A DNA stretch of 63,792 nt, filler included, from Basidioascus undulatus (taxonomy: Eukaryota): assembly GCA_000826855.1 (NCBI GenBank). It is 7 parts of 7 records of this genome, joined end to end, with 100 filler letters (N's around TTAATTAATTAA, not from the genome) between each part and the next. Parts side by side here need not be neighbours in the genome. Positions count along the whole stretch, not along the records: positions 18,312 to 27,352 come from JTLS01001308.1; 6 more parts are not named here. One strand, 5' to 3'. Below the pieces are notes generated by a model. It did no database searches. It saw nothing but the letters and a program-made list of their open reading frames with translations, and was not told the DNA's origin. The position numbers and the translations under genes are program-made. Positions 1 through 63,792 of this stretch are shown here, one piece after another; within the stretch, counting starts at the first letter, position 1, and each line of letters begins with the position of its first letter.

Positions 1-35
1 CCCTGCCCCCCGCTTATACCTGTCCCAACCCCCAG

Positions 36-947
36 GCTCCGACTTCACGAACCGCCCCGCGCCCGCGCTCCCGGCAGACGCGCCCAAGACGAAGACTGCG
101 CAGAAGATCCTGGGCGCGCAGAAGAACGCGGCGGCGCCGACGCTGTTTGTGGGGAACCTCAGCTTCGAGTCGACCGAGGACGGGTTGTGGGCGATGTTTG
201 AGCGCAGCGCGAAGCGCGCGGGGAAGGCGAAGAAGGAGGAGGGGCTTGGGGAGGAGAAGGAGAAGGAGAAGGAGGAGGAGGAGGGGCTGGGGATCAAGAA
301 GGTTCGAATGGGGACGTTCGAGGACTCGGGGAAGTGCAAAGGGTGCGCTTGGTCTTCTCGCTTTACTTTTTTTCAACTTGGGACGTGGGGTTGACGTCCT
401 GGCCCGAACACAGATTTGCTTTCGTGGACTTCATCTCCGTCGCAGCAGCGACCGCCGCACTCGTGAACCCCTTCAACCACGGCCTGGACGGGCGGAAGCT
501 CGTGCTGGAGTACGCCTCCGAGGAAGCCGTGCGCGTGCGTCTTCCCCCTTACCCCCTTCCTATCCCACTCCTCCCATCACCTCTTCTCCTAGTACTGACC
601 CTCCTCCCCACATCAAGCGCGGCTCCGGCGCGAAGCGCAAGAAGCCCTCCGCGGGCGAGGGGCAGTTCGACTCCCAGCCGCAACGGGAGCGCAAGCCCAA
701 GCGCGCGCGCCCTGCGGTCGAGGCGGAGGGCATGGGCGAGGGTGAGGGTGAGGGTGCGGGTGCGGGTGCGGAGGCGTACGAGGGCGAGGTCCCTCGCAAG
801 GAGCGCGAGCGCGAGCACAAGCGGAAGGAGGGTGCCGGCGCGGGAGGCAGGATGAAGCCTGGTGCGGCGCTGGCGAGTGCGCAGCGCGGCGGGAGGGAGA
901 CGGGCGCTGCGGTGAAGAGTGAGGGGAAGAAGATCACTTTTGATTGA
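36..947 (+). CDS. NOP13: Nucleolar RRM protein Nop13-like, 3' part (5' end outside window)
   Basis: Exons 36-342, 414-534, 618-947. RNP2 TLFVGNLSF and RNP1 KCKG/FAFVDF are joined across intron 343-413. C-terminus MKPGAALASAQR...EGKKITFD is typical of fungal Nop13. Confidence 0.85.
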   Translation, partial: APTSRTAPRPRSRQTRPRRRLRRRSWARRRTRRRRRCLWGTSASSRPRTGCGRCLSAARSARGRRRRRRGLGRRRRRRRRRRRGWGSRRFEWGRSRTRGSAKGALGLLALLFFNLGRGVDVLARTQICFRGLHLRRSSDRRTREPLQPRPGRAEARAGVRLRGSRARASSPLPPSYPTPPITSSPSTDPPPHIKRGSGAKRKKPSAGEGQFDSQPQRERKPKRARPAVEAEGMGEGEGEGAGAGAEAYEGEVPRKEREREHKRKEGAGAGGRMKPGAALASAQRGGRETGAAVKSEGKKITFD

Positions 948-1360
948 GGGGTGAGAGGGGGTGTGGATGTGGGGACATTTTGGGGGATGCTTGTCATGCT
1001 ATCTGAGGTCTTGGCTGGGATTCTATTGTGTCGACACTCATGTGGGATGTGGACTGCGAGCGTCGGACTGCAGGCGAGGTTGCATGCTGGCTGGCCCTTG
1101 ACCGTAGAGATCTCGGTTCGAAATGACTCTGTCAGTCTTATGAATCACTCAATACTAGATCACTCGAAACCGTGCAATCTTTTTCGGGAAGACTGCGAAA
1201 GACCGCGGGTGGGCAGCGCTGTGAGAACAGGACCTGAAAGCGGACCCGAGGAAGGACCCACCTCGCGAAGGCTCGCGAACCGAACCGCCAAAGTCCGCCA
1301 GCCTGAGCGCGCTCCTCATCCTCTTGCTCTCAGTCTCTCCCTTGCACTCGCTCGCTCGCC

Positions 1361-2215
1361 ATGGTCCTCAACTCGCTTGTCTACCGTGCGTCCTCGACTG
1401 CCACCGTCCCTTCCTGCGCGGATGGACCGCGCAGGAGGAGAGGAGAGCGCGGGTGCGACCAAGACGGAGCTGACGAGCTGACGTCTTCTGCCTCTTCCCC
1501 CTTACTCTTCCAGGCCCGAATCGGGTTCCCCAGCGTCAGCGCTACGCGCAGGTGCGTCTTCTCCTCTACTTCTAATCCACCGCCTATCCCATCCCCGCTT
1601 CCACTCGATGCGCGGAAGCCCAGGACCAAGCTGAAACCGCCGGGCGCCGGAACAGACCCACACCGACAAGCTCGTCTACCTCCGCATGCCCCGCTCGCGC
1701 CTCTACTACTGTACGTCCTTAACGGCGCGGATGATGGAGACAGGACTGGAGGGCGTGGTCTGACTTGGCGGCGGGCCGCACGGCAGACTCGTACCTGGGC
1801 TTCTTCGGTGTTGGCATGGCGGGCACCACCTACGGCCTCTACTCGCTCATCACGGTCAGTTTGGGCGGTCTTCTTTCTCCGCAGGCTGAGTGGACGGGTG
1901 CAAGGCGAGGTGGGAGGCGGCGGATGTGCCACCGCGTTGAGTGGGCATGGAGGGCGCTGAGCGGGCAGCACCATCCCGACGGAGTTGTAGGGCACTTGAG
2001 GTCTTTAGGATGGAGGGAACTCCGTCGGCACTGCAGCGACCGCAGGATGCGAAGCCGGCGGATGAAGGGTGGGATGGAGTGCAAAGGCCGGGGCGGGGGA
2101 GAGGCGGTCAGAGAGCGGACGCGGACATCAGGTGGTCTTCTCCCGTTGCGCGGACACAGTGCTGACGTCCCGTTCTCTTCCTTCTCTCCAGGGCAAGCCC
2201 GTCGGCTCGACCTAA
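1361..2215 (+). CDS. COX7: Cytochrome c oxidase subunit VII (Cox7/COX7a family), 5 exons
   Basis: Exons 1361-1385, 1514-1551, 1656-1710, 1787-1854, 2192-2215 give MVLNSLVYRPNRVPQRQRYAQTHTDKLVYLRMPRSRLYYYSYLGFFGVGMAGTTYGLYSLITGKPVGST. The N-R-V-x-x-x-Q-R-Y-x-Q motif plus one TM helix fits Cox7. Confidence 0.8.
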
Positions 2216-2661
2216 GCGGCTGTTTGATCCGTAGAGGAGAGTGTGCTGTACTGGTGTGGGAGCGGGCTTGGGATGTTTGGACGCGGAAGAGCATACATTT
2301 GCCCGATACCGTATTGGCCCGTTGCGTGCTGTGCGTGCAGTGCACTCGTTCCCAACCTGGCAGTATACAACCAACCTGCCGCGCGGTCCTCGCACGCACA
2401 AGGAGTACTAGTTGATTTTAATTCAGAAACGGATGTGTGCGTGATACACCACGCGTGTGGCCGGCGGGCGGGGCACGGAAGGGCGAGGTTTCGCGTGGGC
2501 CTCATGCGGATGGCGCACTCGCCGCACGCTCGCGAGACACGCCTTATCTCACAGTAATAACGAAGTTCGCATTCGCCTGCCTTCTGGCGGCTTCTCTTCT
2601 TCTCTTCCTCCCATCACCACCCCCAAGTCCACTTCCATATCTGGTACTCCCCATCCCAGCA

Positions 2662-4104
2662 ATGCGCCTCCTCCCCGCGAGCCTGGCGCTCCTCGCGTTC
2701 TCGCCTGCCGCCCTCATCCGCGCACAGCAGCCGTCCCAAGTCCCCCTGCCGCAAGCGGCGCTCGAACCGAACGCGCCGCAGCTACCCGAGGACGTCCCGC
2801 CGCTCGAGGGCACCGAGGGCCTGGCGGGCGTGATCAGCGGGCTTGTGTCAAAGTGGACGGGCGTCAACGCGACGGAGCGCGCGCTCGAGCGGAGACATAT
2901 CCATGAGGGCGCGTGGAGGATTACGGATCGGAGCTATAAGGTGCGCTGACGATAACTTGCCTTACTCTGAGCTGAACGATCGTGATTGACCGGGGATGAG
3001 TGAGCAGGTCTTGGTGGAGAATGAGGAGCTGTCGGACGAGGAGGAGACGCAGCGCGTGTGGCTGATTTTGATGTGCGTTTGTTTATATTCCTTCTCGATA
3101 TCCCAGAACCCTATACCCTGACTGTCTTTCACATTGCTTGCGCTGCAGCTCCGGGAGCAACAACCCGGAGCTGGACAAGCTCATCAACCACGCCTACGAC
3201 CAGGCGCTGAACGAGACGCACATCGCGGGCGACCTCCCGCACGTCCGGTGGGGCCGCGCAAACTGTCTGTCCTTCTTTCCCGTTCAGCGTTCCGGTCCGT
3301 TTTTCAGGGTTTTTTTCTGACATAATTTCCGTTCATCACAGACTACCACAAGGTCACGTACCTCACGCTCAAGTGGCTCGTCTTCAAGTGCGTTCCTTGG
3401 CTCCCACCCCCCAAGCGAGGCACGCACTGACGAGTTCGAGCTGTCTCCCGCATGGGCAGGGCCCCCATAACCGTCGTCGTGAAGGACCGGGGCGCAACGG
3501 TGTGGTTCTTCAGCCCGCACGCGCTGCGCCCGCACCCGGATGTCATCCGCGAGTTCCTCAGCGAGAAGTGGTACGAGAGCTTCCCGCCGTGGGTCGCGCC
3601 TTGGGAGAAGCACGGCAAGTAGTACGTCCGCTCCAGTCCCCCTTCCCTCTTCGTGAATGCTTCTCGGATGAAGCACATCTGACGCTCTCGCGCTGGATCT
3701 CGCAGCGGCCACTGGGTCAAGCGCATCTCGTGGTTCATCGACGCCACCTCGGAGAAGAGCAAGGTCATCCCCTCCTGGGGGTGGTACCTGGTGCGCCCTC
3801 CCCTATTCCTCCTCCCGCGTACCTTTAGGTTGACGGAATGGGACCGGGACCCCGCCCGCAGATCATGGCCACCCTCTCATCGTACACGATCCAGTGGCTG
3901 CACAGCGGGGACAAGAAGGACGTGCGGGCGGCGCAGGCTGCCGCGCAGCGGAAGAAGGCTGTGGACGCGCTGACGGCGAAGGCCAAGGCGGCGGCTGCGA
4001 AGGAGAAGGAGGAGGAGGGGTCGGACAAGGGCAAGGCGCCGGAGAAGGCGAAGGTGTCGGGCGTGCAGGCTGGGGGTGCGGCGGGGGTGAAGAAACGGAA
4101 GTGA
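2662..4104 (+). CDS. Signal-peptide membrane protein, possibly a thioredoxin-fold (TMX-like, no CxxC seen) ER protein
   Basis: Signal peptide MRLLPASLALLAFSPAALIRA. Multi-exon GT-AG structure. Segments HVRWGR/DYHKVTYLTLKWLVFK/GPITVVVKDRG...IREFLSEKWYESFPPW. Late hydrophobic segment and C-terminal KKRK (di-lysine ER-retrieval-like). The fold assignment is an inference. Confidence 0.55.
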
Positions 4105-5070
4105 GGGCGCCGGGACTCCTGGAACTTGCATTTTTTGGGTCTCTTATTGTAATCGGGCTGTCGTTGTTGCCGCCTTCGGTCGTCTTGGATGTTGGAATGG
4201 AATGACTTTCTTGCCATGTGTGCTGTGCCGCTCTTCGCACTGACATGAAAACGACGATTTTACTTATCGCTTACCCCTAGATTATCGCGTAGCAATCAAG
4301 AGTTCGGATGTGCGAGCGACTTGCAGCAAGCAACCAAACCCGCACGCCGATCGACGAGGCCCTCTCTGTTCTTTGCATCGGCCCTTTTTTAACAAGTTGC
4401 ACAGCTTCCCGCGTTGGGACCTGATGACAATCATACTGTTTTATCAAAATTTCAGTTGGTGGTTCGCTTCGGTTTACCCCATCAAACGAACTCAGCATTC
4501 GCGACGTGCGCGGTTCCGGTGGCCGACTAAACATCTTGTTGAGGCCATTGCGCGCCGTTGAATTGTTAGGCCGTTGAACTTCGAAAAGCAAAAGGCAACG
4601 GTCGCCCAGACTCATTCTGATGTGGCCTATACTATGCCTGTGTTGTACGTCGCTGTGCCGCAAGAGGAAGCGATCAAGGTGAAGCTCGCTGTTTGTCGGC
4701 GTGCCGGCGTGGGCGCTAATAACCGACAGCCAATGTTGGAAAAGGCCGGAGTTGCCCTGACTGAAAGAAGGAGCAGAATGTTTTCTGAAGACAACGGGCG
4801 AAGCATTCATTGTCCAACACCTCAGGTGCTTCGGGCATTGATTCAAAGCAAAGACTTACGCGGTGAAAGATTGCAAGCGTGTGATGATTTTGAGCACGCT
4901 GCGCTGTGGGATGGATCGATGGAAGTGCAAAACCACACTGTTGGGCAGGATGTGTTGCGACAGCTCTCCTCATCGCATTTTTCTCTCGCAGTCCGTAACA
5001 TGCAGTAAACGTGAAGTGAATGGCATGTAAGCTCCACCAAAACATTAGGCACCAGGCCGACGTAAGATTA

Positions 5071-7141
5071 CTACAAGAAAGCAAGAGGCAAATCACACCG
5101 AACCGGGGACGACCGCCAGCGATACCCCATCTCCTCACACCAGCACAAAGTCACTGAGGTCATACTCCCACCCCAGCCGGTGTCGATGACCTGGATGGGC
5201 GGATTCAGGCCTATCCCGGTGGGGATGCCCAGGGGAGGTACCTGCGATGGATTAATGACTGTGAAGTTGCCCGTCAGCCGGGTGTGAGGATCGAGGAAGG
5301 CCGGACAATGTCGTCCGAAGTAACGAGTGAAAAGAACGCTTACCGACGACTGTCGTCCCACCGCTCGCTGTCGGGATCCCTGTCGTAGGAATGCCGGGTA
5401 AGCCAACTCCACCCGTGTTGACTATGAAAGGGAAGAAGAAGGTCAGCCACGTGTAGTAAGGCGGATAGTTGCTCGCGGGGACGGACGGCCTCAACGCGCA
5501 GCGCTTGGGAGAGCAAGTCCGGGTTTCCGTCGATAAAGACGAGAGCGGGACCAGCCATAACTATGACATTTGAGTGAATCAGCTTCTCTGGACGAAGGAA
5601 GGGGTCTGCAAGGAGGAAAGCGAACCCGTTGTTGCTCGCTTGCTGGACGATGTTCGCTGGTAGGGCGTTCGCGTCCGAAGTAAGCATGATCTACATGCAA
5701 CCGGCGAGGGAGTTTAGATAAAGTAGCGATGTCTGCATGAGACTACGATCACCCACATAGACTGGTCCGGCGATGTTTTGAGGGACGATGCACGACACCA
5801 TGGGCATGACTATGGCGACCGGAGCGCCACCCACGAGCATCTGGCACCTCACGCTCTGCGTGAGACAGTCTGCAGGTCAGCGCCTTTCTGAAGTAGGTGT
5901 CAAGTATGACGAGGAACTTACAGCTGTATTCTGCAGGGTGTTAGCGGTGAAGCCCAACTAAGTCTGCCCGTGTCTGCTCCGAAACCCAGCTCAATCCGAC
6001 ATCGCATCCTTGAACGAACGGACCGGCGAGCGCGAGTACTGCGGCAGCGGGTCAACCAAAGTGCTAGTATGGCACTATCTGTTTCAAAATCACCTTGCGT
6101 TGATGTCAGGGGGATATCGTTGGGTGCAGGCACGGAGTTGCTGTCTGTAAGCCGGTAAGGAGATCAGCGCAGCGCAGTCTTTCAAGTGGCCGCAAGGACG
6201 CACTGTTCAGCAGGTTGAGCATCGAGGAATGGCGACCCTCGACAGACAGGATGGTGCCGCGGGGAGGATAAGGGACTTGTCCTGGATAAGTTGGGCACCG
6301 CTATTTGTACGTCGTTGCCCGTCAGTACCGTGAGGTCACATTGTCGACAGCGGGAGATTCGCACCCCAGATACGCTGCGCGGTCGCCTCACACCGTCAGC
6401 CTGGGAGCAATTGGACAACAGACCTGTAAAAGCGTTGTACCCTAGGTATCGGCCATCTCCAGAGTTCGAGCCGGCGCCATCATGGTTAAAACGTCTTGAA
6501 GCGTGTTGCCGAAATTGAACTGACAAGGGAGCGGAGCATTGCCGGATGCCTGCAGCGCAGCTTGAATACTGCACGCTCTCTCGGTTCAAAATTGAGAACG
6601 AAATCTGAGGTCAAGGGGGTAGGACGAACGTTGTTACGTGCTGCTGCTCGTCGAACAGGATCCTCGAGACCTGCTGCGTTGTGAGCGCAGGCGTGGAGAA
6701 TCCAGTGCAGAACGGCGAAGAACGATGAGCGGCCGAACGAGAGCTGGAGATACAAAGGTGTAATTTTACCTGCTCAGTGAACTTCTGCAGAGCCTGCTGG
6801 TAGAAGGTCGACTCCTAATTGCACCGTCTTCCGTCAGTGCCGCAGCGTTTCAGATGCCTCAGCAGGGGAGAATCCCCAACGCACCAGTTGCTCCAGGACG
6901 TTCGCCTTCACAGCTCGCTCTTGTCAGGGTAGTTGATTCTAAGAGGACATTATCGGCCACGCACAAACTGGAGGACGGTCACGTCCGGGCTCTGCGTGGG
7001 TGCCTGCTGGGGCGGTGCAGTCGTCGCCGCAGGCACGGGTGCGGACGAGGCGATAGTGGCCTCCTGCCTCCGGACAGCGCGGTGCGCCGGTGCGGCCAGC
7101 GCAACAGAAGAGAGAAGAGCGAACAAGCCGAGACGCATCAT
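5071..7141 (-). CDS. Rds1-like secreted ferritin-like-domain protein, multi-exon, with an apparent frameshift; 3' end approximate
   Basis: Signal peptide MMRLGLFALLSSVALA. Exon peptides DVTVLQF/ANVLEQL/ESTFYQQALQKF, DEQQH, PCQFNFG, AYLGGAQLIQDK, TILSVEGRHSSMLNL, VLALAGPFVQGC, CQMLVGG, AGPALVFID match the basidiomycete Rds1/ferritin_2 pattern. Confidence 0.75.
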
Positions 7142-7749
7142 ACGGTCGAAGCGAGTGAAGGTGGGCGCTGCCCTTCGTTGGTCGATAACCGAAAGGAGCG
7201 CGGTCGAACCTGATGCGAGCCACCTTGCTCAGCTTACGAAGTTTTTGATAGGTGAGAACCAGGCGTACCAGCGACTGAAGATTAAAGTAATACACGAAAA
7301 GCAGGACAATGGCAGTAAGGCACGATCGGAATCATACTGAATGTGAGGGGAGGTGGGCAATCTCGCGAAGACGGGCGCGAACGTTCAACTGTCGAAGCAG
7401 GCACCCTTTCCCGTTGCCATGGCAACATCCGATCTGTAACGGAGCGTTCCTGAACGCCTGCTCTCCAGTTACCGTTCTTCATCAAAGGGGACCACTCTAC
7501 GCGGGTTTGAGATATACTCACAGACTACAAACTCACTGATGGAGTCGACGTCGAAGGCTCGAGTGTCAACTACAGACGAGTAATAGACATTCTCGAGTAT
7601 ATTGAAGCTCCTTGTACAGTTTTTTTCATATAACCGGAACCATTCAGCTCAGATAAACTCTGTTGTGCACAGTGCTTGAAAGTAGAATGGACATTTTGGG
7701 GAGAGCGCATAATACCTCCCCTGGAGTGCGTTGACAGTGTGTCGCAAGC

Positions 7750-8455
7750 AATGGCTCTTCTACTGCCTTAAAAGACACTTGGTCCTGCTTGAAATCGCGA
7801 AAGCACCACCTGCTATGCATCCTTCTGCAACAACTCCGCAGCACCTCCAACCCATCCCTCCCATCCTCAAGAGCTCTGTTGATACGCTCCACATTCCACC
7901 CGTGCTTCTTGAAACAATGGCAACGCCCGCTTCGGAACGCGCCAGACCGAGAGACTGCGAGGTAAGCCGAGGAGTGAAAGTGCGGGCTCGTTTAGCCTGG
8001 AGCAGTCGGTCGAGTGGGGAAGAGAAAAATACCGATTGCGTGCGTCGCCACCGGCCAGGTGACATTGCGGGTTAAGGGGATGTAGTTGCCGGCGATGATC
8101 CACGATGGTCCTGCTGCAGCCATGGTGTGTGCAAGGTCGTGGAAGGCCTCATCCGACCGCTTAACCCAGCCACCGCTCCATCGCAGCGCGTCGAGCTTGA
8201 TGAAGGCGACGCCGAGCACGCGCGAAAGCCTTGCTTGCACCTTGGGTGGACTGTGATTATGTCCATGCTCTGAGTGAAAATAGATTCCAATTGGACAACT
8301 GAAATATGAATTACCTTTCCCGACCCCGATTGCCCTGTACCGTGAGTATAAAGCAACGGTATCCTCGGTAATGCGAAGAGCAGAAACTGTGTCAACGAAC
8401 CAAGGATCAGTATGCGGACCCCCCCAGTTGAGGCCGGACTTTTCAAGCTTGACAT
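7750..8455 (-). pseudogene. Adenylate-kinase-like / FlaR-type P-loop NTPase, frameshifted; 3' end approximate
   Basis: RILILG/QSGSGK/ST Walker A is split over three exons. It is followed by RLSRVLGVAFIKLDALRWSGGWVKRSDEAF...WIIAGNY...WPVATHAI. A GCAA duplication (plus strand 8231-8238) breaks the frame just after GKST. Confidence 0.65.
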
Positions 8456-8908
8456 TGGGTTGTTGGGGCAGAATGGGCGTCAGACAAAGAGGGCGTGAGG
8501 CTCAAGGAGTGGTCTCTTTTCCGAAGAGGATTTTGTTCGAAGTGTTCCACGTGGAGTCACTCGAAGCAGACTTTACGTCGGAGCCGCCACTATACAACGT
8601 GGCAGGGGCGCAGGGGAAGATTTCACAGCTTGCCACCTTTCCCAGGAATTTGTGGGCTAGCACCTTAATGTAATGCAATCTGATATTTGCCGGGCGATGC
8701 AACGGAGGCGTCAGCAAACTACGCGGAGCAGACAAGCGAGCGTGACGAGTCGTCGCAGCCCGCGAGGCCAGAGAGGCCAGCAGGAGACCACAAACTCAGG
8801 CAAAATCGAATAGCACAACGCAAACCTGGCCTGGAACTCGCACCCAATCACACGAACTGGCATAAGCAAACGTTGCAATATTTTCTCCCCTGACTACCCC
8901 AAACGCCC

Positions 8909-9013
8909 TTAGGCCTTGTACACCGGGTCAACCTGGTGCATCTTCGTTTGGACGGGCGTCTCGACAGCCTCGCTGCCGTACACCTTGGGCGCGACGAACA
9001 TCTTGGTCGAGAC
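8909..9013 (-). CDS. Terminal exon of an unidentified gene cut by the contig end
   Basis: GCTGAC branch point and CAG acceptor, then VSTKMFVAPKVYGSEAVETPVQTKMHQVDPVYKA-stop with GC3-rich codons. Confidence 0.55.
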   Translation of the reverse strand, partial: VSTKMFVAPKVYGSEAVETPVQTKMHQVDPVYKA

Positions 9014-9058
9014 CTGCGCCTTCCTCGTCAGCCACGCAGACAATGAAGTACATGAGGG

Positions 9059-9158
9059 NNNNNNNNNNNNNNNNNNNNNNNNNNNNNNNNNNNNNNNNNN
9101 NNTTAATTAATTAANNNNNNNNNNNNNNNNNNNNNNNNNNNNNNNNNNNNNNNNNNNN
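9059..9158. other. Artificial contig linker N44-TTAATTAATTAA-N44
   Basis: 100-nt spacer with stops in all frames; identical at all six gaps. Confidence 0.97.
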
Positions 9159-9246
9159 GGACAAAGGAAGGTGACAATAGGGAGAGGGTAGGGGAGGGTG
9201 TAGATGTCCTTGGTGAAGGGAGGGAGGGTATTCATGACACAGAGGC

Positions 9247-9480
9247 TTGTCCAACATATCAGGAGGGCATCCAATATTCCATCAACCAGGTCAGGAAGGT
9301 GTCCATTCCAACATGTCAGAAAGGGATCCAACATGTGGTCCAACATTCCATTTAAAGCTCTTCCAACATGTTGTCCAGCATGTCAGGGAGGAGTCCAACA
9401 TTCAGTTCAACATGTTAGGAAGGTATCCAACATGTCATCCAACATGTCAGAAAGTGGTCCAACATTCCATCAAACATGCC
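9247..9480. repeat. Degenerate array of about 13 TCCAACAT(GT/TC) units in a CpG-free tract
   Basis: Units start near 9249, 9270, 9306, 9327, 9338, 9361, 9373, 9393, 9405, 9425, 9437, 9457 and 9469. I found no CG dinucleotide from 9159 to 9485. Confidence 0.85.
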
Positions 9481-9519
9481 AAAAGCGTGAATGCATGCCA
9501 AAATTCAGGTGTAAAAAGT

Positions 9520-9597
9520 TGCTTGACCCGTGAATCGAACACGGGGCGGGTCGAGTTCAAATGGCAACGACCCAGGTTACCACTACCCCAGCCAAGC
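9520..9597 (-). tRNA. tRNA-Gly(GCC) with a 7-nt intron
   Basis: GCTTGGCTGGGGTAGTGGTAACCTGGGTCGTTGCCA[TTTGAAC]TCGACCCGCCCCGTGTTCGATTCACGGGTCAAGCA. Acceptor stem GCTTGGC/GTCAAGC, anticodon stem GGTCG/CGACC, T-arm CCGTG-TTCGATT-CACGG, followed by a T5 Pol III terminator. Confidence 0.92.
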
Positions 9598-9876
9598 AAT
9601 AAAAGTGTTTTCCGTTTGTTTTCCCAGATCTCTGTCGTCATCACCGTGTCAAGATTGCTTCGCTAATCTATCATGTCCACTTTCACCATAAATGCATACA
9701 TACCCAACTCCTAACACGAAACAAAGCCAGGCGAGCCCTACGTGCTCTGCGTCTGTAACTCTTTTCTTCGCAGCGATTCCCACGAAATGACTTCATCAGG
9801 CTTCTCTGCAGCGCACACGATCTCTCTTTCCCTCCCTCCTTACCCTCACTCTTTCCTCCCATTCACCACTTTCGAC

Positions 9877-10392
9877 ATGCTTGCCACCTCCATCTTCCGA
9901 CTTGTGTTTGTCCCGACCACTGCGTATCGTCGATCCGCCCGCTTGCTGGCGCAGCGCGGACTCTCCACACGCCCTTCTACCGACGGAGAAGATCTGGCGC
10001 CCGAGAATCCTTCGCACGCCGTACGCATCCACCGCGCTCCCATCCCACAAGCCAAATCATGCTCACTCTCATGTAATACCTCCAGCCTCCAGCTACCCCC
10101 TGCCCCCCGCGCACGTCCCCCGAAGCGCGCGCAGACGCGAAGGACGCGAAGCCGACCACACCTATGGTGAAGACGGAGGCGGAGCGGGAGCGCGAGATGC
10201 AGGAGCGGATGCGCGAGCGGATGGGCGGGATGGAGACGCAGGAGTTTGAGGATGGGCAGGTGCCGGGCGGGCTGAGGTGAGTGCGCTTCGGAGAAGGTGG
10301 GCGAGGAAAGGAAGGTGGCGCTGATGTGTTCTGGGGGCTGGGCGATCCGGGTCAGGAGAGAGGTCCAGAGGAATATGTTCAGGTTGATTTGA
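9877..10392 (+). CDS. Small probably mitochondrial protein with a fungal-type C-terminal motif (EFEDG...RNMFRLI)
   Basis: Exons 9877-10020, 10086-10277, 10356-10392 are in frame. Arg/Ser-rich presequence-like N-terminus. Ends EMQERMRERMGGMETQEFEDGQVPGGLRREVQRNMFRLI. Confidence 0.7.
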
Positions 10393-11074
10393 CCGGAGGG
10401 TGGCACGTGGAGGAGGGATAGTGTGCGGTTGGGGGTGGGGGGCGACGGTGCACTGCGAGGGGAGTGTTTGCCTTTGGGGTTGACTACTTCGAAGCCGTTT
10501 TATCAGAAGGATATATTTTGGGGTTGACACACTCATGTCGTCTCCCGGCAACTTGGGTCTACAACCAGCGCGCCGTTGCACACTGCGAGGGTCCTGATTC
10601 CTGTAGGTGCAAGGAGCGGCTGCCAGGCCCGGCCTGGCTAGAAAGTGTGAGGGGGACCGCAGCCCCGCCTGCCTTTACGGAGACAAGGGAGAGAGTAGCA
10701 ATTGTAGCTATTTATGAAGCCGGATGCAGTACTGAATTTCAGTGAGAACTTGCTGCTGTTGGTGACTGCAGCATCTCAATGCGCTCCTGAGTAGTCCTCG
10801 GCGACTGAATTGGCACGATACTATCACCCAAACCATGGAATCTAAAAGCGTACACCCATCCATGGCAGCATTATGCACTTCGCATCGCAGGTGGCCTCAG
10901 CCACAGGAGAAAAAAAGGAAAAATGTCCGGCACGAGCGGCAGGAACGTGAGAGTCGCTTGGTCAGCCAATTTCCGAAGCGAAGCGGCGAAGTGACCCCCT
11001 CGACCGACCGCTGCCGGGGGGCGGAACCTCTACCAGCAACCACATTATCGGCGGCGCCTCTGGGACCATCCCCC

Positions 11075-11365
11075 ATGGGCAAGACGACAGCCGTGTCGAC
11101 GTCGAAGCGTAAGCGCAGCCCGAGCCCGCCCGCCGAGGGTCCGCCAGAGTTTGTGACCCTCCGCCATGCGCTCGACGGCAGCGAATTCAAGTATATCTAC
11201 GATGGTACGCTCGGCGGCGAGAGGGCTTGAGGTACTTGAGGACCTGGAGGACTCACACTGGCGCTGGGGCGGGTCAGAGGACACGATGCTCGAGGACCTG
11301 ACGCGGCGGGTGCGCAAGAAGCTCAAGCTGCCCGCAGGCGCTGGGGTCTGGTTTGAGGAGGAGAG
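11075..11365 (+). CDS. 5' fragment of an unidentified gene that runs into a G/A-rich junction
   Basis: MGKTTAVSTSKRKRSPSPP...FKYIYD, then a GTACGC intron, then EDTMLEDLTRRVRKKLKLP. Coding character is lost at the purine tract near 11360-11410. Confidence 0.5.
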
Positions 11366-11421
11366 GGGGGGGTTGCGGGGGGATGGAGATGGAAGGAGGG
11401 ATGGGGAGAAGAGGGACGGAC

Positions 11422-11795
11422 CGAACCGGCCATAGCCGCTGCTGCCCACACCGCCTTGACATTCCCAACGCTACATGAGCACTGCCTTCCGTAAACAATC
11501 CCACCCACTCGGACTCACCGAACGGCATCGACTGGTTCAGGTAAAACACCCCAAAGTCGTTCACGCTGTCCCCTCCTCCCCCATCAGCCTCAATCCCCTC
11601 CTCCAACATCCCACACCCCATAAAACCGAACCACGCACCTGACCATCCCACACCTTAACTCCCTCACGACCCTCCTGCACTCCTCCCGGTCATTCCCAAA
11701 CACCGCCGCGCCGAGGCCGTAACGCGTGCCGTTGGCGAGGCGGATCGCGTGCTCGGTCGAGGTCGCGTGCATGACGGTCATTATGGGGGCGAATA
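11422..11795 (-). CDS. Internal/C-terminal fragment of an aldehyde dehydrogenase (Msc7-like)
   Basis: Three exons: FAPIMTVMHATSTEHAIRLANGTRYGLGAAVFG...CGM / SVNDFGVFYLNQSMPF / GGVGSSGYGRFG. These are ALDH C-terminal signature motifs. Confidence 0.8.
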
Positions 11796-11843
11796 CTGCG
11801 GGGTGGGGATTGGATGAGGGAGGGGGGGGGAGGGAAGACGAAC

Positions 11844-13049
11844 GAGATCCGGGTGCACCCCGTCCTCGACATTCCCCAATGCGAGGCTGAACTCGGTTGG
11901 GTAGGCGAGGTACGTATCCCACAGCATACGCTTTGCCCTTCATCCCCCCGCCACCCCACCGTCAGCCTCTTCCATCTAGCAGCATGGAGCAGGGAGGGAA
12001 AGCGGCGCACGAGAGGTACGGCACGTCGTAGTACGCCGCGACGGGGAGGTGGAGCCTGTCGTTCCCCGCGTAGCCGACGAAGCGCGCCCAGAGGGGCGAG
12101 AACGTGCCGAGGATGATCACCCCCGGCTGGGAGGGCAGCGTGAGGAGCGTGCGCAGGAGGGTCTCGAAGAATTGGGAGGTCTCGAGGTCGCTGGGGAGAA
12201 GGGGGAGGTAAGCGGGATGGGGAAAGAGTGGCCGGGGGGAAGACAAACTTGGAGAGGTCGTTCACGTCGAACCTGGGTGAAGACGGGGCTTAGCGACACG
12301 CCGTGAGGGAACAAGGGACGCAGCACGCACTCAACCAAGACGATGTCCACATCCTCCGGCAAGTGCGCCTCAGCGCACAGCCCAAAGTATCTGCTGTCGG
12401 TGGCTGTGCGGACCGCAGGTTGAGCGTGCGTGCGGCAGACATGCTGCAAAAAGACACACCTCCAATCGCCGCATTCACGAGCTTGTTCTCCGGATGGGGC
12501 AGCGTTACGTTCAGCCAGCGAAGGAAGCGCTGGGAGTATGTGTTCGGGTTGTAATTCAGTGAGCCGGTGTAACCTTCGGGCTGGCTGAGCTTATAGCCTT
12601 GGGAGACTGCACCCCTTCCAAATTGGTGAGTCTCGCCGAGATCGAGAAGGAAGACGAAGTTGCGACCTACCCGAACCGCCCAGCACCCCAACAGTCAAGC
12701 CCCTCCCCTCGCTGCCAGCCCGCCTCAATACGCTTCGCACGCGCTCGCCCGAGCTCTCCCAGTACCGCCCTCGTCGGAGCGTGTCAGCGCCGTACTTGCT
12801 CAGGAGGGGGTCGCCCTCGGCTGAGCAGAAGGGGAACGCGGGTGGGTCGGACGCGGGGGCGCCCGAGAAGGGATGCGCTGCGGCGGCGGACGCGGTGGAT
12901 AGTGAGGAGGAGGAGGGGGAGGCAGCGAAGGGTGGGAGTGGTACTGGTCGGAGGGAAGGCGAGGTAAGGTGCAGGAGGACGAGCGCGATGAGCGTGACTG
13001 GCAGGGCGCGGATCAGGAAAGCTGACAGCCGAAGGGACTGTACGGCCAT
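11844..13049 (-). CDS. CAP64-like SGNH/GDSL hydrolase-domain membrane protein, C-terminally truncated
   Basis: N-terminal TM anchor, then VGVLGGS/VSQG, LVNAAIGG/TDSRYFGLCAEAHLPEDVDIVLVE/FDVND, FETLLRTLLTLPSQPGVI, YYDVPYLS and catalytic-type DGVHP. Confidence 0.8.
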
Positions 13050-14019
13050 CGCGAGCGGGTTTGACGAGCTCGCTGCAGCGCTCTGCAACGTTGCTTAAGC
13101 TCGTATACTGGGATGTGGACGGTGAGAGCGCAAGAGGGTGAACGGAAAAGACAAGAGCAGGCGCGTGTGCAGGTGCCGCGACTGGCAGCCACTGTGGCGC
13201 GTCAGCACGGGCCCGGCTCGTCCATTCCATCGACATACGTCGCTCTTGTATTGTTTTCTTATCGGTTTCGTAGTGCAGACAGATATACAGGCCCAATGGC
13301 ATACTTCAATATTCTCGTCAGCGTGCAAGACACTGCCAAGAAGACGATCGTCGAGAATACCAACTGCCCACGTGCGTGTAGGTGTTCTAGTGTTGCCAAA
13401 CAAGGATGGCAGGATCCCCGTGCAGTGAGCAGTCATATGCACTTGACTAAATAAAATATGTTAACAGGGTACATTAAAGCCTTCTGGGTATCATGCAAGT
13501 CAAAATTCGACAGGAGATGTCATACATGTTTGCCGGAGCGCTCCCGCCGCCTTGAAAGCCACTGCGATGGTTATGGCACTCTTGCGCAGGCGACGTTATA
13601 CGTGTGACGCTCCCCATATAGAAATTCTGGTGAGCAGCTTCCAAAGATCGTCCAAGCTGTGTACGCGGCATGGGGAAGTTGTAGAGAAAGTAGTAGGATC
13701 GCGGTTGCGAGAGGCCGCGCACGCAGCGACAACCGATCCAATGACAACGGTTCCCAAGGTTAGTATCTTTGTTGGCTTACTGTATTTGTCCTTGGGCTTG
13801 AAACTTCGGTGGGGATCGTGCTCCCGCTTCATCAGGGCCGGCTCATGAGTCTACCTTGATGTAAGGATATTTGGTGCTCTCAGTCCAAGGCGGCGGCCTA
13901 ACACTTGATCGGTGCGCGCTCCAAGTCTTCCCTAGTTCTTTTCAAACTCCCACCATCACTACGTACCTCACCACTCATCCATACCTAACATTTCGATCGT
14001 ATCTTCGTTCAAACGAATC

Positions 14020-15040
14020 ATGCCACTTCTGTCGCTTCCCCTCGAGCTGCTCCACATGATCGTCGAAGAGTTCGCGCACTCGTACCAAGACGCCGAGCCG
14101 GACACCCCCGTCCTCTGCATCGATCAGCGCAACATGCCCTACCTCCTCTCCCTGAGCATCATCTCATACTCATTCGAGCGCTCCCTCAATACCCTGCTCT
14201 TCGAAGAGGTCCTGCTCTACACCGAAGCCTCCACCGAAGCATACCTCGCCTCTCAGCGGCAGACATCGCATTCCACGCAGTGCCTTCACACTGAAGCACG
14301 GCGCGCTGCGCATCAGCGATCTCGCTCAGGCGTGCACAACCTCGAGTTTCTCGAGCTCTGGTTCGACGACGACACGCCGCTCCTCGACTTCGGCGTGGCA
14401 CGTCGAGTCCGCCCTGGGCAAGATGGACCTCATCCAGTTCGAGCTGCACGCGCCGCTGGAGTGGGAGAACGAACGCGCACTTCAACGGCCCTGTCCTTCG
14501 CTGGCGGGACCTCGGGTACATCACGTTCGGGGCGCCCGTGTGGCAGGCGCTGCTCGACCACCTGTGCACACTCCCCTTCGCGACCGTCGACGTCTCGTCT
14601 TGTCTTTCTGCGTGGGAGGTCGACGCCGTGCTCCGCATCGCACTTAACCCCCCAATCGAGAAGCTCACGCTCACCGGCCTGATTGCGCCTGTCGAACTCG
14701 CGCTGAACGCCAGCTTGTGCACGACGTCACGGTCGTGGATAATGCTGGTTGAGGACTCGGGAAAAATACTTCTGAATCAAATGTTGACGGGCAGGGCGAT
14801 AGCAACGTGCTTGACGTTGGAATGAAAGGGTTACTGCAGTTTACCGTCGCCGGTTCTCTGGTTCTCCTTCTACCCGTTCCTCCTCGCCTTCCTGTCACCG
14901 AAGATGGCCTGCAAGCCGTCGAGCAATGCACCTTCTTCATGCGCTGGCTAGGGGGCACCAACAAGGAGCTGGTACAGTGGGCGGAACATCATTCGTCTGT
15001 CCACACTGCGTTCAGGCAGACATTAAGGACTGCAGGTTGA
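14020..15040 (+). pseudogene. F-box-like protein, apparently frameshifted
   Basis: Starts MPLLSLPLELLHMIVEE...LLSLSIISYSFERSLNTLLFEEVLL. Downstream coding-like segments switch among three frames with no obvious introns. Confidence 0.55.
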
Positions 15041-15400
15041 GTTGCCAGTACCGGTAGTGCTCGGTGCTTGCCAAAATTTACAAGAAGGTCAGAAACAAAA
15101 GCTCAAACCGAGAAGTCAGCTGGCTTGTGTTCGGTCTTTTACGGGCGTAACCGCCAACGTTGCCAACCTTTCGAAACGAGAGTCGGATTATCCAGCGTTC
15201 TCGGCATCTGGTTCCCTCTCACACACGAGCGCAAACCGCAAGGTAATGAAACGAATGAGTTTATGTACCCCACGTAACAGCGAAACCCGACCCCGAGAAA
15301 ACGAAACGCGAAACAAACAAGCAGCCCAGCCCTCAGAACAGACCCGATCTCACTCGACAAGGCTCCTGGGGGCGAAGCGGCGGATCTTAATACCTGGGCG

Positions 15401-16578
15401 TTAAACAGCCTTCGGCTCGGGCGTCTGTGTGCAGTGCAGCGCCGCGTCGGTGCGGTGGTACGCATGCGCCTCGGCTTTCTCCATGCAGCCACCCAGCCAT
15501 CCCGATCAACGATGTTCGCCGTGCAAAAGGAAGGAGCGACTCACGCGAGTCCATAACCCTCACACACGTCGTGTGGAACCCCGCACGGTGCGGATACCCG
15601 CGCTGGTCGGGCGGGCCCACGCGCCGGTGGTCGGCAAGGACGTGCGCGTGCACGTCTTGTCCCGGCGCCAGGTGTAGGCGAAGCAGGCTGGGGGCCGGGA
15701 CCAATGAGCGGAGGGGAAGGGGCGGGGGATATTGGGGGTGTACGCGGGACAGGGCGAGGGGAACGCACTCTTGTCTTCTCCGTAGCACTTGGTCTGGCGT
15801 CGACGGGACTTAGGTTCGAGAGCACCATGCACCCTGCGGGCTGGTTACCGTTGCCCTCACAGGCGGTTGCGTTCCAGGCGTCGGCTTAGGAGTTGGTACA
15901 CTAGACCATCAGAGGGCGTTCGGACGGGAGGGAAGACAGGGCAGGACAGGGTGCACCTGCGCGAGGGTCCACGAGAGGTACGTGGCGAAGTCGACAATGT
16001 TGTGGCAGGTCGGGTCGGGGAAGCTGCGCGCACGCCATGCCGTGAGTCCGGAGGTTCAGCAGAGGGGAGAAGGGGGGAGCAGTGGTGAGACGCACTTGTT
16101 TCAGGTCTTGCCCTTGACCAGCGACAGTACCCGCTCGTCGCGACCCTCGCGGTGTCCCCAGCGTTCAAGTCGCACTTGTAGCAGTTGACGCCGCCCGACG
16201 CGGGGTTGGAGATCGCGAGGACGCCAGGGCATTCTAATATTCCACACGCATGAGCACCAGCGAGGGGGGAAGGGGTGAGAAGACAGGGGAGGAAGGGAAG
16301 CGAAGAGACGATTGCTGCCCTCCACGTCACAGACCGCAGCGCACGCGTCCACGGTGGCGAGAGAGAGGTACTGACACGCGGAGTACTTGCCGGGGGTGGC
16401 CGCGTTGCAGTTGTCGTACTTCTCCCAGCTGGGCGTCTGGGTCCCAGCCCCCAGCATGAGTAAAGGTTACGAAGAGCAGAGATAGAGGGGGCGAACCGCG
16501 GCTGTCCTCTGCAGCGCTTACGGCTTGAAAGCCGGCGCTGGCGGGGACGAGGAGGGCGGCGACAGCGAGGCGGCGCGT
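15401..16578 (-). pseudogene. Secreted Cys-rich (PAN/apple-like) protein, decayed
   Basis: TATAAGAA near 16688. Signal peptide (T)RRLAVAALLVPASAGFQA starts on ACG. Exons WEKYDNCNAA...TVDACAAVCD, CPGVLAI...NCYKC, CFAYTWRRDKTC. Candidate in-frame stops at 16101-16103 and 15886-15888. Confidence 0.6.
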
Positions 16579-17593
16579 GACAGACGCGGGGGGATCGAGG
16601 GTGTGGGGTAAGAGGGAGTGAAAAAGAAGGTCGCGTGGTCGAAGCTTGGAGAGGAAGACGACTCTCAGCCGCCGAGGGGTTTCTTATAGCTCGTGCATTG
16701 AGCGCAGGTGAGCAGGCGCCGGTCCATATCGCAACGCGCTGCCGCACTGCCGGAGGACCTGGTGCTCTGCCAAGCGAATTGATGGGTCTGGAGCAGGTAC
16801 TTCTAGGGTAGTGCACGCGGAGGGCAGAGTCAGAAGGCCAGTTCGAAGAGGGAGGACAGCCGTGCGCAGGGGCAGACTGAACGAGCGAGGAAGAGGGCCG
16901 AGGGTTCGACGTTCGATCTGCCTGGGCTGCGGGAGGATGCGATCGGGACTGGCTCTGGAAGAGAGCGGAATACGATGTAGATGAGCTAGTAGTCCATTCA
17001 AAGTGAGGTTGCAGGCGAGCGAAGAACCGAGTGAATCTGGCAACGAGGTGTATGTAACTGGTCAAGAGGGCGGACCGCCTTGGTGGCACGGCCAGGTTGA
17101 ATCCCAACGTCGCACACCGTCACACAGCGACCCTCATCTCGCTTGACTAACCCGCTTACCTACATCGCTACTTGTTACTGCTTACAAAAATACTGACCAT
17201 TTTGGGCCGTCACATCCATCATTCACTTCCCATGCGACTTTCGAGTGAGCAAGCTCTTGAGGGATGCGACGGATCTCTCGCTGTCGATCTGACTGACCTC
17301 CTGACCTCGATCGAGACTGGGTTCGACGGCTTCCTCCTGTTCGGTTTTCGGTCCCCATGGAGTCGGTTCGGTTCGTTGAGGGGACGAGGCCGAGCACCGA
17401 GCGTTCCTGCACTCCCGATCGAGGTCGCTCAGGGCCAAGGGATTGCTTACCTAGTCCGAGTCGATTATCCGCTCCTGCGTCCCCCTGAAGCGCTCTTTCA
17501 CATGCTCTTTTGCAATTTCTTCACATTATCCTGTCGCCGCCGCCCTCCCACCTCCCTTTACTCTGACCACCGCACTCGCGCTCCGAACGCATC

Positions 17594-18117
17594 ATGCGCC
17601 CCCCGCTCCCCCTCCCACTCCCCTTCCTCGTGTTCCCCCTCTTCCCCCTCACATCCGCGCAGGACTTTGCGGGCTTCTCAAACTACAACATCGCCTACGG
17701 CGTGCGTCTCATCCCATTGCAAACCCCCTCTCTCGGCGGCTCACCTCTTACCCTTCTGCGCAGTCCAAAGCCCTCGGCTCCGCCAACTGGCCCCTAGCCA
17801 TCTGCAACGACGCCATGCACGGCTAGCTCAAGTACCAAGGCGGCTACGGGGCGCTCCTCGCCGACGAGGAGGGGGAGTGGCAGACGATGTGCCCCTCGCA
17901 GGAGGAAGTGCTTCGGCGCGCCGTCCCCCTCTCTCCTCTTTGCCCGCACGCTGATGGAGGTTGGATTGGGACGGACGCAGATTGCATGGCCTACGTTGCG
18001 CGCTGCATCAGCCGGTCGGGCCCGAATAGTCAGGGCAAGTCGTTCCCCGCCCATTCGGCCTCGCCGCGCCGGGCGATTATGCCTGGTCGGCCGATACGTC
18101 GGTCACAATCGGCGTGA
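17594..18117 (+). pseudogene. Secreted Cys-containing protein, decayed, divergent from the 15401-16578 gene; 3' end approximate
   Basis: Signal-like MRPPLPLPLPFLVFPLFPLTSAQ and GTGCGT introns. Segment ICNDAMHG*LKYQGGYGALL has TAG at 17824-17826. Later exon DCMAYVARC. Confidence 0.5.
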
Positions 18118-18211
18118 AATCCACCGATACGCAGAAGAGCTGTGACGAGTGCGTTGTCTTCACCTCCTCCCGCACTCGGGCGCTCGCTCACGCCCCCGTT
18201 TCCCCCCCCCC

Positions 18212-18311
18212 NNNNNNNNNNNNNNNNNNNNNNNNNNNNNNNNNNNNNNNNNNNNTTAATTAATTAANNNNNNNNNNNNNNNNNNNNNNNNNNNNNNNNN
18301 NNNNNNNNNNN
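18212..18311. other. Artificial contig linker
   Basis: N44-TTAATTAATTAA-N44. Confidence 0.97.
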
Positions 18312-18530
18312 CGTCTCGCCAGGCTCGGTCTCGTCCTGCGGCGCGCCCTGTTGCGGCGGAGGGAGGGAGTGCGCTTGGGCGTCGGTCGAGCGGTGGCGTA
18401 GGCGGAGGGAGAAGACCAGCGCTGGGGCGCGGGCGGCAGGGAGGGTAGGGAGGAACGGCCTGGCTGCGGCGGTGCGGGGGACGGTGCGGAGCACGGTACG
18501 TGTTGCTGTGGTTCGGAAAATGGGCAACAT
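18312..18530 (-). CDS. N-terminus of a mitochondrial protein (presequence), cut by the contig end
   Basis: MLPIFRTTATRTVLRTVPRTAAARPFLPTLPAARAPALVFSLRLRHRST is Arg/Thr/Ala-rich with no acidic residues. Confidence 0.65.
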
Positions 18531-19969
18531 GGCGACGGATGTGGTGAAGGCAATAAGGAAGAAGTTGGCGAGTTGATGACCGAAGATGGGCAGCTTGTGT
18601 GGGAAAGCTTGACTAACTTGCGGCCGGAATGCTTGAGGACCTTCCCTTGCTTTCTTAGGTGGTGATGTCCGAGCGTGTTAGCTGAAATATTGAAAGACAA
18701 CGTATGGAACTGTACAGAGGTATCGTGAGGGAGTCGTCGTGAGTGGCTGGTATAGACGCAGCGGCTCGTTGCAAGCCTTGCGGCGACAGCACTTCTGTCA
18801 CTCGCCCGGCCTGTCTTTTGACCAGCAGGCATAGGCAATGTATTCGTAATTTAAGGCGACCGAAATGAGTCTGATAGAAGGGTTCGTACGTGTATAGCAT
18901 TTATCGGACCATGAAAGACTCAATGGGACAATGCCAGAGTTCGTTGTGCTACGTTTCTTGGTCTCCACACGTCGGCTGATCCTGCAATATCAAACGCAAG
19001 ATTTGTATGGGTCCTTAGAGACACTACAGAAGAAAATTTTCACTTCATTTCTGTTTCCTTACTTATCAGCCTCAACTCTTGCCCTGGCGCTTGGCCATCG
19101 AAACAGCTCAGAGAGCAAGCATGATTACCGAACTCGTCTTCCCATCCAGCCTGGGCTGCTGTAGGTATACGTACCACGGGAATTTTCTCACTTTGTCAGT
19201 TACGCAGGTTAAACTGATACTGTGCTCAGTGATGCAGGGTCGGAAAGGGCGTGTTGAAAGACATGTCGCTGACTCCTCGGCTTCTCGGACGTTTCGCAGT
19301 GCTTCTCCAATTATGAGTGCGCCTCAAAAAGCCTTAATAGTGCTATAGTGCTATCACTGAGCAAGTTAAAGTGCGGCTGTGATGGTTATTCAATCAGGCA
19401 CAGGAGCATCCCATGGCACAGCTTGAAGGCGACCCCACCCAACTTGCCTCCGCCATTCAGTAACACGGAAGCAGCGCTGGCTCTCCTGAATGCTGTAGTG
19501 CACACCAAAAAACTGCCCAGATATGTCAAGACCTGCCCAAAAACCTCATGGGATTTTCGCTTTCATATCCTGCAAGGTACTGACGGACCGACGTCTACGC
19601 AGACCGTGACAGGCGAGCCAGTCGGCGATGGCAACCGCATTCCCGAGCGACAGCCAGCCGTGTTTCGGTCCGACTGACGGCTCCTCATTGGGACTGACGA
19701 TACTTTCCTTAAATGCCGTCACCAGGGCAGTCTGCAATGAGCTGCCGCCTGGTATGCACCGTCACATGCGTGTCCCATGCCTCGGTTTCGACTTTACTGC
19801 CGCTTCGCGGGTGCGGTCGAAGTACAAAAGACAAAGACAGCTACCCTTCCTCTGGGCGGCCCGCTTGCTCTTCCCCCCTTCGCCACTGCCTACTCTCCTT
19901 GTTCAACATCACCGCTTATCGCCCACACCGCTCGCTCATCTGCCTCGGACACAGTCGATCTTACCCAGA

Positions 19970-20967
19970 ATGCCCGTTCCCTTCCCGCTTCTGCGGCTCG
20001 GTGTTTACGGTGAGCATTCGTCGTTCGACTGTGCAGTGAGAGAACCGGCCTCTGACCGGCGATGAGGCGGTCCCGCCTACTCAGGCCTGCTCGCAGTCTT
20101 CTCCCTGATTGTGCTGGGGATTGCGGGGCACATCACGTCCCTCACCTCCCCCTACTACTGTGAGGCACCGCTCGATGTCTCCCCACTCCCCGTCCTACAA
20201 ACTCCCGGTTAACACTCCTCGCGCGTCGAAACAGACCACAGTATCGCCTTCCTAATCTTCGTCTCTGTTTTTACCCTGGTCGTCATCGGCGTCTTGTGAG
20301 GCTTCGCCGATGCTCTCCAGGCTGACCGCCACTGAAAGCCCCTTGCCTTGGCCTACCCATCGCAGCGTGACCATCGACATCCTCCGCCGGGGCGCGCTGA
20401 CCAGCCGCGTCTGGGTCGAAATTATCTGGACAGGACTTCTCTGGGTCTTCTGGTTGAGTACGCCCGATCCGATTGGGAATGTCGATGGGAGGAGGACGCT
20501 CACCCCAACCCTGCCCATTTCACAGGCGGCGCAGCGGCCGTTAGCGCCCTCTTCCCCTATACCTCATGCTCCTCCGTGATCGTCATCGATGGGGTCCGGT
20601 ACCGCAGCAGCGCGGGCGAGAGCCTCTGTATGGAGGCGCAGGCGGGCAAGGCGTTCGCCTGGCTCGCCTGGATCCTTCGTGCGTTTGATCGTTTCTCTCT
20701 TTGCATCACACCAACCCACCATACGCCGGGTTCTCCCTCCCCTGACATCTTCCAAATCTCACAGTGTCTTTCATCTTCCCCTTCCTCCTCATCACCGCCT
20801 GCGTCCACGCGCTCGGCCACGGCCACACCCAAGTCTGGCAGGCGCAGACGTCTGAGTACCCCTGGTTCTCACGGCCGTCAGGCACTGCCACGGGGAAGCA
20901 TGCCACCGAGATGTCCCAACCCGGGACGGCGACGTCCGCATTCCGCCCACCTGCCGCGGAGGTATGA
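19970..20967 (+). CDS. MARVEL-domain four-TM membrane protein
   Basis: Six exons: LRLGVY/GLLAVFSLIVLGIAGH, IAFLIFVSVFTL, WVEIIWTGLLWVFWL/GGAA, CMEAQAGKAFAWLAWIL. Confidence 0.85.
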
Positions 20968-22030
20968 GGGGAAAGGGCATTTGGAGGAGGAGGTGTGGCC
21001 GAGGAGTTTCTGGTATTCCGCGCGATGATTCGCGAGTACTCTATGGTTCCTGTAATCTGGTTATATCAAACTTAAGCTTATGGCTGTACGGGTGGAAGTG
21101 GAAGTTTGGGCAGCTTTCGACCGCAGCTCAATGAACTGTGGCCTTGCTGGTGTCCTCAGGCTAGTGGTGGGCGGACTGACGTTTGACTCATGGCGGGATC
21201 AGATTATTTTATCAGAGGGTCCACTTTCACTCGTCTTTTGGTCGCAGAGATGCGTGTTTTCTGAGAGCTTAGAAGTCGTCAGACGCCGTAACGGTGGTTC
21301 AAAGATGACCTTTGCCTATCTCCGGTGTTCATCAGCCACACATCAATCGGGCTACTCAACTAGATTGATGCGAACATCAACATAATAAATATCGATATGG
21401 ATCTCATCGAGCTCACAACGTAAACGTGGGCATAACGTTCCCTGCTTAGTATGATCCACAGTCTCGCCTGCCGTGCGCCGCGACTGCAATGATGACGCGG
21501 ACGCTCCACACAGAGATTATGCAACAACTTCATATATGAGTGGTGTGTCCAGTATGTGTACAACAACAACGAGGAGGATGCGATTCCAAAGACGTGAAGG
21601 CGTTTGAGTGGGGATGCTGGTATCTATGCTGGCGTAGGTCATCAAATCATGCGAAGGTGCCGGTCTGGGGCAGCACGTCAGGGACTTGGAGAGACGAATA
21701 ATTAGACTGGATGAAGTCTAATCCGCAGAGCGGTGCGTACGAAGAGGCTGCAGCTGATGTTGACGGTCTTTTTCAACAATTGGTAGCACGAGCCGTGAAA
21801 GAGCAGCTACGCACCGGCTTGTTCGCATCCGCATAGACTCTATTAAACACAGCTCCGACCCCTATTCCAAAATTGAGCACGAAATGACCTCCTTCAGAGA
21901 GTATTTGTTCCTCACCTTCAAAGATGGAACACGGTTCCGCCCTCCAGAGAACCGCTCAGCGCCGCCTTCGGACCACCTGTTCGCATACCCCCGGGCTTCC
22001 AGATCAAACTCCTCCCCCGAATTTCCAACT

Positions 22031-22370
22031 TTACCTCATGCACCTCTCACCCTCAAGCACCCCGCCAACAGGCGCCCGAAACAACCGCGTTCCACGCGTC
22101 CTCCCTCCCTCGCACGCCCTTGAAGGCGCACTCGAACCTGCCGAACAGCCCCATCCAGACCCAAAGTTCCCGCCCACTACAGGAGCACAGGATTTAACCT
22201 CCCCGAAGGAGACGGTCCAGCGGTCGCCAGAGGGAGAGCTCCGGAACCCCTTGAGGCCGTGCCAGATCGTGCCCCCCACTACACCCATCGCGAACCCCCG
22301 CCGGCGTCGGAGAGGATCCTGTACGGGCACGGAGGGCGCGTGTGGTCGGTGCGGCTGGCCTAGGATCCAT
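22031..22370 (-). pseudogene. TIM17: Intronless, frameshifted TIM17 copy
   Basis: [18 protein letters not shown] / [25 protein letters not shown]...APVVGGNFG / [29 protein letters not shown] lie in shifting frames and follow the Tim17 consensus. Confidence 0.8.
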
Positions 22371-23301
22371 TGGCGGTGAGCAGGGGGGCTAGAAAAATTA
22401 GGATGAGGATGTCGGCGAACCGTCCTAAGGAGTGGCGGTAACTGAAGGCTGGGCGGGCGCGCGGCAGGGTGAGACCGCAGCGTACTCTTGTCTGATTTTT
22501 CCGGGTACTTTGCAGCATCGAGAAAGTGTGTATCGAAGTGGTCTGTCGCAGTCGAGTAAGATGCGCTCCAGCACGACAACAGCTAAAAGAGAACAATCCC
22601 GAGCCCGAGAGTCTGATATCAGGCAGTTCCGTTCGAAAGGTTTGCGGCTCCGTCGTCCACAACATTGGGGACACCAAGGACATCAGGCATTATTTGAACT
22701 GCCGCACAAAGAGGATACAAGTGAAACTGCAGGCGGCCATGCTCACAGCCGGTCACAGTCAGGCTTAATTGGCACTCTAGATTAACTAGTAATGACAACG
22801 ACGAGGGGCACCTCAGCAGAGTGTTCCTCAAATCTTTAGAACACTTTCTCTTCATTCATTCGCTCTCTAGGTGTCAATACTGCGCTGAGTGCGACTGCAG
22901 CGTGTCCGCCTAAAAGTTGAAAGCTAAACTGCAGTGGTAAACCACAGCCCCAGCAGAAGCCAAATTCAGCGAGTAGTCAGTCTCTACCCTTATCGACAGC
23001 CTTCTGGTCTGGAAGAGCAATGGGCGGTGAAAGTCACCCTGCTGGAATGACCAGACTTGCAGCTATGAGTTGATTCGTCACAGCGGAGAGGATTGGTCGG
23101 AGACCCAGGAAGGTGAATTTTCAGTTGAATTTCGCTGGGACCATGTCCCAGTAGCTCCGCTGCTGCCCGCCGGCGAGTAAAAAAAAAAAAAACACCATTG
23201 CTTCTTCCTCAAGTGCCTACCGCCCAATCGCACGGCACAACCACACTCCTTCCACCTAAAACAGATGCATTACCCGCCACCCTCCCAACCCCCTCCAAGC
23301 A

Positions 23302-23707
23302 CTAAACCACCTCCACCCACAGCTCCGCCTCGCTCCCGACGCCCGCCTGCGTGAGCGTCTCGTCGTCGTTGTCGAGCACGCGGCCGTTGAACGTCAGCCG
23401 CTGAGACTCGGGTGCGATCGCTCCATCCTCCCAGATCGCGCGCTTCACGTTGAGGACGGTCGTGCTGGGGAAGATGGGCAGCCAGAGGTCAACCGATGTC
23501 GTGCGGCGGATGCGGATCTGGAACTGCCCTGCGGAGGGGAGGCGAGGGGTAGGTCAGGTGGGAGAAGGGAAAAGGAAGGATTGAGCTCGTAAAGGGTGGT
23601 TATGTACCGCCTGAAGCGTCCTGCGAGGGAAAGAAAGGAAATATGAGCTGTGGGCGTTCAAGCAACGTCCAAGCAACAACACGCACCTTTGAGCTGCCAC
23701 ACCCCAT
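23302..23707 (-). CDS. 86-aa ubiquitin-fold protein with an N-terminal MGCGSSK acylation motif
   Basis: Exons 23707-23687, 23620-23608 and 23528-23302 total 261 nt with GT-AG introns. Protein: MGCGSSKDASGGQFQIRIRRTTSVDLWLPIFPSTTVLNVKRAIWEDGAIAPESQRLTFNGRVLDNDDETLTQAGVGSEAELWVEVV. Confidence 0.8.
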
Positions 23708-24933
23708 CTTCGCAAAAGCTATTTGTCCTCTTCCAGCAGTAAAGAGTGTCCTGGGTATATGCGTTCGCAGTATCCTCTGCGGAGTGCGTGGTACAAAGGA
23801 AAAAGGCGAGAGAATCAAGCAACGCGTATGGGCGCCGACGACGACGCTTGGATCGCCGCTTTCCAGATGGCGTCACGACGGCGGAGCGGGAGGGCACATT
23901 TGGCCTCGAGGGGGCGTACGAACATGCCACGAGGAGCTTGCTGTCTATAAGCAAGGTTTCGGGCTCGAAAATGGGCAACTGAATCGCGAATATAGTAGAT
24001 ACTTGTGAGAGGAGAGCTCGCTGCCGATGCGCTGCTCCACGACGTTCACGTGCGCCGGAGAGGGTCTTGATGGATCGCCAAGCATGGGCAGGACGAGCTG
24101 CGCAGCTCATCCTTCTTTCTCCAGAACTTCAACCTCCAGCTCCAAGCAGCGCAGAGAGTCACCAACATGTCGCTGTTGCGCAGCCTCACCCGCCCAAAGG
24201 GCACAGCGCGTTCCAAGGCGAATTCTACGCCCAGCGGGAATTCCGATCGAGAGCGGGCGATCCGGGGGTTCGAGGTGCGTCCGCCTTTCGGGCAGTTGAA
24301 CTGCTGAGAGCCTGACAGAAGCGGACATTCGCTGTTGTAGTTGGTATTGGAGAACCCGGACGTGCCTGAGCGAGATAAGAAACGTGCGAAGAGGGAGCTG
24401 AGAAAGCTCAAGCTGGTGGGTCGTTTCCGGTTTCCCTTCATCATCAGGATTCTCAAGCTGGACGGCTGTGGTTCTACAGGGACAATCTCTAGATCCTACG
24501 CGGGCGTTGAAAGCGCTGTTCTCGTGATCATGGATGCTATGCAACGCAGCCCTGCGATTCAGTTCGGAGCAGCCCAGTGGCCGGTGTCAGTATACCAGGC
24601 TCCCATCGCCAGTAGCAGACGATCCACCACTCTCCGAGATACCTAATGCTACAATTCACTTCGACGTAGTTTCCATGCCTTGTTTCCCTTCAACAAAGCG
24701 CAGATTCCTGGAAGGACTGCCAAACTGTGTAAACTGTGTGCGTAACCGCGGACCTTGCGCGGGTCTTCGCCCGGAGCGAAGAAGGCCCGAAGGCCCGCGC
24801 CCGCCAGACTCCAACAGCCGCTTCCCGCCTCCCTTCCCTCCTCTCTTATCACTTCTCCATCCCTACCTACGTACCCACACCCACACACTCGCTCACCCTA
24901 CCTTCTCCCCCATCCACTCTACCCACCCCCAAC

Positions 24934-26023
24934 ATGAACTTTACCTCTTTCCTCGTCCCATCCTCGCTCCTCTCGCTGTCCTCGATCCGCTCCGTGCTGA
25001 TCCGCCTCGAGGACACGATCATCTTCAGCCTCATCGAGCGCGCGCAGTTTGCCGCCAACGCGCGCATCTATGAGTGCGGGGCATTCAGGGAGGACCTGAA
25101 GGGGTGGGAGGGCAGCTGGCTAGACTGGTTTCTGAAGGAGACGGAGTCGTTCCACGGTGCGTGCCTACTTCCTCCTTGCTTCCTACACTTTGTGCTAAAA
25201 GAGAGCGTGCATCGACCCCCAGCCAAAGCGCGCCGCTACCAATCCCCGGACGAGTACCCCTTCACCCCTCTCTCCGAGCTCCCCGCGCCGGTCCTCCCGG
25301 CGCTGAGCTACCCGCCGCTCCTCCACGGCGCGAGCATCACCAACGTGAACGACAAGATTCTCGCGTTCTACATCCACGACATCGTCCCCGCCATTACTGC
25401 GCAGAACGCCGCCGCGGGCGCGGACGACGGCAACTACGGGAGCGCCGCGACAAGGGATGTTGAGGCGCTACAGGCGATTTCGAGGAGGATACACTATGGT
25501 GCGTGTGGGCTCTCCCTTTTCCTCCCCTCCCCCGTTTTCGATGAACACACTGGTCTAACAGCCTCGGGATGGGCGGCACCAGGCATGTTCGTATCCGAAT
25601 CCAAGTTCCTCGAGTCCCCCTCCTCCTTCATCCCGCACATCCTCTCCCCTAACCCTACCGCGCTCGAGGACCTCATCACCAAGCCGGCAGTCGAGGCCGC
25701 GCTGCTCGTGCGCCTCGAGAAGAAGGCGCGGCTGTACGGGCAGGACTTCGAGGCCGCTGCCGCCCCCTCTTGCGCCCCCAATGGGAAGGAAAAGGTGGAC
25801 GCGGAGACGGTCGTGCGGATGTACAGGGACTACGTTATTCCGCTTACGAAGGTGGTTGAGGTGCGTTGTGCGGACGCGGTGCTGGGTTGATGGTTGTCTG
25901 GGATATAGAAGAACTGACGCGGAGATTGGGTGGGGTGGGATGCGGGAACAGGTTGAGTACTTGTTGAAGCGCCTGGACGGCCTGAGCGAGGCGGAGATCG
26001 AGGAGCTGCAGCGCAGGGGTTAG
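24934..26023 (+). CDS. ARO7: Chorismate mutase (AroQ eukaryotic type)
   Basis: [84 protein letters not shown]. Introns 25157-25222, 25499-25582 and one starting at 25861. Confidence 0.96.
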
Positions 26024-26202
26024 GCGGGGGGACGCGCGGGATGCGTCCTCAGCTGAGATTATAGAACTATGTCGACCCGTAATGAACGGATATCTATTCC
26101 TGCGCAGATGCATAGCGAGGTGGCAGAGGGTATCAGGATGGGTATCGGTTGCGACAGGCTAGGCTACGACAACAAGCAGGACGATGTAGATCGTGGATGG
26201 TG

Positions 26203-27352
26203 TTAGGATGGTACAGGCACATTCAACCGATAATACGCGACGCCCTGTCCGCCGTCATATCAGCCGCGGCGCTGAGAGGAAGAAGACATAACGCGGCTCA
26301 CCCCCTCATTCGTCTTGGCGACCACCTTCTTCTGCACGAGAGCGATCAAGCACTTGTTCACGCGCGCCTGGGGCAGGTCCGGCATCTTTACGAGGTCTGG
26401 CACGCGCGCGCCCGCGGGCGGCGTGCTTGGGCTCTTGGAGAGCCGGATGAGTCCGTGCAGGACTTGGGACATCGCTGTGCGAAGGGCCTAGGTGGCGGGA
26501 CAGGGAATAAGAGGATGAGTGGAGGAGGCGAGGGTGAGGGGACGTACAGGCTGGGACCCCCGGTACTCGAGTGGGAGGGTGTCGATGATCCCTTCCACGA
26601 ACGTCTATCCTCCCACGCAGCTTGAGCGACCACCTCCCCACGCGGAAACAGCACCGACCAACGCACCTCCCGCTTCTTCTTCAGCGCCGGGTTGATCTTC
26701 CCCTTTGGCCTCGGCTTCGCGCCCGCGGCCGCTTTAGGCGCCGCCTTGGGCGTCTCCTCCTCGCCGAGGATGGTGTCGTTCTGCGTGCGGTACGTCATGT
26801 CACCCGCCGCGGTGGAGGGCGCGAGGGTCTGCTCAGAGGCCGAGGGCGGCGGGGGCGAGGCGGGAGGAAGAGGGACGAGACGGGTAGCGGCGGCGGCTGC
26901 TGCGGCTGGGGAGAGGGCAAGGGGTAAGAGGACGGGAAGGCAAGAGGGAGGGGAGGGAAGGGGAGATGGCGGACCGGCGAGCTCTTCCATCCTGTCGAAA
27001 CTTTGTTGGGTGGGCGCCTACCCTCTCACATGACGTCAGTATCTTTCGAAGGCAATAGAAGAACGACGAAGAGAAAGGGTGCACGCCACGCACCTCCGGC
27101 CACTCCACACAATAAGCATTCAGCCTCAGCCCCCAAACGAGCTCGGCAAAGCCTTCGTTGAACGTCCCCAGCGCCGTGTCGAGCTCGGCCATGGCATGCA
27201 CGTTGCTGTGGAGGGAGGCGAGCTCGTCCGCAAGGTCTGCGAGCAAGGGAGAGAGGTGCTCAAGTGGGGAGGGGGAGGTGCGATGTGAGCCGGCGGGGTG
27301 GGAGGAGGCGGAGGCGGAGAGGGAGAGCGAAGAGAGCGAGGAGCGTGGAAGG
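26203..27352 (-). CDS. DAM1: DASH/Dam1 complex subunit Dam1, 5' truncated
   Basis: LADLADELASLHSNVHAMAELDTALGTFNEGFAELVWGLRLNAYCVEWPE is the Dam1 core. C-terminal LPQARVNKCLIALVQKKVV. Confidence 0.85.
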
Positions 27353-27452
27353 NNNNNNNNNNNNNNNNNNNNNNNNNNNNNNNNNNNNNNNNNNNNTTAA
27401 TTAATTAANNNNNNNNNNNNNNNNNNNNNNNNNNNNNNNNNNNNNNNNNNNN
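27353..27452. other. Artificial contig linker
   Basis: N44-TTAATTAATTAA-N44. Confidence 0.97.
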
Positions 27453-28311
27453 CCTGCGCACGATGATCCTCTCCGAGCGCTCCGCGGCCGCGCGCGAGGA
27501 GGCGCGCAACGCGATCGAGGGCCACCTCTACCGCCTCCGCGACGTCGTTGAGGACGCTGTCGGGTTCGGCGCGTTCCACAACCACTCCGCCCCTGGCGAG
27601 ATCGACGCGCTCAAGGCGCGCCTCTTGGAGACGCTCGAATGGGTCGGCGAGCACGGCGACGGCGCGGGTACGGAGGAGATTGTGAAGCGGCACAAGGCCG
27701 TCATGTGCGTTTGCGTTCTCTGGCCGAACTTCAAACTTTGCTATGCTGACTCGTTGGGGTGGTGGGAAAACAGCGAGCTTGAGCAGCCGATCAAGGACCG
27801 CCTGGCGGAGACGAAGGCCCGTACCGAGGCGCTGTCGGACCTGCAGAAGGCGCTCTTCGCGGGGCGGCAGTTCGTGCACCAAGCGCGGCAGAACCTGACG
27901 GCGGGGACCGAGGAGCGGTACACGTTCCCGGAGATCGACGAGGTCGAGCGCGTGCTCTTCGAGACGGAGAACTGGCTCCGCCCGCTCATGCGCCTCCAGG
28001 AGGCGCGCGCGCCGCACGAGGAGCCCGCGTACCGCGCGGTCGAGGCGGACAAGAAGGGCAAGACCCTCCAGGACATGGTATTCAAGCTCACGAAGCGCAA
28101 GATCGCGCCGAAGGAGAAGAAGGAGGAGGAGCGCGAGATGGCGGAGCGGCGGAAGAAGGAGAGGGAGGCGAAGGAGAGGGAGAGGAAAGGCGAGAAGGCT
28201 ACGGAGCCCGCCACGGAGCCCACGCCGGCGAAGGAGGAGGAGGACAAGATGACCACTTCCGACGTCCCCCCGTCCAAGGAGACGCCCTCAACTGAGCACG
28301 ACGAGCTCTGA
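27453..28311 (+). CDS. LHS1: ER Hsp70-family chaperone Lhs1/Grp170, C-terminal part
   Basis: REEARNAIEGHLYRLRD, RLLETLEWVGEHGDGA, one intron at 27705-27773, and a C-terminal HDEL. Confidence 0.88.
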
Positions 28312-29068
28312 TCCTCTTCCCTTCCTGGCTCTCTCCCTTCCTCATCTCAATCCTCAACCGCATCTACCCCACCTCGCCGACGTCGCATTATACCTCTCCC
28401 CTCCTCCTCCCGATCTCTCCGCCTCCGTCTCTTCGTCTGTTCCCATTTCTTTGTTTTATTTCTCTTTTTTACATCGTGCAACAAAACAGCCTCGCATGTA
28501 GAATCACCGCTTCGCATCCGCCCCCCACGCATCCGCTCGCACTTCGTCTCGTCGTCGTCTCGGTTGGTTGGTTGGTCGGTAGGAGTCGTTGGGAACTGGG
28601 CATTGGGAAGGGAAGCGCAGTGGAATAAAACAAAATTGGTATAGTGATGCACGCTGGGCTCGAGCTCGGTAAGGTCCGGGCCTTTAGTGGGTAACTGGCT
28701 GCCTGGCGATCAGCCGGCGTCCGTCCGGCCTTTGGCGTGGGATGTTTTCAGCGAGAGGAAGCTGATGGTGACCTCACCCGCTGGAGATGTGCATGGCTGA
28801 GCGCCTTGAGCTACTCTAAAGACCGTTTTTTAAGGCAGCCCCAGCCACTGGGCATGAAAATTCATCTAGGCACTCGTTCATCTTCCCCTTGCGGCACTCG
28901 CGTCTTTTGAATTCGGATATAAGCAACTTTCTAGAGGCGGTGACTAGCTCGGAAACAGAAAGTCATTGAAAAAGCATTACCTCGTCTGACGGATGGATTT
29001 AACCGTGGCTACCGGTGAGTAGCACGCCCCACTCTCGTGACCATCTTGTCTTTCTCCATACAATAACT

Positions 29069-30041
29069 ATGGAAACCTCGCCGCACTCGGCGCTCAAATC
29101 CTATGTGCAGGGCAGTACTCTACAATGTTTACTCCTCCCGTCCTCAGTGGCTTCGCTCCTTGGAACATTCGGGTCAAGCAGTCAAACTACAGCATCGGTA
29201 GCCACTACCGTCTTCGAAACCCTTTCGCTCAAGGACGAGCGCCGCCCACGACCTGCGCTTTTTCCATGGATCTCTTCCAATCAGTTCAGTCTACCCCTAG
29301 GCAGGCCTCTCGGACGCGGCAAGGAGTGTTATAGCCAAGTCTACGAGGTGGAAAACGACAATATGCTGGGCCGCACGGGCGCAGTCATCAAGATCTACGA
29401 CCAGGAGCTGTTTCCCCCCAATATGAGTATATGCACGCCAGAGGCGGAGCTTACGAGCTGGTCAAGGTGCGTTTCTCCTTCTCATCCTCTTCCGCAGGTT
29501 TACCTCGTACGGTACCCGGGAGGTGTTTGCTATACTTCTCGAGCAGATCGATGGTGTCAAAGCCGATGAGTTTCTTCCGAGACTGGACTGGAGGGCGCCG
29601 CCGCATCCGCTCGCCCCATCATTCGTGAGTCTCAACCCTCACCTGATCTGGTGGCGCATCCATGGCCTGATACGTTACTTAGGAAGTCCTCCCGGTATAC
29701 CCTAGCCGTGTTCGACGTCCTGCTCCAAAATCCACTGTCACGGTGTCCTACATGGCCAAGGGCAGCCCTGGGACATACTCGTTTGCCGCAAGCCCGGCAC
29801 GCCGAGCGCCGACGCTGATGTGCGCGAGGTCAATGACGACTATCTCGAAGGCGTTGAAATCATCCTCATCGACTTCGGCTTTTCGCGCCTGCTAGACGAC
29901 GCAGAGTTACCGCCGCCCGTTCCGGTTGCGCACCGCACTGTCAAGCAGCTGGAAGTGCTGGAGGCTTCCAGCCGGAACGTGGGTGGGACCACCGAGCGGG
30001 GCGGGGTGATTGTAGACGAGATTTCCCTTGGAATGGCTTGA
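29069..30041 (+). pseudogene. Protein-kinase-like relic
   Basis: LGRGKECYSQVYEV...AVIKIYD, FAILLEQIDG and IILIDFGFSR are present. No intact catalytic loop could be assembled between them. Confidence 0.55.
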
Positions 30042-30460
30042 CGAGCGAGTATTTTGGCAGCAACGAGGCGGCGCTCCAGCTGTGGTACAAAGGCTGAGCT
30101 GTATGAATACATTCTCGAGACGCTTGAGCGTCTTTGTTGTTTGACGGAAGTTTCAATGTAACTAGAAAAATGTACGTCCGTTCACGGAACGAGGAAGGAG
30201 TGCAAGTGGATAAGGACAGAAAAGATGATCGGCGGTACGGTCAAGACCGGAGAAAGAGACTGTTGCCTCTCGGTCGGAGTCTCAGTCTTACCTCTTAACC
30301 ATCAATTGCTTCGAGGTGCGGACATGCATAAGTCACAAATTCGTTAAGACCACGTCGAGCGGCCGAGAACTATTGTATGAGCCGAAACAAATAAAGAGGA
30401 TTTGAACATTAACAAAACATAAGCATCGTTGCGGAGCGTGAAAGTGGATCGTTATAGCCG

Positions 30461-32831
30461 TCAAGAGCGGGCGTAGCGAGGCTTGAGGACGACGGGGAGA
30501 GCGCCCTTGGTCGCGCTATTTTGAACGAAGCGAATCATAAGCATTGAAGATCTAGACCCTGAGAAAAAAGAGGGAGATGTACGAGAACTGGTCCTTGATG
30601 GTGTTTTCGAAAGCGAGCGGGTCCCAGTCGCGCACGGGCTCGACGTCGAAGCGAGCGAGGATGGTGGCGAGCGCGATGCGCATCTCGTTGAGCGCGAAGG
30701 GGCGGCCGGCACAAGCGTAAGAACCTAAAAGGAAGGGAATTCTTTGGTCTGGTGCAACCTAGGCTGGAAGGAGGATACGGACCTTTGCTGAAGGGGAAGA
30801 ATGCGCTGCGGTCGCAGGTGCCGTCGAGCCACCGCGAGGGTCGGAAGGAGTCAGCGCTGTCGAAGAGGGGATGTGTTAGCAAAGTAGGTCGGAGCGGTAT
30901 CCTGTAAGGGTGTAGGAACGTACTCTTTGCCAAAGTACCGAGGGTCCCGCTGAACAACGTAGGTCGGGATGTATACCGTTGTGCCCTCCGGGACGAACCT
31001 GCAGCCAAGCCCTTTCAGTGGCAGCCCTAGCCTTCGGGACTCAATATCATCGCTCACCGTCCAGCAACGACCGCCCCGCCCTTCCCCGGCATGCGCCCGA
31101 CCCCGCTCAGGCTCGCGGGGGCGAGCCGCAGCGCCTCATCGATGACGGCCTGCATGAGCGGCAGCCGTGCCAGGCCCGCGACGTCCGAAGGCGCGAGGGC
31201 AGCCGCGTCGAGCTCGGCTTGCAGCGCGCGGAGCACGGACGAGTGCTGGATTAGATGGTGGATGATTACGGAGAGGGTGAGCGAGGTCGAGTCGGAGCCG
31301 GCAATGATGATGAGGAGGGTGTCTGGAGAGGTGATGTCAGGCGGGGAGAAAGGGAGAAAGAGGCAGGCTGACCTGAGAGGAGAGCGAGGGCGTCCTTTGA
31401 GGCTGCCGAAGTGCCGTCAAGGTACTGTCCGTCGGTCCCATTGGTAAGTTTAAGTGTTCTTGCCGAAGCTCAATCACGGCCAACGCACAATGTGGGAGAA
31501 GATGTCTTGCGCAGCAGCGCCGGCCTGGATGCGCTCCTCGAGCTTCGCAGTCACGTAGCGGAAGAAGCCCGTCTGGGTCGAGGTTTGAGGAAGAGCGCGC
31601 TGCAGCGGGGTAAGCCAGTGGAGGAATCCGCGAGCGTTGGCTGTAAGGCAACGGGGAACGTTGGGCGTCAGTTCCGCGGACAGGGAAAACGGTCAGGAAA
31701 CTCGTCGGCCACGTACCGACAGTCATCGCCAAGTTGAGCTTCTTAATGAGGTCCCCTGAGTCATCAGTAGCCTATGGAATAAGGCAAATGTCAGATGGCG
31801 TCTGTGATAGCTCGAGCAGCGCGGCGTACCATGAGCTCGAAAGACCCTACGCCGAAGGCCTGGTCGCCCATGACATCGACGGAGAAGTGGCTCAGCAGAC
31901 GCTGTAAAGCCCCACCGACTGTTCAGTTTGCTACTCCCTCCTGCTCTCAAAGACGGAACAACGCACAGAAATGTTCACTTGGCCGTCCTGCTCCTGCTTC
32001 TCCTCAAGCAGCTCGGCCAGCTGCAGCGCACGCTGCACCTTGCCGGGAACGTACGACGCGAGGGCGGCCGGAGTAAACGCTGCGTTTCGTTGGAGAGGAA
32101 TAAGCTGTAGCTCTGGAATGCGGTGCTGCGACAGTCAAGCGCACCTTTGATCCAGTCTTTCCGACGCGCATCGTGCTCGTCCTTGAACCGCGTCGTAAGG
32201 AGCGAACCGCCCGAACCGTCACCGCGCTTGCTGAGTGTGCCTGTGCCATCCACCCATCCGGATCAGCTGAATTCCCAATATCAAGGTGGAAACAGGCCAG
32301 ACATACCGTCATACCACGCGCCCTTGTGGAAACCCGCGCCGTGCACGGTGGACAGTGCGTCGGCGTGGCGGATGGAAAGCTCGTTAGGTCCTGCGAAGGT
32401 CGGAAGCAAGTCAGACTCGGGGAAGGAAGGGAGTTATAGGGGAGGACGAACCGATTCGAACAAAGTCGCCGTACTGCTGATGAAGCTTCTGGAGTACGAG
32501 ATGCGTGTCGCCCTTGAAGGCGTGGTACGACCGCCAAGCCATGCTGAGCTTGCATTGCGTCGGACCCGGCTGTATATCCCACTCGTACATTTAGCCTGAG
32601 TCATTCCGAAATCAAGATAGTGGGGCGTACGAATTTCGCGAGCGGGTGGGCGGGGGAGAGGCGATAGGCGGCGATGGAGAAAGCCAAGGTGAGGAGGACG
32701 ACGAGTGGGCGGATGGGCAGGGCGGTGATTACAGCCAAAAGGAGGAAGGAAGCCTGTGCGAGTGTTGGTTCGTAGCGGTTGAAGAGCGCGTGGAGGGCGA
32801 GTCCGAGAGCGAGCGAGGGGAAGAGCGCCAT
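30461..32831 (-). CDS. Cytochrome P450 monooxygenase, multi-exon
   Basis: TM anchor, YRLSPAHPLAKF/PGP, LHQQYGDFVRIG/PNELS, I-helix IIAGSDST, EALR, FRPSRW, and haem motif FSKG/SYACAG. Confidence 0.93.
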
Positions 32832-34061
32832 CGTGGTAGTGGTGAGTGTCGGTGGGAGGTGGAGGGAAGTGTGCCTGGGAGGAACAAGCGTCAGGGCATG
32901 CCTTTAATCGCTTATAGCGTTCGCAAATGGACCAAGGACCCAAGAGAACTGACCACGAGCCGGGCATTGCGAGCAGCTGCGAAGAATGCCTCCGCGGCGC
33001 GCTCTCGTTTCAGACCCTCGCTTGAGTTCGGTGTCCAGTCCGAACCAGCTGTGCGTTCCAACGACTCCCATGGGTTTAAAATGTCATTTCCTGGTGTAAG
33101 GCAGGCGAAAGTTGCGGACGTCCTCAGTGTTGCTGGTTCCGTCGGAGGAGGTCGTGCGCAACAGCTTCGAACCGACTCAAGGTCGTCGCTCAAGACGTCA
33201 AAACGGCCACAAAGCGTTGCAGCCTTCCTTGGCACCCGTTATCGTTGACCCCCGAAGTTTTTTACGAGCGCCAATTCTGAACTGGACTGTCCGAGTGGAA
33301 GGTTGGAAGCCCAGGACGTTCGGGTTGTGCGGCCGCAGCTAGTGCAGCCTATGAGGGTAAAGCTCTATCTCGGAGCTTTCCTGCTTACTGTTCTTTGTAG
33401 CTGTAACACTTAATGGATATTGAAGCTCCCAATACCTTAGAATCCAAGACACTAACGTATTCAAAGATAGGGGAGTCGTCCGAAGCACTGAGAAAACTTT
33501 ACCCTTGGATTTCAAGCGGCATACATGCATAGAAGATCAAACTGGCTTCTGTGAGCTCCAAATGTTTCTTTTTCAAATCTTTTGGGCTTGTGGCGAGTCA
33601 AATAGACAGACTAAGGTTAGCGTGTCATGCAGAGTTGGCGCGTGTAGGCCCTGAAAAACTTATTGAAGGAGGGATTTTGATCTTATTAAACCCTCTGGGA
33701 TTCTAATGTGTACATGACACCTAAGAATCTCAGAAGCAAGGGTCCCGTCGGGGTTGACGGTCCGATTGGGAGCGGTTGCTCACCCTCCAACAGTCAAACT
33801 AGACGGCAGCCGCGTTCGACGTTCCATTAGTTGAGCCGCGCTGAACACACATCGAGATGCGAGAAGAGCGGAAGAGAGCCCGGAAGATCCCCTTTGTCCG
33901 ATACTCACTACATCAGGCCACATTTAAAAGCTTCATGGTCGTGAGCTGTGCCTGTCGTCAACGCATTGGTCGGGCAAACATTTTACTTCTCGTACCCACC
34001 CAGGCAACACCTGCGCCCTTTAGTTACATTGCATATGCATTGACTCATAGGCTCTCTTTAC

Positions 34062-36471
<2,410 letters not shown>

Positions 36472-36571
36472 NNNNNNNNNNNNNNNNNNNNNNNNNNNNN
36501 NNNNNNNNNNNNNNNTTAATTAATTAANNNNNNNNNNNNNNNNNNNNNNNNNNNNNNNNNNNNNNNNNNNN
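36472..36571. other. Artificial contig linker
   Basis: N44-TTAATTAATTAA-N44. Confidence 0.97.
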
Positions 36572-38095
36572 GACAACCAAGTCCGTCCTTCACCTCCGCA
36601 CTCCTCTCCTCCCCCTTCCGACATCCTCATCCTTCATCCTGCCTCCTTCGTCCTCCCTCCTTCGCCCTTCCCGCTTCGCCCTTCCACCTTCTCCCGTCTC
36701 CCTTTGCCTTCCACCCTTCCCCTCCTCCCTTCATCCATTTTCTCCGTACAGCTTGCAAGCTGCGGACGCTGACTTACCCTGCTGACTGGGACGGAACAGC
36801 CGACAACGAGCTCCACGACCGCCTCGTCAAGCCCCTCCCGCCGGGATGCCGCCTGACGGCGCTGTTCGACTCGTGCCACAGGTCCGTCCCGTCGCGCTCT
36901 TCGGTTTGGTCTGCCTTTCTACATGTGCGGGGGTTTACGGTGGGATTGATGGTTCCGCAGTGCGACCGCCCTCGACCTCCCGTACATATACGACACGAAG
37001 GGGAACATCAAAGGTGCGTCTCAAAAAATCAAACCCGCAATGGAAACGAAAGACAAGCAGTCTGACCCGTCCACTACCAACCCGGCTGCAGAGCCCAACC
37101 TCCTCGCCGAAGCCGGCTCCGGCATCCTCTCCGCGGGGATGTCGTACGCGCGCGGCGACGTCGGCGGTGCGCTCAAGGGCCTCTTCAACCTCGGCAAGAC
37201 GGCCATGAACGGCGGGAAGGCCGAGGAGATCACGAAGCAAACTAAGATGAGCCCGGCGGACGTGGTGTGTCGTCATGCCTTCCCTCCTCTCCCCATCCTC
37301 CCTGCCCGCGGCCTCCCGCCTTTCCTCCTCTCGCAACGGGGGACTGATTGTGGTTGGCTGCGTGCGCGGTGGGGCAGGTCATGTTCTCGGGGTGCAAAGA
37401 CAACCAGACGTCGGCGGACGCGGTGCGTTGAGCCTCTGGCAGCTGTGCAGCGCTGCGCTGACTGTCTGGGTCATTTTTGGAGCAGAGCATCGCCGCACAA
37501 GCGACGGGCGCAATGTCTTACGCTTTCATAGCTTCAATGAGTAAGTAAAAATCCGCGCTCGGACAGAAGGAGGATGACGCTGGAAGGTAGAAGGGTGATT
37601 TGACTGATGTGTTCCCGGTCGGGTGCGCAGGCAAGTACAGCAACCTCACGTACAACCAGCTCCTCAACGCCATTCGGGACGAGCTGGCGGGGAAGTACGA
37701 CCAGAGTGCGTCTTTCCACTCTTCCTTCAGTTTCCCCTTTGGACGGCGTGCTGACGCGAACGTGCTTTCCGCAGAGGCAAGCCTTCATCCGCTGCGGGGC
37801 TTTTTCGCTTCCTTTATCCTTGATTGTGGGATGGATAACGCTGACGTAGTTTTTTTCGTCCCGCTTGCAGCCTCAGCTGTCGGCTAGCCATCCGTAAGCC
37901 GCTTCGTTCCTCATTTCCTGCCCATTCAGCCGCATCGTTCGTGCTGTTCTCGCTGATCTTCTTTGGGTGGATCAACAGTATCGATACCAACCTCCTCTTC
38001 ATCGCTGTACGTCCCTCTCACCACGCTCTCTCACCTCATCTACCCTCGCCAGCCAAATCGAGTCCCTCACGTCATCTTCCCGCCACGAATAGTGA
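36572..38095 (+). CDS. MCA1: Type I metacaspase, C-terminal part
   Basis: LVKPLPPGCRLTALFDSCH/SATALDLPY (catalytic Cys), VMFSGCKDNQTSADA, ATGAMSYAF, YDQ-K-PQLSASHP-IDTNLLFIA. Confidence 0.95.
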
Positions 38096-40356
38096 GCGCA
38101 CCAGCATCGCCTTCCCGCCACCGCTGCTACTTGCTGGCTTTGTCTCGCCGGACTCGACTCGATTGCGATCTGTACTCTTTCCCGTTTCACATTCATGTGG
38201 ACAGCGCTGGGACACCATTCCCCGCCCGACGTACTCTGGACTCTCTTCCGCACCTCGTACTTTATCGTATCGTTTGTATCTCGTCTCACAGATGGTGTTC
38301 AGAGGATTTTCTTTGTTGTGCATTCACGAGATGTGTGTAGTGTTCCTGAGCGAGGCATTGCGGACGCCAGCAATGCTCGAGCTGTATGTGTCCTTACAAG
38401 CATGTGCGGGTTTGCAAGGTAAAGATACTGCTTGATGGGGTACAGACGTGTAAAGAGAATTGTGATAAAAAGGCTAGGGGTCGCTTTTGCAGATATGTAA
38501 GGAGAAGGCGATGGTGTGAGAGCACATTTGAGGAGCAACTTGCAGGCGGTCGAGCGCGGGCGTGGCTGTGTCCCTCGCTGTTCGGGGGTGTGGCTTTTGG
38601 GCACAGTCCACCATCTAGCTATTAATATATGTCGATTGAATATTGCTTTTTACTGTGCGAGACGGAATTGTAGCAGATGAGAGTCCGAGCAACAAGCATC
38701 GGCTGGCGATGGTCGAGTTTCAGGACGAGTTGCAGGCAATCGCTTCGTCGCTGCGTCGCCGAGTTGCTAGCAGGGTTATTTCTCTGGGTCTGGGTGGAAT
38801 AGACTTCCGTAACCTGTCTCCCACAGCGAGACTATGCTCCCTCGTCAGGAGTGGAGACAAAGAGTGGCTCTTTGGAAGTCAGATCGTCTGTGGGTCGCGA
38901 GTTGAACGAAGATCGCAGCCGCTTTACCGCTATGTCTGGTTCATGAGGCACAATCAGATTAATTTTTTAAATTATTTTTGGTACATCACCATGCTTTGAT
39001 AGGTGAGGTATCTTTCGGGTGAGCACATGTGTTGAGACTGCCCAGAGAGGACACGGAGCGCAGTCGTTCACCGCTTGTCTTCCTGTTATAATCGCTTCCA
39101 AGCGCATGAGTCTGCATTCGGTGGTGATATGGTTGAGTCAAAAAAATGATATTCAGCAATCACAACTGGGCCCGATGACTGCTTGATGATCAAAGCGTCT
39201 GTCTGCGCCGTACGGGATGAGTCGCAGGGTGACAGCTCTAAGGGCTACATTGGCCTCGTCCCAATGCCAGTCCGCATGCAAACATTCCTCTCACCTCCCC
39301 TCGAATCGAGGAACTTGCATGAAGAGAAGTCACGCACCCCTCGCTTGCACAAGTCCGTTATCGCCTTGTCGTGTCCAGGCCTCGCGCGTTTGCCTCGATG
39401 CGCTCTGCACGGCGTTTTCGGTCTGAGTTCGAGCGTCGGTCGTTACATCGCACGCGTAGAACACGCAGGCAGATGGCACCAACCCCTGCACTAAGAGGGG
39501 TTAGCGACAATTGGAAGACATGCTTGGCACTCACTGATAGCTTCAGTTTATTGACCCGGTGGCTTTCACTGATAGCTTTCGTGCGCCACGTGCGCATCGC
39601 GCAATCAGGAGTGCGTCGGCCTCGTTTCCTCTCCGACGCACGTTTCTGGCACGCCATGGCAGACACTTTTATTGGCTTGCAGGCACAAAAGAGCTAATGC
39701 AAGGTCCGCGTGCATCAGAGATCGACACGGAGCGTGAAGGCTCGGCGCTCGGCAACGCTCGCTTGCTCTTTTTCTTGGCTGGGAGAACCGGGCCTTCCTC
39801 GACAGGGGGATGATGGCGTGAGTGCAGCAGTCAAGCTTCTAGCCGTACCTTTCCATCGACTCTAATCTCCTCGGAGCCGTAGATGGCTTCTATGGGGTCC
39901 TTATCGCCGTCGTTGAGAGAGAAGACACACGCGAGCAGAGTGATCACCCCTCCTCCTCTTCTCATTTACGCTCTCGTCTCGCGTGGTGTTCTTCCCTAGC
40001 CTCCATTTTGCAGTATATTTCTTCAACGGTCGGTCCTATCATGGCCTGATGGGGCCTCGTGTCGCGAGGATTGTCCCGCTGCAAGGGCCCAGCGGCAGCC
40101 AGCGGACTCCGGCTGCAGTTGCTCCTCAGGAAATATGCTGTCGTCGAGATCGTGTGAGTGCCGGCGATAAGTGGTGCCAATGCACGGGTCTTGTATCAAT
40201 CCCACGACGTCCACATGTGACGATGCCATGCAGGATGAAGCCGGCCACCGGGCAACTGTGCTCGTCGTAGACATAAAAGGCGGGGAGTCGCAGAGCGTCA
40301 ATCGCCATCCCTCAAATTTTCGCTCTCTGTTTCTCTCCCTTTCTTCTTGGGTCAAG

Positions 40357-42582
40357 ATGAAGTTCTGCTCCACCGCTCTCGCCGCTCTCGCCGCTCTCTT
40401 CGCCACTGCTGCGGCTGTGCCCTTGGAAGCTCGGCAAGGCAGCACGATCACTGCTCAAGTTCAGCCGGGACGCTACATTGTGACCCTCAAGGTGAGCTAC
40501 CCTGCTCCTTCCAAGTTGATAATTTCTGAGGTCTCGTCATAAAGGATGGCGTCGACATGGATGCCCACTTGGCCAAGATCAAGAAAGCTGGCCAGAAGGT
40601 CAAGTACGAGTACCGCGAGCTCCTCAACGGCTACGCAGTCGAAATTCAGAACCAGGCTAGTGCTTCCTCATTCGTCGTATATTTCGATAGAGTTTTCTGA
40701 CGTATAATGATCGAGCTTGATGCAGGGTTTCTCAACGCTCAATGTTGACCCCGACATCCTCGAGATCGAGCCGGACGGCGAGAAGCACACTCTCGCGACG
40801 CAGACGGGCGGTGCGTTGCCATCCACTGCGAACTTTACCAGGCGCTAGTGCTCATCTTCACGATCACTTTCCCACAGCTCCTTGGGGTCTTCAGCGCATC
40901 AGCCAGCTTGGCCGGGTCTCTGGAAGTGACACCTCTTTGAGCTTTACGTACAACTACGGATCCACGGGCTCTGGCGTCGGTGAGTGATTCGCTGCGAGAG
41001 CTGACAGCGCGCACAGCAAGTGACACTGTCACACAATGCAGATGTCTACGTCGTCGACACCGGTGTGAGGGTGAGTGATCGACCTTTTTTCGAACTTCTG
41101 ACCGTTCATTCTGAGCTTCTCTAAACGGCAGATCTCCCACTCCGAATTCGGCGGGCGCGCTCGGTACGGCTTCACCGCCTACGGTGTACGTCCACTCCAT
41201 CGAGCTGATTTCACTTGACAAATACTGATCAGGGCTCCTACAGTCCAATGCCAACGACGGCAACGGCCACGTAAGCATCATAGATTGCATTGCTCACCGA
41301 TGCTGTCGAGTCCTGACATCTCCCACCCTCAGGGCACTCACTGTGCTGGCACGATTGCGGGCTCGAACTACGGTGTCGCGAAGGGTGCCAACGTCATCGC
41401 TGTCAAAGTGTGTTTCTCTGAGAACCTTAGTTACCCTGACCAGGCCATTGAACTTCTGCCAGGTCCTCTCCGACTCGGGCTCTGGCAGCGACTCGGACGT
41501 GATTGGTACACCCACATGATTCATCGCCTGTCGAAGCCCCTACTTATAATGGGACTTTTCCTCTAGCCGGTGTCAACTATGTCGCCCAGCAGGCTCGTTC
41601 TTCTGGTCGTGCGAGCATTGCTTCGCTCTCGCTGGGTGCGTCTGCCCGTTGAGCTGCGTTTTGCCAGGGTACTGAATACCGGTCTTTTTGAAGGTGGAGA
41701 CCCTTCGAATGCTTTGGACCGTGCTGTCCAGTCGGTGAGTTTTTCGAAGAATGAACCGAATGACAATGAGCCACGTGCTGATTTCCACGCGACAGGCCAT
41801 CGACGCTGGTGTGCACTTTGTCGTCGTATGTGGCTCTTTCTTTGGAGCATGCAAGGCCCTTTCCAGGCTTATTAATTCATCACAAACTCATTTACAGGCT
41901 GCTGGAAACGACAATGTGGACGCTAGCTCCAGCTCCCCGTATGTCGGCCTACGCCCACTGAAATCAAGACACGTTGACTGACTTGGTTTTCTTTCAGGGC
42001 CCGCGTCTCCGCTGTACGTAACATAGAATTTAGTTTCAAGTGGGAAGCTCACTTTCTTCTATTGGGTCCAACAAGGCCATCACCGTTGCCGCATCCGACA
42101 TCAACGACCGCCGCGCCTCCTTCAGCAACTACGGCTCGATTGTTGACATCGTAAGTCGTGCCAGAATGTAATGTATACGCTTTATATTTCTGACTGTATC
42201 TGTCCCCCAGTTCGCTCCGGGTGTGAACATCATTAGGTAGGTCACTGTCACTGCTCTGCTTGCTCAGTGGCTTGACTGACTTCATGCCGCATTTGATCCA
42301 GCTCCTACATCAACTCCGACACCTCCGCAGCGGTTCTGAGCGGCACCAGCATGGCGACTCCTCACGTCGCCGGCCTGGTGGCTACTCTCATCGGCGCTCG
42401 CGGGTGAGTCCCATTCATTCAGCTTGCAAGTCCCCGCCTCGCTGTAGGCTAACTTGATCTTGCACAACAGGAACTCCTCCCCGGCCAGCATCGCCAGCCT
42501 TCTCAAGTCGCTCTCCAACAAGAACCGCATCTCTGACACCGCCGGCTCGCCGAACGAGCTCGGTTACAACGGCAGCTTCTGA
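40357..42582 (+). CDS. Secreted subtilisin-like (S8, proteinase K type) serine protease with I9 prodomain, about 18 exons
   Basis: Signal peptide, RYIVTLK prodomain and APWGLQRIS. Catalytic triad motifs VYVVDTG, DGNGH/GTHCAG and SGTSMATPHVAG; oxyanion motif AAGN. Confidence 0.96.
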
Positions 42583-44302
42583 ACGCGCAGGCTCGTGCTG
42601 GCTGCAAACGCGCAGCGGCACTAAAACCAACAAGACCAAGGCGAGAATTTTGGGTCCGTGGATGCGGAAATGGAATTTGGAACGTTCAACACTTGTACTT
42701 TGGGATCACAATTGGAATGCTGTTGAACATTTCGTTTGACCTTGTCTGTTCGCGTGTCCTGCGCTGCAAATCAGTCAGAAATCAGTCAGTGGACAGCAGC
42801 TTGCCCTGGCATTCGCGATGGAGAACTCCTAACTTACGGAAGACATCAAAGTTCACCAATTTTGTACTGAGCCCAACGTCTCAAGTGTTGTCCAGTCGCC
42901 CACGAACGCAGAGCCAGCAGCTGCACTCAGCTGCACGCAAAGTTTCCTGTGGCTCATGAGGTCCGCAAGTCAGGGGAGGTAAGGGTGCGTCGAACGGAGT
43001 TTTCACCTTCTCTGGCCTAGAAGTGAGACGCAGACGCGGCCCCAGCACTCCTCTCCGTCACGCCATGGGAAAACTAGAAAGATTAAATAATTCCTCCCCT
43101 GATGCACATCCGATCGTTTGACGGGTACAGTTCAGTGAAGCGAGTCCCGACAACGAGTAGGACAAGTGTACCTTCGGGCCGATGCCGTCCACAGGCGTCG
43201 CTCGGTGGCGAGGCGCGAACGCGAACTGTGCCGCGACACCGTTGTTGTTGACTACCACCGTCCCCATCCTCCGTTTGCCCTCCTCCATTCTATGCTCCAC
43301 CCGTAGCATCGTCACAGCCCACCATACCTTCCAAGCTCACCTGCCTGCTCACCATCGACTCCAGCACCCAGCTCCCCAACCTCGGCGAGCTTGTCGCGGT
43401 CGCCTTTCCTCAACCCCCCGAAATCGGCGGCTCGCAGGCGTCTCGCTCGGAACCCGGGGAAGCGGACCCAGTCCTTCGCTACGCTATCGTACGAGTGGCC
43501 GGCGCGAGATTGTGACGATCATAGACGGTACTGAGTCCGTCACGGTCTTTCGACGTCTGGCCCGCGCCGAGCTTCGTCCCTCCAAACATTCATCCAACTT
43601 CCAAACTCCGAACCGAACCGACCGCCGCGACCCCAGTCGACTTCGGCCCGCCCCTCACTGCCGCATGTCAGACCCACAACCCGCGGTGGGTCCTCCCGGT
43701 GCACAGCGAGGTGGTCCTTTCGGGCGGGGATGTTGTGCGTTCCTCCATGCAATTCTGTGTTTTAACGGGAGTTCCCGAGGAAGGCACTGGAACATACACC
43801 TTTCCGCCGCTACGACCCGCCGCTGCGCCTCGAGCCGGAGCAGACCACCCGCCTGATGGCATACACAGACCTCGTCGTTCACTCACGGCCACGGGCAAGC
43901 AAATAGCAGAGTATTTTGTCCCTTTACGAGGTTGGACCGTCTCGCTTGAGACAACAATGAAGAGAACGACTCTTGCCTGTGCAAGGGTGCCCCCACTGAA
44001 GTGTAGAGCCCGGCGTGTCTTCCCGCTCGGCTCTTAGCTTGAGGGAAAGATTGGCTGATGTCCAGCTGAGAAGAGATGCAGGATCTGGTTACAGGGCTGC
44101 AGTGTGAGTCTTGAAAAAAAGGCAGCCAGAAGAAACAAAGCGACGACTGACAGCATGGACGTCTTTCCCGCGCGCCGTTGCAGATGACACTGACATCCCG
44201 CCTGGACGTCATCGACGCGACGCAGCTGTTCCCCTTGACCTCGTTGACCTTCTTTCGTATCCACGCTCACGCATCTTACAATTCACTGGAGGACACTTAG
44301 GG

Positions 44303-45582
44303 ATGACGTTTGAGCTGCACTCGCTGCTGACGGGGCTCAAGGACAAAGTCGACTCGCTGCTCGTACACGGTGCGCTGTCCCCCATCTCCAATCTCTACCT
44401 GCACCCTCCCCGCTCACGCACCCCCTTCCTTTCCCGCAGATGACACGCTCTACCTCGCGCACTCCTCTGGACAACTTTCAACATACACGCTCCACACGCT
44501 CCCCTCGTCCTCCGACTCCCCGCCTACGCTCTCCTCCCGCCTCTCCACCCGCGTCCTCTCAAAACGGCCCATCGAGCAGCTCATCCACTTGCCTCCGCTC
44601 AACGCCCTCGCAGCCCTCTCAGATAGTAGCGTGACGCTCTACACCCTTCCGGAGTTTGAGGCGGTGCCTCTCCCGCAGAGCAAGGGCGCCACCGTGTGTG
44701 CGACGCTGAGCGAGCTCGTCGGGCCTGTCAGCGTGGAGGAGGCCATGGCCGGCAAGGCGGGCTCCCGGCTGAGCGGCGTCTTTGGGCATTCGGTTTCCGC
44801 GGAAAAGGGCGACAAGGCGGGGGAGGGGAAGGAAGGGGAGGTCATTACGCGCCTAGTGGTAGGCGCGAAGAGACGCGTGGTCGTGTACACTTGGGTCGGT
44901 GATGCCGAGAGGGGTTCGAAGCCGCAGGGCAAGGTGCGCTGCTCTTTCCATCCATCTTCTTTTCACTCTCCCACTTTGAGCTGAATATGGTCTGCACCCA
45001 AAACCCTATCAGGAGCTCCCCCTCCCGCACACCCCGCGCTCCATCGCGCTCCCCAATCCCTCCACCGCCTTCCTCGCCTTCAGCCCGACAGAATACGCCA
45101 TCCTCTCCCTCCCCTCCCCCTCCTCGCCCTCTTCCACCGCCTCTCCTTCCCCGCGCCACCCCACAACGACCTTCACCCTCACCGAGTTTACGCTCCCCAA
45201 CATCCCCACCGCCGCGTCTGCGTCCGCGGGCGGGGGGTACGGGCTCGCGGGGCTGGGAGGTCTGGGAGGGTATGTCGGGCTAGGAGGAGGGAGGGCGAAG
45301 GGGCCTTGGGTTGTCAGGGTCGGCGAGGGGGAGGTTCTGGTTGGGAAGGACAGTGAGTCGCGTGCGCGGGAGGTTGTGGGGGCAGGACCTGACTGGAGAT
45401 GGCTCGCAGCACTCGGTATCTTTCTCGGCGAGGATGGGAAGCCCACACGTCGGAGCGGGATCGAGTGGCCCGTCGCTCCAGACGAAACGAGTATGTCCTC
45501 CCCCTGTCCTTCTCCCTTCCATCCCTACTCACCTCTCCCCCAAGCCTTTGCCCGCCCCTACGTCTTCTCCCTCCTCCCCCCG
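44303..45582 (+). CDS. VPS39: Vam6/Vps39 (CNH domain) HOPS subunit, 3' truncated
   Basis: SKRPIEQLIHLPPLNALAALSD, TRLVVGAKRRVVVYTW, ELPLPHTPRSI, GLGGLGGYVGLG, GIFLGEDGKPTR...IEWPVAPDE, PYVFSLLP. Confidence 0.85.
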
Positions 45583-45682
45583 NNNNNNNNNNNNNNNNNN
45601 NNNNNNNNNNNNNNNNNNNNNNNNNNTTAATTAATTAANNNNNNNNNNNNNNNNNNNNNNNNNNNNNNNNNNNNNNNNNNNN
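45583..45682. other. Artificial contig linker
   Basis: N44-TTAATTAATTAA-N44. Confidence 0.97.
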
Positions 45683-45929
45683 GGGGGGGGGGGGGGGGGG
45701 GGGGTTGCGAATGCGTTAATATACATTGGACGTCAGCGGGCTGAGCGGTGCGGGAGATGCCGCATAAAACTAAGAGCAGCTGCCTGGTGCTACAGATTAT
45801 TACGGTGCGTGATGCAAAGAGAGCGAGAGTGGGCAGAGTACACAGTCTGGTCGATGCGAGCTAGCGAGATGCTATGCAGAAGAGAATAAGTGGAGTAGTG
45901 GTTGAGTGAGAAGACGAGAAATTCAGGGA

Positions 45930-47311
45930 TCAGAAATCGGCATCGAGCGTGAAGCCGTCGTTTGCCCTCGCGCTCAATGTAGGCGTATGCACAGCGCTCA
46001 CATTCCCTTGACCAATTCGCGGCGTTGACGCGCGACTCGTCCCGGCTATTCCGTTCCCGCAAATGTGTCGGGTCAGCTCGTTCTCCGCCGTGATCGTGCA
46101 TTTAGCTGAAGGAGACGTACGCGTCGGAATTTCAGGCTCGGGTAACGTCCCGTCGGAGAGCGGATTCGGCGCGTTGCCGTAGAGCGGCGGGAGATTGAGG
46201 GAACGCAGGAGGGAGTCGGCTTGGTGCTGAGCGAGGAGGGTGAGGGTGGGGACGTCCTATGCAAGGGGAAGGCGACGCGATACAGAGGACAAGCCGGGGA
46301 CGAGAAAAAGGGGTAGACCAAGGTTGAGCGAAGATGCGTTAGCCGAGATAGAGAGAGGAAGGGGCCGACGGACAAAGCCGGTAGGAAACACGCACGTAGG
46401 GGGACAGATCCCGCGCAGGCAAGGATACTACCTCAATTTGAACAGCCTGTCCGATGAGAGCCATAATCGTTTCGGGGGAAGGTTGTGTGATGAGATGTTG
46501 TATCAGAACGATGCAGAATTCTTTGTGTTGAATGTTCCGCGAGGTCAGCATCCAGCCTGCGCCGAAGAGAAACGTCGGAAACACACCGGACACTCTCCAC
46601 ACAGCTTTCCACCCCTGCGCACCGACATCGCCTCCCATGCATGCCCACCACCCAGCCTCGAAGGTGCGCCGGCCGACAGCGTAAGCGAGGAGGCGCTCGC
46701 CGAACGTCCCACGCTGCGAATGCAGGAAGTCGGCTTTGTCCGCAGGGGGAGTCGGCAGATCGGGTGGAGAGAGAACAGCGAGGGATTCGAGGGTAATATT
46801 TTCTCTGGAAGTCATTTTGTGCGAGTGTAAGAGTGAAAGCTTAGGGCAAGGAAGGATGAGGTGGGCGACGTACTGCATCCCGGCGAAGCCCCAAAAGCAC
46901 CGCGCTTCGGCGGCCTTGATTTCCTCACCCCAGCGCTCGCACCACCTTCCCCCTGAACGACGCTCTCGCCCCGCGTTCCCGTTATCCCAGCTGAGCAGAG
47001 AGGACGCGGCGCTTGCCTGCCCTGAAGAGAGCGGCGAAGAAGGGGACGAGAGGGATTCGGCGGGCGTGAAAGTGTGCAGGAGCGACTTATAATGCGCCCA
47101 TATCTGTGTAAGATAAAACACAGAACGTCAGCGGAGATTGTTATTACCTGGAGGACAGACGTACCAAAGGATATCGGATCGGAAATAGCACGAAGCGATT
47201 CGGCGTCTCGACGAGAAGAGGTTCGACCGGTCCCCGGTCCTCCATGCCCTTGCCCTCATTCGCCGATATTGAAAGAGACGCCAGATGATCTGGCAGTTGC
47301 ACCAGAGACAT
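45930..47311 (-). CDS. Degenerate ribonucleotide reductase small-subunit (R2/beta) homologue, predicted radical-less, 345 aa
   Basis: Exons 47311-47165, 47103-46874, 46804-46396, 46256-46121, 46045-45930 total 1038 nt with an open frame. Motifs EPLLVETPNRFVLFPIRY, EEIKAAEARCFWGF, GTFGERLLAYA, AVQIE, ADSLL and C-terminal FTLDADF. Confidence 0.85.
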
Positions 47312-47961
47312 GAGGATGGGGATCTGGGTAAGATCAGGCGATATGAAAGGACAAGGGGAGAGGGGATCAAAGGAGTGAAATGACGAAACGAGCGTGGAAA
47401 TCTTTGGCGATCCGCGATTATTCGTTTCACGTGATATTTGGATTACTCAAAGCGACAAATAGTTGTCACCACGTAAAACACCATCCAAGTACCGACAAAA
47501 GCAGAGCAAATTTTGATCGAGCGCTTTTTGATTGCAAAGCCGCATGTGATGCACTTGTACAGCAGAGGAAGCCGCTGTCATGACCAATCGGCACACGGCT
47601 TCTGGCTGTGTTCGGAACGTCGCAGATCCACAACTGCAGGTAGAAGCCAGTGCGTATGAATTGGGCCAAGTAGAAGTATTATATAAGGGAAGAAACGCGC
47701 GATCTGGCGCCTTCAAAGCCTCGAGTCCGCATGCTGTCGTTTCCTACCTACCGTGTTGCGCTCTTCACCGCAGCCGCCGAAGGAGCACCAGCGAAGAAAC
47801 ACCGAGGTCGCGAAGCAAGAAAAATAGTGTTCTACGATACACAATGACCATACAGTACAATAAAGCACACGCGAGAAGTCCAGAGCGGCGGAGTGCAGCC
47901 CGATACGCCATGCAACGATCTGGCCAGCCGCCGCCGCCCTCGGAATCGGAAACGGTTTAGA

Positions 47962-50900
47962 TCAAGCCTCTGCCGCCTCCTTCTCCTTCTCCTTCCGGCG
48001 AATAGTCGAGTCTGCACGTCCCAATGAGCATTCGTCAGATAGTTTGACCAGATGGTAAGGGCGTCGTCACACTTACTGTCCTCCTTGCGGCGGTGCGCCA
48101 GGTATGCCGGGTCGGAAAGGCAGTCGTGGCAGGTCTGTGCCGAAGGAAAAAGGAGCCCTTAGAAAAGGTGCGGGGACAACAGCTAGTGCGAACGTACCAA
48201 GAACCACGAGCCGGTCGTGCGGGTGAAGCCGAGCGCGCGGTAGAGGGGCAGGGTAGGACCGATGCTCTCGATGTCGCCGGGGGGCAGACAGTCCTGCATA
48301 AAGGTATACGTCAGAATGCCGCCCATGCGACGAGCAGGGGCGCCTGCTCACCTCGCACCAGCAGTTGCTGCATGTGCCACACTTGAACAGCATGTTGCCG
48401 GCGTCCGCGGCAGAGCGATCGCACGTGCCGCAGCTGCAATAAAGCGACGCTCAGTCACGAGCTGGAGAGGATACGTGGCCTGCAAAGACGCACCGGTGCT
48501 GAGGGCAGAAGAAGAACATGGAACGCGCCGCGTCCTTCGGCTTCACGCCGATGCACTCTGCGTGGCAAACTCTCGGGCAACCAGTGCACTCGTACAGCAA
48601 CTGCGATAAGGCGCGCGGAATCAGCTGTCGAGCTCGGGGAAATGCGAACGTTACACATGGTAAGAGCGTTTCTTACACCCCCGTCATGGCAAACCGAGCA
48701 GTACGACTCGTGCTCTGTACGAAACAAATGTCAGTACGGGGGCCGGAAACTGGCAACAAATTATACTTGCCGTAGACCATCTTCTCGCGCTTGCTGTTGG
48801 TGCTCGGGAAAGTCAGCATTTTCCAGAAAACCCATTGATTATACACCACGTACGTGTTTCCGAGCGATGCAGCGACCTTGGGGTCGGACGTGATGCTCTT
48901 GACGCTACAGTGCACGGTTTCGTTAGCTATGGTGACTGGCAAGCACGGTACAGACGAGAAGGTAACATACGCCTCCCACGGCTTGTTCCCCATGCTCTCG
49001 GCGAGCACGGGGTGCCCGTCGACGTAGACGATGCGCTCCGTGCGCGTGCGCTTCTCCGTCTCGTTCTGCTGCTGCTGCTGCTTCTCCCACTCTGACAAGC
49101 CCCAACAATTCAACATGAGCGCGGACCGAGAGCAAGGCCAAGGGAAACAAGTGCGCGCGACCCACCCTTGCGGATATCGATGTTGGTGATCGGACCGCCC
49201 TTAGGAATCATGCGCCCCTGGAAAAGACGGGTGGAGACCTGCCAGTGTGGAGGTGATGTCACGCAGTCAGGCACAGGGGCGCGTCCAGATCTAGCAAACG
49301 ACGCACCTGCTCAACACCCTGCAGCAACTTGCGCTCCTCCTCCTCAGCCGCCTTGAACGCGTCCTCCGGCGTCTCCGCATTCGGGTCAATGCTTTGCTTG
49401 AGCAGGAGGTCTTTGCCGCCCTCAAGCTGAATACGCGGGGTGAAGCCTGATCAGCCAGAGCGGAGGGTCGGACTGCTGAGTCACAACGTACCCTCTGCGA
49501 ACGAGTAATGATGTCGGCCGCGGACGCGTTCATGAACTCTTCATAGCCCGTCTCGCCCTAAGCGTGCGCGTCCACAGCTGTCAGTCAAGTACGGCGCTTG
49601 CAGGACACCGAGTTGGACTGACCTTCTCGAGATCGCCCCACTTGCTAAGCGCGCCCGCACCAGCGCGGAGGATGTGGCGCAGGTCCTTGACCGACATCGT
49701 CGGGCCCTCCTCGTTCGGGTCCTGGTGAGTCGCAGAGTCGGTCATGACCTTGAGGCTGAGATCTGCATGGCCATCGGAGCAGGTATGAGAAAGCGGTCGT
49801 AGCGCCAGCAGCACGTTGGTTCCGCCGAGACGAACAGAGCTTCTTCTTCAGCCGCGAGAGCATCTGGTCCTCAACGCTATCCTGAATGACCATCTTGTAG
49901 ACCTGCGGATTGGAAGCTCGTCAGCGACAGAGCTGGGAAGAGAATGTGCTCGTAAAGCCGTACCTGAACGATCTTGGTCTGCCCAATCCGGTGCGCACGA
50001 GCAACCGCTTGCAGGTCGACTTGGGGGTTCCAGCTGTCGAGGAGTACCACAAGTCAACGTCTCTTCTCCCTTCATAGAAGCTCGACGGACTCACTGCTGG
50101 TCGAGCATGATGACGTGGTCCGCCGCGGTAAGATTCTGCAGGATAGACGATGGCACATCAGTGCCTCGTGAAATGGAAGCCGACCTTCAACGGAAACGTA
50201 CGATACCAAGGCCGCCGGCAGACGTGCTAAGCAAGAAGACCTCGTAGACTGATCACCTCGTGCCATGTCAGTTACTACAAGCCGACGCATGGACGAGCTT
50301 GACATACAATCGTCGTTCTGCTGGAACAAGCGAATCTGGATCGTGCGCATCGGGCGGGCGGTGCTGCCGTCGAGACGCGCATACTTGATGTCGCGGAGGT
50401 TGAGGAAGTCCTCGACGACGTCCAGCATCCTGCAGCAGACGAAAGTCAGTACTACTGGATGGTTCGGGTGAAAGACGACGGGCACGAACTTCGTCCACTG
50501 CGAGAAGATCAGGACCTTGTGCTTCTTGGGCAGGAGGTCCTGCAGGATCTTGTCGAGCAGGACGAGCTTGGAGGACGCCGTCACGATATGCTCGCCTTGA
50601 GTGATCTGAGCACCGGAGAAACCGACGCATCAGCATACATAGGCAACCGAAAGCGGAGAACGAGGGAAAATAAGGCATACCGGCTCCGGCTCGGCGTGCG
50701 CAAGGAGGTACGGGTGATCGCAGACCTGTTGAAACGAAGTCAGGGGTGGTAACAATCGCCGATAAGCCCATATCAATCGTACCCTCCGAAGCTGCAAAAG
50801 CAGGTTCATCTGTGGTCGCCCGCACGTGACCCGTCAGCTTTCCACTACTTCGCTCTGACGATCCATACCATTAACGTACGAGCTTCTGCCACTTCCCGGC

Positions 50901-53165
50901 CTCCTTGGTGCCGCTCTGCGCACTCTCCAGCGCACGAACGATGCCCTCGTCTATCCCCTCCGCGTTGGCCGCGAAGGGGGGCGTCGCGGACGTGCTCGGG
51001 CCCGCGTCGGGCGTAGCGGCGGACAGGTCGCCAGACGACTCGGTCTGGAGACCGGTCTGCGCGCCCGAGGCGCCGGGCCCGAAGAGGTCGCGGATGGACG
51101 TCTTGTCCATGCGCGTCAGGAGACGCTCATACCTGCGAGTTGCGGCAAGGGGCACGAGGGAGACCTGTCAGCGACATGCGGTGGTGGGAATGGAGCCCGC
51201 GAATACAGGCTGCAACGCACCAGAAGCGGGCGAGCGGGCTAAGGGGGACGAAAAGCGTCGTCTCCACCCTGGGTGGGACCGTGACCGCGACTGTGTCCTT
51301 TGTGCTGTTCACACAACGCGCAGCATCAGAATACTAGCAGCGCATGCAAGGGACGTTATGAGCCAGACGCACCGACGCAGCATGATGAGCGCGAGGAGGC
51401 GCTGTGCACAGGACAGGAACGCGGGGTCGACGTTGCCCTTCGTGAGATCGAACGAGGCGGAGAACGCGGCGGATGTGGCGGCGGTGAAGAGCGTGGGGTA
51501 GAGCCAGTGGAAGAGGGACCAGACTGTTTGTCAAAGAATGCCTGCAGGTAAGCTCGCTGATCGAAAGGTGACTTGAGCCGAAGCATTGGCTGAAATGACT
51601 TGCGCTCAAACATCTGTGGCGATCGCACATGTATCAGTAAAGAGACGCAATTGCAATGAGATCCCGAAGACACACGTTGTTCTGCAGCGGCGTGCCCGTC
51701 AGAAGAAGACGGTACTGCGAGCCGAAGCCCTGCGTCGACTTCGAGATCGCCGTCTCGGCGTTCTTGATCTGCATCGGGGGTCAGTGAGTGATAAGTGTAT
51801 TATCTGCCAACGGGATTGGCTCGAGCGCACCTTGTGGCCCTCGTCGAGAACGAAGTACTTCCACCCTCCGCGGAGCTTGAGGTACGTGTTCTCCGCCGCG
51901 TAGGACTCGTAGGTGCAAACGACGATGTCGGGGTTAGAGTTCTGCAAAGACGCCTTGACGGCCGCGCGCTCGTTCGCCGATCCGTGGAGCTGGTCCGTCC
52001 ATCCTCCCATCAGAGCCAGGTCAAGGAATGCGAGCACAGAGCAACAGAAACGCACCCGGACGGCGGTAGCGCTCGGGTACCAGCGCTTGATCTCGTTCAT
52101 CCAGGACGAGAGGACCGAGAGCGGGCAGACGATGAGGTGCGGGCCCGACACGTCGTGGCGCTCCTTGAGGTACGCGAGGAGCGCGATGGTCTGCAGCGTC
52201 TTGCCGAGGCCCATCTCGTCGCCGAGGATCGCGTTCATGCCGTTCTCGTACATCCACGCGAGGAACGACAGGCCGACGAGCTGTTCACACAAGTCCAATC
52301 AAAATGAATCACGACAGACCCGAAAAAGCCATAAGCAGGAGAAAAGACGCACCTGGAAGTCGCGCATCTCACCGCCCTTGATCAGGCTCGGCTGTTGGTC
52401 GATCTCCTCGTACTGCACAAAGTGCCTGCCCTTGCTACCCGCCTCCTTGGCTTCCTTCTCCGTCGGCTCGAACGCCTTGTCCCGCCCAGGCAGGAGGGGC
52501 TCGAACGTCGACCTGTAGCGCATGAAGAAGAGCGCGCGCTGGAGGTGGTGCGTGGGCGTCTCCTTCGGCCCGCCGTTCACCACGAGCTTGATCTTCTTGT
52601 TGCTGTCGGATGGCGTCGCGCCCTCGCCCTCGCCCTCGCCGCCCTTGGGCGTCCGCTTGCTCGAGGACGGCGTGGACGACGCCTTGCGCTTCGTCGGCGG
52701 ACGCGGGGTCGCGAACGTGTACTGGCTCGGCTTGCGCTCGCGCAGCGAGTACGAGTTGGAGCGGGGCAGCGTCGCGGGTTGCTGCTGCTGTTGCGGCGCA
52801 GCCATAGGCGTGTCGGGAGCGCTCTGCGCCTGCGCCTGCGCCTGCGCAGGCTCGGCCGGGAGAATGGGGACCGCAGGTTGAGTGATTGGCGCCGCAACTG
52901 GCTGCTGGGGGGCTGCAGGCGCGTTGGGGGCGCTCTGGGTCGGCGCCTGCGTAGCCTCGACCGGGAGAGCGGGGACCGGAGGCTGGGCGATGGGCGCAGC
53001 GGACGGCTGCTGCACCTCGGCGGGGACGTCGGGAAGCTGCTGATTCTTGGGCGGGGACGCAACGAACGCGGGCGTCTGCGCCGGAGTCGTCGCAGGCGTC
53101 GTGCCGTCGAGCGGTGTCGGCGTCGACGTAGATGGCGCCGTCGCCGATGTTGTTGACTCAGACAT
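47962..53165 (-). CDS. SNF2-family chromatin-remodelling ATPase (ISWI-related) with C-terminal PHD/Cys-His fingers
   Basis: [52 protein letters not shown]. Tail [42 protein letters not shown]. Confidence 0.92.
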
Positions 53166-54689
53166 TATCTTGAAAAAAGTGAACTAAAAAGTGATATCCT
53201 ATCGTCCAAGCGGAGCCAGGACGGTGAGGAGAGACAGGTGGGTAAGCAGGGAGTGCAAAACGCCCATGGCCGGGGTTCGGCAAGCCAATCGGAATAGATC
53301 ACGTGCTGGCAATTTCGTGTAATTGGCAAGATAAAGAAGCAAAAAGATGAGAAAAAGAACTAACTTTAAAAGCACACGATGGAACGCAGGAAAATGGTGC
53401 GGCTGAAAGCTGGTATGAGTTGGAAGTCGCTGCGGCCCGGGATGGAGGAAGAAAAAGGCCACAAATGAAGTAGGACGCGTCCTCGACGCGTCTTCCTGCA
53501 CACTTTCGCGACTTCGCTCGCCGCTTGATGGCAGAGCTCGTGTCCGCTGGTGGGACTGCTGTAGGGGGCTGTAGTAGCCGAGGTGGCCAGTACTGCCAGT
53601 TTCATTAAGAAAGTCATTAATACAAGATGAAATGAACCATTTGTTTGCATTTGAGCGCTCGCCTGCAGCCCTTTTCTACCGGCTTGCCAACCCAGTACAC
53701 ATTACTGAGATTCACCTGACCATGGGTCTCTCGAGGACATCAAAGATCCAGTCCATTACTACAATCCAATTACTCCAACGCGGTTGATGGAGACAACGCA
53801 CACTCTCTTCAGCAGACTCGAAGGCCCTCGGCCCGCCAAATTGCACTTCCATCTCCACCACCCCCATCAGAGCTTATCGCAGGTGAACAACAACCCAAAT
53901 ACCCCAAAAATGCCAGTGTTTCACCTACGGTTATATATTGAAGGCCGTTGAATCTCCAACTGTCGACAACACGGGGCTCTCCCAAGTGGGGACTAGCCCC
54001 ACACTCGTCTAGCTTCAAGCTGACTGCGACGCTTGGTCTTGTAAATCTTGGCAACCCACATAGCGCCACGGTGAAGCTGAAAGGGGAGGGGAGCCTCTGA
54101 AGGCGGATTTTGAGATGTTACGATAGAGCTACTTAGCAAGTGAGGTAAAATTTTGACTGTAAAAAGGACACGATGTTGGAGAGAGGACAACCGGTGGCAC
54201 GGGCCAGGGGCAACGAGGTTGATGAAGGATGAGCGTGAAGAAAATGGTCACAGTCCCAGTCGAGCAGCCCATGCTTTTTCAAGAACAGCCATTTAATTTC
54301 GGATAAATCTTTTTCCGAAGTTTTTACTAATCACACTCACCTGTACCGGTGGCACCTCGCCGTCGCTTCAAGCCGCCGCTGTCTGCCAGCTGTGCTGCGT
54401 GCAGCCTGGCATTTCACCTGCCCTTCAAGTCGGGCGCAATCAGTGAATACGGTACATTATCAGCCTGCATACTCTTCCCAAGGTTTCTGCACCGAAAATC
54501 CCCAATGACCTTCCCCAAAAAGCATCCGCCCCCATTCAAAGCATCCGGCCTCCCATCCCAATCAAGCTTCAAAGCGTCATCCCCTCCCCTCTCCTCCCCT
54601 TCTTACACCCGAGTCCTCCTCCTCTCTCCCCTTTCTTCCTAAAGTATCTCAAATATCGATATCCAACAGCTCAGCTCTCCCTACCCCTA

Positions 54690-54789
54690 NNNNNNNNNNN
54701 NNNNNNNNNNNNNNNNNNNNNNNNNNNNNNNNNTTAATTAATTAANNNNNNNNNNNNNNNNNNNNNNNNNNNNNNNNNNNNNNNNNNNN
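54690..54789. other. Artificial contig linker
   Basis: N44-TTAATTAATTAA-N44. Confidence 0.97.
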
Positions 54790-56894
54790 GCGGAGGGGAA
54801 GGAAGCATGGACGCGAGGGGGTACTCACAGGGAATGAACGATCGCGTCGCCGAATGAACGGCTTTTGAGATCAACGCCAATGGGCTAGATGAAAGTATCG
54901 ATGAGATGGAGATGGAGGAAGGTGGTCCGGGGCGGGGAAGGTGGTGGTGGAGATCGAGAGAGAGAGGACAAGTGGACAAGGCGCGAGGTGGGGGGAGATA
55001 TACCGGCTGATCGACTGGGTGTCGTTAGTCCGAATGGGACTGAATCGCGATTGTCAAGTCGTCCAGGACGGGAGGAGGCTCAGGGCAGGGCGCCTGGGGT
55101 CGCGGTCTGAGGCGGCTCAGCTCAGCCCAGCTGGGTGAGACGCGTATGTCGGTCGAGCAACCGTGTGTGGTCCGTCCCGATCTCAAGGTCAAGGGCTTGG
55201 CCTTGGCTGCCGTGTGCTTGAGATGGAAAGAGAGGGTGTAGGGTGTATTTTGCACGGGGATTTGTAGGTGGTGATGGGAGCAGCCAGCGAAGACTGGGAC
55301 GAGCACTGAGCAGACAGGGGAGAGACTGGAAAGGAGGCAAGGAGGCACTTCGGGCGCGGGGCGCTCAGCTGGCGACTGCTCGCGACGGCGCTCGACCGAC
55401 GGCAGCTCGGCGCGCACCGATCGACACCCCGTCACCGACGCGTTTCATCAACCACCCCCAAATTCAAACACTTATCTTTTTATTTCTTTCAGTCTGTCTC
55501 TACTCATGAAGTGTTGCACTCTGACAAAATAATTATGTGGATATCCCTCGATGGGCGTACTTTCGACCTCATTAACGAGCAGCAGAAAAGGAGCGCGATG
55601 CGCCAGCCCACGTGCGCTCACAAACTCAACCGCCTCCATACATACATCCCACACTACTGTAGCGCCTGCGGGTGTTCCTCCTCGCCCGCTCGCCCGCTCA
55701 CGAGAAGATCGACAGGGCCGCAGTCGTCTCCTCCATCCCGTTCCCAAACCTTCACCATCACCATCGTAGGCGGATCACCATAAGGACCTCGTGTGCGAGA
55801 AAGATTACTTGACGACGAGCGAGATGAAAGAAGTAATGGAAAGAAGAAACCGACGTCATCTTGATAACTCCGTATACGCCGATTACCGGAGACGCCCCGA
55901 GCGAGCGCGAATCCCGCCCCCGCCACCGGCGGGGAGCCCAGCGGGGGCACGTTCACAACCCCCTTCTTTCTCCTCTGGCAATTTCAGCAGTGAATTGATC
56001 ATGAAATTGATTATGGATGCAAAGAACAAAGAACGGAAGGAGAAAGGCAAAGGCCAGCCTCGGTAGAATGTGAATTGCGAGAAGTGTGTGATCACTGATC
56101 ACTAATGGCCATTCGCGAAGGCGGCCGATCCTCGGTGAATTCGCTGCTGCAGGACACGCATGGCAACTTGATCAGGTGCGTTTAACCTCCGTCGACTCTG
56201 CAGCGCGGATGGGAGTGGTTGAGAGTACGAGGCAAGAGGTGGGGAGCATGTGGGTCCGGGAGCAGTGAAGAGGGGGAAGAGAGGGAAGGGTCTGGAGGTG
56301 GGGCAGGTGATGGGTGGGATTGGCGTTTGCTCATGGTCCGTTGATGCCTTGCAGCCTAGTTTTGTGAGAGGCATGCGAGCTTGTGGCTTTGCACATAGGG
56401 GTTGGGAAGGCGACGCACTGCGAGATACGGTCCGGCCGGTCCGGGCTTAGGATCGAGGGTCGAAGGAGGGAGTGAGGAAGGCCAGGCAACTCAGAGACGG
56501 TCCGTTTGGTGCAACCTCCCTGGCTAAAAGAAAAGCAACTCTGATGCTAGCCTTCCTGTTCAGAGCTATGAGATACAACACCTAGAGCAGCTGCTCAGCA
56601 TGCAATGGACCGCCCTGTGAACACGCTGGGACGACGCTCTTCCACCGCGCAGCAGGTAAGTAGTCGCAAAGAGTCAGAAGCATGCAAATTGAGAAAAGAG
56701 TACCGAATCTTTCAGGGCCAAATCCCTTTCGACGATACTCGTAGAGTTGAGATGGTCGGTTGCGCAGAGTCTGCATCCATCCTCGAGCGTGGGCGGTGGT
56801 CAGCGGTCGGGGGGTCCGGTTGATGGATATACTACTTGCGTGGTCTGTGTAGGTGGTGTACTTTGGAAAGCTGCTCGTATCGCCGGAACGAAAG

Positions 56895-56938
56895 GTGGTT
56901 GGGATATCTGAAGACTGTGGTTGGGATATCTGAAGACT
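56895..56938. repeat. Perfect 22-bp tandem duplication GTGGTTGGGATATCTGAAGACT
   Basis: Two adjacent exact copies at 56895-56916 and 56917-56938. Confidence 0.9.
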
Positions 56939-59576
56939 TGGAGGAGGTTGCGAATGGATGCAAAGGATGCCGGGGCATGGGGAGGTGTTTGATGAGAAAC
57001 TGACTGGCAGTGGTACCGGTAGGTAGGCGCACTGTTTGAGGAGAAAGATAACTGGGTTCCTTCCTCAGATAGAGATAACATGTCTGTTCTACTGAATGGT
57101 AAGAATGCAAGTCACCCTGGTCACAGACTGCGCGACGTCTGACTGGTCGCTGCTTTCAGTTCCTCCTTATCCCGGCTTGATGCAAATAAAATCCCTTAGT
57201 TTACACTGTAACTTATTATGAAGACTGTGGTGGTCGAAGGGCCACCCTCCACCTCCTATACTGGTGAAACTAGTGCTGCATACGGAGCGGCTGCTACGAG
57301 GCACGGTCCAGGATTCAACCGTTTTACTAAGGTATTGTCAATTTTTGGGTATCTCGGTGCGGATGGATGCAGCAACTGCCAGGATTGAACGTGTTCTCCT
57401 GCCTGCCACCTGCATGCCTGGCCAGCTTGATCCTGCGCTGCGAACTCTCATTATAACACTCCACATTGCGTCGCTTGAAACTTATTAGAACACAACACCA
57501 ATCTAATACGTTCAAATCATTAATGTCCAAGCGTCACAGTTTTGCGGTGCAGCGAGTCTTGTAGTGCAGCGAGCGACGGTCTGGGGTCCGCTGTCGCCCC
57601 TCCCTCGCCTTTCGCCCAGTCGCTACCGCGGCGCTTTGCCACCGAGCACCAACTTCTGGCCTAGATCTCGACTCCTCCCTTAGCCTCGCCCCTTCCCCTC
57701 CGGCCCTTCCCCTCCGGCCCTGCTATCAACCACACGTAAGCCCCCATCCAGCTTCCTTTCAGGCTAGGGACACCTCCCCTTTTCCTTTTCCGGGCTCCGG
57801 TGGGCGGTGGACGGCAAGGCGGCTCAACGCGGGCGCAGGAGCCTGGGGCGAAGTTGGTCCTGTCCGAGAATCGGCCGTATAAGGGTGTTTTCCGGGTTTC
57901 GCATCCCCTCCGTGATGGATGTTCCACCAGTGCATCTCCTCCACGAGGCGCTGGCTCGCTGCGTGACATGCCGGCTGCTCTGCCTAAAACCTTGGGTACC
58001 CGCTTGGCGGGGATTGGCTCCGGATAGCTTGTAAAAGTTATCTAGGGGCGCGCTGGGCTGCATCTAGAGGAGGGCGGAGGGGAGGATGGCCGAGGAGAAG
58101 GGGAGACGGGGATGCGGAAAGGTGCGTGCCGACGGCGGCGAAGTGCTCGCCGGGGGAGGCCACTCGGGCGTCTCGTACCGCGGCTGAGTGTCGCAGATCT
58201 GCCGCAAGATACCTCAAAGGGCCCCTTGTTTCGTGCGGCTGAAGTCCACGTTTGTAGCAAAACTCGCTGCCCCGAACGTGCAGGTTTCGAGGCCGGCATC
58301 TTGCAGGCTCTTGGAGCTCGCACCCGTCGAGTGCTGGCTGGCAAGTCCAATGGATGATGTCCTAAAGCATCTTGGGCCTAATACAAATCTTTCTCTTGAT
58401 TATGTTCAACGTCTACCAGTCTACATGTTTTTCATGCAACCCCGCCCGCTTGATACAAGTAAGCCGGGGACGGGCTATTCTTCTGGCTCCCAATGCACGT
58501 GCGGTATTTGCATGAAGTATGCATGATTGGATTGTTTTCCGCATTCTGTCTCGAGCCTAAGCAGGCCCGTCTCAACTATGTTATCCACTGCCGGCCAAAG
58601 AGCGGGATGCCAGTCCAGGCACTGCCCCCGACATTCGAGCCTACCCCTAAGGCCCTCAATCCTTAGCATCTCCAAACGAAGCAGTGCTACGAGCCCTCCT
58701 GGCAGTATTGCGTGATTGGGACCCATACAAGGTCCATATCCCCAGCACTTGGATTCAACGAGCTTTCTAGGAACCCGTACATGTACCACGAGCGGCTTTA
58801 GTCTAAGATTGTGACGAGAGGTTCTCGAAGCTCGAAGCAGAATATCAAGCAGGCAATCGGTGCCGAGAATAATATGGCCCATAACAGTCTATTCCTAAAT
58901 GTCAGTTAAAACACCGGAAGAATCATGTTTCTCCTTGGGGTGGGCGCCTAAGGTACCTTTGCAAGAACGTCCAGTGAACGTGCGTTGTGAGAGGGCGTGA
59001 TGGGCTGGTGCGTGTACGTCGCTCAGGTCAATGACTGCTACAATCACTGATAGCGAGAATGTTGACGGAAGACACATTTCAGCTCCTTTGGCAAATCAAG
59101 ATGAAAGGCAGGTGGCAGCATGCACGCTCGTGTCGCATCGCAATCTTCTAGCACTGTCCGGCGAATTCTCTCGCCTCGGCCGACATTCCTGCTCATTCCG
59201 CGACCCCTCTGACGGCCCGTCCTTCCTTATACTCAGAGCCAATCCTTTGATTGGGCCATTCCGACCAAGCGAAAGGCTTTTCAACAACGTACCTGGTACG
59301 GGCATCTGGACAACGGAAGTGATCGCGATCACGCACTCGCTCTTCTGCAAGGGCCCTCAAACTGGTATCCCTCAACCTGCCGTCGCTTGAACGGTTTCAC
59401 GTCCACGCGCTGCTTCGTACCACTTCTTGAGGGCTCTTGCCGTGGCCCTCTGTCCAGGTTTCCGGGGCGTTCAAGACAACCAACATATACGAAGTTGGAA
59501 GCTCCCAATCTTCGGCTCACATCCTTCGTGCCCTCCAAGACATCTCTGCTAGTCGGCATACGCCACTATAGACGAC

Positions 59577-60120
59577 ATGACTGTCATGGCGCACGAAAGC
59601 ATCACTCTCGAAATCGCGCAGACGCAGCCGGTCGGCGTCGTCAACGGCAACCACGGCGCCAACATCAGCCACATTCAGCAGCAGACGGGCGTGCACGTTG
59701 AGATCGATTGGGAGTCTCGATCGCTCACCTTGACAGCGTGGGCGGACGAGCACGCTTCGGCGGGTCAGAAGCTGCAGGCAGGTGACATGCGTCTCTAAAG
59801 CTGTTACAGCTGGTGCAGGTGAGCAAACTGCATGGACTGGCCGTCAACTGACATGCATGAGGCGGTTGAACTCGCAGGACCTCATCCTAAACGTCATCGA
59901 CGAGCTCGAGAGCAAGGTATACTCCGAGGAGAACGCAGCGGGTTCGCTGCCCATTCCGCCTGACCTGCAGACCAGGCCAGATCTAGTCTCAGGGCGGAAG
60001 GCGCGCAACTTCGAAACGATCAAGTACAGGATCTGGCTGTCGCGTATTCCTCAGCCCGAGGGGGGGCGCACTGCTCATGGTGCCATTTACGAAGGAGGCG
60101 GACTTGGAACGTGCACAGGT
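59577..60120 (+). CDS. KH-domain (RNA-binding) protein or fragment; 3' end uncertain
   Basis: ITLEIAQTQPVGVVNGNHGANISHIQQQTGVHVEI has a GxxG loop in KH context. After an intron it continues DLILNVIDELE. Confidence 0.6.
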
Positions 60121-61486
60121 ACGCATGTAGTTTTGGGGTGCTGCGGTTGTTCGAGCAGCTGATACATGGGGTTGGGCAGGTTATGTGCTTGGGGCTGTTT
60201 GAGTTGTTGATAGAAGGGGACTTCAAAACGAGGAGGGCGCTGGCACAGAGCTTCCGGTTCGCCGTGCCAAGGAGGCAGAGCATAATGCAGAGGAAGGAGG
60301 AGAAACAAGCCAAGCAGCCTGAATGTATTATAGCGTAGATCATTTGGCCTTTACAATCTCACAAACTCCAGAGTGGAAAGCGCATATATACAAGACAGGG
60401 CTGCGCTTACAACGAGGTTGTCAAACGTGACCTGAGAAGAAATTGCAGCAAGTTCGGTCGTTCTGAAGCAAGACATTTGGGTGCACCTTCCTGTACAGTC
60501 GCTGTAATCGCTCACCCTCTTGCAAGTCGGCATTCCAAACAGACTCTCGACCACTCCCTATTCTATTGAGGTAAGACGCCAAGACCTACCCGAGCGTTGT
60601 GCCGCACCGTTGCATTTGGGGGAGGGAAAAGGCTCTGCTCCCTCCGCCGAACGCCCAGCTTCTGCTAAATGATGACTCACTTAAGATTGTCCTGTACGTT
60701 TCTCCTGAGTTTGAGGTGTTAATGGGGTTGTTTAGTGTTTATAAGGCAGTTTGAGTTTGCACAACACCGTACGAGAGATGCTCTGATTTCCGACACTCCT
60801 CCGACTCGCTCTGGCCAGCTGTCAGTGCCTGACAGACGCCGTGTATCTTCCCTTAGACTAGGGCCAACGGTTTGAAAGCATTTCTGGGGATGGAAGTGCA
60901 CCGCTGGGCCCGAGTGGACATGGGAGAACTTGCACAGCGGACTCGACGTCATGTACGAATTGGACATTGCCGTTTGGCAAGATGAGATGGTATCAGTTCC
61001 GGCAAGAAGTTTTCGGTGCTAATCCTTGAAATTTGAGTACTCTGGGCGGAAAGGCGAGACTGGCATTCGGCTGAACAGGCGACCTCGGTTCGTTGTCCTC
61101 GTTGGCCCATCTTGCACTGCACTCTTGCGGTAATCCGTCCTAACTGACCGATAAGAGAAAATTGGGCTAGAATTTTGCCAAAGAATTTTTCTGGTTGTTT
61201 GCGAATACTCGTACTCTGATTGCTTGTCTTTTTGGGGGCAGACCTTGGCGGACCGACCTTTACAGGAGCATCTTGGCCCGTCGACTATCCTCATCATTCT
61301 TAGGACTGTCGCTTTCCCTTTCTTCTGCTTGTGAAGCTCTTGCTCAAGATTCAAGAAGAAAGTCCTGGAGCTTGCCAAAGTCTCATCTTTGCGAGACATG
61401 GCACTACGACTAACTACACAGGAGCGCGCTGCTCCACCAAACGCCCTTGTGGCCTGCACCTTTTGCACCTCTTCCACAGCTTCGCC

Positions 61487-61744
61487 ATGACCAACCCATC
61501 CCGTTTGCTTCTCAAACGCCTTCCGCCGGATGTCATTAAGCAAATTCTCCTGATTCTCCACGAGCCGCCGAACCCCTCGTCCATTCCGAGCCGTTACGCC
61601 CCGCTCCAGGCACTCTCCTTGATGTGCCCCGCTCTCGCTCGCGCTGCACAAGAGGTGCTCTTTCGGGACTTGCGGATGTCGAGCACCGCGCAGTGGGGGG
61701 ATTTGGAGGTCCTAAACGGAGATAACAGCGTCGGACGTCTATGA
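61487..61744 (+). pseudogene. F-box-like N-terminal fragment
   Basis: RLPPDVIKQILLIL...LQALSLMCPALARAAQEVLFRDL, then a stop with no clear continuation. Confidence 0.5.
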
Positions 61745-63231
61745 GTGTGCGTCCGATCTTCACGTTCTCCGCTCACCAACGCGGCTAACTGGTGATTGTC
61801 TTGGAACGCAAGTGTTGAGTAGAAAACCTAGTGACCTCTTAGGGCAATGCTGACGATACAGCTCGCAGACCGCACGTTCAACGTGGTCGGCCCCCGCAAG
61901 CACATGCGTGTACGTAGGACCAAACGTCGCCAGCCTGACTACAAGTTATATATGTGGGAGGATCTATTCCCTGTCTGGGGATGTACTTGCTGACATTTGG
62001 ACCGCAGGGAGTAAGCCGCCCACGCTCGACCTTTCGATAACGGTCCAGTTTCTCACCTTTACTTGCAGCAATTGTTCTTGACTTCATAATCATGTCACTT
62101 GCCATGATAAAACTTGTAAGATATCGCAAAGTCGCTGATCAGAGGTACGTTCCATTTCTAGGCGCGCTTTGGCTTGATCTGATGGATGCCCTCCCAGCGG
62201 AACCACTACTTTACTTTCCCAGCAGGGATTGATATACTTCATCGTCACATTCCTTGGGTCAGTTCTCGAAGCCAACAAGGCTGTAGTATGGTGCTGAGCG
62301 GTCTTTCACAGGAACCTGACTGTCCTGATCCTTCTACGCTACAACTTGTCATGTCGGTGAGCCTGAGGCCTTGAGCGGGTGATCTCGTGCTGCGACGAAG
62401 ACGAGGGAGGGAGGACAGCACTACATAAGTAAGGAAAGCAAGAAAATTTTCGCAAGTGTGTCCCTGAAAACCCTTTGTTGAGGCGAGGACCCGTGAGTGG
62501 AGCAACTGTGACGGGTTTGGCGCATTAATATTGTACGAGACTCAACGACGAAGCCCAGGTCGATATCATAGACTGTGGTTCTATCGAAAGTTCAAGTATC
62601 ATAGGAAAACTCCACTTAAACTATGCATGCGTATATCGGGCAAGGTTGAAAGGATCCACTGTGGGTCTTTCCGACGCCCTAGCCCACGCTGCAGTGGTTG
62701 CCAACTTGCAACGTCCTCCCGGGCTGTTAGGCGGGAGGTCTACCCTTGGAATGAGAGAACCAAGTAAGAGGCTTGTGGCACAACGTAGCACGATGGTTCG
62801 TGCACGGCATGCAGGTTCGAGTCCAGCTCAGTTCGGCTTTGCTTTTGGAAATGGCCGATCCTTATGCGGCCCTCCGCGCTACACAGTGTAGTTTTGTTAT
62901 CAGCTGGTAAAGCATTTCGGCTCAACAAAAGAGGCGAAATAATGAGAGAAGGGCATTGGTTGTCCTCCCCTCTCCCTACGCCGCAGAGCTTGTATCTGCT
63001 ACCCGCTTTCGTGAGCCACGCCCGCCTTGCTGTACTGCACATCCCTCATCACACTCTCCAAGGTGAACCGCAAATTCTATCCTCGATTGGGAAAACAATG
63101 GGTATCATAGTAAAGCTCGCATATAAGACTACACGTTATCCCTATCGGGCGGCCGTCCACACATTCCGAGAAAAAGAGAGTGAAAGCAACGAAAAAGCAA
63201 ACGTTCCGTGCGACCGTCCGTCCATCCGGGT

Positions 63232-63792
63232 CTACACCAAGCTCATCATGACGACTGCGCGCAGGCTGTGAAGCTTGCCGAGCTCGGGGTCCTCCTCCCC
63301 TCCTGCACCGGCGCTCGTGCGCACTGCAGCACGCACGTTCGCGAGGTACTCCTCGCTGCGGACGGTGGAGCTCTTCCAGCCTGTGTTGCCCATCCCCCAA
63401 TCAATCAGCCTCGGCTACACATAGCACGAGGAGGGAACGAGGGCAAGGAAAGAGGAGTCAAGGGGAAAGAGGTGGAGAGGGGAGAGAAGAGAAAGAGCAG
63501 GGAAGAGGAAAGACCAACGCACCCCACGATTGGCTAACCGCAAAGTTGTCCGGGCAGCTCGAAAACCGCGTGAGCGCTGTGCCGCCCGCGCTCGGGCACG
63601 CGATCGAGAAGCATGCGCGGAGCGTCTTGCGCGGGTCGCGGTACGGCGCGGGCGGGGGGGCGCTGGCGATCGGCGTCGGGGTGCTCGGGGTCGGGGTGCT
63701 CGAGAAGGAGGAGGGGAGGGAAGAGACAGTGCCGGATTGGATACGGGATTGGGAGGAGGGCGTGCGCGTGATCGGGAGGGGGGTGCTGTGGC
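63232..63792 (-). CDS. C-terminus of a fungal BTB/POZ-domain protein (family inferred from the tail motif)
   Basis: PYRDPRKTLRACFSIACPSAGGTALTRFSSCPDNFAVSQSWG/WKSSTVRSEEYL...SLRAVVMMSLV-stop. The SQSWGWKSS motif is recalled from fungal BTB proteins; the BTB domain itself is outside the window. Confidence 0.6.

Follow-up and report, generated by a model that had tools for sequence, protein, structure and literature searches.

A predicted intron-split gene of Basidioascus undulatus may encode an N-acylated ubiquitin-fold protein without a conjugation tail

The minus strand of Basidioascus undulatus DNA between positions 23707 and 23302 raises a specific question: does it encode a hidden ubiquitin-fold protein that is acylated at its N-terminus and has no di-glycine tail, as a sequence-only reading had proposed? 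Positions are counted along the window, meaning the whole stretch of DNA that was analysed (63,792 nucleotides, filler included), which joins seven parts of seven records of assembly GCA_000826855.1 and in which positions 18,312 to 27,352 come from JTLS01001308.1. The features described below point to a small, unannotated, intron-containing gene at 23707..23302, whose predicted splicing would yield a product of approximately 78–108 residues (86 in a three-exon model).

In the three-exon model, a first exon of 21 nt (23707..23687, minus strand; ATG GGG TGT GGC AGC TCA AAG, encoding MGCGSSK) ends at a GTGCGT donor. It is followed by a 66-nt intron 1 (23686..23621; GTGCGT...CTCGCAG, pyrimidine-rich at its 3′ end), a putative microexon of 13 nt (23620..23608; acceptor ...CTCGCAG, donor GTACAT), and a 79-nt intron 2 (23607..23529) in which a CTGAC branch motif lies approximately 25 nt 5′ of the acceptor CAG. 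The third exon (23528..23302) is 227 nt long and encodes 74 residues before the stop codon TAG at 23304..23302. The three exons sum to 261 nt (21 + 13 + 227), or 86 codons and a stop. Every sequence feature of the sequence-only reading was found at these positions on the minus strand, including a 21-nt first exon that reads exactly MGCGSSK, and its arithmetic of 261 nt and 86 codons was correct. It had also remarked that the ORF track displays the first exon alone, which agrees with the list of ATG-started ORFs, where a 35-aa ORF beginning MGCGSSK (23600..23707) is present and exon 3 is absent because it contains no ATG. For the same reason, an upstream exon is needed.

The ubiquitin-like exon and its surroundings

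By profile (PF00240) and by predicted fold, exon 3 belongs to the ubiquitin family. Comparison of its translation with Pfam, the HMMER check that had been suggested for the ubiquitin clan, returned PF00240 at E = 4.3e-11 and 42.9 bits (cut-off 25.4). Five Pfam families were matched at E up to 1, and PF13881, which we take to be the profile of the membrane-anchored ubiquitin-fold (MUB) type, was not among them. A phmmer search against PDB sequences aligned exon-3 residues 3–69 to ubiquitin residues 2–67 with approximately 33–35% identity, and when this alignment is carried to the end, the last exon-3 residue corresponds to ubiquitin Arg72. The stop comes five residues past the Leu67 equivalent, so that the protein ends WVEVV and is then closed by TAG. 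The ubiquitin hallmarks and the WVEVV end reported earlier are both present, and the C-terminus has neither GG nor CAAX, as had been claimed; no C-terminal tail is found in exon 3, and the exon contains no Cys anywhere.

Within the domain, exon 3 and ubiquitin have the core motif QRL.F.G..L in common. In the phmmer alignment, the surface residues Leu8, Ile44 and Val70 of ubiquitin are replaced by Thr, Thr and Glu, respectively, and His68 is replaced by Trp. A single one of the seven ubiquitin lysines is kept, namely the equivalent of Lys27.

Structure prediction with AF2, using an alignment that combined the query with 15 polyubiquitin-like representatives, produced a model with pLDDT 91.1 and pTM 0.79 and with elements in the order beta-beta-alpha-beta-beta-beta; prediction from the single sequence gave a poor model (pLDDT 45.5). 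When the aligned model was searched with Foldseek, ubiquitin chains were at the top, with 31–35% identity to the exon-3 model, and TM values of 0.85–0.93 were obtained for 42 of the 43 matches listed. Model and search both depend on an alignment whose rows are themselves ubiquitin repeats, so that the search outcome leans towards ubiquitin. Taken with the profile match, the predicted structure indicates that exon 3 is a complete ubiquitin-like beta-grasp domain that ends directly after strand beta-5.

Base composition marks the same boundaries. Exon 3 has a GC content of 0.65/0.43/0.91 at the three codon positions, and its GC3 of 0.91 can be compared with 0.78 and 0.88 in two long ORFs of the window, including that of chorismate mutase. 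A sliding GC3 scan along the minus strand gave values of 0.84–1.00 in approximately 23540–23300 alone; between 23300 and 22400 and between 23560 and 24000, nothing similar appeared. Between 23687 and 24110, GC content is flat across codon positions in all six frames (0.56–0.59), and no Pfam family was matched by the minus-strand ORFs upstream. The lack of coding signal 3′ of exon 3 indicates that its stop codon is terminal, and the lack of a GC3 signal on the 5′ side implies that any upstream coding exons are very short. Exon 3 therefore looks like a real, solitary and sharply bounded coding island.

The neighbouring genes were mapped by a Pfam scan of 150 of the 194 high-GC3 ORFs, which had been chosen from 661 ORFs of at least 60 aa. 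On the plus strand, a chorismate mutase gene at 24936–26010 aligns to solved structures (E = 8e-44); it has three introns, each starting GTGCGT, of which the first two are in frame and stop-free, so that the ORF reads through them. A small divergent gene lies closer, at 24168–24650 on the plus strand, with its ATG approximately 460 nt from that of the ubiquitin-like (Ubl) gene; no Pfam family matches this gene, which contains a basic segment, …PERDKKRAKRELRKLKL…, and a GTGCGT intron near 24277. Approximately 110 nt past the Ubl stop, in the presumed 3′ UTR, 14 consecutive A residues occupy 23179–23192 of the plus strand and read as T on the minus strand. Further minus-strand Pfam fragments correspond to aldehyde dehydrogenase (11593–11961), the DASH subunit Dam1 (26836–27396), cytochrome P450 (30555–31416) and an ATPase with two AAA domains (34447–36523). 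In the aldehyde dehydrogenase region a single ORF was matched, and this gene may be fragmentary or composed of very short exons. An Rfam scan of the window gave no match.

Downstream, 900 nt from the Ubl gene, lies a Tim17-family gene (22031–22400, minus strand) that is frameshifted. Tim17 residues 21–69 and 62–100 align in two different frames of contiguous DNA; the shift sits at a short G run, and at least one further G-run shift was seen upstream by eye. This gene is either a pseudogene or the site of local one-base assembly errors, and its frameshifts mean that sequence errors or gene decay close to the Ubl gene are possible.

Start codon, splicing and rival gene models

There is good evidence, if not proof, from the sequence that translation starts at MGCGSSK. 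This start is favoured by the convergence of its unique motif, its donor, its start context and its position as the nearest ATG. On the minus strand, the closest ATG upstream of exon 3 is 23707 and the next is 23925. Among the 1626 ATGs of the window (both strands), ATG 23707 is the only one that opens an MGCxx[ST] sequence, and a PROSITE-like N-myristoylation pattern follows 23 of them. Around this ATG, position −3 is A and position +4 is G. The GTGCGT donor is the commonest GT hexamer of the window (79 copies), and it was also the commonest donor hexamer in two GC3-based intron finders (10 of 119 and 4 of 37 candidates), both of which are crude and noisy in their output. Furthermore, introns placed by eye use this donor in all three cases in the chorismate mutase gene and in one case in the AAA-ATPase.

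The N-myristoylation pattern of PROSITE PS00008 is M-G-{EDRKHPFYW}-x-x-[STAGCN]-{P}, and an MGCxxS(K) N-terminus directs myristoylation of Gly2 followed by palmitoylation of Cys3, as in Src-family kinases and G-alpha proteins such as yeast Gpa1. MGCGSSK conforms to the N-myristoylation rule (Gly2, a small residue at position 3, Ser6, Lys7 and no Pro) and offers Cys3 for palmitoylation. Its designation as a dual myristoylation and palmitoylation signal is thus in keeping with the pattern, as a prediction from the motif.

The route by which the start exon is joined to exon 3 is less constrained. Enumeration of single introns gave 65 in-frame, stop-free joins, and four in-frame routes with plausible signals lead from ATG 23707; all four retain MGCGSSK and the whole Ubl, and the linker is the sole part that varies. 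The proposed three-exon splicing is in frame, but its putative microexon is one among several in-frame solutions. The microexon would encode D-A-S-G together with position 1 of a Gly codon. With it, the frame is recovered at the first AG (23529–30) after the branch motif; judged by eye, no other internal exon above 3 nt would give two introns of at least 45 nt. Its GTACAT donor is weak, with A at +5, and occurs 19 times in the window against 19.5 expected. Intron 1 contains no CTRAY branch motif, the nearest sequence being CTCAT. Intron 1 is also in frame and stop-free, so its retention would be possible too, with a GC3 if coding of 0.50 compared with 0.91 in exon 3. Two more in-frame CAG acceptors follow the first at 5 and 11 nt and would start the exon at 23523 and 23517.

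Three readings compete with the three-exon gene, and the mildest of them keeps the gene and its N-terminus. It is unlikely, though not negligibly so, that the 13-nt microexon is dispensed with and the product is MGCGSSK and the Ubl joined by a shorter or longer linker. Exon 1 could be spliced straight to an exon starting at 23523 or 23517; intron 1 could be retained to give a first exon of 100 nt; or one G could be missing from the assembly at the acceptor, since one extra G there would place exon 1 in frame with 23528 without a microexon. The enumeration shows that these models are in frame and stop-free, and a single intron of 163 nt would combine a strong donor (GTGCGT) with a perfect branch motif (CTGAC), dispensing with a microexon donor whose +5 base is A and whose count shows no enrichment. 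The missing-base version also draws on the Tim17-like gene 900 nt away, whose frameshifts at short G runs are one-base length differences nearby; however, no frameshift occurs in the chorismate mutase gene or in the AAA-ATPase stretch, so assembly errors are not general. A scan for GC3 frame switches as a sign of assembly frameshifts gave 226 candidates and proved too noisy to be informative. With direct splicing, the first AG past the branch point would need to be bypassed, retention would bring in the low GC3 of intron 1, and the 66- and 79-nt introns of the three-exon model agree with the 72–90 nt introns of the chorismate mutase gene.

The other two readings would remove the lipidation motif or the gene itself. 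That the Ubl exon is part of a longer gene or has another start, for instance in the ORF from ATG 24110, with MGCGSSK as a chance reading of another frame, appears quite improbable. A 150-aa ATG-started ORF does occupy 23658..24110, and a 424-nt stretch from ATG 24110 would join 23528 in frame through the GTGCGT donor of exon 1 to give approximately 216 aa, using the first AG and no microexon. However, the upstream ORF has nearly equal GC content at its three codon positions (0.56/0.56/0.58, whereas exon 3 has 0.65/0.43/0.91) and no Pfam match, and its 5′ part comes within approximately 60 nt of the start of the divergent plus-strand gene at 24168. In addition, there is a small likelihood that the lone MGCxx[ST] ATG of the window would adjoin the Ubl exon by chance. 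We consider it very improbable that the locus is a non-functional relic, that is, a decaying or never-expressed ubiquitin-like fragment beside the frameshifted Tim17-like gene. The state of that neighbour and the want of any homologue or annotation in the protein collection searched would suit such a relic, but the 74-codon ORF is intact and spans the whole fold, and its GC3 of 0.91 is at least as high as the 0.78 and 0.88 of the two long window ORFs. Moreover, the domain is about one-third identical to ubiquitin and yet has kept its core residues, a combination that implies long-term constraint rather than recent decay.

Relatives and comparison with known systems

The exon-3 translation had no match among annotated proteins of near and greater length, and aligning the exon-3 and exon-1 translations as a two-row query produced no candidate among proteins of 3–130 aa. 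The claim that the gene is hidden is borne out in that it is absent from the annotated protein collection searched; this absence is consistent with a hidden gene and equally with a genome that is missing from that collection. An exhaustive search of representatives returned 1575 matches at E ≤ 0.001, and the 150 of these that were listed are all multi-Ubl proteins with 4–16 matched stretches each. A protein atlas search yielded generic ubiquitin-like clusters and nothing else. In the annotated-protein searches and among the 150 listed of the 1575 representative matches, no relative closer than ubiquitin itself was found. A metagenome scan gave a single locus (L001), which is a chance match; the DNA there is AT-rich, and a helicase-like ORF of 859 aa lies on the opposite strand. 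Nothing was found in favour of the suggestion that the gene arose by exon shuffling.

The exon-3 Ubl and ubiquitin have the same beta-grasp fold over ubiquitin residues 2–72 (31–35% identity). However, ubiquitin continues into its 73–76 tail with GG, neither of which is present here, and it is made as a fusion precursor, whereas this Ubl carries an N-terminal lipidation motif instead. Conjugatable modifiers in general end in a flexible tail with Gly-Gly or a single Gly, in contrast to the WVEVV end of the Ubl. Without GG, the protein would not be a conjugatable modifier.

A functional parallel is offered by MUB/UBL3 proteins, which are likewise small, non-conjugatable ubiquitin folds on a flexible lipid tether (the tether being a prediction for the present protein). 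MUB is described as a protein of about 120 aa without GlyGly, whose prenylated CaaX drives association with the plasma membrane, and which binds the backside of E2 enzymes through a surface analogous to that of ubiquitin and a lap-bar loop (PMC4996978). The MUB/UBL3 anchor is a C-terminal prenyl group, whereas the predicted anchor here is N-terminal myristate and palmitate, and the absence of a CaaX box means that the protein is not a member of MUB/UBL3. The E2s bound by MUB/UBL3 are of the UBC4/5–UBE2D type. On the surface that MUB uses for this binding, the equivalents of Leu8, Ile44 and Val70 are polar in the present Ubl, and no MUB-specific lap-bar loop was identified. By analogy, the protein may work like MUB as a lipid-tethered, non-conjugatable Ubl that has its anchor at the other end.

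UBTD1 and UBTD2 (DC-UbP) similarly have a non-conjugated Ubl domain near the C-terminal end. They begin with MG..C motifs and may thus provide a precedent for N-terminal acylation of Ubl-domain proteins. Their N-terminal UBD of approximately 100 residues is missing here, the upstream DNA being without coding signal or Pfam match, and without a UBD domain the protein is not a UBTD member. The UBD and UbL of UBTD2 are placed at residues 27–126 and 152–225 of 234 (PMC4160250), and UBTD1 is described as a partner of UBE2D E2s (PMC8118655). Within the literature covered (papers outside subscription and a minority of supplements), neither an N-myristoylated ubiquitin-fold protein nor a paper on UBTD1/2 myristoylation was found, and UBTD1/2 are absent from the myristoylome supplements of PMC4200515 and PMC10696250.

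At the other end of the molecule, dually acylated proteins of the SH4 type, such as Src-family kinases and G-alpha proteins, have the same form of N-terminus, MGCxxS(K). Their cargo is a kinase or G-alpha, whereas here it would be a bare ubiquitin fold.

Predicted protein and its meaning

The reading that we regard as probable is that the locus encodes a dually N-acylated, membrane-tethered and non-conjugatable Ubl-domain protein, composed of an SH4-like MGCGSSK segment, a short flexible linker and one ubiquitin fold. After removal of the initiator Met, N-myristoyltransferase would acylate Gly2 co-translationally, and a DHHC palmitoyltransferase would next acylate Cys3. Membrane binding may also be aided by Lys7 and by the Arg-rich character of the first strand. 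The Ubl starts approximately ten residues past the predicted anchor and would be kept at the cytosolic face of the membrane, no more than a few nanometres away, where, lacking the tail and GG needed for conjugation, it would act as a membrane-tethered protein-interaction module.

The surface of the domain bears on what such a module could bind. The Thr/Thr/Glu patch and a Trp in place of His68 make it improbable that the partner is a canonical reader of the Ile44 patch. The sequence-only reading had suggested that E2s might be recruited or inhibited at membranes, a suggestion made purely by analogy, and the polar Ile44 patch weakens the E2-backside analogy with MUB. A bolder view, which is offered tentatively and which we think somewhat unlikely, is that the protein represents a previously undescribed class: a tail-less Ubl of approximately 86 residues, nearly free of lysine and tethered by myristate and palmitate, which would be an independent mirror of prenylated MUB/UBL3 and would recruit or block a partner in the ubiquitin system through a non-canonical surface.

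The architecture is unusual and coherent, and it amounts to a well-supported gene prediction, not a discovery. The locus illustrates how tiny first exons and microexons can leave small proteins unannotated and invisible to ATG-based ORF finders. If the gene is real and expressed, cells would have two distinct means of fixing a bare ubiquitin fold to membranes, the C-terminal prenyl group of MUB/UBL3 and the dual N-terminal acylation predicted here, and the protein would provide a minimal natural tool for finding what a membrane-fixed Ubl recruits.

Follow-up and report, generated by a model that had tools for sequence, protein, structure and literature searches.

A transcribed homologue of the ribonucleotide reductase small subunit R2, apparently catalytically dead, with the R1-docking heptapeptide FTLDADF at its end

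The locus and its spliced transcript

The stretch of DNA analysed here (the window) is 63,792 bases long and consists of seven contigs (9,058 to 9,003 bases), sorted by length and separated by linkers (44 N, TTAATTAATTAA, 44 N); it is not one stretch of a chromosome. The sixth contig (45683-54689) carries, about 250 bases from its poly-G start, a gene that resembles the small subunit (R2) of class Ia ribonucleotide reductase (RNR). This R2-like gene occupies positions 45930-47311 on the minus strand, and its open reading frame (ORF) runs from an ATG at 47311 to a TGA stop at 45930-45932. Its neighbour on the contig is an SNF2-family gene (50075-53183).

Three sequencing runs, X1, X2 and X3, were aligned to the locus, none of which is recorded as RNA. 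The genomic contigs of X1 and X2 do not differ from the window at a single position of the locus. The transcript evidence is one contig from one run, X3, which was made from the same sample as the genome run X2 and whose kind was guessed as 'DNA?'. This contig, of 1217 nt, spans 45732-47358, is intron-less and has five joints, each of which is a GT..AG intron on the minus strand; X3 covers neither the introns nor the intergenic DNA past 47385. The spliced state of the contig and the lack of cover over introns and intergenic DNA make X3 resemble a transcriptome assembly, and even if the contig derived from a DNA retrocopy it would still be a record of a spliced mRNA. The five GT..AG joints thus indicate that the gene is expressed, and these observations support the conclusion that it is transcribed and correctly spliced. 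The mRNA has six exons, and its first ATG (47311) opens a frame of 323 codons that reaches FTLDADF and closes at a stop codon in the last exon. The features of the locus are as follows.

47312..47358, minus strand: 5' untranslated part; the X3 contig reaches 47358; contains no ATG
47165..47311, minus strand: exon 1, residues 1-49, with EPLL (30-33) and RFVLFPI (39-45)
47104..47164, minus strand: intron 1, 61 nt, donor GTACGT, acceptor CAG, directly before the I-W of IWAHYK; joint 47103/47165
46874..47103, minus strand: exon 2, relic of helices A-C, with TFTPAES, which lacks the pathway Trp, low-complexity sequence rich in Ser, Ala and Pro, and EARCFWGF
46805..46873, minus strand: intron 2, 69 nt, in frame and stop-free; its excision restores the canonical spacing GF....ENI; joint 46804/46874
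46587..46804, minus strand: exon 3, with ENITLESLA, Pro-rich sequence where helix D would lie, TFGERL and AVGRRTFE
46521..46586, minus strand: intron 3, 66 nt, donor GTGTGT, acceptor AAG, absent from the earlier model; joint 46520/46587
46396..46520, minus strand: exon 4, helix G relic (PSPETI...AVQIE) and the beginning of helix H
46257..46395, minus strand: intron 4, 139 nt, donor GTGCGT; joint 46255/46395 (cut +1)
46121..46256, minus strand: exon 5, with the remains of helix H (ADSLL and NPL) followed by a linker rich in Pro, Ser and Thr
46046..46120, minus strand: intron 5, 75 nt, donor GTACGT, in frame and stop-free; joint 46045/46121
45930..46045, minus strand: exon 6, coding part, with a low-complexity linker, FTLDADF (45933-45953) and the stop TGA (45930-45932)
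45732..45929, minus strand: 3' untranslated part, from the spliced X3 contig

An earlier note on this DNA had proposed a five-exon ORF of 345 amino acids. That model can be rebuilt from the sequence (47311-47165, 47103-46874, 46804-46396, 46256-46121 and 45930-46045, with three GTACGT donors and one GTGCGT), but the X3 transcript shows six exons and a protein of 323 amino acids. Four of the five joints coincide with the introns of that model (61, 69, 139 and 75 nt), while the fifth, 66 nt at 46521-46586, is new. This intron 3 (GTGTGT...AAG) excises GVFPTFLFGAGWMLTSRNIQHK, which is a relic of helix F with a motif of the SRDEGMH type (SRNIQH). Read in frame, the intron still retains this relic, which suggests that former coding sequence became an intron. 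The 323-aa form is the sole isoform in X3, where assembly into contigs drops minor forms, and retention of the 66-nt intron may yield a 345-aa form as well. As to the general point of splicing that the earlier note had set aside for checking, a transcript does exist and its splicing leaves FTLDADF in place. A different donor for intron 4, GTAGTA at 46431 (model A, 333 aa), is ruled out by the X3 joint at 46395. In three read-through predictions of canonical fungal R2 proteins (P0005-P0007) the likeness to R2 begins at the point of intron 1, from which we infer that an intron before the I-W is common to canonical R2 genes and the R2-like gene.

Homology to R2 and loss of the catalytic residues

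Several sequence comparisons confirm that the R2-like gene is truly homologous to eukaryotic class Ia R2, though highly diverged from it. Against a local profile built from 72 full-length canonical basidiomycete R2s, the spliced protein scores 66.6 bits, the best of 200 shuffled versions reaching -0.7. Among PDB sequences, phmmer finds human RRM2B (E 6.6e-8) and, weakly, yeast Rnr4 (1jk0_B, E 0.0022). A tblastn search of the locus with the canonical basidiomycete R2 P0054 gives 62.8 and 30.4 bits, in the annotated frames only. The Pfam family Ribonuc_red_sm (PF00268), queried with the unspliced 262-aa ORF, gives 11.4 bits for a cut-off of 33.6. As regards a canonical R2 elsewhere in the window, the long ORFs of its seven contigs (150 + 24) contain no Ribonuc_red_sm match. 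Identity to six canonical Agaricomycete R2s is 32-35%, whereas those six share 71-80% among themselves. Of the 246 columns that are invariant in the six, the R2-like protein keeps 84, has changed 119 and has deleted 43. It also contains two low-complexity stretches, of 43 and 47 amino acids, rich in Pro, Ser, Gly, Thr, Ala and Gln. Nevertheless the residue-level alignment agrees with the earlier description of a protein colinear with eukaryotic R2 from EPLL and RFVLFPI through to the C-terminus. Compensated frameshifts were considered as an origin of the unalignable stretches and rejected, as out-of-frame homology in the tblastn search with canonical R2 was never better than E ~1.

The metal ligands of R2 are six carboxylate or histidine residues: Asp, Glu, His, Glu, Glu and His. 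Only the first Glu, E127, is clearly retained in the R2-like protein; the column of the canonical Asp ligand holds an Asn, and an Asp is found three residues upstream. Four changes at catalytic positions had been read previously from the DNA, and the residue-level alignment bears out three of them as they stood: ENIHSETYS has become ENITLESLA, so that the iron His is T130 and the radical Tyr is L134; AVEGIFF has become VGRRTFE, with R171 at the position of a Glu ligand; and SFWTAEE has become TFTPAES, in which T62 takes the place of the pathway Trp, the segment TNFFEKRVSDY being left without a counterpart. The remaining change, SRDEGLH to SRNIQH, is present in the DNA but is spliced out of the observed mRNA. 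The Glu/His segment of helix F is thus lost from the mRNA with the 66-nt intron, which makes the mature protein more degenerate than the earlier note had it. Tyr is absent from the last 58 residues of the spliced protein. When the alignment was checked for retained ligands and for the radical Tyr, the Tyr was gone and one, possibly two, of the six ligands were left. These observations support the view that the locus encodes an R2 homologue that is catalytically dead, as judged from its residues, and that keeps the R1-docking heptapeptide; such a protein would presumably be unable either to make a radical or to pass one on.

The last seven residues of the spliced protein are FTLDADF (codons 45933-45953), preceded by about 47 residues of unalignable linker. 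This exact terminus, already claimed from the genomic sequence, is read both in the DNA and in the 323-codon frame of X3. The R1-docking peptide of the family, F-[TS]-L-D-E-D-F and close variants, is therefore present, by sequence match, in the form FTLDADF. Among the tails of the 72 canonical basidiomycete R2s, FSLDEDF occurs 29 times and FTLDEDF 16 times, the other 27 being divided between fifteen further variants; FTLDADF occurs in none of the 72. The match to fungal relatives is consequently six residues of seven (FTLDEDF), and that to the mammalian peptide seven of seven. In passages of PMC3483043, N-acetyl-FTLDADF is described as a peptide that matches the C-terminus of R2, binds competitively to R1 and inhibits RNR of mouse and yeast, with IC50 values of 8.9 and 31 uM. 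What had been put forward as background, on this peptide and on the iron-less subunit Rnr4, agrees with the relevant passages of that paper and of PMC9431586, respectively.

Past constraint and possible decay

One account of such a degenerate protein is that the gene is a transcribed RNR2 duplicate in decay, its open frame and tail being leftovers of earlier constraint or products of chance, with no present function. Codon usage is in line with this account. GC at third codon positions (GC3) is 0.66 in the R2-like gene and 0.88 (0.87-0.89 each) in four Pfam-verified exons on four contigs (327 codons), and it is close to the intron GC of 0.53; GC3 taken across all 210 long ORFs does not discriminate as a baseline, introns and antisense frames being mixed in. 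Amino acid composition is shifted as well, with P, S and G increased and F, K and E decreased, toward that of GC-rich random sequence, and the protein contains long low-complexity stretches. The drift in GC3 and composition fits a constraint that is weak or has lapsed. Decay would also account for the loss of all catalytic elements, for the Pfam score under threshold and for the weak intron 3 that now excises former coding sequence.

The searches for orthologues point the same way, since none was found in the databases searched. With the 262-aa ORF as query, none of 1289 word-sharing candidates reached E <= 1e-3. HMMER returned 9 matches at E <= 0.001 among 1.84 billion representatives, none of them an orthologue: six are canonical R2s (28-32% identity) that retain every motif, and the other three are repeat proteins. 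A pattern scan of JGI metagenomes gave 151 matches, none of which was confirmed. The searched protein collection includes many named basidiomycete proteomes. An exon of the SNF2 neighbour, used as a sampling control, found its best identities at 52-56%, in basidiomycetes and chytrids, and nothing above 56%. The presence of basidiomycetes among these best relatives is consistent with a basidiomycete origin of the contig. Such low identities may arise because the lineage is thinly sampled or because this SNF2 subfamily evolves fast, and the missing orthologues therefore carry uncertain weight. Full-text literature searches listed no paper that describes an R2 without activity from a basidiomycete.

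Several properties of the frame, however, argue against decay as the whole explanation. Neutral decay was simulated from a back-translated canonical R2, each run being stopped once identity had fallen to 41%; even with indels ignored, none of 300 simulated frames remained open, the mean number of in-frame stops being 8, and purely neutral decay thus does not fit. Every insertion or deletion relative to canonical R2 preserves the frame, no homology lies out of frame, and the five introns are spliced in such a way that the frame reaches FTLDADF and the stop lies in the last exon. Moreover, those invariant residues that remain lie in clusters, as judged from the longest run (13 positions, permutation p 0.0008) and from how many runs there are (p 0.01), and GC3 at these residues is 49/81 = 0.60, which indicates that the amino acids were held while their synonymous sites degraded. 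Codon positions also retain a significant periodicity (chi-square 14.6, p 6.6e-4). An origin of the conserved islands in recent gene conversion is rejected on their GC3 of 0.60, on the assumption that the parent gene has the GC3 typical of the genome, about 0.88. Together these observations say that the protein was constrained at a subset of sites through most of its history, a statement that bears on its past and not on its present; the gene may have died recently after long constraint. In conclusion, we consider present lack of function unlikely, but the drift in codons and composition and the missing orthologues keep it a serious explanation.

Possible roles and relation to known R2 paralogues

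The reading that we prefer, and hold tentatively, is that the locus encodes an expressed, catalytically dead descendant of R2 that docks on R1 as a modulator or decoy. The flexible, low-complexity C-terminal linker would present FTLDADF to the peptide-binding cleft of R1, and an R1 site taken by the dead R2 would be closed to active beta2. Since a site occupied by the decoy is unavailable to beta2, RNR would be damped, and the net outcome would be a damping or buffering of RNR activity and dNTP supply, as by a protein version of the heptapeptide inhibitor P7. The islands kept in the body of the protein (the N-terminal arm, EARCFWGF, TFGERL and the relics of helices G and H) could serve stability, regulation or a residual pairing with canonical beta. 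Their conservation counts against the decoy, as a pure tail decoy would not need them. In addition, a single tail binds R1 at micromolar affinity, and a monomeric decoy would therefore have to be abundant. A fuller version of this proposal, in our opinion doubtful, makes the protein a natural RNR inhibitor derived from R2 itself: its body would have decayed, with selection acting mainly on an open frame, a few structural islands and the heptapeptide on its disordered linker, and R1 would be titrated by this radical-less decoy to set dNTP levels.

The main functional rival to the decoy is a subunit of the beta-prime type, similar to Rnr4, which would pair with canonical beta and stabilize it or aid in loading its cofactor, the heterodimer docking on R1 by both tails. 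There are precedents for such an arrangement: passages of PMC3824934 and PMC9431586 describe yeast Y4 and Plasmodium PfR4/R2_e2 as lacking key radical residues, keeping the C-terminal motif and associating with R2 and R1. The distribution of the conserved residues could also be explained in this way, as the best-kept island is made of the N-terminal arm and helix A, with 13 consecutive invariant positions, and helices C, E, G and H each begin with a further island. However, the protein is far more distant from canonical R2 (32-35% identity) than canonical R2s of different orders are from each other (71-80%), and its body appears too damaged for the standard R2 fold, which favours the decoy: there is low-complexity sequence in the region of helix B and a Pro-rich stretch in that of helix D, splicing removes half of helix F, and 43 of the 246 invariant columns are deleted. 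Furthermore, other basidiomycetes manage without such a partner; the second R2 of C. neoformans, Rnr22, as presented in passages of PMC9431586, keeps the conserved residues, is catalytically competent and can replace Rnr21. We therefore regard a beta-prime role as quite unlikely.

Another account is that the R2 scaffold was reused outside RNR, perhaps in binding or regulation, the match of the tail then having no R1-docking role. Two observations favour it: most of the body evolves very fast, with new insertions and Pro/Ser-rich segments, and the promoter, scanned over 47312-47730, has no ACGCGT cell-cycle box. Nevertheless, the element best kept at the C-terminus is one that has a known and specific partner, and no other domain was detected by Pfam on the three raw ORF pieces, which gave a sub-threshold R2 match only. 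Reuse outside RNR is accordingly the account that we find highly improbable.

If the locus is a decoy for R1, as we prefer, it would suggest a new mode of RNR regulation, genetically encoded and acting by competition at the subunit interface, which is the principle of the peptide and small-molecule inhibitors of the R1-R2 interaction. A fungal copy that sheds almost everything but the docking tail, while it is expressed and its frame stays intact, would reveal the minimal selectable unit of R2. If the gene is instead a dying duplicate, it would offer a clean example of decay, in which codon usage has relaxed and an intron has arisen from coding sequence while the frame remains open.

Dead R2 paralogues are already known, Rnr4 in budding yeast and R2_e2/PfR4 in Apicomplexa, and in both the body remains R2-like. 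Rnr4 (the Y4 or beta-prime subunit of S. cerevisiae) resembles the R2-like protein in being a non-canonical R2 paralogue that acts within the RNR system without conserved iron-binding residues and without a tyrosyl radical (passages of PMC9431586). The R2-like gene has lost far more, namely the radical Tyr, the pathway Trp, the C-terminal Tyr segment, the deleted invariant columns (43/246) and half of helix F, and the earlier claim that it is more degenerate than Rnr4 holds when compared with the description in those passages, where several iron-binding residues are said to be lacking. Its origin is probably independent of that of Rnr4. The apicomplexan R2_e2/PfR4 proteins, in passages of PMC3824934, have seemingly lost key radical residues, lie on long branches, conserve the C-terminal motif and associate with R1 and R2; they are phylum-wide, with conserved synteny and most functional residues kept, whereas the R2-like gene keeps few of these residues and no orthologue of it was found.

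The canonical R2s (RRM2, RRM2B/p53R2 and fungal Rnr2/Rnr21/Rnr22) are the best matches of the R2-like protein and share with it colinear helices and a C-terminal F-[TS]-L-D-x-D-F, but they keep the six ligands and the Tyr, and the identity of the R2-like protein to them is as low as given above. P7 (N-acetyl-FTLDADF) has the same seven residues and, in passages of PMC3483043, competes with R2 for the R1 cleft. P7 is synthetic and free, whereas FTLDADF here is the natural end of a 323-aa protein known from sequence. The RNR inhibitors Sml1, Hug1, Dif1 and Spd1, which act at the protein level and are partly disordered (PMC2965251 and PMC4245953), would be alike only if the R2-like protein is a decoy; they are unrelated to it in sequence and origin and bind other surfaces (Hug1 binds Rnr2, Sml1 binds R1). 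Should the fuller RNR-inhibitor proposal be true, the R2-like gene would be the third independent, and the most extreme, case of an R2 pseudo-enzyme, and the first endogenous counterpart of P7.

The feature typical of beta-prime proteins, an expressed R2 paralogue without cofactor residues, is present here by the alignment and the X3 contig. Because the defining catalytic features of R2 have failed while its derivation from R2 is clear, the R2-like gene is best filed with the non-catalytic R2 paralogues, as a more extreme variant of which Rnr4 and R2_e2/PfR4 are the known relatives in kind, its membership of the beta-prime type being putative.

Make-up of the window and contig ends

Seven distinct contigs, each roughly 9 kb long, make up the window; they are ordered by falling size and linked by N44-TTAATTAATTAA-N44 (9059-9158, 18212-18311, 27353-27452, 36472-36571, 45583-45682 and 54690-54789), and sequences that flank a linker are therefore not genomic neighbours. 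Homopolymer G or C runs are present at starts or ends of these contigs, for example at 18202-18211 and at 45683-45704, the poly-G start of the contig that carries the R2-like gene. A Logan contig of 10,271 nt from X2, a run with genomic contigs identical to the window, extends about 3.7 kb beyond this poly-G start, so that publicly available sequence could be used to close the gap.

Surroundings of the R2-like gene and exons on other contigs

Three exons, all with a GC content at third codon positions (GC3) within 0.87-0.89, served as the codon-usage baseline:

11593-11961, minus strand, aldehyde dehydrogenase exon
31057-31416, minus strand, cytochrome P450 exon
35251-35721, minus strand, AAA ATPase exon

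The region 47312-47730 is intergenic and common to the R2-like gene and a diverging plus-strand ORF; it contains CACGTG (47428), CCAAT (47584) and TATATA (47680), and the ACGCGT cell-cycle box was not found in it. Within the 3' UTR of the R2-like gene, an out-of-gene frame reads HYSTYSLL (45877-45900, minus strand), which resembles the canonical radical-Tyr motif HSETYSLL (tblastn E 2.9), a likeness probably due to chance.

An SNF2-family helicase gene lies at 50075-53183 (minus strand; SNF2-rel_dom E 3.3e-34), with a sub-threshold Helicase_C (20.7 bits versus a cut-off of 23.5). Its closest database relatives, from Microbotryomycetes, Agaricomycetes and chytrids, reach only 52-56% identity.

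Introns of the R2-like gene

Run X3, from the same sample as X2, behaves as a transcriptome despite its label 'DNA?', since it holds 36,764 contigs for 15.7 M letters, includes an intron-less contig and yielded no intergenic cover.

Three of the five introns have a length divisible by three and lack in-frame stops, which by a rough estimate has a chance of about 3%; the frame would therefore be preserved if they were retained:

46805-46873, minus strand, intron of 69 nt
46521-46586, minus strand, intron of 66 nt
46046-46120, minus strand, intron of 75 nt

The still readable frame of the 66-nt intron suggests that it is former coding sequence turned intron, because it encodes a relic of R2 helix F, GxxP...SRNIQH, which aligns with GLMPGLTF..SRDEGMH of canonical R2.
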